Shown here: positions 1-32,000 of the stretch, piece after piece | Layout: every line of letters begins with the position of its first letter | How positions within the stretch are numbered: the stretch's first letter is position 1 | Origin: Candidatus Scalindua sp. | GTDB taxonomy: Bacteria; Planctomycetota; Brocadiia; Brocadiales; Scalinduaceae | Length of the DNA stretch: 32,000 bases | Assembly (NCBI GenBank): GCA_031316235.1 | Contig: JALDRA010000001.1 | Span: forward strand, 1,080,001 to 1,112,000 | Direction of reading: 5' to 3' | Notes under the pieces: model-generated | Told to the model about the DNA's origin: nothing | What the model saw: only the letters and a program-made list of their open reading frames with translations | Database searches by the model: none | Program-made: the position numbers and the translations under genes

Positions 1-60
1 GAAGCTACAAAAGAAAAAATTTTTTTCCATAATTTTCAACACCTGTTGCATAAAACCACA

Positions 61-1632
61 CTAGTGTTTAAAGTGTCGCTCTCCAGCAAAAACCATGGCT
101 ATACCATGTTCATCTGCAGCCATAATTACCTCATCATCTTTTTTAGATCCTCCAGGTTGAATTATGGCAACAACGCCATTCCTGGCCGCAATGTCAACAC
201 TGTCTCGAAAAGGAAAAAATGCGTCTGAAGCTAAAACCGCTCCAGATGGCAGTACCCCAGCCTTTTGAATTGCGATATTGGTAGAATCAACCCGGCTCAT
301 CTGTCCAGCACCAACTCCAACGACCATCTTATGGTGCGAAATAACTATGGCGTTTGACTTGACATGCTTGCACACCTTCCATGCAAATAACAGCTCCTCT
401 ATTTCATCTTCAGACGGGGTCTTTTTTGTTACCACTTTAAGCTTGTCCTTTTGACCTGAAAGATCATCTTTGCCCTGAACCAACAAACCGCCGGTAACAC
501 CTCTTAAAACCTTTGATCCCATTTCAGGTTTTAGATTGCGTAATGAACCGAGTTTTAGCAATCGAAGATCCTGACCCCACTTTCGTTTTTTCGTTAAAAT
601 CTCCAACGCCTTATCATCAAATCCCGGCGCCGCAATCGCCTCTACAAAATGACCCGGTTCTGTAATGGCCTCAGCAGTCTTCTCGTCTATCACCCTGTTA
701 ATACCCACAATACATCCGAAGGCTGATACGGGATCAGATTGATACGCCCTGGAAAAGGCCTCAGTAAGGGTATCAGCAGATGCAACACCGCAGGGGTTTG
801 TATGTTTAATTAAAACAGCTGATGGTTGTTCAAATTCCTTGACAATCTCTATCGCAACATCAATATCTATGATGTTATTAAAAGAGAGCTCCTTACCATG
901 CAACTGTTCAGCATTTGAAACACACGGTTCTTCAAAATTTTTATGCACATAAAACGCTGAAGATTGGTGAGGATTCTCTCCATATCGTAATTCCTGTTTT
1001 TTATCCAATTCAAGGCTGTATATTTCCGGATATTCAGCCTCCTTATCCATTGCAAAATAATTGGCAATTACTCTATCGTAATGACTCGTTTGATTAAATG
1101 CCTCCAATACCAGTTGTTGTCGGGTTTCAAGAGTAAGATCACCATTGTTCTCATTAAGTTCTCGTAATAATGATTCATAACGTCCCGGGTTAACGACTAC
1201 TGCAACATGCTTGAAATTTTTCGCAGCAGAACGAATCATCGATGGTCCTCCGATATCAATATTTTCGATCGCTTCTTCCTGGGTAACATTCTCCGCTTTA
1301 ACCGTCTTCTCAAAAGGATACAGATTAACCACTACAAGGTCGATAGTCCCGATACCCAGATTTTCTATCTGGCACATATGGTCTTTGTTATCCCTTACAG
1401 CCAAGAGTCCCCCATGAATCTTAGGGTGCAACGTTTTTACTCTCCCCCCCATTATTTCAGGAAAACCCGTATACTCAGATACCTCTATTACATCAATACC
1501 GTTTTCTCTTAATAATTTTGCCGTACCGCCGGTAGAAAGAATCTCAATATTGCGGTTTTTTAACCCCTTTGCCAGATTTACTATCCCTGACTTGTCTGAT
1601 ACGCTTATCAAGGCCCTCTTTATCTTATCCAT
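61..1632 (-). CDS. purH: bifunctional AICAR formyltransferase / IMP cyclohydrolase
   Basis: Full-length ORF with the typical PurH N-terminus (RALISVSDKSG...ILSTGGTAKLL) and C-terminus (...AGERHFKH). The ORF-track start at 1638 is TTG. The ATG at 1632 lies 7 nt after an AAGGGG RBS. Confidence 0.95.
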   Translation of the reverse strand: MDKIKRALISVSDKSGIVNLAKGLKNRNIEILSTGGTAKLLRENGIDVIEVSEYTGFPEIMGGRVKTLHPKIHGGLLAVRDNKDHMCQIENLGIGTIDLVVVNLYPFEKTVKAENVTQEEAIENIDIGGPSMIRSAAKNFKHVAVVVNPGRYESLLRELNENNGDLTLETRQQLVLEAFNQTSHYDRVIANYFAMDKEAEYPEIYSLELDKKQELRYGENPHQSSAFYVHKNFEEPCVSNAEQLHGKELSFNNIIDIDVAIEIVKEFEQPSAVLIKHTNPCGVASADTLTEAFSRAYQSDPVSAFGCIVGINRVIDEKTAEAITEPGHFVEAIAAPGFDDKALEILTKKRKWGQDLRLLKLGSLRNLKPEMGSKVLRGVTGGLLVQGKDDLSGQKDKLKVVTKKTPSEDEIEELLFAWKVCKHVKSNAIVISHHKMVVGVGAGQMSRVDSTNIAIQKAGVLPSGAVLASDAFFPFRDSVDIAARNGVVAIIQPGGSKKDDEVIMAADEHGIAMVFAGERHFKH

Positions 1633-1928
1633 AACCAATCCCCTTTACTCAGCTCTCGCCTGTACGATTCTTAACAGTTGGAGACATAATCACCTGCATA
1701 CTGTTGCATACTGTCCTCACGGTCCGTTCTAACCTACAGACCCCACGATACAAACCTCGAAAATAAAATCATTTACATGAATTCACAATGCTATCAAATC
1801 AATGTCTTTATGTCAAAAAAATAAACACAATAATTTGCTTGCTGGACATTTATGGGTTTGCTATCATTAAAATTTAAAGCGCTCGTACTATGAGCAAGTT
1901 TACGTAATGTCAAACCTGCAGAGGAGAT

Positions 1929-4688
1929 ATGATTATGATGAGTAAGTATGTATTCTTTTTTGGTGATGGGCATGCTGAAGGTGATGCATCGATGAAGGTC
2001 CTGCTTGGTGGTAAAGGAGCCAATCTGGCTGAAATGACAAATCTCGCAATTCCTGTGCCTCCCGGTTTCACAATTACAACAGAAGCTTGTAAAGCGTACT
2101 ACAATAATAATAAATCCTTTCCTGCCGGTCTTCAAAATGAAATCAATACAAATCTCTCCTCTTTAGAACGTTTAATGGGAGCCAAATTAGGTGATCCGGA
2201 TAGTCCCTTACTGGTATCTGTCCGAAGCGGTGCCGCCGCTTCAATGCCGGGAATGATGGATACAGTTTTAAACTTAGGGTTAAACCCTGAGTGTGTGGAA
2301 AGCCTTATAAAAAAAACCAATAATGAAAGATTCGCATGGGATGCTTACCGGCGTTTTATCTCTATGTTTGGTAATGTTGTTATGGGCATGAAACATCACG
2401 ACTTTGAAGAGGTGCTTGACAGATACAAGAAAAAATTACACGTGAAAAATGACACAGAACTTGACACAGTTCAGCTGAAAAATATCTGTGAGGATTATCT
2501 GGCTGTTTACAAAAAAAGAACAAAAACAGCATTTCCCCTAGATCCACAGGAGCAATTGCGCAAATCGATTATCGCAGTTTTTGAATCCTGGAATAATCCG
2601 AGAGCGATTAAATATAGAGAAATTTATGACATCGGGGGGTTAAACGGTACCGCGGTAAACATACAGGCTATGGTCTTTGGAAACAGGGGTAACGATTCAG
2701 CAACAGGAGTCTGTTTTACCAGGAACCCTTCAACTGGGGAAAACAAATTCTATGGCGAATATTTACTTAATGCACAGGGAGAAGACGTGGTAGCTGGGAT
2801 ACGCACTCCTGAACCAATAAAAAATCTGCAAAAAACAATGCCTAAAGCCTATAAAGAGTTGATAACCATAAAAAATCATCTGGAAAAACACTACAAAGAT
2901 CTTCAGGACATGGAATTTACGATCCAGGACAAAAAGTTATTCATGCTTCAGACAAGAAATGGGAAACGAACCGCACATGCCGCTGTAAAGATTGCAGTTG
3001 ATATGGTCAAGGAGAAACTCATTGATAAAAAAACAGCCATTAATCGAGTCGTTCCCGACCAGCTGGACCAGCTTCTCCATCCTGCATTTGACCCGAAAGC
3101 CAAAAAGGTTGTAATCGCTCATGGTCTTCCCGCTTCACCAGGTGGCGCAACGGGTAGAGTAGTATTTAATGCAGAGGATGCCGAAAAGTATGCGGCCAGG
3201 AATGAGCCGGTAATCCTCGTAAGAATTGAAACTTCTCCTGAAGATATTGGCGGCATGCATGTCTCAAAAGGAATCCTTACCTCTCGGGGAGGTATGACAT
3301 CACACGCAGCAGTAGTAGCAAGAGGAATGGGAATTTGCTGTGTAGCCGGATGCGGCAACATCCAGATTGACTACAAAAAAGAAGAGTTTGTCGTAGACGG
3401 TAAAACGGTTAAGAAAGGTGACTATATCTCTCTTGATGGTTCCCTTGGTGAGGTTGCTTTAGGAAAAATAGCCACCGTTGAGCCGACGCTGAGTGGCAGT
3501 TTTAACACTCTCATGAAATGGGCAGATGAATTCCGCAAGCTTAAGATCAGAACAAACGCTGATACACCGGAAGATGCTGAAAGAGCAAGAAATTTTGGTG
3601 CTGAGGGTATCGGGCTCTGCAGGACGGAACATATGTTTTTTGATGAAGACCGAATAGACTATGTACGGCGAATGATACTTGTCGCTGGAGATGTGACCAA
3701 TCTCAAAACAGCGGTTGACGAAATGAAAGCCGAGATAGAAAAAATACCAGGCAAAATACCTGTTGCATTAGAGAGTAAATTGAAGAAGGCAATAAAGAGC
3801 CACCATGAAGCACATTCTCTCTTTACAAACGCATTAAAAAATCTGCTTCCCATGCAAAGGGGTGACTTCGAAAAGATCTTCACCGTTATGAAGGGTCTTC
3901 CCGTAACTATAAGGCTTCTTGATCCACCCTTGCACGAGTTCTTACCGAAAGAGGATTCTCTGCAAAGGAAAATTGCAAAAAAAACAGGAATAAGTCTTTC
4001 TGCAGTCAAAGAGAAGATCAACAATCTTCAGGAAGTTAATCCGATGCTGGGATTGAGAGGTTGCCGTCTTGGCATCATTTACCCGGATATCTACAAAATG
4101 CAGGTGCAGGCAATAATCGAAGCAGCCCTTAATACAAAGCAGAAGGGTATAAAAGTTATGCCTGAAATAATGATTCCCCTTATTGGAACAGTTGGAGAGA
4201 TGGAGATCCTGAAAAATGATGTCCTGGAGGTGGCAAATACCATATTGAGGAAGAGGGGAATCAAGCTGAATTACAAAATCGGTACAATGATAGAAATCCC
4301 GAGAGCAGCCTTAACGGCCGACCAGATTGCCACACATGCAGAGTTTTTCTCTTTCGGAACAAACGATTTGACGCAAATGGCATATGGATTCAGCAGGGAC
4401 GATGTTGGCTCATTCATCCCGCAGTTTATAAAACTTGGTATTTTGAAAAAAGATCCTTTTCAGGTCCTCGACCAATCAGGAATAGGACAGTTGGTGCAGA
4501 TCGGCATTGAAAAAGGAAGACAGACAAGACCGGATCTCAAGATCGGCATATGTGGAGAACACGGCGGAGAACCATCATCAATCGAATTTTGTCATAACAA
4601 CAAGATGGACTACGTAAGCTGTTCCCCCTTCAGGGTGCCTATTGCACGTCTCGCAGCAGCTCAAGCGGCATTAAAGGAAGAGAAATAG
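1929..4688 (+). CDS. ppdK: pyruvate, phosphate dikinase
   Basis: 919-aa ORF with the PPDK N-terminus (KYVFFFGDG...GGKGANLAEM), the phosphohistidine swivel motif (GGMTSHAAVVARG) and the PEP-utilising C-terminal TIM-barrel motifs (GLCRTEHMF, FFSFGTNDLTQ). A GAGGAG RBS at 1921-1926 makes the ATG at 1935 or 1938 the likelier true start. Confidence 0.95.
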   Translation: MIMMSKYVFFFGDGHAEGDASMKVLLGGKGANLAEMTNLAIPVPPGFTITTEACKAYYNNNKSFPAGLQNEINTNLSSLERLMGAKLGDPDSPLLVSVRSGAAASMPGMMDTVLNLGLNPECVESLIKKTNNERFAWDAYRRFISMFGNVVMGMKHHDFEEVLDRYKKKLHVKNDTELDTVQLKNICEDYLAVYKKRTKTAFPLDPQEQLRKSIIAVFESWNNPRAIKYREIYDIGGLNGTAVNIQAMVFGNRGNDSATGVCFTRNPSTGENKFYGEYLLNAQGEDVVAGIRTPEPIKNLQKTMPKAYKELITIKNHLEKHYKDLQDMEFTIQDKKLFMLQTRNGKRTAHAAVKIAVDMVKEKLIDKKTAINRVVPDQLDQLLHPAFDPKAKKVVIAHGLPASPGGATGRVVFNAEDAEKYAARNEPVILVRIETSPEDIGGMHVSKGILTSRGGMTSHAAVVARGMGICCVAGCGNIQIDYKKEEFVVDGKTVKKGDYISLDGSLGEVALGKIATVEPTLSGSFNTLMKWADEFRKLKIRTNADTPEDAERARNFGAEGIGLCRTEHMFFDEDRIDYVRRMILVAGDVTNLKTAVDEMKAEIEKIPGKIPVALESKLKKAIKSHHEAHSLFTNALKNLLPMQRGDFEKIFTVMKGLPVTIRLLDPPLHEFLPKEDSLQRKIAKKTGISLSAVKEKINNLQEVNPMLGLRGCRLGIIYPDIYKMQVQAIIEAALNTKQKGIKVMPEIMIPLIGTVGEMEILKNDVLEVANTILRKRGIKLNYKIGTMIEIPRAALTADQIATHAEFFSFGTNDLTQMAYGFSRDDVGSFIPQFIKLGILKKDPFQVLDQSGIGQLVQIGIEKGRQTRPDLKIGICGEHGGEPSSIEFCHNNKMDYVSCSPFRVPIARLAAAQAALKEEK

Positions 4689-7028
4689 ATGGAAAATCTG
4701 CCATCAGAAAAAATTAAGAATTTCCTGATATTGACAAAAGACGTTTATGTCGCTAAACCGTTAAGGTATATAATTAATTTTTTTTCCTGGTACTTTTACC
4801 AAAAAGAAACCCTTGAGGGCAAATTAAAACAAAAGGATACTCAGATTGACAATTTAAAAACACAATTAAATGTGGTCAATCATATGTATGAAGAGGGGAG
4901 AAATCTTTTAAAAGAACAAAAGAAGGACCTGGAGGAAATGCTCAAGATAGAGCGGAAAGGTGCCAATATCCCCTCCAGAATAGAGCTGGAAGTGGAAAAA
5001 ATCAAGGTCTCACAAAGGTCTAGAGTTAAGATCAACAAGCTAAAGGCCAAAATAGAGAGATTGACCAATGCAGGCATCCCTACGACACCTGAAGGGTATT
5101 ATGAACTTGGCCTCATAGCATACTGCAATGAAAAATATGAGGAAGCAATAAAACAGTGGGAAACCGTTCTCAAACTGGACAAAAACAGCCTGGATACCTG
5201 CCACAACCTTGGAATTGTGTATTATAAGGTTGGCCTGTATGATGAAACCATTTCTCTGCTCAGCAAAGTAATAAAGATTCACCCGAAAGATTCATCCGCA
5301 CATTATTGTCTCGGCCTTGCTCAATCAGAGAAAGAAAATTTTGATGCTGCAATTTCTGCCTTAAAGAAAGCCTCTCTTTACGACCCGGATAACGAACAGA
5401 TCCTTTATAACCTTGGCCTGTCTTACGAAAAAAATGGAGAAGTGAACGAAGCGGTTGAAGCTTACAATTCAGTCCTTGAATTAAATCCAAAACATACAGA
5501 TGCCGCATACCATGCTGGTGTCATTTACCGGGAAAAAGGAGCTTTTGATATGGCAATTTCCCAGCTTCATACGGTCCTGAAAATGTCCCCAAACAGCATA
5601 GGTGCTTACTATAATCTCGGTTCCAGCTACAAAGAGAAAAACATGATATCCGCTGCAAAAACACAGTTTGAGCTTGCCCTGAAAATCAACCCTGCACATG
5701 TAGCGTCCCTCTACAACCTTGCTCTTATCGCTAAAGAAGAAAATAATCATGAAGACGCTGTTTCTCATTTAAGAAAAATCTGCACGATAGATGCTAAGCA
5801 CCCGGGTTCACATTATCTTCTGGGACTCATATGGTATAAAGAAGCAAAATACGCAGATGCCGTTTCCGAATTTAAAACAGCACTGGATATTGATGAAGGC
5901 AATGCCGATGTTCACTACCATCTTGGCCGTACTTACCTGAAGAAAAAGATGCCTGATGAAGCAATCTCTTCTTTTAAAAAGGCAATACGGTTTGATAAGT
6001 CACACGTAAATGCATTATTAGAATTGGGGATTTCTTATAATAATCTCCAGATACACGAAAAGGCCATTACTTTGTTCGAAAAGGTTTTAAGACTGGAGCC
6101 AAACAGTGCGCCATGTCATTACAACCTGGGAATTGCATACAAAGCCAGGACCAAGTTGTACGAATCCAGCTCATCATATAAGAAGGCTCTTGAAATCAAC
6201 CCTGATTATGCCGAGGCGTGGAATGGTATTGGAACAGTCTACAAGGAAACAGGGAAAACAGATGAAGCTATTTCTGCTCACAGCCGGGCTTTGGAAATCA
6301 ACCCCTCTTATTCAGAAGCGCATAATAATCTTGGCATCATATATGACGATATGGGGAGACTGGAAGACGCCATCTCTCATTATAATAAGGCTCTTCAGAT
6401 CAGCCCGGATTTTGCCGAAGTATACAACAATCTTGGTGTATCCTATTCCAAACAAGGCGAAGAAGATAAAGCTGTTCGACACTATAAAGCCGCCCTTGAC
6501 TTAAACCCGAACTATGCAGAGGCATTCAACAATTTAGGTGCGGTTTATATCAGCAAAGACATGGTTAATGAAGCTGTCGAACAGTACAAAATGGCCATTG
6601 AGATCAACCCACAATATGCTGAAGCACACAATAATCTTGGAATTGCCTACACAAAGAAAGCGAAGTTTACCCAGGCAATTTCACACTATAAGGAAGCAAT
6701 AAAAATAAATCCCGGATACGTAGCAGCTTATTACAACATCGGTATGACGTATACAAAAAAGAGAATGTACGACCTTGCCATAGATTCACTGAAAAAGACT
6801 ATTGATCTAAATCCTAATGACGAATCTGCCCATTATAATTTAGGAATCGTCTATAGCAAGAAGCGGATGTATGATGATGCTATTCTCGAATTCCAGAAAG
6901 TAATAGACGCTAATCCTAACTTACCAAGCGTCCACTATAATCTAGGAGTAGCGTATCGTGAAAAAGGCATGTTGCTTCAGGCAAGGAGAGAAGTATACTT
7001 ATACAAAAAATTAAACAGCCGAAGATAA
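4689..7028 (+). CDS. TPR-repeat protein with N-terminal coiled-coil/hydrophobic segment
   Basis: 779-aa ORF whose ATG immediately follows the ppdK stop, so the two are probably co-transcribed. It carries about 18 tandem 34-aa TPR units (recurrent A..Y/H.NLG..Y......A...Y..AL.I.P motif). Confidence 0.85.
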   Translation: MENLPSEKIKNFLILTKDVYVAKPLRYIINFFSWYFYQKETLEGKLKQKDTQIDNLKTQLNVVNHMYEEGRNLLKEQKKDLEEMLKIERKGANIPSRIELEVEKIKVSQRSRVKINKLKAKIERLTNAGIPTTPEGYYELGLIAYCNEKYEEAIKQWETVLKLDKNSLDTCHNLGIVYYKVGLYDETISLLSKVIKIHPKDSSAHYCLGLAQSEKENFDAAISALKKASLYDPDNEQILYNLGLSYEKNGEVNEAVEAYNSVLELNPKHTDAAYHAGVIYREKGAFDMAISQLHTVLKMSPNSIGAYYNLGSSYKEKNMISAAKTQFELALKINPAHVASLYNLALIAKEENNHEDAVSHLRKICTIDAKHPGSHYLLGLIWYKEAKYADAVSEFKTALDIDEGNADVHYHLGRTYLKKKMPDEAISSFKKAIRFDKSHVNALLELGISYNNLQIHEKAITLFEKVLRLEPNSAPCHYNLGIAYKARTKLYESSSSYKKALEINPDYAEAWNGIGTVYKETGKTDEAISAHSRALEINPSYSEAHNNLGIIYDDMGRLEDAISHYNKALQISPDFAEVYNNLGVSYSKQGEEDKAVRHYKAALDLNPNYAEAFNNLGAVYISKDMVNEAVEQYKMAIEINPQYAEAHNNLGIAYTKKAKFTQAISHYKEAIKINPGYVAAYYNIGMTYTKKRMYDLAIDSLKKTIDLNPNDESAHYNLGIVYSKKRMYDDAILEFQKVIDANPNLPSVHYNLGVAYREKGMLLQARREVYLYKKLNSRR

Positions 7029-7099
7029 TGGTGAGAAGAACATTGAGGTATCCCGGGTCCAGCAAAAAAGAACGTGGCATTATGCGGGATGTCAGGCTA

Positions 7100-7500
7100 G
7101 GGCTTGTTTAATCTAACCGAACTGAACCGTAAGCGGAGACTGGGCTATACAGTCTGAGCCTCTGGACTATCGTCCGTGCTATTCAAGTGCGGGCAGCGCC
7201 GCGATAACCGGTGAATATGATGCCCGTCCGGATAATACCTTCTGCCCGCAAAAATTACCTGGCCGTGTCCGTACCCAGCCAGAATGCTTTTCGGACTGGC
7301 GAACGGATTCATCCGGGCAGGCACAAACCGGGACGGGTGAGAGAACAACCTTCCGGCGGGAGGAGGAGGGAAGTCTATCCAGTTATGGTTACTTGAACCA
7401 CCCAGGCATTGGTGACCCAACCTGGCAGATCCGGAATCAAAGAAGTGGATAAATATCCGATATATCCTGTCTCGCCCAGGTTTAAGGCTTTCAGCGATTG
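7100..7500. other. GC-rich (about 56%) non-coding island between convergent genes; candidate structured RNA of unknown class
   Basis: No credible ORF; the 122-aa and 61-aa track ORFs are low-complexity. GC is about 50-62% per 60 nt against roughly 40% in the flanks. Local stems include 7137-7142/7150-7155 and a 9-bp stem at 7188-7196/7242-7250. Confidence 0.3.
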
Positions 7501-7691
7501 CATAGAAGAACAACTTGTGATAAACCTTTCTGATTCCGGTTCAATAAGCTTGTTACGAAAAATACCCTTTTATAATTAAAGGGAAGTTTATTGTTCTCAT
7601 CACGTTTTATAAAAATCCCTATTCATTATGGAGAAAAACGGTCGTGCACTCATTGTAAGCACATCAAGACTGTAACAGTTCATCGAAATCG

Positions 7692-8087
7692 TTACTTAGC
7701 ACCTTTCTCTCTGTAATTTTTAATCGCAGCCTCAATAGCTTCCTGAGCCAAAACGGAACAGTGCATCTTATTTGCTGGCAAACCATCTAAAGCTTCTGCA
7801 ACAGCCTCGTTTGTAATCTGCAAAGCCTCTTCCATTGTCTTCTCCTTTATCATCTCAGTTGCCATACTGCTCGTCGCAATAGCCGCGCCACAACCAAAAG
7901 TCTTAAATTTAGCATCTGTAATTTTATCATCTGCTACTTTGATGTAGAGCCTCATCACATCACCACAAGCCGGATTACCTACCGTCCCGACAGCATCGGC
8001 ATCCGTTATTTCACCCATGTTCCGGGGGTTCATAAAATGATCCATCACTTTTTCACTATAAGGACCAGCCATCTCTTCGTTTGCCAT
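7692..8087 (-). CDS. iscU: IscU/NifU-like Fe-S cluster scaffold protein
   Basis: Three scaffold cysteines sit in the expected contexts (GNPACGDVM, FKTFGCGAAIATSS, MHCSVLA). The track start at 8105 is TTG. The ATG at 8087 lies 8 nt after an AAGGGAG RBS. Confidence 0.85.
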   Translation of the reverse strand: MANEEMAGPYSEKVMDHFMNPRNMGEITDADAVGTVGNPACGDVMRLYIKVADDKITDAKFKTFGCGAAIATSSMATEMIKEKTMEEALQITNEAVAEALDGLPANKMHCSVLAQEAIEAAIKNYREKGAK

Positions 8088-8222
8088 AAACATAACTCCC
8101 TTCAATCAACAAAACCACATATCAAAAATTTATACCGCTCACACTCGAACATCGGATTACCATAAAAGACTGCCTATGGTCTCACCATTTTTCTTTCGGC
8201 CTTCCGTCAGCAGTGAGTAACC

Positions 8223-9017
8223 CTAATCCAGAAAGTTACACACAGCTCTTTCTCTTTGTTTAAAGGTAACGTAACTCTCATAACCACATTGCCTTGCAAG
8301 AAACACGGCCTTGTCAAAATCTTTACCGACTTCCTCAGGCATATGCGCATCAGAACCAAAAACAATCGGTATATTGTACTTTTGGTAAACGATGAGAATT
8401 TCTTCAGATGGATACATCTCTCCCACCGGTTTTCTTAAACCAGATGTGTTGATCTCTACTGCTACATCATGCTTTGCAAAGACCTGCGCAGTCTCATTCA
8501 ACTCATGTGAGAGATCAGCTTTGGAACGGTTACCAAACTTTTTAACAAGGTCACTATGCCCTATGATATCAAAAAGCCCGGAACGGGCAGATTTCCGAAG
8601 CAAATCAAAATAGTTCGCATAAACAGACTCCGCTTCAGTATTGTTCCAGCGATCTCTTTCGTCCGGATGGTCAAATGCCCAGTTTCCAATATAATGAACA
8701 GACCCTATCACATAATCAAACTTATATCTCGCCAGGATCTCCCTCAAATAGGGCTCGTTACCGGGAATATAGTCTGCCTCTATCCCTAATTTAATACGAA
8801 TATCAGGAAAAACACTGCGGAGCCGCTCAACCTCTCCCACATACACGGGCAGCTCTTCCATTTTCATTGTGAGGTTATTCTCTTTACCACCTTTCATTGG
8901 CAAATGGTCGCTAAAGCCTAGCTCATCGAGCCCACACCGCAAAGCCTCTTTGACGTAATCGTCCATTTTGCCCGTAGCGTGTCCGCATAAACTTGTGTGT
9001 GTATGATAGTCGATCAT
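8223..9017 (-). CDS. PHP-family histidinol-phosphatase-like hydrolase (HisJ/HisK type)
   Basis: N-terminal MIDYHTHT..CGHA metal-binding motif and later PHP histidines/aspartates (FSDH, GSVH, IGHSD, GSDAH). Length is 264 aa. Confidence 0.8.
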   Translation of the reverse strand: MIDYHTHTSLCGHATGKMDDYVKEALRCGLDELGFSDHLPMKGGKENNLTMKMEELPVYVGEVERLRSVFPDIRIKLGIEADYIPGNEPYLREILARYKFDYVIGSVHYIGNWAFDHPDERDRWNNTEAESVYANYFDLLRKSARSGLFDIIGHSDLVKKFGNRSKADLSHELNETAQVFAKHDVAVEINTSGLRKPVGEMYPSEEILIVYQKYNIPIVFGSDAHMPEEVGKDFDKAVFLARQCGYESYVTFKQRERAVCNFLD

Positions 9018-9142
9018 AAAATCCAGCTGAAATCAGAATAATCATAGAAGTGAGAATCAACAAGAGTCACATTTCTTACAGTATCCGGTGGCACTGAAAC
9101 CGGTGTATCGATAACCTATTCTCTTTTTCTGCCAGCCCTGTT

Positions 9143-9289
9143 GGCTCAGACAAAAATAACCTGTACTCCGATCCTCCTTCATTGTCTGAATCCTCAGCGC
9201 AACTCAAAATGTGCCTGCAGTCCGGATTCATCTTGTCAACCGAAACCGAACACGACAAAACAGCAAGTTATTTTCCCCTGAACCCTGAG
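9143..9289. repeat. degenerate copy of the GGTTCAGGnAAAATAACTTG inverted-repeat element
   Basis: The arms at 9143-9163 and 9264-9289 are imperfect inverted repeats (16/21). The 9264-9289 arm closely matches the arms of the element at 26271-26460. Confidence 0.6.
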
Positions 9290-9295
9290 CTCTCT

Positions 9296-9757
9296 TTAAA
9301 ACTCCTTGTAGATCACATCATCATACTCCGTTTCAATCCTCACCTTGTGGCTTAATTCTTCCGCAGCCAGCGCTTCAAAAAGGTTCTTTACATCGATACT
9401 GGTAACAACCTTTGACATGTCGTTATAAAAGTTATAGGCAGACTCCTCCCTCTTCATTGCATGAATCATTACATCCTGAACGGTAGAATCCTGAGTAATC
9501 TCTTTATCCATGAGATACTGGCTCAGGTTGAAATCGTGTTGCGGGTGATGCACCGTATGATGTTCATCAGCGATTTCATCTAAATTAAAATTTTCAAGCC
9601 TGATTTTATGCTTCCATTCAATATCCGCAAATTCCTTGAGCAGAACCTTCGCTGCAGGGTCTTTTACCACATCTACAGCATGCAAATAAAATTCGTACGC
9701 ATCCGTTTCATTTCGAATTGCTGTATCTATGATATCTTTCAATGTGTTAGTTGCCAT
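9296..9757 (-). CDS. rubrerythrin/ferritin-like di-iron protein
   Basis: Two E..H-type helices (NETDAYEFY..., AAEELSHKVRIE) are typical of the ferritin-like/rubrerythrin domain. The ATG at 9757 follows an AGGGGGAAA RBS; the track start at 9778 is TTG. Confidence 0.7.
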   Translation of the reverse strand: MATNTLKDIIDTAIRNETDAYEFYLHAVDVVKDPAAKVLLKEFADIEWKHKIRLENFNLDEIADEHHTVHHPQHDFNLSQYLMDKEITQDSTVQDVMIHAMKREESAYNFYNDMSKVVTSIDVKNLFEALAAEELSHKVRIETEYDDVIYKEF

Positions 9758-9781
9758 ATCCACTTTCCCCCTTTTCAATAG

Positions 9782-10312
9782 TTAATTGACAAATAGGCCC
9801 TGGATAAAATCTTTGTCAGGCGGAGCATTATCTTTGTAGATTATAATGCCTCTCTTATCCAGAACAATATTGAGAGGTATCGCAGTAACCTTAAAGATTT
9901 TTGCCACATCCGCCATTTCATCGAGGATCACATTATAGTTTATCTCTCTCTCTTTTACAAACGATTTCACCTTCGATCTGCTTTCTCCAATATCAATAAC
10001 TACTATACCAAGGCCCTCATCCCTGAACTCATTGTAAAAGTTTTTGATAAGCGGGATCTCATGTCTGCAGGCTTGACACCATGTTGCGCTGAAGACCAAT
10101 AATACATTCTTATCTTTACTGAAAGCTTCCAGCTCGAATTCGCTTCCGTCGACATTCGGCAAGGTAAAATTCGGGGCTTTCTGGCCTACATTTATCCCTG
10201 TTTCTGTTCCAGCGCATACGATATATTCCCCATGGCAAAGATTGAAAAGGTTTATTGTTACAATACACAGCGACACAACATAAAGCTTCCGCATGGCTAT
10301 TCTGGTTTCCAT
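9782..10312 (-). CDS. TlpA/ResA-like periplasmic thiol:disulfide oxidoreductase (thioredoxin fold)
   Basis: N-terminal hydrophobic signal/anchor, a WCQAC active-site CxxC, and a flanking AhpC/TSA-like pattern (APNFTLPNVDG...LLVFSATWC). Confidence 0.8.
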   Translation of the reverse strand: METRIAMRKLYVVSLCIVTINLFNLCHGEYIVCAGTETGINVGQKAPNFTLPNVDGSEFELEAFSKDKNVLLVFSATWCQACRHEIPLIKNFYNEFRDEGLGIVVIDIGESRSKVKSFVKEREINYNVILDEMADVAKIFKVTAIPLNIVLDKRGIIIYKDNAPPDKDFIQGLFVN

Positions 10313-10384
10313 CCTCTTTCCTTAAAAAAATCCCTGAACCCAACGACCTATTTCCCGAATACACACTCCCACGTGTGCAGGTTT

Positions 10385-10413
10385 ATTATGGCAACAATCA
10401 GATTTGTCTTCAA
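10385..10413 (-). promoter_or_regulatory. sigma70-like promoter for the tlpA-like/rubrerythrin-like genes
   Basis: The minus strand reads TTGAAG, a 17-nt spacer, then CATAAT, about 70 nt upstream of the ATG at 10312. The spacer contains the palindrome AATCTGATT. Confidence 0.35.
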
Positions 10414-10419
10414 CCTAAT

Positions 10420-10458
10420 AAAAAAGGGCAACAATGTGTAAACTGTTGCCCTTTTTTT
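10420..10458 (-). terminator. rho-independent (bidirectional) terminator downstream of cooS
   Basis: 9-bp stem AGGGCAACA (10425-10433) / TGTTGCCCT (10444-10452). It is flanked by an A-run (10420-10425) and a T-run (10452-10458), starting 15 nt past the cooS stop. Confidence 0.75.
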
Positions 10459-10472
10459 CTCTACTCAGCTAT

Positions 10473-12482
10473 TTACTCTTTTTTTCTGTGAGCGTGAGCA
10501 AGACCAGGTTCGCATCCAGGTTGTACTTCCTTACCATCAACTGAAAGCTGTCGCCTGTCTTCCATATCGTACAGCTTCCTCTCCTTCTTTACGTTTATGC
10601 CCAACGCATCCCTCTTCTTCTCTATATGGTCAATTATCAATTTCGCCATAACCTTCAAATCAGGCTCAAATGACCACTTACCTCCCACCAACTCCTCTAA
10701 ACCTTCAGTTAAAAATTTATCAACTTCCGGTGCTCCACTCGCAGGAGACTTTGTCCCAAATAATGTATAGACTCCGCTCGTAACAAAGTAGTGCCCGATT
10801 GCCAGTGCCTTTTCATGCATCCAGTCCAGGCACACTCCCGCTACCGGAAGCTCACTGATATCATTACCAAGACCTCCCTCCTTCACCATCTCCGAACACG
10901 ATATCAGTATCCTGCTATTGTCTACACACGATCCTGCGTGAAGCACGGGCGGCATTCCCACCGCCTCACATACCTCTCTCAAACCCTCTCCTGCATTTTT
11001 CATAAACTCAGGAACCATCATACCCTCTCGTGCGCACTCTGCCGCCGCACAACCTGTCTGCACCACCAGGATGTTATTCGCTATCAACTCGTTTACCAGA
11101 CTCATGTACGGCAGCTGGTCAGGCCACAATATCGAACTCGTGCAACCTACCACACCCACCACACCACGGATCCTGCCGTTCATTATATTATCATTCAGCG
11201 GCCTGTAGGATGCCCTGTAGGTACCCCCGAGCATATACTTTATCGTCTCATGAGTAAAACCTACCACCACATCTGACTTCTTGCCCTTCGGTATATAAAC
11301 CCTGCTCCTGTCACGGTTAGGATAGTTATTTATCGCAATCCTTACAATTTCCTTAGCCTTCTCATAGGCATTCTCATCATTTATCTCTATGTGCTGCGTG
11401 CCTGCTATCTTCGCCTTGGGGGATGTCGTTATCAATTTCGTATGAAAATGACTTGCAACTTCTTCATCTCCCTGCATCACACACTGAATATCCACCGTTA
11501 TTGCCTCTATTGCACCGGTCGCCAACGCCATCTCCTGCATCTTCATATGTCCGGCAAGCGGAATACCATGCCTCATCAGCATCTCATTCGCCGTACAACA
11601 TATCCCGGCAATACTGATCCCTTTCGCTCCTACCGCCTCTGCCTCTTTTAAAAGCTCCGGATCCTGAGATGCAACCGCTACCATCTCAGACATCTGCGGC
11701 TCATGACCATGTACGAGGATGTTTACCTCATCTTCCCGTATCACTCCAAGATTAGCAGTACCGCGCTTTGGCTTCGGTGTCCCGAAAAGTATATCCTGGA
11801 GCTCGGTGGCTATCATCGCCCCGCCCCAGCCGTCTGCCAACGATGTCCTGCATGCATGCAGTATCAGATTCTTATAATCCTGATCTGTACCCATTCCGGT
11901 ACGGTGCATGGACTCCGTAACCTCCCTGTCTATCGCCCTGGGCGTCACATCAAGCTTTTCCCACACCTTCTGCCTGTTAATAGGCGCTTTCGTTGCAAAC
12001 TTCTGCGTACCATATGCCTTACCGAACTCCGCAAGCGCCATCTCTCCAACCTCTTCCGCTATCTCCTCTGTCTTTCGTCCTTCGGTAGAAACATCAAACA
12101 ACTGTGCAACCTCATGGAGTTTTTTGATGTCCGTTATCTTATACCCTGTAGCTTCCCCCCTGGCCGTTGAGATCAGAAGATGGGCAACCGATCTGCCATG
12201 GTCTGAGTGTGCTGCGGTTCCTGCTGCAACGTACCGTACAAAATGCCTCGCCGCAATCGTGTTTGCATCCGCTCCGCATACCCCCTTCTTCGGTCCTCTG
12301 CCAAACGGATCAACGTTACAGGGACCCATCTGGCAATGCCTGCAGCAGAGCCCGATCTTACCAAATCCGCATTGCGGCTGCTGCGCATCGTATCTATCAT
12401 ACGAACTCTCTATACCTTCATCTTCCATCTTTTTAAGCAGTTCCAAAGACTCACGGTCTGCCCCTTCATAATTACGACCCAT
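10473..12482 (-). CDS. cooS: Ni-dependent carbon monoxide dehydrogenase catalytic subunit (CooS type)
   Basis: N-terminal cluster-B/D motif (QPQCGFGKIGLCCRHCQMGPCNV) and later CODH cysteine/histidine motifs (VHGHEP, GICCTANE, GCTS, HAGSCVDN). The ATG at 12482 lies 9 nt after a GGAGGA RBS, so the 21-codon extension in the track ORF is probably not translated. Confidence 0.85.
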   Translation of the reverse strand: MGRNYEGADRESLELLKKMEDEGIESSYDRYDAQQPQCGFGKIGLCCRHCQMGPCNVDPFGRGPKKGVCGADANTIAARHFVRYVAAGTAAHSDHGRSVAHLLISTARGEATGYKITDIKKLHEVAQLFDVSTEGRKTEEIAEEVGEMALAEFGKAYGTQKFATKAPINRQKVWEKLDVTPRAIDREVTESMHRTGMGTDQDYKNLILHACRTSLADGWGGAMIATELQDILFGTPKPKRGTANLGVIREDEVNILVHGHEPQMSEMVAVASQDPELLKEAEAVGAKGISIAGICCTANEMLMRHGIPLAGHMKMQEMALATGAIEAITVDIQCVMQGDEEVASHFHTKLITTSPKAKIAGTQHIEINDENAYEKAKEIVRIAINNYPNRDRSRVYIPKGKKSDVVVGFTHETIKYMLGGTYRASYRPLNDNIMNGRIRGVVGVVGCTSSILWPDQLPYMSLVNELIANNILVVQTGCAAAECAREGMMVPEFMKNAGEGLREVCEAVGMPPVLHAGSCVDNSRILISCSEMVKEGGLGNDISELPVAGVCLDWMHEKALAIGHYFVTSGVYTLFGTKSPASGAPEVDKFLTEGLEELVGGKWSFEPDLKVMAKLIIDHIEKKRDALGINVKKERKLYDMEDRRQLSVDGKEVQPGCEPGLAHAHRKKE

Positions 12483-12691
12483 TTTATATGTCCTCCAAAA
12501 AATTCTGGTCAGAAAAAAAGATCCCCGGTTTTCCCGTATTACCAAAAAACCCCGAGAGGGGACTTTTCTGTAACTTCTGACCTCGTTACAAAAGCTATCG
12601 AACCTTAAAGTAAAAAAACTCTAAAACGATCGCGCTCACAGAGCCTCAGAGTTAGCCGAATTATCTGAACATTCGTGACAGTGAGAAAAGG

Positions 12692-13132
12692 CTAAGAAGT
12701 TGAGGCCTCTCTGGTGTCCCGAAGGCATTGTTTACACGTTCCATAGAATGCTATATGATAACAGGAAGGCGTAAATTTATCAAGAACTTCGTTTGGAAGC
12801 TTAAGCCCTTCCAGGCCCTCGTTAACATCAGCAATCATATTGCACCGTGAACAGATAATGTGGTGGTGGGCTCTTGTGTTTGGATCAAAATATTTTCTCC
12901 CTGCATCTATAGTTATCTTTAAGATCTCACCGAGGGATTCCAATACCTCGAGAGTCTTATAAACAGTAGTAAATGAGATCGTTGGATAGATCTGTCTTAT
13001 CTCATTGTATATGCATTCCGCCGACGGATGAGCTGTATTTCCCTCAAGGATCTTAAATATACCGAGACGCTGCGGAGTAATCTTGAGAGCCTTACTCTTA
13101 AAAAGCCTAACCAACTCTTCTACTTTTCTCAT
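12692..13132 (-). CDS. Fur-family metalloregulator (Fur/PerR/Zur subtype undetermined)
   Basis: 146 aa with a winged-helix N-terminus (ITPQRLGIFKIL...SFTTVYKTLEVLESLG), an HHH metal site and two CxxC pairs (CSRC, CKQC). Confidence 0.85.
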   Translation of the reverse strand: MRKVEELVRLFKSKALKITPQRLGIFKILEGNTAHPSAECIYNEIRQIYPTISFTTVYKTLEVLESLGEILKITIDAGRKYFDPNTRAHHHIICSRCNMIADVNEGLEGLKLPNEVLDKFTPSCYHIAFYGTCKQCLRDTREASTS

Positions 13133-13172
13133 TCAAAAGTGCCCCATAAATCCATTTTATTCTGCATGCGTT

Positions 13173-13201
13173 ATTAAACTACAATGATTACATTTAGTCA
13201 A
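13173..13201 (-). promoter_or_regulatory. candidate promoter of the Fur-family gene with a Fur-box-like spacer
   Basis: The minus strand reads TTGACT, a 17-nt spacer, then TTTAAT, about 40 nt upstream of the ATG at 13132. The spacer contains AATGTAATCATT, which resembles the GATAATGATAATCATTATC Fur-box core. Confidence 0.4.
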
Positions 13202-13262
13202 GCTTTTTTTAATTTGAAATACCTGTGCATTAAATAAGAAGAAAGGGGAAAGGATCTCGTTT

Positions 13263-14585
13263 TTACGTCCTGGCCTCACTCTTCCTTAATGCCTCCTGAA
13301 GTATCTTTATTGAGTGTGTAGTTTTTATTGTAGAGTTTCTGCTTGCCAACCCATCAGCAATCTGCATGACACAGCCCGGGCAGTTCGTTGCAACGGTAGC
13401 AGCACCGCTCTTTTCAATCGAATTTACCTTCCTCTCCAACATCTTCAGAGTCAGGTCGTAATGAATTATCGTAAAAATCCCTCCTCCACCGCAACAGGCA
13501 TCCGCCATATCCATTTCGACAAAGCGGGAAGATTTTTTCAGGACACTTCTGGGCTCTTCGGATATATTACGTACCCATAAAAGATGGCAGGGATCATGAT
13601 AGGTCACCTTTTCCTCAAGTGGCTTCACTCCCGGTATATCACCGATAAACGTATCAATGAACTCAGAGATATCGTAAATTTTGTCTGACATCTGTTTCCA
13701 GGAGGGCCCAAGGATGCGAAGGTAATCATTTTTAATAGCCTTGGTGCAGGTGGCACAGGCACTGACGATTGCATCAAGCTCTAATGATTCAAAGACCTTC
13801 CTGTTTTCTTCTGCAAGTCTTTTAGTCGACTTCACATCACCCATAGTTGAGGATGGTGTACCGCAACACAATTGCCTTTGCGGAACTACAACCTCTATGT
13901 TCATCCGATTCAAGACTTCTACCACTGCTTCAGCAACATCTACATAGATATAATTTATCAGACATCCCGTAAAAAACCCTACTCGCATTCGAGGGTTTTT
14001 TATTTTTTTTGTTTTCCGGAATTTCTGTAAAGCGCTCTTCCGCGCTAAAGTGGGTATCCACCTTTTCCCCATGAACAGGAGAGGCAGGTGCCGCATTTGC
14101 CCTCTTTTCTTCATCGGCATAAATCTTTGTACCCGGGAACTTACTTTCAGCAGGATATCAAACAGTATCCTTCTTGGCAAAATATACCGGAAGATAATCT
14201 TCGGCAGCAGAGGTATACCCATATTTTCAGCTACTCCGTGAAGTAATGCCGATATGATCTTTTCATAATCCACATCGGAAGGACACACCTTGCGGCACCT
14301 CATGCACTTTTTGCAGGAATATACGTAATCACGCAATTTTTCGGTGTAGACTATCTGCTGATCCAGAAGTGCTTCTGCAAGACTAATGCGGCCTCGGGCA
14401 ACCGAAGATTCATCATGGGTTTCAAGAAAAACCGGGCACACCGTATGGCATTTCCCGCATTTTGAACACTTACTGACTTCCTCTTTCCAGTCATCACTCA
14501 TTAAAAGTCTCGATCCTTTCAACCCTGAAAATACCTCAAATTTTTGCCTTTCGTAAGTTGTCATCAACAGAGAGTTCCGGCTCAA
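13263..14585 (-). CDS. GlcF-like Fe-S oxidoreductase (two 4Fe-4S motifs plus CCG domains)
   Basis: CSKCGKCHTVCP and CKKCMRCRKVCP ferredoxin motifs are followed by two cysteine-rich CCG-type regions (CCGTP, CCGGGG). The start is uncertain: TTG at 14585 or ATG at 14564. Confidence 0.8.
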   Translation of the reverse strand: MSRNSLLMTTYERQKFEVFSGLKGSRLLMSDDWKEEVSKCSKCGKCHTVCPVFLETHDESSVARGRISLAEALLDQQIVYTEKLRDYVYSCKKCMRCRKVCPSDVDYEKIISALLHGVAENMGIPLLPKIIFRYILPRRILFDILLKVSSRVQRFMPMKKRGQMRHLPLLFMGKRWIPTLARKSALQKFRKTKKIKNPRMRVGFFTGCLINYIYVDVAEAVVEVLNRMNIEVVVPQRQLCCGTPSSTMGDVKSTKRLAEENRKVFESLELDAIVSACATCTKAIKNDYLRILGPSWKQMSDKIYDISEFIDTFIGDIPGVKPLEEKVTYHDPCHLLWVRNISEEPRSVLKKSSRFVEMDMADACCGGGGIFTIIHYDLTLKMLERKVNSIEKSGAATVATNCPGCVMQIADGLASRNSTIKTTHSIKILQEALRKSEART

Positions 14586-14593
14586 CCACGTAT

Positions 14594-16006
14594 TTAAAGA
14601 GAAGAGGGGAACAACTTGCCTGGATTCATTATCCCTTTGGGGTCGAAAAAATCCTTAAATTTTTTCATAATTGAAAGTTCCTGAGGGGATATTTCCAATT
14701 CCATGAATTGTGATTTCCTGTTCCCGATTCCGTGTTCACCGGAGATCGTACCGCCCAATTCCACTACTTCTTCCATAACACGCTGGACAACGCTTTCTGC
14801 AATTTCTTCCTGCCCGGGTTCATCAGAATACATTATGTTTACGTGGATATTCCCATCACCGATATGCCCGAAATTAGCAACAAATATCTCCTGTTTTTCA
14901 TTTATTGTATCAATCTTCTGTAAGAGTTCTTTAATCTTGCTTCTCGGCACACAGACATCTTCATTTAGCTTGTGGCTGGCAATTGTATATAATGCCGGAG
15001 AAATTGAACGCCGGACAGACCAGATAGCGTTTCTCTCTTTTCCTGTCTCTGCCACTTTCACCTTTAAGGCATTTTTTTTCCTGCAGGCACTCTCAACAAT
15101 CGGCAGATCATGCTTGATATTCTCCCCTGTCCCATCAATATCAATTAATAACAGCGCTTTCACTCCCTCATCGAGCGTAATCCCTCCGTATCCGCGCACC
15201 GCACTGATACTCATGTGGTCCATGAATTCTAATGTACGGGGCAAAATAGAATTCTCGATAACTAAATCAGCCGCATCGATGGCATCATCTCTTTCACTGA
15301 AAAAGGCTGCAAGGGTCTCTATCTTCTCAGGTTCAGGGATCAACTTCACGGTAATTTTTGTAAAGATTCCCAGGGTACCCTCAGAACCGACGAAGAGTCT
15401 TGTCAAATCATAACCCGTTACGCTCCTGCGAGTTTTCCTCCCGGTATGTATGACAGACCCATCTGACAAAACAATCTCCAAAGCAAGGATGTAATCCCTT
15501 GTCACACCATACTTCAATCCAGTTATGCCACCGGCACACTCAGCAACATTACCCCCGACAGTTGAAAAGGCTGCACTTGAAGGGTCCGGAGGGTAAAAGA
15601 GTCCGTACTTTGCCACCTCATCCTGGAGATACTTTGTAACCACTCCAGGTTCAACGGTGGCGGTAAAATCCTCCGGGCAGATACTCAGAATCCGATTCAT
15701 CCCCTTCAAATCCAAGATAATACCACCCTGAAGAGGTACTGCGCCACCAGACAGTCCGGTACCTGCTCCCCTTGAACAAACAGGTATCCCATGTCTGTTC
15801 GCAATCTTCAAGGTAGCAGCGACATCCGATGTGGTTCCAGGCCTTATTACGATATCAGGAACCGCCTTCTGCTTGGTACCGTCATAGGAATAACAGAGCC
15901 GGTCTTCAATCTCCGTCAGGACCCTGTCCTTTCCCAAGGCCCTTACCAACTCACTCACACCCTTTCTGTCGATATCCGCTGTTCTTTTTTTCCTCTTAAA
16001 CAGCAT
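14594..16006 (-). CDS. FAD-linked oxidase, GlcD/D-lactate dehydrogenase-like
   Basis: FAD-binding PCMH-type domain (RGAGTGLSGGAVP, VGGNVAECAGG) and the C-terminal FAD-oxidase domain (GEHGIG...DPKGIMNPGK). Confidence 0.85.
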   Translation of the reverse strand: MLFKRKKRTADIDRKGVSELVRALGKDRVLTEIEDRLCYSYDGTKQKAVPDIVIRPGTTSDVAATLKIANRHGIPVCSRGAGTGLSGGAVPLQGGIILDLKGMNRILSICPEDFTATVEPGVVTKYLQDEVAKYGLFYPPDPSSAAFSTVGGNVAECAGGITGLKYGVTRDYILALEIVLSDGSVIHTGRKTRRSVTGYDLTRLFVGSEGTLGIFTKITVKLIPEPEKIETLAAFFSERDDAIDAADLVIENSILPRTLEFMDHMSISAVRGYGGITLDEGVKALLLIDIDGTGENIKHDLPIVESACRKKNALKVKVAETGKERNAIWSVRRSISPALYTIASHKLNEDVCVPRSKIKELLQKIDTINEKQEIFVANFGHIGDGNIHVNIMYSDEPGQEEIAESVVQRVMEEVVELGGTISGEHGIGNRKSQFMELEISPQELSIMKKFKDFFDPKGIMNPGKLFPSSL

Positions 16007-16070
16007 AGTTCTCTCTCCACCTTACATTAAGCAGTTCATACGCCATATTGATACCTTCCTGTCGGGGTTC

Positions 16071-16154
16071 GTGTCCCGAACGACTATACTAAAACCGATT
16101 TGGTTTTCGATATTACCGCAACGCAGTAGATGGGTAGTCTTGGTTCAAACACTA
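16071..16154. repeat. short composite interspersed repeat (MITE-like), overlapping the stop codon of the upstream gene
   Basis: 16118-16154 is 35/37 identical to the reverse complement of 31837-31873. 16085-16109 is 25/25 identical to the reverse complement of 20650-20674. Confidence 0.8.
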
Positions 16155-17525
16155 AGTAAAAATCTTTCCAGGATTCATAATACCTTTCGGATCAAACATC
16201 TTCTTTAATTCTTTCATCAACCCTATCTCCTGAGCCGATAGCTCCAGATTTAAAAATTCAGATTCCGCATCCCCTACTCCATGTTCTGCCGTAATAGTAC
16301 CTCCAATTGATATGACTTCCCTCAATACCTTTTCTATAAAATCATGAACAGGGCCCCTCTTCTCTGAATCATTATACATTACACTCAGGTGGATGTGGCC
16401 TTCACCAATGTGCCCAAAAGCGGCAACCGTAATTGAAGAAGTCATGCTCAGATCATATACCTTTTCCAGGATCTCCCGCACCCTGCTTCTCGGCACACAA
16501 AAATCATCATTGAATTCCATTGCTGCTATCTTGAACAGAGACGGTGAAACAGATCTCATCATCTGCCAGAGACTGTTTTTCTCCTCGTCCGTCTTTACTA
16601 TTTCACACTTCAAAGCGCTGTTTTCTTTAATAATTCCCTCAATTTTCGAAAGATCATTTGTCACATTCTTTTCGTTCCCGTCAAGATCAATAAGCAAAAG
16701 AGCCTCCGCTCCTTCAGGTATTGCAACCTTTGAGACCTCCCTGATGGCATGTATACATACCCTGTCTGCAAATTCCATTGAACGCGGCAGGATATGATTC
16801 TCAACCTGAATCGAGTCCGAAACTTTCAGGGCGTCATGAAAATCCCTGAAATAAGAGATAATAGTCCCGCGCTTCTCCGGCATTGGCAACAGTTTTAACG
16901 TTATCTTGGTGTAGACACCCAATGTCCCTTCGGACCCAACAAAAAATCTCGTCAAATCATAGCCAGCAACACTCTTAAGCGTTTTACGCCCGGTATTAAT
17001 AATTGAACCATCGGGCAAAACTACCTCCAGGGCGAGGACATAGTCTCTCGTCACGCCATATTTCATCCCCGTAACACCACCCGAACACTCTGCAACATTT
17101 CCTCCGATAGTTGAAAATTCAGCACTCCCGGGATCAGGGGGGTAAAAAAGTCTGTTTTTTGCTGCCTCATTCTGTATATCTTTTATAACAACCCCGGGCT
17201 GAACAGTTACCGTTAAATCTCTGGCATTCAGATCGAGAATCTTATCCATGTTTTTAAGATCCAGGACGATGCCGCCTTTTATGGGAACCGCCCCTCCTGA
17301 GAGACCCGTACCAGCCCCCCTGGGGCAGATCGGAATGGAGTATCTGTTCGCAATTGAGGCTATCCTTGCAACATGCTCCGTCGTGTGCGGCCTTATTACC
17401 AGATCGGGAAGAGACCGCTCATTTGTTGCATCAGATGAGTAACAGGCTCTCTCTTCGATAGTATCAAAGACGTTTTCCCCTCCTACTGCACCGTACAACT
17501 CTTCAATTATCCTGGCGTCTATCAT
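16152..17525 (-). CDS. FAD-linked oxidase, GlcD-like paralogue
   Basis: Same motif set as the 14594-16006 product (RGAGTGLSGGAVP, IGGNVAECSGG, AEHGVG...DPKGIMNPGK). It is clearly a paralogue of the neighbouring gene. Confidence 0.85.
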   Translation of the reverse strand: MIDARIIEELYGAVGGENVFDTIEERACYSSDATNERSLPDLVIRPHTTEHVARIASIANRYSIPICPRGAGTGLSGGAVPIKGGIVLDLKNMDKILDLNARDLTVTVQPGVVIKDIQNEAAKNRLFYPPDPGSAEFSTIGGNVAECSGGVTGMKYGVTRDYVLALEVVLPDGSIINTGRKTLKSVAGYDLTRFFVGSEGTLGVYTKITLKLLPMPEKRGTIISYFRDFHDALKVSDSIQVENHILPRSMEFADRVCIHAIREVSKVAIPEGAEALLLIDLDGNEKNVTNDLSKIEGIIKENSALKCEIVKTDEEKNSLWQMMRSVSPSLFKIAAMEFNDDFCVPRSRVREILEKVYDLSMTSSITVAAFGHIGEGHIHLSVMYNDSEKRGPVHDFIEKVLREVISIGGTITAEHGVGDAESEFLNLELSAQEIGLMKELKKMFDPKGIMNPGKIFT

Positions 17526-17918
17526 ACCTGCATCTATCTATTGTTCCATTCCAACGTTCCATTCCAAGCCGAATGGGTAGGGAGATTTCTCAAAAAATTA
17601 TATCCTGCAAAGACCGAAATGACTTAAGAGCCTCCTGCCTGCGGGTGTGAAAGGGGGCGGACATGCGCAACTCTTTCAAAATCAACCAGTCATCATCCTG
17701 CAGATTCGGGCGAGAGCACTGACGCACAGAGAACCTGTTTTTTACATCCTTATGCATGAAAATAAAAAAAACAGTTGCTAATTTATCCATTTTATTATAA
17801 AAGCGGTACTCTGTCCATTGTGAAAATTTGTAACCGTATCATGTCGTGAATCGTGACTTTCTCAATAACAGGATACCAAGCTATCAGTCTGTTTTTTCCC
17901 GGAAGGAAGCAATTCCAA

Positions 17919-18662
17919 ATGAAATCTCTCTATATTCTTACCTTACTCCTAGCCACTGCATGTTTATTGCCCCTTGAAGTTTCCGGTCAAACACCTGAAG
18001 AAGAAGAGACCTTTCCCTATCAAAGCTGGCAGTTTTTATATGAAAGCAAATGTTCAAAATGTCATACACTGGAGCGGGTATTTGCCGAACCAAAGAGTGA
18101 GGAAGAGTGGAGGGCCTGTATCAACAGAATGATGGAAAAGAGCCCTTTATGGATTGCGCCGGATGAGGGGAAACAGATTATGGCCGAAATCATGGGGCAG
18201 AAAGCGGGAACCGTAGCCTCTTTACCGGAAAGAAAACAGTATGATGATGCAAGGCTGCTCTTCATTGACAGGTGCACAATATGCCACTCAGTCAACAGGA
18301 TAATTTCAGTAAATAAAACAAATGAGGAGTGGAAAGAAACCGTTCAGAGGATGTGTGATAATGCTCCAGACCTCTTCCTGGATGGAGATCTCCCCGTCAT
18401 TACAGAATTCCTTAACGAAAGAGCTACCGTCCTGCGGGATGATTTAGCCGCAGAAATAATGGTTGAAAAATGCCTGATATGCCATGAAGCAGGAAGGATA
18501 CTTCTGGAACGTAAATCAAGAAGCGATTGGGAAAAAACCGTTACGGAGATGCGTAAACTGGCAAGGGAAGGGTTTAATAAAGATTGGTTTACACACAGTG
18601 AATTCAAAATAATAGTCAATATGCTCGTAAAGACACAGGGCATTGAACCTGTTGATAACTGA
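17919..18662 (+). CDS. secreted trihaem c-type cytochrome built from three repeats
   Basis: Three CxxCH motifs (CSKCH, CTICH, CLICH), each followed by the same R...(E/D)EW..(T/C)(V/I)..M pattern. This pattern resembles the haem-binding repeat of the quinohaemoprotein amine dehydrogenase alpha subunit. A signal peptide begins at the ATG at 17919 (MKSLYILTLLLATACLL), preceded by a GGAAGGAAG RBS. The track start at 17853 is GTG. Confidence 0.7.
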   Translation: MKSLYILTLLLATACLLPLEVSGQTPEEEETFPYQSWQFLYESKCSKCHTLERVFAEPKSEEEWRACINRMMEKSPLWIAPDEGKQIMAEIMGQKAGTVASLPERKQYDDARLLFIDRCTICHSVNRIISVNKTNEEWKETVQRMCDNAPDLFLDGDLPVITEFLNERATVLRDDLAAEIMVEKCLICHEAGRILLERKSRSDWEKTVTEMRKLAREGFNKDWFTHSEFKIIVNMLVKTQGIEPVDN

Positions 18663-18672
18663 CACTCCTATC

Positions 18673-19581
18673 ATGAGAAAACCATTACAAACGTGTCTAT
18701 GTATCGCAACGTTTCTCTTTATTCTCGCACCTGTGGTGCGAGCGGCAGAAGAGGATCCCGTTTTGACAGAACTTGAACAAGACAAACCTCTTACTCATAT
18801 AGATAGTATAACGGACATGGAATTTGTGCTCGTAAAGGGAGGTTGTTTTGAAATGGGAGACTCATTCAGTGGTCCGAAAAACAGTGAGAACCCATTGAGT
18901 GAGTTATCGTTTGATGATGAAGCAAACAACGCAACACCAGTGCACAAAGTCTGTGTGGACGATTTTTATATCGGGAAATATGAGGTCACACAGGGAAAGT
19001 GGAAAGTGGTAATGGGTGACAATCCATCATATTTCACCTCTGGTTTTCACACCTCCCCTCAATATCCTGTGGAGTGTGTAAACTGGTACGATATAGAGAA
19101 ATTTTTAGAAGAATTAAATAAAAAGAGTGGAATGAATTACCGCCTTCCGACTGAAGCAGAGTGGGAATACGCCGCCAGGAGCGGAGGGAAAGAAGAGAGA
19201 TTTGCCGGTTTTTCAAATGAAAAAGAGCTCTACCTCTATGCCAATTTTTGCGATGCAGCCTGCAAAACACTCTGGAATACCGAAGACCAGGAGGATGGCC
19301 ACGAAATCACATCACCCGTGGGAATCTTTCGGCCAAACGGATTAGGCATCTATGATATGACGGGAAATGTATGGGAGCTCTGTTCAGACTGGTATGACCA
19401 GGAGTATTACAAAATTTCTCCCCTTAAAAACCCACAAGGCCCTTCGACCGGTCTCCACCGGGTACTTCGCGGTGGAAGCTGGGGTAACCAGCCAAATGAC
19501 CTCTCCACATCTTTCCGCTATCACAAATCACCGGATCACCGGACTGGCTACACGGGATTCCGTCTTGCATTTACCCCATAG
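18673..19581 (+). CDS. secreted FGE-sulfatase (SUMF1/formylglycine-generating enzyme) family protein
   Basis: Hallmark motifs are present: PVECVNW, YRLPTEAEWEYAARSG, GNVWELCSDWY, RVLRGGSW, GFRLA. A signal peptide begins at the ATG at 18673 (MRKPLQTCLCIATFLFILAPVVRA). Confidence 0.85.
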   Translation: MRKPLQTCLCIATFLFILAPVVRAAEEDPVLTELEQDKPLTHIDSITDMEFVLVKGGCFEMGDSFSGPKNSENPLSELSFDDEANNATPVHKVCVDDFYIGKYEVTQGKWKVVMGDNPSYFTSGFHTSPQYPVECVNWYDIEKFLEELNKKSGMNYRLPTEAEWEYAARSGGKEERFAGFSNEKELYLYANFCDAACKTLWNTEDQEDGHEITSPVGIFRPNGLGIYDMTGNVWELCSDWYDQEYYKISPLKNPQGPSTGLHRVLRGGSWGNQPNDLSTSFRYHKSPDHRTGYTGFRLAFTP

Positions 19582-19583
19582 AC

Positions 19584-20540
19584 TTACGCCTTAATTATTT
19601 CCAGGGATGATATCACCGAAACGAATATTTCCTTTTCACCCTTAAAGAAATCATCATACCTGTCACCATCAACCTGACAAAAAGTTTCTCCCGTAAATTT
19701 CAACCCCAGCCTATTCGTTTGAAACTGTATCATATCAGGAGAAACCGCATCAAGCGGTTTCTTAACCATCAGTGCATAAGCCATGTTTAGCCATTCCCGA
19801 AACCCCCGTATAATTGTCACTTCAAACTTTCCGTCATCCATCCTGCACATTGATGACAGCATTACGCCACCTGCGTACATTTTTGTATTTGTAACCAGAA
19901 TTCCGCAAAAACCTCTGGTAACAGAAATTACCTCAGTGACAAAATTTTGATTTTCATACTCAATTGTCACATCAAACGGTATCCGGTAAAAAAAATTCTT
20001 CGCGACAAGGAGTCCATAAAACACTTTTTTCGATAAACGATGAAAAACAGCCCTGAAAACCGGCTGAGATCTCAGCCGGTTAAAATCGCTCGATATCTTC
20101 GCATCACTACCGATACCAAAATAGTTTGAAAATATGTATCTCTTATTTAAACTCAGAATATCCATTTTTACAACCTCGCTTCTGAGTATCACCTTTAACA
20201 GTGCCCCCAATCCCTGCGATTTATAATAGTGAAGGATCCCGACAGAATTCGCCAGATCATTCCCCGTGCCAATGGGGATTATGCCGAGTTTCGGCTTTTT
20301 CTCCAAACAGCCTATCACGCTAACAACCTGTGACACCGTGCCGTCACCACCTGCAGCCACTACAATCTCGTAGTCTGAGAAGCGGCTATCTGCCTGCTTC
20401 CACCCACCCTCCCCGGAATACTCTATATCAAAACTGTCGCGCGCAATCACTCCGTCAAGTTCAGAAATAATATCCTTCCCGAGATGCTGCCCAGTCAATT
20501 TGCCGGAAACCGGATTGATTATAAAAAGTATTTTTTTCAT
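19584..20540 (-). CDS. diacylglycerol/lipid kinase family protein (YegS/BmrU-like)
   Basis: KILFIINPVSGK N-terminus, AAGGDGTVSQV and GIIPIGTGNDLA catalytic-domain motifs. It converges on the FGE-like gene with only 2 bp between the stop codons. Confidence 0.85.
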   Translation of the reverse strand: MKKILFIINPVSGKLTGQHLGKDIISELDGVIARDSFDIEYSGEGGWKQADSRFSDYEIVVAAGGDGTVSQVVSVIGCLEKKPKLGIIPIGTGNDLANSVGILHYYKSQGLGALLKVILRSEVVKMDILSLNKRYIFSNYFGIGSDAKISSDFNRLRSQPVFRAVFHRLSKKVFYGLLVAKNFFYRIPFDVTIEYENQNFVTEVISVTRGFCGILVTNTKMYAGGVMLSSMCRMDDGKFEVTIIRGFREWLNMAYALMVKKPLDAVSPDMIQFQTNRLGLKFTGETFCQVDGDRYDDFFKGEKEIFVSVISSLEIIKA

Positions 20541-20562
20541 CGGAATGCGGAATTCGGATTAT

Positions 20563-20617
20563 TATACTCATCTCATACTGGATTTCGGATAAAATCCGAG
20601 AAAAAATTGAGCGAGTA
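20563..20617 (+). repeat. 55-nt structured repeat, copy 1
   Basis: 51/55 identical to 20806-20860. It contains the hairpin TCGGAT-AAA-ATCCGA (20585-20599), and the outer arms TATACTC/GAGTATA can pair. Confidence 0.85.
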
Positions 20618-20649
20618 TACCTTCACCAGGATTTGATTCCCGGTAAAAC

Positions 20650-20674
20650 CGAAAACCAAATCGGTTTTAGTATA
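20650..20674. repeat. 25-nt hairpin module CGAAAACCAAATCGGTTTTAGTATA
   Basis: Identical to the reverse complement of 16085-16109. A related copy lies at 20948-20971 (TAAAACTAAATCAGTTTTAGTAGA). Confidence 0.8.
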
Positions 20675-20805
20675 TTCTGTTTTTATGCCGTAAGGATTCC
20701 TCTGACCAGGTTGGTACCGCTTCAAACCCGCCTGCCGTTTGTGGAGCAGGAAATGTGTATTTTAACCATTGCAAAATGCATAATCAACCATTAACATTTT
20801 AAAAG

Positions 20806-20860
20806 TATACTCAACTCGTACTGGATTTCGGATAAAATCCGAGAAAAAACAGAGCGAGTA
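20806..20860 (+). repeat. 55-nt structured repeat, copy 2
   Basis: 51/55 identical to 20563-20617, with the same central hairpin at 20828-20842. Confidence 0.85.
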
Positions 20861-21053
20861 AGGTCCTCGGCACGTTTTTGTCCGGGAAAAGTCCTCGGCG
20901 TCTGGTCCGGGGATACCGGCAACCAGGCTTTGGTTTTTAGAAAAATCTAAAACTAAATCAGTTTTAGTAGAGTATTTTTATTCATCGTGCTGCCAGGAGT
21001 TCGACCATAAAGAACGTGGTATCTGACACACGATATGAGGAGAAAAGATTTTC

Positions 21054-22142
21054 ATGAGAAATATAACCGATTTCGTAAAGAGCGCCTGGATCAGGCAATT
21101 GAAGGAAGATTGGAAATCCGCCAACTACAATTACTTTAAAAACTCCATGCGCCTGCCAAACCTTGAACTTTCAGATTCAGAGAGAACTCTCGGGAAATGG
21201 AGGGGTGGCTGCTACCGGTGCCTCACCGTCAGTACCCGCTTAATCAATACCTGCCACTGGGAATTAGTTCAAGATGTCCTCCATCATGAAATGGCTCATC
21301 AATACGTGGAAGAAGTCCTGGGCATACGCGACAGCAAACCTCACGGAGAGGTGTTTAAGAAAATCTGCAGGGAACACGGTATTGATCCTGCAGCAACAGG
21401 AGAAATAGAACCCTGGATAGAGGAGAGAAAAAACAGAACCACTCTTTTTCCTGAAAACCATGCGTTACTGGACAAGGTGCATAAACTTCTTGCGTTGGCA
21501 CAAAGCCCCAATGAACACGAGGCTCAGAATGCCATGACCAAGGCCCACGAATTACTGTTACGCCACAACCTCTCCCTGTCAGATATGCAGACCAGAGGAA
21601 ACTACATCCATAGACAGATCGGAGCGGTAGGCAGAACAAATCCCATCAAGTCCATTATCAGTGCCATGATCTGCAAATTCTTCTTTGTGGAAGCAGTTTG
21701 GACATTTGGTTACGACCAGCAGAAAAATCGAAGCGGCAGAGTTCTGGAAATTTACGGGACACCGGAAAATGTTGAGATGGCCGAGTATGTGTATGACTAC
21801 CTCCAAAACATTTCGGAACTTTTATGGGAAGAGCACCGGGAACAGAAAAAATTAAACGGAAATAGACATCGCCGGACTTTTATCTATGGCGTCCTGAACG
21901 GTTTCTATCGAAAGCTGGACAGCCAGGTGATTGAAAACCAGACTAAATCCCTCGTCTGGATGGGTGACCCGCGGCTCAGGGAGTTTTTCCACCGGAGAAA
22001 CCCCAAGCTCGTACGGACCTCCTCCCGGTATACGAAAAGTTGCCAGGACACCTACAATTCAGGAATTACCCAGGGGAAAAACCTGGTCATCCACAAGGGC
22101 ATTCATGATAATGGCAACGGGGAAGTTAAATTATTGACATGA
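21054..22142 (+). CDS. SprT-like zinc metalloprotease fused to a DUF2786-like domain and an uncharacterised C-terminal half
   Basis: HEMAH zinc motif at 21285-21299 in an SprT-like context (...LGKWRGG...LLHHEMAHQY...KPHGEVFKKIC). A DUF2786-like helix pair follows (LLDKVHKLLALAQSPNEHEAQNAMTKAHELLLRHNL). A GAGGAG RBS lies 11 nt upstream of the ATG. The stop codon overlaps the next gene's start (ATGA). Confidence 0.75.
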   Translation: MRNITDFVKSAWIRQLKEDWKSANYNYFKNSMRLPNLELSDSERTLGKWRGGCYRCLTVSTRLINTCHWELVQDVLHHEMAHQYVEEVLGIRDSKPHGEVFKKICREHGIDPAATGEIEPWIEERKNRTTLFPENHALLDKVHKLLALAQSPNEHEAQNAMTKAHELLLRHNLSLSDMQTRGNYIHRQIGAVGRTNPIKSIISAMICKFFFVEAVWTFGYDQQKNRSGRVLEIYGTPENVEMAEYVYDYLQNISELLWEEHREQKKLNGNRHRRTFIYGVLNGFYRKLDSQVIENQTKSLVWMGDPRLREFFHRRNPKLVRTSSRYTKSCQDTYNSGITQGKNLVIHKGIHDNGNGEVKLLT

Positions 22143-25048
22143 TAGATGAATTTATCAACAACCTGAAAAAACTCAAGGACTTCAAGAGACAGATCGTCCA
22201 TCACAAAACTATCACGTCAAGGGTTGCAACCTGCCGGGAGCTGGTACCGCCCCTCCCCCCTCCGTTACAAAAGGCATTGAAGCATTTCCGGATCACAAAA
22301 CTTTACCACCATCAGGCAGAAGCCATAACCAGGGTGAGGGAGAGAAAAAATGTCATCATTGCGACACCCACCGCATCAGGAAAAACGCTCGCGTACAACA
22401 TCCCTGTACTGGAATCTATCCTGAATGAACCGGAATCCAGGGCATTCTACCTCTTTCCCATTAAGGCCCTTGAACAGGATCAACTGAGGGGCCTCAAGAA
22501 ACTTATCTCCGCTCTTGAGGGTGATGGCATCACCGCCGCAATCTATGATGGAGATACCACTGCGTATAAAAAAAAGAAACTCAGAGAAAATCCACCAAAC
22601 ATCATCATTACCAATCCGGATATGTTCCACTCCAGTTTCCTGCCGTACCATTCCAGCTGGAACGATTTCTTTCACAACCTGAAATTTATCGTAATTGACG
22701 AACTCCACACGTATCGAGGTGTTTTCGGGTCGCACATTGCCCAGGTATTCAGACGCATCAACCGTATCGTGGAACACTATGGAGGATCCCCTCAATACAT
22801 TGCCTGTTCGGCTACGATCCCAAACCCTGAAGAATTTGCGAGCACCTTGACAGGGCTTCCCTTTGAAGTGATTGGTACCAGCGGGGCCCCGGAGCCGGTT
22901 CGTCATTTTCTCTTCGTAAACCCGGCCGAGAGTCCCTATACGGAAACCGTCTTATTAATTAAGAGACTTTTAGAGCATAATCTCAAGGTCATAGCCTTTA
23001 CAAAATCAAGAAAGATAACGGAACTGTTGCATACATGGCTTATCCAGCAGAATCCGGCGTTTGCACCGTACGTCAGCTCGTACCGTGCCGGCTTCCTCCC
23101 GCAGGAGAGACGCACCATAGAAAAGGATCTCTTTGAAGGAAGGATTAAGGCGGTCATATCGACAAGCGCTCTTGAAGTAGGCATTGATATAGGTGGTCTC
23201 GACGTCTGCATTCTTGTCGGCTATCCGGGTACCATCATAAACACATGGCAGAGGGGCGGAAGAGCAGGCCGGGGAGACAGCCCTGCCCTCATTATACTTA
23301 TGGCGCAGCACGACGCCCTGGATCAGTATTTCATGAAAAACCCGGAAGATTTTTTTGCCCGGGGATGTGAGAATGCTGTTCTGGATCCCTTTAATAAACC
23401 TATCCTGAAGGCGCATCTTCCCTGTGCGGCCGCTGAACTTCCAATCTCACCGGCAGAACATCTCTTTGATTTCCCAAGGATAGCTCCCGCCCTTGAAGAG
23501 CTCGTACATTCTGGAGAACTGCTCAGGGGAGAGGCAGACGGGAGCTATTTTTCATCACGGAGAAGGCCCCACCGTTTTGTCGATATTCGATCGATTGGTG
23601 AAGGGTACACGATCATGGAAAAAGGGACAAAACAGATCATTGGCCAGGTTTCCGGTTTCCGGGCATTTACCGAATGCCATAAGGGCGCCATATACCTGCA
23701 CCGGGCATCTCAATACCAGGTGGATTCAGTGGATATTGAACGCAGAAACATCCTGGTACAGAGGCACGAGGTCTCCTATTTCACGCGGCCAAAGAGCGAG
23801 AAAGAGACCGAGATCAGAGAGGTTACCGGATCGAAGCCCGTTGGAAATTTTATTGTAAGAAAAGGCACTATCAAGGTGACTGAAATCGTTACCGGCTACG
23901 AAAAAAGGAGCGTACGGGGGCAGATTCTTCTGAGCCGTCACCCCTTAGATCTCCCCCCACTTATGTACGAAACGGTTGGCCTCTGGATAGAGATCATACA
24001 AGAGATTGAACTCTCGGTAAACACTATGGGCCTGCACTTTATGGGCGGCATACATGCTATCGAACACGCCGTAATCTCCCTGTTTCCTCTCTTTGTCCTC
24101 TGTGATAGAAATGATATCGGGGGAATATCTACCACGTTCCATCCCCAGGTAAAAAGAGGTGCGATCTTTATCTATGACGGATACCCCGGTGGGGTGGGAC
24201 TGAGTGAACGCGGTTATGACTGCATCGAAGAAATCCTGACCGCAACACTCAAACTGGTGTCATCGTGTGAGTGCGAAACAGGGTGCCCTTCATGCATCCA
24301 CTCACCCAAATGTGGTTCGGGAAACAAACCGCTGGACAAGGGGGCAGCTATCGAAGTGCTTGAACAGCTCCTGGCAATAAAGCCCTTAAGTCCCGGGAGC
24401 ATTCCCGATACGGCCGTAACAGAAATCCCCGGATTACAGATGCCAGGAACCGGGATTGATGCGATTCCAAGGAGAAGGATATGCTACTTTGATCTGGAAA
24501 CCCAGCGCGGCGCTGATGAAGTTGGGGGCTGGCGCAATATTCACCTTATGCGGCTGGCCCTGGGTGTCATCTACGACTCTCTTGATGATGCATATCATAC
24601 CTATTTTGAAAAGGATGTGGGCAGATTGATTGAAAAGCTCAGGTCTGCAGACCTGGTAGTGGGCTTCAACGTGATCAGGTTTGATTACACCGTCCTTCAA
24701 CCATACACGATTCACGATTTACAGAAAATTAAAACATTCGACATCCTGGCAGACATCCACACAAGACTGGGATACCGCCTGAGCCTGAACCACCTTGCAA
24801 TGAGGACACTTAAGGTTGAGAAAACAGCTGACGGCCTCCAGTCTCTCAAGTGGTTCAAAGAGGGCAGGATAGACGAAATAGCCCATTACTGCAGTAAAGA
24901 TGTGGAGATCACGAGAGACCTTTTCCTCTTTGGCAACACAAACCGATATCTCCTCTTTGAAAAAAAGGATTGCGGAATCGTGAGACTCCCCGTGGAGTGG
25001 GAAGTTGAAGATATTATCAGGGAGAGGGAGAACCCCGGGAAAAAGTGA
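22139..25048 (+). CDS. MrfA/YprA-type SF2 DEAD/DEAH helicase with a DUF1998 Zn module, fused to a C-terminal DEDDh (RNase H-fold, MrfB/YprB-like) exonuclease
   Basis: Helicase motifs: Walker A ATPTASGKT (22361-22387), DELH (22697-22708), SAT, TSALEVGIDIG and QRGGRAGR (23249-23272). Four-Cys cluster CECETGCPSCIHSPKCG begins at 24266. Exonuclease motifs: FDLET (D at 24491, E at 24497), GFNVIRFD (D at 24683) and HYCSKD (H at 24884, D at 24899). Confidence 0.9.
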   Translation: MIDEFINNLKKLKDFKRQIVHHKTITSRVATCRELVPPLPPPLQKALKHFRITKLYHHQAEAITRVRERKNVIIATPTASGKTLAYNIPVLESILNEPESRAFYLFPIKALEQDQLRGLKKLISALEGDGITAAIYDGDTTAYKKKKLRENPPNIIITNPDMFHSSFLPYHSSWNDFFHNLKFIVIDELHTYRGVFGSHIAQVFRRINRIVEHYGGSPQYIACSATIPNPEEFASTLTGLPFEVIGTSGAPEPVRHFLFVNPAESPYTETVLLIKRLLEHNLKVIAFTKSRKITELLHTWLIQQNPAFAPYVSSYRAGFLPQERRTIEKDLFEGRIKAVISTSALEVGIDIGGLDVCILVGYPGTIINTWQRGGRAGRGDSPALIILMAQHDALDQYFMKNPEDFFARGCENAVLDPFNKPILKAHLPCAAAELPISPAEHLFDFPRIAPALEELVHSGELLRGEADGSYFSSRRRPHRFVDIRSIGEGYTIMEKGTKQIIGQVSGFRAFTECHKGAIYLHRASQYQVDSVDIERRNILVQRHEVSYFTRPKSEKETEIREVTGSKPVGNFIVRKGTIKVTEIVTGYEKRSVRGQILLSRHPLDLPPLMYETVGLWIEIIQEIELSVNTMGLHFMGGIHAIEHAVISLFPLFVLCDRNDIGGISTTFHPQVKRGAIFIYDGYPGGVGLSERGYDCIEEILTATLKLVSSCECETGCPSCIHSPKCGSGNKPLDKGAAIEVLEQLLAIKPLSPGSIPDTAVTEIPGLQMPGTGIDAIPRRRICYFDLETQRGADEVGGWRNIHLMRLALGVIYDSLDDAYHTYFEKDVGRLIEKLRSADLVVGFNVIRFDYTVLQPYTIHDLQKIKTFDILADIHTRLGYRLSLNHLAMRTLKVEKTADGLQSLKWFKEGRIDEIAHYCSKDVEITRDLFLFGNTNRYLLFEKKDCGIVRLPVEWEVEDIIRERENPGKK

Positions 25049-25411
25049 GAAACACACCCTTTGGTGAGAAACAAGAGCAGCTTCGTAATAATTTTTACCC
25101 ATTCCCTGATCTCCAGACGTGCAGGGACAAGCTTTCTCTTTCATGACAAGGCCAGGGCGTATTGAATCTGAAGGTGCTCACTACCAGGGAAGAACCAAAA
25201 ATAGAGAAGGATTCCCAGAAATGTTTTGACCCTATAAAGTCAAAACATTTGTCAGAAGCACCTGATGTTGAAAATATTACATAAGCTAACGCCTGTAAAG
25301 TTTGATCCATGATTTTTCCTTGTTTTTAATATTATAATTGGAATATGATAACGTTTCGCAAATGTAAATGAGATCTTACTCAAACCAGTAAAAAACTTAT
25401 TAAAATAGTAA

Positions 25412-25630
25412 ATGATGCGTTACAGGATTTTAATCGAACAAGATGAAGATGAAGTGTTTGTCGCTGAATGTCCAACTTTACCAGGTTGCGTTTCACAGGG
25501 TAATACACGAAAAGAGGCCATTAGTAACATTCGTGATGCAATAAAAGGATATTTAGAGAGCCTTAAAAAGCATAACGAACCCATCCCTCCTTCAATTCAA
25601 GAAGAAATAATAGAGGTCACAACTGAGTAA
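25412..25630 (+). CDS. hicB: HicB-family antitoxin (UPF0150-like)
   Basis: 72 aa with the typical HicB N-domain (YRILIEQDEDEVFVAECPTLPGCVSQGNTRKEAISNIRDAIKGYLESL). Confidence 0.8.
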   Translation: MMRYRILIEQDEDEVFVAECPTLPGCVSQGNTRKEAISNIRDAIKGYLESLKKHNEPIPPSIQEEIIEVTTE

Positions 25631-25847
25631 GTTACCAGTAATTTCAGGTAAACTACTTTGTAGGATATCAGAGAAAATAGATTATCAGGAAGATCATCAA
25701 ACAGGGAGCCACATCATTCTCAGAAGCAATAAAGCACCCTATCGCAGATTGACAATACCAAATCACAAAGAAATTGCTAAAGGAACATTACAATCTATTA
25801 TTCGGCAGCCGGGGTTAACTTTGGATGAATTTAAAAGGTTAATATAA
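25623..25847 (+). CDS. hicA: HicA-family mRNA interferase toxin with no ATG/GTG/TTG start (CTG start or pseudogene)
   Basis: My own translation of the frame with codon starts at 25623, 25626... gives LSKLPVISGKLLCRISEKIDYQEDHQTGSHIILRSNKAPYRRLTIPNHKEIAKGTLQSIIRQPGLTLDEFKRLI*. This carries the HicA GSH catalytic motif and the IP.H.EIA.GTL..I pattern. The frame opens after a TAG at 25611 and has no canonical start. It is absent from the supplied ORF track. Confidence 0.6.
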   Translation: MSKLPVISGKLLCRISEKIDYQEDHQTGSHIILRSNKAPYRRLTIPNHKEIAKGTLQSIIRQPGLTLDEFKRLI

Positions 25848-25934
25848 TTTCTTAAATTGTGAATTGTCTTTTCCTGACAAAGCAGTTTATATTTCTCTTT
25901 TTCTTTCCTTTGTTTGTAAAAAAGGGGGATCGAA

Positions 25935-26174
25935 ATGCAGTTCTGGGAGACTTATTGCAAAGTACTCGGGTATATCTGGCTTATAGTGACTGGCCTCCTG
26001 ATCATAGTGGGGATAGGAGCGGTCTGGATGCGGGAGGGTTCCTCCGGTGTTCAACACCTGCTGAGTCCGTCTAACGCGGTTAACTACATCGCAATGGCAA
26101 TCGCATTGATTCCGGGCATTGTCCTGCTGAAGTTTTCCAAGAATTTACAAAGCAAAGTAAAAACGAGAAAGTGA
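25935..26174 (+). CDS. small two-TM membrane protein, function unknown
   Basis: 79 aa with two hydrophobic helices (LGYIWLIVTGLLIIVGIGAVW; YIAMAIALIPGIVLL) and a basic tail. An AAGGGGGA RBS lies 6 nt upstream of the ATG. Confidence 0.45.
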   Translation: MQFWETYCKVLGYIWLIVTGLLIIVGIGAVWMREGSSGVQHLLSPSNAVNYIAMAIALIPGIVLLKFSKNLQSKVKTRK

Positions 26175-26270
26175 AAGAAGAGTTTTGCGTACAGGTAAAG
26201 CTATGTCTAGTTCTTAAAGGCTTAAACACTAATAAAGGTGACCGTATTCCCAGTTTCTCAAGAAACAGAC

Positions 26271-26460
26271 CCTTAGGGTTCAGGAAAAAATAACTTGTTG
26301 TTTTATAGCGCTCAGTTTTAGATCAGATTTGGTCAATCTGATCGAGCAGGGCCGCAGGCGTAGCCTGAGCTACAGCGAGGATACTGCGAGTGAAGAGCGG
26401 CCGAAGGTGGCCTGAAAATGAGATGCAAGAACGGCAAGTTATTCTTTCCTGAACCCTTAG
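26271..26460. repeat. 190-bp inverted-repeat element (MITE-like or structured RNA)
   Basis: The arms at 26275-26297 and 26435-26457 are complementary at 22/23 positions. Inside are a 9-bp hairpin GATCAGATT/AATCTGATC (26321-26343) and a GC-rich GGCCGC...GCGGCC stem. A related copy lies at 9143-9289. Confidence 0.75.
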
Positions 26461-26500
26461 CTTTATCTGATTATTTAGCCTTGTTAAAGTAGGGATATAG

Positions 26501-29296
26501 ATGACCAGAAACGAAGCACAAACAAGAAAAGAGATAATTGATAAACGGCTCAAGGTTGCCGGATGGGATGTCATGGATCCTTCACAGGTAACACAGGAAC
26601 TTGATATCTGGGTTGGTCTACAGCAGGGAGTAAGAGAACCGCAGACTCCTTATGAAGGTCATCTTTTTGCGGATTATGCCCTTCTCTCGAAAGAGGGCAG
26701 GCCGGTAGCGGTTGTTGAAGCAAAGAAGACATCAGTTGATGCTGAAATCGGAAAAGAACAGGCACGAAATTATGCAGAAAAGATCCAGAAAGCCAGGGGC
26801 GGTCCCATGCCGTTTGTTTTCTACACAAATGGTTACGATATCTTTTTCTGGGATACTGAACAATACCCACCGCGAAAGGTATTTGGCTTTCCCACTATTG
26901 CCGATTTAGACCGTATACGGTTTCTGCGGCAAAACAGCAAGGTCCTCTCCAGTGAGTTGATTAATACCGATATCGCAGGGCGTCCTTATCAGATCCAGGC
27001 AATTCGTTCTGTGCTCGAACGTGTTGAGAAAAAGCACCGGAAGTTTCTTCTGGTTATGGCGACCGGTACAGGGAAAACACGCGTCTGCATGGGGCTTTTA
27101 GATGTACTCATGCGTTCCAACCGGGTTCAGAAGGTGCTGTTTCTTGTAGATCGAATTGCTCTCAGGGAACAGGCGCTAGAAGCCTTTAAGGATCATTTGC
27201 CTAACGCGCCGGTATGGCCTAAGACCGGCGCGGTAAAGTTTGCCCCTGACAGGCGCGTTTATTGTACGACATATCCAACCATGCTCAACCTGATACAGCA
27301 GGAAGAGTGCCCCCTCAATCCTCACTATTTCGACATGGTTGTCGCCGATGAAAGCCATCGGTCAATTTATAACGTCTATAAGAATATCTTTGACTATTTT
27401 GACGCTATTCAGCTTGGCCTGACAGCCACACCGACGGACGCAATAGAACATAACACCTTTCAATTGTTTGACTGCGAAGACGGCCTGCCGACATTTGCTT
27501 ATTCTTATGAAGAAGCCATTAACAACATTCCACCGTATTTATCCGACTTTGAAGTGCTGAAATTACGCACCAGGTTTCAGCAGGAAGGGATAAACAGTAA
27601 GACTATAGCTGAAGCCGAAAAGAACAGGTTGATCCAGGATGGTGAGGATCCGGATGAATACAATTTTGAAGGAACGGAACTCGAAAAGAGAGTCACCAAC
27701 AAAGGGACGAATGCGGTTATTGTGCGCGAATTTATGGAGGAGTGCATAAAGGATCCAAATGGTGTCTTACCCGGGAAGACGATATTCTTTGCCATCTCTA
27801 AAAAGCACGCTTACCGGCTATGCGAAGTATTCGATGCCTTTTATCCTGAATACAGGGGGCAACTTGCGGAAGTTATTATTTCAGGCTTTAAAGGTGTTCA
27901 TGGTAAAGGAGGTATTCTTGACCGCTTTAAGACAAAAGATATGCCCCGCATTGCCATCAGCGTGGATATGCTAGATACCGGCATTGATGTGCTTGAGATT
28001 GTGAACCTTGTCTTTGCCAAACCGGTGTTTTCCTATACGAAATTCTGGCAGATGATTGGGCGTGGTACGCGTGTGCTTGATCCGAATAAGATAAAACCGT
28101 GGTGTCCTGAGAAAGGTAAGTTTCTGATCATAGACTGCTGGGAAAATTTTGAATATTTCAGAATGACTCCGAGAGGAAAAGAGTCAAAAGGAACACGCCC
28201 ACTCCCGGTAAGACTTTTTGATGCTCGGCTTGAAAAATTATTTGTATCTCAACAGAAAGAAGATGAAACTGTTGGGCAGAAGACAGTCCGTACAATAAGA
28301 AAAGATATTACCGCGTTGCCGAGGAACTCCGTTGTTATTTTAGATAATCAACAGTGTCTGGAAAAGGTAACGGATGACAATTTCTGGATACAGGTAACAG
28401 AGGAGAAGCTTGATTATCTGCGCATGCACATAAGCCCGCTTATGCGTGTACTGTCAGATGCAGATTTTAAGGCTATGCATTTTGAGCTGGATGGGGTTGA
28501 TGCCCAGACTGCTCGATTGGCTGGCGATGATGCGCGATATGAGGCCCTGAAAGAAATCATCATTGAGAAGGTCGGCGAACTGCCACTGACCGTGAATGTT
28601 GTTGAACGTGAGCGGGAATGGATCGAGAAGGTACAGTCAAATCATTTCTGGATAACGGCATCAGACGATGCCCTTGATGAGATGATTGTGCGTCTTGCAC
28701 CTCTTATGAAATACCGGCAGACACAAATAACTCCTGAGAAGAAGCTCAATATTCAGGACCTTATCACAGTGAAAGAGACAATTGAGTTTGGTCCTCAGCA
28801 TGAACGAATGACCGTTGATAAATACCGGCGTAAGGTTGAAGGCTTTATTCGTGAGCTTGTAAAAACAAACCCTGTGCTTCAGAAAATTGTCCAGGGAGAT
28901 GCTGTGGATGATGAAGAAATAGAGGGATTGGCAGATATTTTAAAAGAACACTATCCTCATGTGACAGAGTATATCTTACAGGAGATTTATGATAACAAGA
29001 GCGTGAAGTTCATTCAGTTTATTAAGCACATTTTAGGCATTGAAGAGATAGCTACCTATACTGAGACCGTATCTGTTGCCTTTGATGACTTCCTGCGTGA
29101 ACACAACACCTTTGGTGAGAAGCAGATACAATTCATCCTGACCATTAAGACATTTATTCTTCACCGAGGTTCTGTGGAGAAAAAGGACCTTATACATGCC
29201 CCATTTACACAACTGCACCCACAGGGTATTCGCGGCATTTTCCCTCCGAGTGAAATCGAAGAAATTCTTGGTTTTATACAGGAAATTGGGGCATAA
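26501..29296 (+). CDS. hsdR: type I restriction enzyme R-subunit-like protein (HsdR: N-terminal PD-(D/E)xK nuclease, SF2 translocase, EcoEI-R-type C-terminal domain)
   Basis: N-terminus NEAQTRKEIIDKRLKVAGW. Nuclease motif D (26672) ... EAK (26717-26725). Walker A MATGTGKT (27056-27079), DESH (27347-27358), LTATP and QMIGRGTR. The C-terminal helical region resembles the EcoEI R C-terminal domain. Confidence 0.85.
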   Translation: MTRNEAQTRKEIIDKRLKVAGWDVMDPSQVTQELDIWVGLQQGVREPQTPYEGHLFADYALLSKEGRPVAVVEAKKTSVDAEIGKEQARNYAEKIQKARGGPMPFVFYTNGYDIFFWDTEQYPPRKVFGFPTIADLDRIRFLRQNSKVLSSELINTDIAGRPYQIQAIRSVLERVEKKHRKFLLVMATGTGKTRVCMGLLDVLMRSNRVQKVLFLVDRIALREQALEAFKDHLPNAPVWPKTGAVKFAPDRRVYCTTYPTMLNLIQQEECPLNPHYFDMVVADESHRSIYNVYKNIFDYFDAIQLGLTATPTDAIEHNTFQLFDCEDGLPTFAYSYEEAINNIPPYLSDFEVLKLRTRFQQEGINSKTIAEAEKNRLIQDGEDPDEYNFEGTELEKRVTNKGTNAVIVREFMEECIKDPNGVLPGKTIFFAISKKHAYRLCEVFDAFYPEYRGQLAEVIISGFKGVHGKGGILDRFKTKDMPRIAISVDMLDTGIDVLEIVNLVFAKPVFSYTKFWQMIGRGTRVLDPNKIKPWCPEKGKFLIIDCWENFEYFRMTPRGKESKGTRPLPVRLFDARLEKLFVSQQKEDETVGQKTVRTIRKDITALPRNSVVILDNQQCLEKVTDDNFWIQVTEEKLDYLRMHISPLMRVLSDADFKAMHFELDGVDAQTARLAGDDARYEALKEIIIEKVGELPLTVNVVEREREWIEKVQSNHFWITASDDALDEMIVRLAPLMKYRQTQITPEKKLNIQDLITVKETIEFGPQHERMTVDKYRRKVEGFIRELVKTNPVLQKIVQGDAVDDEEIEGLADILKEHYPHVTEYILQEIYDNKSVKFIQFIKHILGIEEIATYTETVSVAFDDFLREHNTFGEKQIQFILTIKTFILHRGSVEKKDLIHAPFTQLHPQGIRGIFPPSEIEEILGFIQEIGA

Positions 29297-29302
29297 ACCA
29301 GT

Positions 29303-29337
29303 AAATAGGGTAATATACACTTTACATTACCCTATTT
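29303..29337 (+). terminator. 12-bp perfect hairpin directly after the hsdR-like stop
   Basis: AAATAGGGTAAT (29303-29314) pairs with ATTACCCTATTT (29326-29337) across an 11-nt loop, and the stem ends in TTT. There is no long U-run, so intrinsic-terminator status is tentative. Confidence 0.5.
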
Positions 29338-29364
29338 AATTTCTGTAGAGCAAAGCCGATCCTG

Positions 29365-29398
29365 AAATGATAATACACCAATCGCTTATTATCATTTA
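29365..29398. promoter_or_regulatory. perfect 11-bp inverted repeat AAATGATAATA / TATTATCATTT (Fur-box-like), with a third copy at 29490-29500
   Basis: The arms at 29365-29375 and 29388-29398 are exact reverse complements. The motif contains the GATAAT hexamer of the Fur-box consensus. It lies in the AT-rich region upstream of fic. Confidence 0.35.
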
Positions 29399-29554
29399 TG
29401 CCAAAAAATAGAAATAAAGCATATTCATATTGTTATTTTGAGCAAACACGTATCAATATCTGTTTATATGGCAATACATAATTAGCGATAAATGATAATA
29501 TAGTTTGTTTAATGAATATCCATGAGTCATAGGCTCACAGAAGAATAAGAAAAT

Positions 29555-29580
29555 GTCATTCCTGCGGAAGCAGGAATCCA
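29555..29580 (+). repeat. GTCATTCC-hairpin repeat (short variant)
   Basis: GTCATTCCTGC-GGAA-GCAGGAATCCA with an 8-bp stem (29558-29565/29570-29577), 48 nt upstream of the fic ATG. Confidence 0.8.
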
Positions 29581-29628
29581 AAAACTTGCGCGAGAATATT
29601 TCTCTGGAGGCCTATAGAGATAAATAAT

Positions 29629-30747
29629 ATGTTTAAAGCTGGAACGTACAAACAACGATATGAATATAAAAGTTTTTTGCCATCTTTCATTAATAAGGAT
29701 TATGAGTGGAAAGACAGGCAGATAGTACTTTTACTTGAGGAAGCTATGTGGTATTTAGGTGAGCTTAACGCTTATTCTGCGCTTGTGCCTGATGCAGACT
29801 TTTTTATTCAAATGCATGTTGCCAAGGAAGCGACGACTTCAAGCCGTATTGAAGGCACAAGAACAAACATTGATGAAGTCGTCCTGCCGGAGAGCGAAAT
29901 CAGCCCGGAGAAAAGAGATGACTGGGCCGAAGTGCGAAACTATATCAATGCCATGAATTACTCTATTAGGCAACTTGAAAAACTTCCTTTATCCATGCGG
30001 CTTTTAAAAGAAGCCCATAGGAAGTTGTTGTCAGGGGTACGCGGCCAGAGCAAATTGCCCGGAGAGATTCGGCGAAGTCAAAACTGGATTGGCGGTTCAA
30101 GCGTAAAAGATGCTCTCTTTTTTCCACCGCGCCATGAGGATTTATCGGATTTATTGACCGATCTTGAAAAGTTCTGGCACAATCGAGAACTCAATATCCC
30201 AAACCACATAAAGCTTGCTATCAGCCATTATCTGTTTGAAACAATTCACCCGCTTCTTGACGGTAACGGCAGAATAGGAAGGCTGCTTATCACGTTGCAG
30301 CTTGTTGATATGACTATTTTAAGGAAACCGTGTCTGTATCTTTCCGACTTTTTTGAAAGGAACAAGGGCTCGTATTATGACGCACTTACTGTGGTACGGG
30401 GTTCTCATGATCTGGACCAGTGGATAAAATTTTTCTTATCAGGAGTGATTTCAACCGCCATGAACGGGAAAGCTACTCTGGAAGCGATCGTAATCCTGAG
30501 AAAGCGATATGAAGAGAGAATCATGACATTAGGGAGAAAAGCCAGGACAGCACAGAATTTCCTGCTTTATCTCTTCTCAAGCCCGATTGTTTCCATCAAT
30601 CAGACGGCGGAATATCTCAATGTGGGTTTTGCCGCCGGTTCAAGAATGATCGCTGATTTTCAGCGGTTTGGTTTTTTAAAAGAGGTAACAGGTTTTTCAA
30701 GAAACAGATTATTCGCTTTATCTGAATATTTAGGTTTGTTTAAGTAG
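29629..30747 (+). CDS. Fic-family protein (AMPylase-type) with an N-terminal inhibitory helix and a probable C-terminal wHTH
   Basis: Fic active-site motif [12 protein letters not shown] (30247-30282). The intramolecular inhibitory motif S-x-x-x-E-G (SSRIEG, 29839-29856) lies upstream of the Fic core. Confidence 0.9.
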
Positions 30748-30930
30748 CTGTTGCTTTATAAATATGCCAGATGGCTGAGAAAGAAAAATTGAGACGGAAG
30801 CATCAAATCTCCATAAGGCACTATAGAAAAGGTGGATTTACCAAGGTTACACTTATAGTGACATCTAGAAGGGATACACCGAATTTTAAACTGAATCAGC
30901 ATGGTTTGATTCGGCCTTTGCATGTTTTAT

Positions 30931-31007
30931 TTGTCGCCCCAAAGCTGTCATTCCCGCAGTCTGTTGAGCGGGAATCCAGGATGAACGAGCTTCTGGATAT
31001 CCGATAA
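30931..31007 (+). repeat. about 75-bp repeat carrying the GTCATTCCCGC...GCGGGAATCC hairpin, copy 1
   Basis: The core 30944-30990 is 47/47 identical to 31710-31756. The hairpin stem is 30950-30957/30968-30975. Confidence 0.9.
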
Positions 31008-31163
31008 AAGCGTTCTGGTATGACAAAAGACGTCTACGCAAAAATTAACCTGACAAAGTTGAAACTGAATAATTATTGATGAGATATGGGAACTTATGCA
31101 AGAAATAGCGTGATGTTTAACTGTCATTTTTTTCCCTGCTTTCGGAGGAGTAATCTCATCGGT

Positions 31164-31264
31164 GTCATGCCTGCCCCCGCTTTCGCTGGGATAAACTGCA
31201 GCAGTCGCATGATTGTCATTCCCGCCCCTGCTTACGCAGGGATAAACTCCAGCGGGAATCCAGG
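31164..31264 (+). repeat. tandem long-variant copies of the GTCAT(T/G)CC hairpin repeat
   Basis: GTCATGCCTGCCCCCGCTTTCGCTGGGATAAACTGCAGC (31164-31202) and GTCATTCCCGCCCCTGCTTACGCAGGGATAAACTCCAGCGGGAATCCAGG (31215-31264). The second has a nested hairpin CCCTGC-TTAC-GCAGGG. Confidence 0.8.
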
Positions 31265-31292
31265 AATTATGTAAAGGCGACAGAAACAAGAT

Positions 31293-31583
31293 ATGAAACA
31301 ATATTACGTCTACATACTGGCAAGCAAAAGGAATGGCACCTTATACATTGGTATAACAAATGATTTAATTCGTCGAGTTTATGAGCACAAAAATAATTTG
31401 GTAGAAGGTTTCACAAAAAAGTATAGAGTGCATCGTCTCGTCCATTTTGAGTCGACATTAGATGTAAAGGCGGCTATAGAGAGAGAAAAATGTATTAAGA
31501 GATGGAAGCGCTCATGGAAAATAGAATTGATAGAGGAACATAATCCTGAATGGAAAGATTTGTATTATGAAATAATTGAATAA
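31293..31583 (+). CDS. small GIY-YIG nuclease-family protein (UPF0213-like)
   Basis: 96 aa. YYVYILASKRNGTLYIGITNDLIRRVYEHK carries the GIY/YIG elements, and the C-terminus reads REKCIKRWKRSWKIELIEE.NPEW.DLY. Confidence 0.85.
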   Translation: MKQYYVYILASKRNGTLYIGITNDLIRRVYEHKNNLVEGFTKKYRVHRLVHFESTLDVKAAIEREKCIKRWKRSWKIELIEEHNPEWKDLYYEIIE

Positions 31584-31696
31584 TACTGGACCGCTGATCG
31601 GGTTTATCCCTAAGAAGTCAGGAGCAGGTGTAGTGCATCGGTCCAAAGCAAATAACTAATCAGGATTGTCCGATAAGGTTTTTGCGGGTATTATAT

Positions 31697-31775
31697 TCGT
31701 TGCCACAACGCTGTCATTCCCGCAGTCTGTTGAGCGGGAATCCAGGATGAACGAGCCTTTGAATATTCGACAATA
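31697..31775 (+). repeat. about 75-bp repeat carrying the GTCATTCCCGC...GCGGGAATCC hairpin, copy 2
   Basis: The core 31710-31756 is identical to 30944-30990, and the flanks are similar but diverged. Confidence 0.9.
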
Positions 31776-31832
31776 TGTTCATGAATAGCAAAACCTAACT
31801 GGATTACGTTAAGGCTTTCAAATATTGAATTC

Positions 31833-31989
31833 TATATAGTGTTTGAACGAAAACTACCCATCTACTGCGTTGCTGCAATAATTTCGCAATCCTCAAGTAC
31901 AATTGTACGTTCCGGTTACGAAATTATTGAGCGCCTAGTACCTAGGCACTTTTCATTCAAACACAGGGTTTTCGTTCAGACACTATATA
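31833..31989. mobile_element. 157-bp MITE-like element with 22-bp terminal inverted repeats
   Basis: TATATAGTGTTTGAACGAAAAC (31833-31854) matches the reverse complement of GTTTTCGTTCAGACACTATATA (31968-31989) at 21/22. There is no ORF inside. A related partial copy lies at 16071-16154. Confidence 0.75.
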
Positions 31990-32000
31990 ATAATGCATTG

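Follow-up and report, generated by a model that had tools for sequence, protein, structure and literature searches.

Gene 1 and gene 2 are best explained as two independent genes of catalogued types, which are neighbours by descent from the ancestor of one Scalindua subclade and belong to one transcript here. The probability of this reading is estimated at about 75%. The genes lie in the window, i.e., the whole analysed stretch of 32,000 nucleotides from Candidatus Scalindua sp. Gene 1 encodes a protein that carries a SprT-like, a DUF2786 and a DUF7168 domain. Gene 2 codes for a YprA-family SF2 helicase (MrfA type) whose C-terminal domain is a DnaQ-fold exonuclease. Both reading frames, their ATGA overlap and the HEMAH motif, all claimed in an earlier note on this DNA, are present (Table 1).

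Table 1. Position of gene 1, gene 2, their domains and the upstream repeat in the window.
Feature	Position	Strand	Details and basis
Composite repeat, two copies	20563..20979	.	Intergenic, upstream of gene 1; context, outside both genes
Gene 1	21054..22142	+	362 aa; ORF and Pfam domains; all three domains shared by full-length homologues
SprT-like (Spartan-fold) Zn-metalloprotease domain	21111..21374	+	aa 20-107; Pfam PF10263, E 2.8e-10
HEMAH motif	21285-21299	+	HExxH of gene 1
Third His, H97	21342-21344	+	SprT-like domain of gene 1
DUF2786 helical hairpin	21465..21575	+	aa 138-174; Pfam PF10979, E 1.4e-13
DUF7168 alpha/beta domain	21627..22004	+	aa 192-317; Pfam PF23771, E 1.9e-22
C-terminal tail of gene 1, basic and predicted to be disordered	22005..22139	+	pLDDT, charge
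ATGA overlap	22139..22142	+	Stop codon of gene 1 / start codon of gene 2
Gene 2	22139..25048	+	969 aa; MrfA/YprA-type helicase with a fused 3'-5' exonuclease domain; ORF and Pfam
SF2 helicase core	22307..23272	+	DEAD aa 57-232, Helicase_C aa 274-378; Pfam
HRQ1/MrfA winged-helix domain (WHD_HRQ1)	23384..23596	+	aa 416-486; Pfam PF22982, E 1.4e-10
MZB (DUF1998) Zn-binding domain	24059..24298	+	aa 641-720; Pfam PF09369, E 2.1e-25
DnaQ-fold exonuclease, DEDDy type	24476..25003	+	about aa 780-955; D785, E787, D849, Y917, D921

The co-occurrence of the two genes was surveyed in both directions. Relatives of gene 1 were considered at 80 genomic loci (Brocadiales, Nitrospinota, Myxococcota and others), 64 of which have at least 3 kb downstream. 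Gene 2 is present at one of these 80 loci (L001), and the gene of a 199-aa isochorismatase is found there exactly at the junction between gene 1 and gene 2. For gene 2, 80 metagenomic loci were considered. The exonuclease is fused to the helicase at about 33 of them, and 62 extend 1.2 kb or more upstream; no gene 1-like ORF was found within 5 kb at any of them (gene 1 profile, E≤1). The coupled two-gene module proposed in the earlier note is thus not borne out by the survey. Gene 1 and gene 2 adjoin each other in one Candidatus Scalindua subclade only: L164 (Scalindua sp. AMX11), L081, L083 and L001. In S. japonica the pair is absent and gene 1 is adjoined by DnaJ and housekeeping genes. No helicase was found in the 1.2 kb downstream of gene 1 on the S. 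rubra contig, and there is no gene 1 near P0126, a gene 2 homologue at 69% identity. In other genomes the neighbours of gene 1 or gene 2 are unrelated housekeeping genes.

Within the subclade, the junction was kept although the identity has fallen to about 83% for gene 2 and to about 77-85% for gene 1. It is homologous in L083 and L081, the ATG being changed to CTG in L081, and it is broken by the inserted gene in L001. No promoter or terminator signal was found between the two genes in the window. The 4-nt overlap implies that gene 1 and gene 2 are co-expressed here, not that they are obligate partners. Nevertheless, since the overlapping junction is kept despite the divergence, a functional coupling in that Scalindua lineage is possible. 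In such a case, the subclade would have recruited the protease and the helicase-exonuclease into one transcription unit in which they cooperate: the protease would cut a DNA-protein crosslink down to a peptide adduct, after which the strand that bears this adduct would be unwound by the helicase and removed by the tethered exonuclease. The 4-nt overlap, the junction kept in L083, L164 and (with an altered start codon) L081, the Spartan fold of gene 1 with its intact HExxH...H site and basic tail, and the occurrence of umuDC, SRAP, LexA or Tag downstream of gene 2 in relatives are in line with a repair operon of this type. It is however unlikely: (i) the pair is not co-conserved beyond one subclade, in either direction; (ii) L001 tolerates an unrelated gene between gene 1 and gene 2; (iii) both families are overwhelmingly stand-alone; (iv) plain vertical synteny would give such an adjacency among genomes this close.

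Gene 1 is, according to its profile and structural model, a predicted protease of the SprT/Spartan fold, as the earlier note had supposed; the DUF2786 that the note reported is also recovered by Pfam. The SprT-like domain scores 40.4 bits, against a Pfam cut-off (gathering score) of 25.6. No variation is seen at H78, E79, H82 and H97 among 21 homologues. The profile of the gene 1 family matches SPRTN (6mdx) with E 7e-4, the HExxH and the third His being aligned. The best PDB matches of the gene 1 model by Foldseek are SPRTN 6mdx and 6mdw (probability 1.0). For 6mdx_A, the E-value is 1.3e-2 with probability 1.0 and TMt 0.46; this E-value is modest because only one third of the model aligns. The DUF2786 is modelled as two helices (133-148 and 154-177). 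The tail has pLDDT <50 at aa 323-330 and 341-362, and the net charge of aa 301-362 is +6 (family median +8, with pI 10.6). The C-terminal part of about 180 aa, given as unassigned in the earlier note, is in fact Pfam DUF7168 and, together with DUF2786, equals the phage family phrog_421.

SPRTN/Spartan and Wss1 are eukaryotic DNA-dependent proteases for DNA-protein crosslinks. The HExxH of gene 1 and the third His, about 15 residues downstream, align with H111/E112/H115/H130 of SPRTN. However, just about 95-117 residues of gene 1 align, with 17-20% identity and a TM of 0.42-0.46 (target-relative). In Pfam and PDB searches, which did not single out the zinc-binding subdomain, SHP, PIP and UBZ of SPRTN, no match to SPRTN regions beyond the protease domain was obtained. 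The C-terminus of gene 1 consists instead of DUF2786-DUF7168 and the basic tail. E. coli SprT belongs to the same Pfam family (SprT-like) as gene 1, but the architecture of gene 1 is not the same. Gene 1 as an orthologue of E. coli SprT was rejected: it reaches 18 bits with NF003421 (NCBIfam), for which the equivalog cut-off is 175. The C-terminal half resembles phrog_421, i.e., stand-alone phage and plasmid DUF2786-DUF7168 proteins: the last 230 aa of gene 1 align with it end to end (E 6e-33), and also match proteins of about 220-260 aa from phages AR9 and PBS1, Mu-like phages and large plasmids. These proteins, unlike gene 1, have no protease domain, and no phage or plasmid record covering at least 80% of gene 1 was found.

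Gene 1 matches 569 clusters (clustering at 50% identity) with E≤1e-30. Its best cluster matches have nearly all 335-400 aa and align end to end. It is conserved across the anammox genera Scalindua, Kuenenia and Brocadia, and its relatives occur also in Nitrospinota, in Myxococcota (where they are common) and in others. Gene 1 is thus a member of a large stand-alone family with a fixed architecture and a constant length. Its domains suggest a protease that may be tethered to a nucleic acid or to a partner protein. A more specific proposal is that the whole gene 1 family would act on DNA-protein crosslinks as a bacterial DNA-dependent protease, an activity to which the basic disordered tail lends only indirect support. 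In the Scalindua clade, it would then share one operon with an MrfAB-type helicase-exonuclease removing the peptide remnant. This proposal is quite improbable.

The helicase part of gene 2, including the four-Cys DUF1998, is as described in the earlier note. DEAD and Helicase_C are found by Pfam with E 9.8e-34 and 8.4e-14, respectively. In 17 homologues, the residues of helicase motifs I (Walker A GKT, K82), II (DELH, D187-E188-L189-H190), III (S224/T226) and VI (Q371-R378) are invariant, and so are C710, C712, C716 and C719 (plus C725). Residues 17-722 of gene 2 match residues 19-732 of B. subtilis YprA/MrfA (PDB 6ZNP_A) with E 1.3e-150. More than 100 fused full-length homologues of 955-1030 aa have 52-59% identity, and only a handful of close homologues (>70% identity) exist.

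The C-terminal domain of gene 2 is a DnaQ-fold exonuclease. In Pfam, PF01612 (DNA_pol_A_exo1) gives a weak match (E 4.6e-6, aa 840-929), and PF13482 (RNase_H_2) reaches E 2.2e-4 and 21.7 bits, just below its cut-off of 22. A precomputed PF13482 match is present in many gene 2 homologues; we take this Pfam family to be that of YprB. D785, E787, D849 and D921 are invariant, and the last motif is Y917-x3-D921. Residue 917 is Tyr in 16 of 17 homologues and the neighbouring H916 is not conserved; the exonuclease is thus of DEDDy type and not DEDDh. The exonuclease and its DEDD acids announced in the earlier note therefore stand, while the DEDDh assignment is replaced. The AF2 model of this domain has a pLDDT of 91.9. 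By Foldseek it matches the proofreading domains of T7 and family-B polymerases with probability 1.0, 4FLU being among the matches. 4FLU is also named among the closest structural relatives of MrfB in the paper on the MrfB structure.

Gene 2 resembles both members of the B. subtilis MrfA/MrfB pair. It shares with MrfA the domains DEAD, Helicase_C, WHD and four-Cys MZB, and its C-terminal DnaQ fold has the same structural neighbours as MrfB, i.e., family-B polymerase proofreading domains. The differences are the following: (i) MrfA and MrfB are two proteins in B. subtilis, whereas gene 2 codes for a single polypeptide; (ii) the fifth catalytic residue is His258 in MrfB and Tyr (Y-x3-D) in gene 2; (iii) no C-terminal TPR domain was found in gene 2 by Pfam, the protein ending about 48 residues past D921; (iv) the exonuclease profile of gene 2 gives no sequence match with the MrfB structure 8UN9, even at E≤10. 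Among the YprA helicases, fusions with MrfB-like nucleases are on record from the DNA-repair branch, MrfB-associated and MrfB-fused helicases being placed in this branch, apart from the defence branch (Bell et al. 2025). The helicase-exonuclease fusion of gene 2 is thus already known. Gene 1 and gene 2 together probably do not form a new two-gene system either, contrary to what had been suggested: elsewhere, each is nearly always found without the other.

Gene 2 may be considered as a single-chain form of the MrfA/MrfB excision-repair pair. By analogy with the B. subtilis proteins, its helicase would translocate 3'→5' on single-stranded DNA and its exonuclease would act 3'→5'. The strand with a bulky lesion would be unwound by the helicase and degraded by the tethered nuclease, independently of UvrABC. 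From this likeness, it is natural to suppose that gene 2 takes part in repairing bulky adducts.

The YprA family also contains defence helicases, and the earlier note had considered an uncharacterised anti-mobile-element system. In this scenario, invading DNA would be the target of the helicase-nuclease, as it is in DISARM, Druantia or Dpd, and the protease would serve as a sensor or an effector. DrmA/DrmB of DISARM, DruE of Druantia and DpdF/J of Dpd have in common with gene 2 the YprA-family SF2 core and the DUF1998/MZB ancestry, and the PADLOC helicase models BrxHI, SngC, DruE, DrmA and DpdF/J match gene 2. But most of these matches do not extend beyond the SF2 core (aa ~43-400) that all have in common. 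Four stretches are matched by the DruE1 model, of which the best (aa 335-428), the only one reported, also falls in the core. Gene 1 has no match to any PADLOC model. No DISARM, Druantia or Dpd partner gene is present, and the nucleases of these systems are PLD or other, in contrast to the DnaQ-fold exonuclease of gene 2. MrfA, a repair helicase, is matched far better than anything else, across 700 residues, and the literature places the MrfB-associated or MrfB-fused helicases on the repair side. As for the context, the genes downstream of gene 2 in the window comprise those of an orphan type I HsdR and of a SoFic-like protein (full-length, E 1.5e-105), and the homologue at L082 adjoins an integrase-bearing element. 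However, fused homologues are surrounded by housekeeping genes, and in the relatives the neighbouring positions are held by repair genes and not by defence genes. A defence function is thus highly improbable, and the reading as two independent genes of catalogued types is retained.

The genes near the pair in the window code for a DAG kinase, a HicB-like protein, the orphan HsdR, the SoFic-like Fic protein and a GIY-YIG protein. The variable part (HicB-like, HsdR, Fic and GIY-YIG) starts after gene 2. Gene 1, which is conserved across anammox genera, is therefore not the first gene of an accessory island as had been thought. In relatives, DNA-damage genes are found downstream of gene 2: L081 has umuDC, SRAP and LexA, L001 has umuDC and SRAP, and L164 has Tag. 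This local cluster of DNA-damage genes could be under common control, and gene 1 and gene 2 plausibly act on damaged DNA.

The GC content of gene 2 (0.49-0.51) is somewhat above that of its flanks (0.43-0.46). The repeat upstream of gene 1 is made of two units, both of which occur twice; the 55-nt unit has 93% identity between its copies and the 58-nt unit 74%.

Gene 1, which encodes an SprT-like/DUF2786/DUF7168 protein, and gene 2, which encodes an MrfA/YprA-type helicase joined to an exonuclease, are found exactly as claimed in the earlier note, including the ATGA by which the two ORFs overlap. In the public annotation of a Candidatus Scalindua sp. MAG, gene 1 is a "SprT-like domain-containing protein" and gene 2 a "DEAD/DEAH box helicase". 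The public gene 2 entry is 100% identical, and a protein of the gene 1 family is encoded on the same contig under the adjacent accession number; the window is therefore from an anammox planctomycete. No promoter-like or terminator-like signal was found at the boundary of the two genes in the window; they are thus probably co-transcribed, a claim limited to this lineage. The two copies of the composite repeat upstream of gene 1 share a 55-nt unit (93% identity) and a 58-nt unit (74% identity), and have a MITE-like look. The lexA and umuD promoter regions of relatives are filled with similar AT-rich repeat elements.

Features of the window, of gene 1 and of the loci used for comparison
Feature	Position	Remarks
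Composite repeat, two copies	20563-20682 and 20806-20979	513-nt intergenic region upstream of gene 1
Gene 1	21054..22142 (+)	362 aa
SprT-like domain	aa 20-107 of gene 1	Pfam
DUF2786	aa 138-174 of gene 1	Pfam
DUF7168	aa 192-317 of gene 1	Pfam
ATGA	22139-22142	common to gene 1 stop codon and gene 2 start codon
Gene 2	22139..25048 (+)	969 aa
Orphan type I restriction R subunit	26501-29296	PADLOC REase_I, E 4e-163
SoFic-like Fic protein	29629-30747	full-length match to the single-gene defence protein SoFic, E 1.5e-105; beside orphan R subunit
Isochorismatase-family gene	L001 9152-9751	199 aa
umuC-umuD, SRAP gene	L001 14343-16989	downstream of gene 2
Start region of gene 2	L081 about 7875-7905	
HicAB, umuC-umuD, SRAP (YedK/HMCES-like) gene, lexA	L081 11056-16622	downstream of gene 2
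Tag glycosylase gene	L164 11336-11908	downstream of gene 2
Helicase-exonuclease in two ORFs	L167 1135-4070	687 aa and 293 aa
Stand-alone DUF2786-DUF7168 protein	KU878088.1 2543-3217	phage record
Stand-alone DUF2786-DUF7168 protein	MZ568828.1 6535-7200	phage record
Stand-alone DUF2786-DUF7168 protein	NZ_CP151101.1 239186-239911	plasmid; other plasmids too

The two genes had been proposed to form a coupled module, and this was judged by their co-conservation in other genomes, the decisive test and one that the earlier note had named. The gene 1 alignment was scanned over one genome per species, and 80 loci were kept together with up to 8 kb of flanking sequence per side (Brocadiales, Nitrospinota, Nitrospirota, Myxococcota, Latescibacterota, Gemmatimonadota and others); in 64 of them the sequence continues for at least 3 kb downstream. 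Gene 2 was sought in these loci by tblastn with its helicase part and its exonuclease part, and is present in 1/80, i.e., in a Scalinduaceae MAG (L001) whose gene 1 is 86% identical. Conversely, metagenomes were scanned with the fused-helicase alignment, which yielded 80 gene 2 loci (36-56% identity), about 33 with the fused exonuclease and 62 with at least 1.2 kb upstream. The profile HMM of gene 1, which recovered gene 1 in three positive controls, found nothing at E<=1 among all six-frame ORFs of these loci (0/80). The neighbours elsewhere are housekeeping genes without relation to the pair, conserved within genera only: gene 1 is accompanied by radical SAM, RluA, Ser/Thr kinase and MetH genes, gene 2 by genes for an ABC-F ATPase and for a ComF-like protein. 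Clustering of the neighbours for conserved partners of either gene gave only clade-local housekeeping synteny. The coupled-module proposal is without support from comparative genomics: the survey shows the pairing to be a local coincidence in gene order, which should therefore not be catalogued as a system.

Besides the window, the adjacency is seen in Scalindua sp. AMX11 (L164) and at two further loci, L081 and L083. In S. japonica, gene 1 (71% identical) is localized amid DUF547, DnaJ, CopD and McsAB-ClpC genes and gene 2 is not adjacent; on the S. rubra contig, no helicase was found in the 1.2 kb downstream of gene 1. The next-closest homologue of gene 2 (69% identical) has a rotamase gene upstream and an integrase gene downstream, and is not adjacent to gene 1. 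Homologues of gene 2 above 70% identity are a handful, the named sources all belonging to the same Scalindua subclade. The GC content of gene 2 is slightly above that of its flanks. In the simplest history, the helicase-exonuclease gene would have been placed beside a gene 1 already present in the subclade ancestor, and the arrangement then inherited; the junction would have changed later, by an insertion in one member and by loss of the ATG in another. The isochorismatase-family gene of L001 sits exactly at the junction, and the start context of gene 2, TTGACATGAT, is kept on its far side. In L081 the ATG of gene 2 is CTG (ACATGATAG to ACCTGATAG), so the gene caller puts the start 33 codons downstream.

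The three Pfam domains of gene 1 each score above the gathering threshold. Across 21 aligned homologues (36-85% identity), H78, E79, H82 and H97 do not vary. Searched against the PDB, the family profile matched human Spartan (6mdx, E 7e-4) with the HExxH and the third histidine aligned. The AlphaFold2 model (mean pLDDT 77.5) is best matched by Spartan 6mdx and 6mdw (probability 1.0), then by minigluzincins; the modelled N-terminal domain is thus inside the SprT/Spartan fold. Orthology with E. coli SprT was ruled out (18 bits vs. a cut-off of 175). The C-terminal half, formerly described as unassigned, is DUF7168, above the Pfam gathering score, and therefore a catalogued domain of unknown function. 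The last 60 residues or so are basic (net +6 vs. a family median of +8) and mostly modelled with low confidence (pLDDT <50 at aa 323-330 and 341-362). No PADLOC model exists for gene 1. Its family, nearly constant in length, comprises 569 clusters (50% identity, E<=1e-30), and gene 1 is kept in Scalindua, Kuenenia and Brocadia (63-94% identity). The family is catalogued but uncharacterised.

The reading of gene 2 as an SF2 helicase with a four-Cys domain and a C-terminal exonuclease holds. Pfam gave DEAD, Helicase_C, a winged helix of the HRQ1 type and the Zn-binding domain of MrfA; residues 17-722 align with the solved structure of B. subtilis YprA/MrfA (E 1.3e-150), and among 17 homologues none of the helicase motifs varies, nor do C710, C712, C716 and C719. 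The last 190 residues or so have a weak Pfam match to DNA_pol_A_exo1, with RNase_H_2, which we take to be the YprB family, just under threshold. Against the PDB, the sequence of this domain gave only a weak Pol I match (E 0.016) and its profile only chance matches. In fold, its confident model (pLDDT 91.9) matches polymerase proofreading exonucleases (T7 and family B), 4FLU included. The MrfB structure paper names 4FLU among the closest structural relatives of MrfB. The catalytic residues are D785, E787, D849 and D921. The domain had been labelled DEDDh; however, the fifth residue is Y917, four positions before the last Asp (Tyr in 16/17 homologues), while the neighbouring H916 is not conserved in the 17 homologues. 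Judged from this conservation, the exonuclease is of the DEDDy type. According to the structure paper, MrfB has His258 where gene 2 has Y917, and a TPR domain that gene 2 lacks.

The fused protein is represented by more than 100 clusters (955-1030 aa, same domains, 52-59% identity) in Desulfobacterota-like bacteria, KSB1, Nitrospinota and other bacteria. This helicase-nuclease architecture is common and already known; the fusion is described by Bell et al. 2025. It must be noted that one Nitrospinota cluster (that of protein P0129) appears split into ORFs of 327 aa and 642 aa, on 33 and 26 contigs respectively, and that a Scalindua read assembly (L167) also has two ORFs: a recurrent frameshift, an assembly error or a real split.

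Gene 2 is followed in the window by a HicB-like antitoxin, the orphan HsdR, the full-length SoFic-like Fic and a GIY-YIG protein; a variable, defence-flavoured stretch therefore starts downstream of gene 2. The PADLOC models BrxHI, SngC, DruE, DrmA and DpdF/J match gene 2, largely through the shared SF2 core, and none of the partner genes of these systems was found in the window. HsdM and HsdS for the orphan R subunit are also absent from the window. At the same position, close relatives have many genes with DNA-damage functions; HicAB, umuDC, SRAP and LexA, or Tag glycosylase, are encoded there. The repair genes at this position and the near-orthologous MrfA match favour DNA repair as the role of gene 2. 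An operator common to gene 1, lexA, umuD and SRAP, as SOS control might entail, was sought as palindromes with 4-6 nt arms and a 0-12 nt spacer (window, L001, L081 and L083); no palindrome occurred in at least four upstream regions, which by eye are full of unrelated repeat elements.

The domain content, catalytic residues and fold of gene 2 are established. By analogy with B. subtilis MrfA and MrfB, its product would translocate 3'->5' on single-stranded DNA and unwind the lesion-bearing strand, which the tethered 3'->5' exonuclease would then degrade independently of UvrABC. In gene 1 the zinc site, of the Spartan type, is intact and the three-domain architecture is constant; the product is a putative protease that may be tethered, through its C-terminal module and basic tail, to a partner or to nucleic acid. 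Cooperation of the two genes specific to this lineage is possible, with roughly one chance in eight to ten. Taken as the earlier note proposed it, a protease-helicase-nuclease operon would have suggested a bacterial equivalent of crosslink repair by Spartan, or else a new defence system. In sum, the genes and domains of the earlier note stand with two corrections, and its coupled module is not supported. Two results are of modest value: gene 2 is a clean example of a single-chain MrfA-exonuclease with Tyr for the His of MrfB, and the gene 1 family is a large, uniform and entirely uncharacterised set of Spartan-fold proteases. The latter, on its own, is a more interesting experimental target than the pair.

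The literature search found no paper on DUF1998 together with SprT and none on DUF7168; DUF2786 has few mentions, as table entries only (e.g., in an interactome table). Compared with PDB folds, the whole gene 1 model gave no match for its DUF2786-DUF7168 part, and a viral structure library gave only uncharacterised phage proteins. A protein search with the C-terminus alone led back to essentially the one family, without new architectures. The phage family phrog_421 matches the C-terminal 230 residues from one end to the other (E 6e-33), and none of the phage or plasmid records covers gene 1 over its whole length. The C-terminal module also circulates alone on phages and plasmids, as proteins of about 220-260 aa (jumbo Bacillus phages, Mu-like phages and large plasmids). 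Such stand-alone DUF2786-DUF7168 proteins (phrog_421) are encoded by the jumbo Bacillus phages AR9 and PBS1 and a Mu-like Shewanella phage; the large plasmids that carry them are from Nostoc, Acinetobacter, Clostridium botulinum and Klebsiella.
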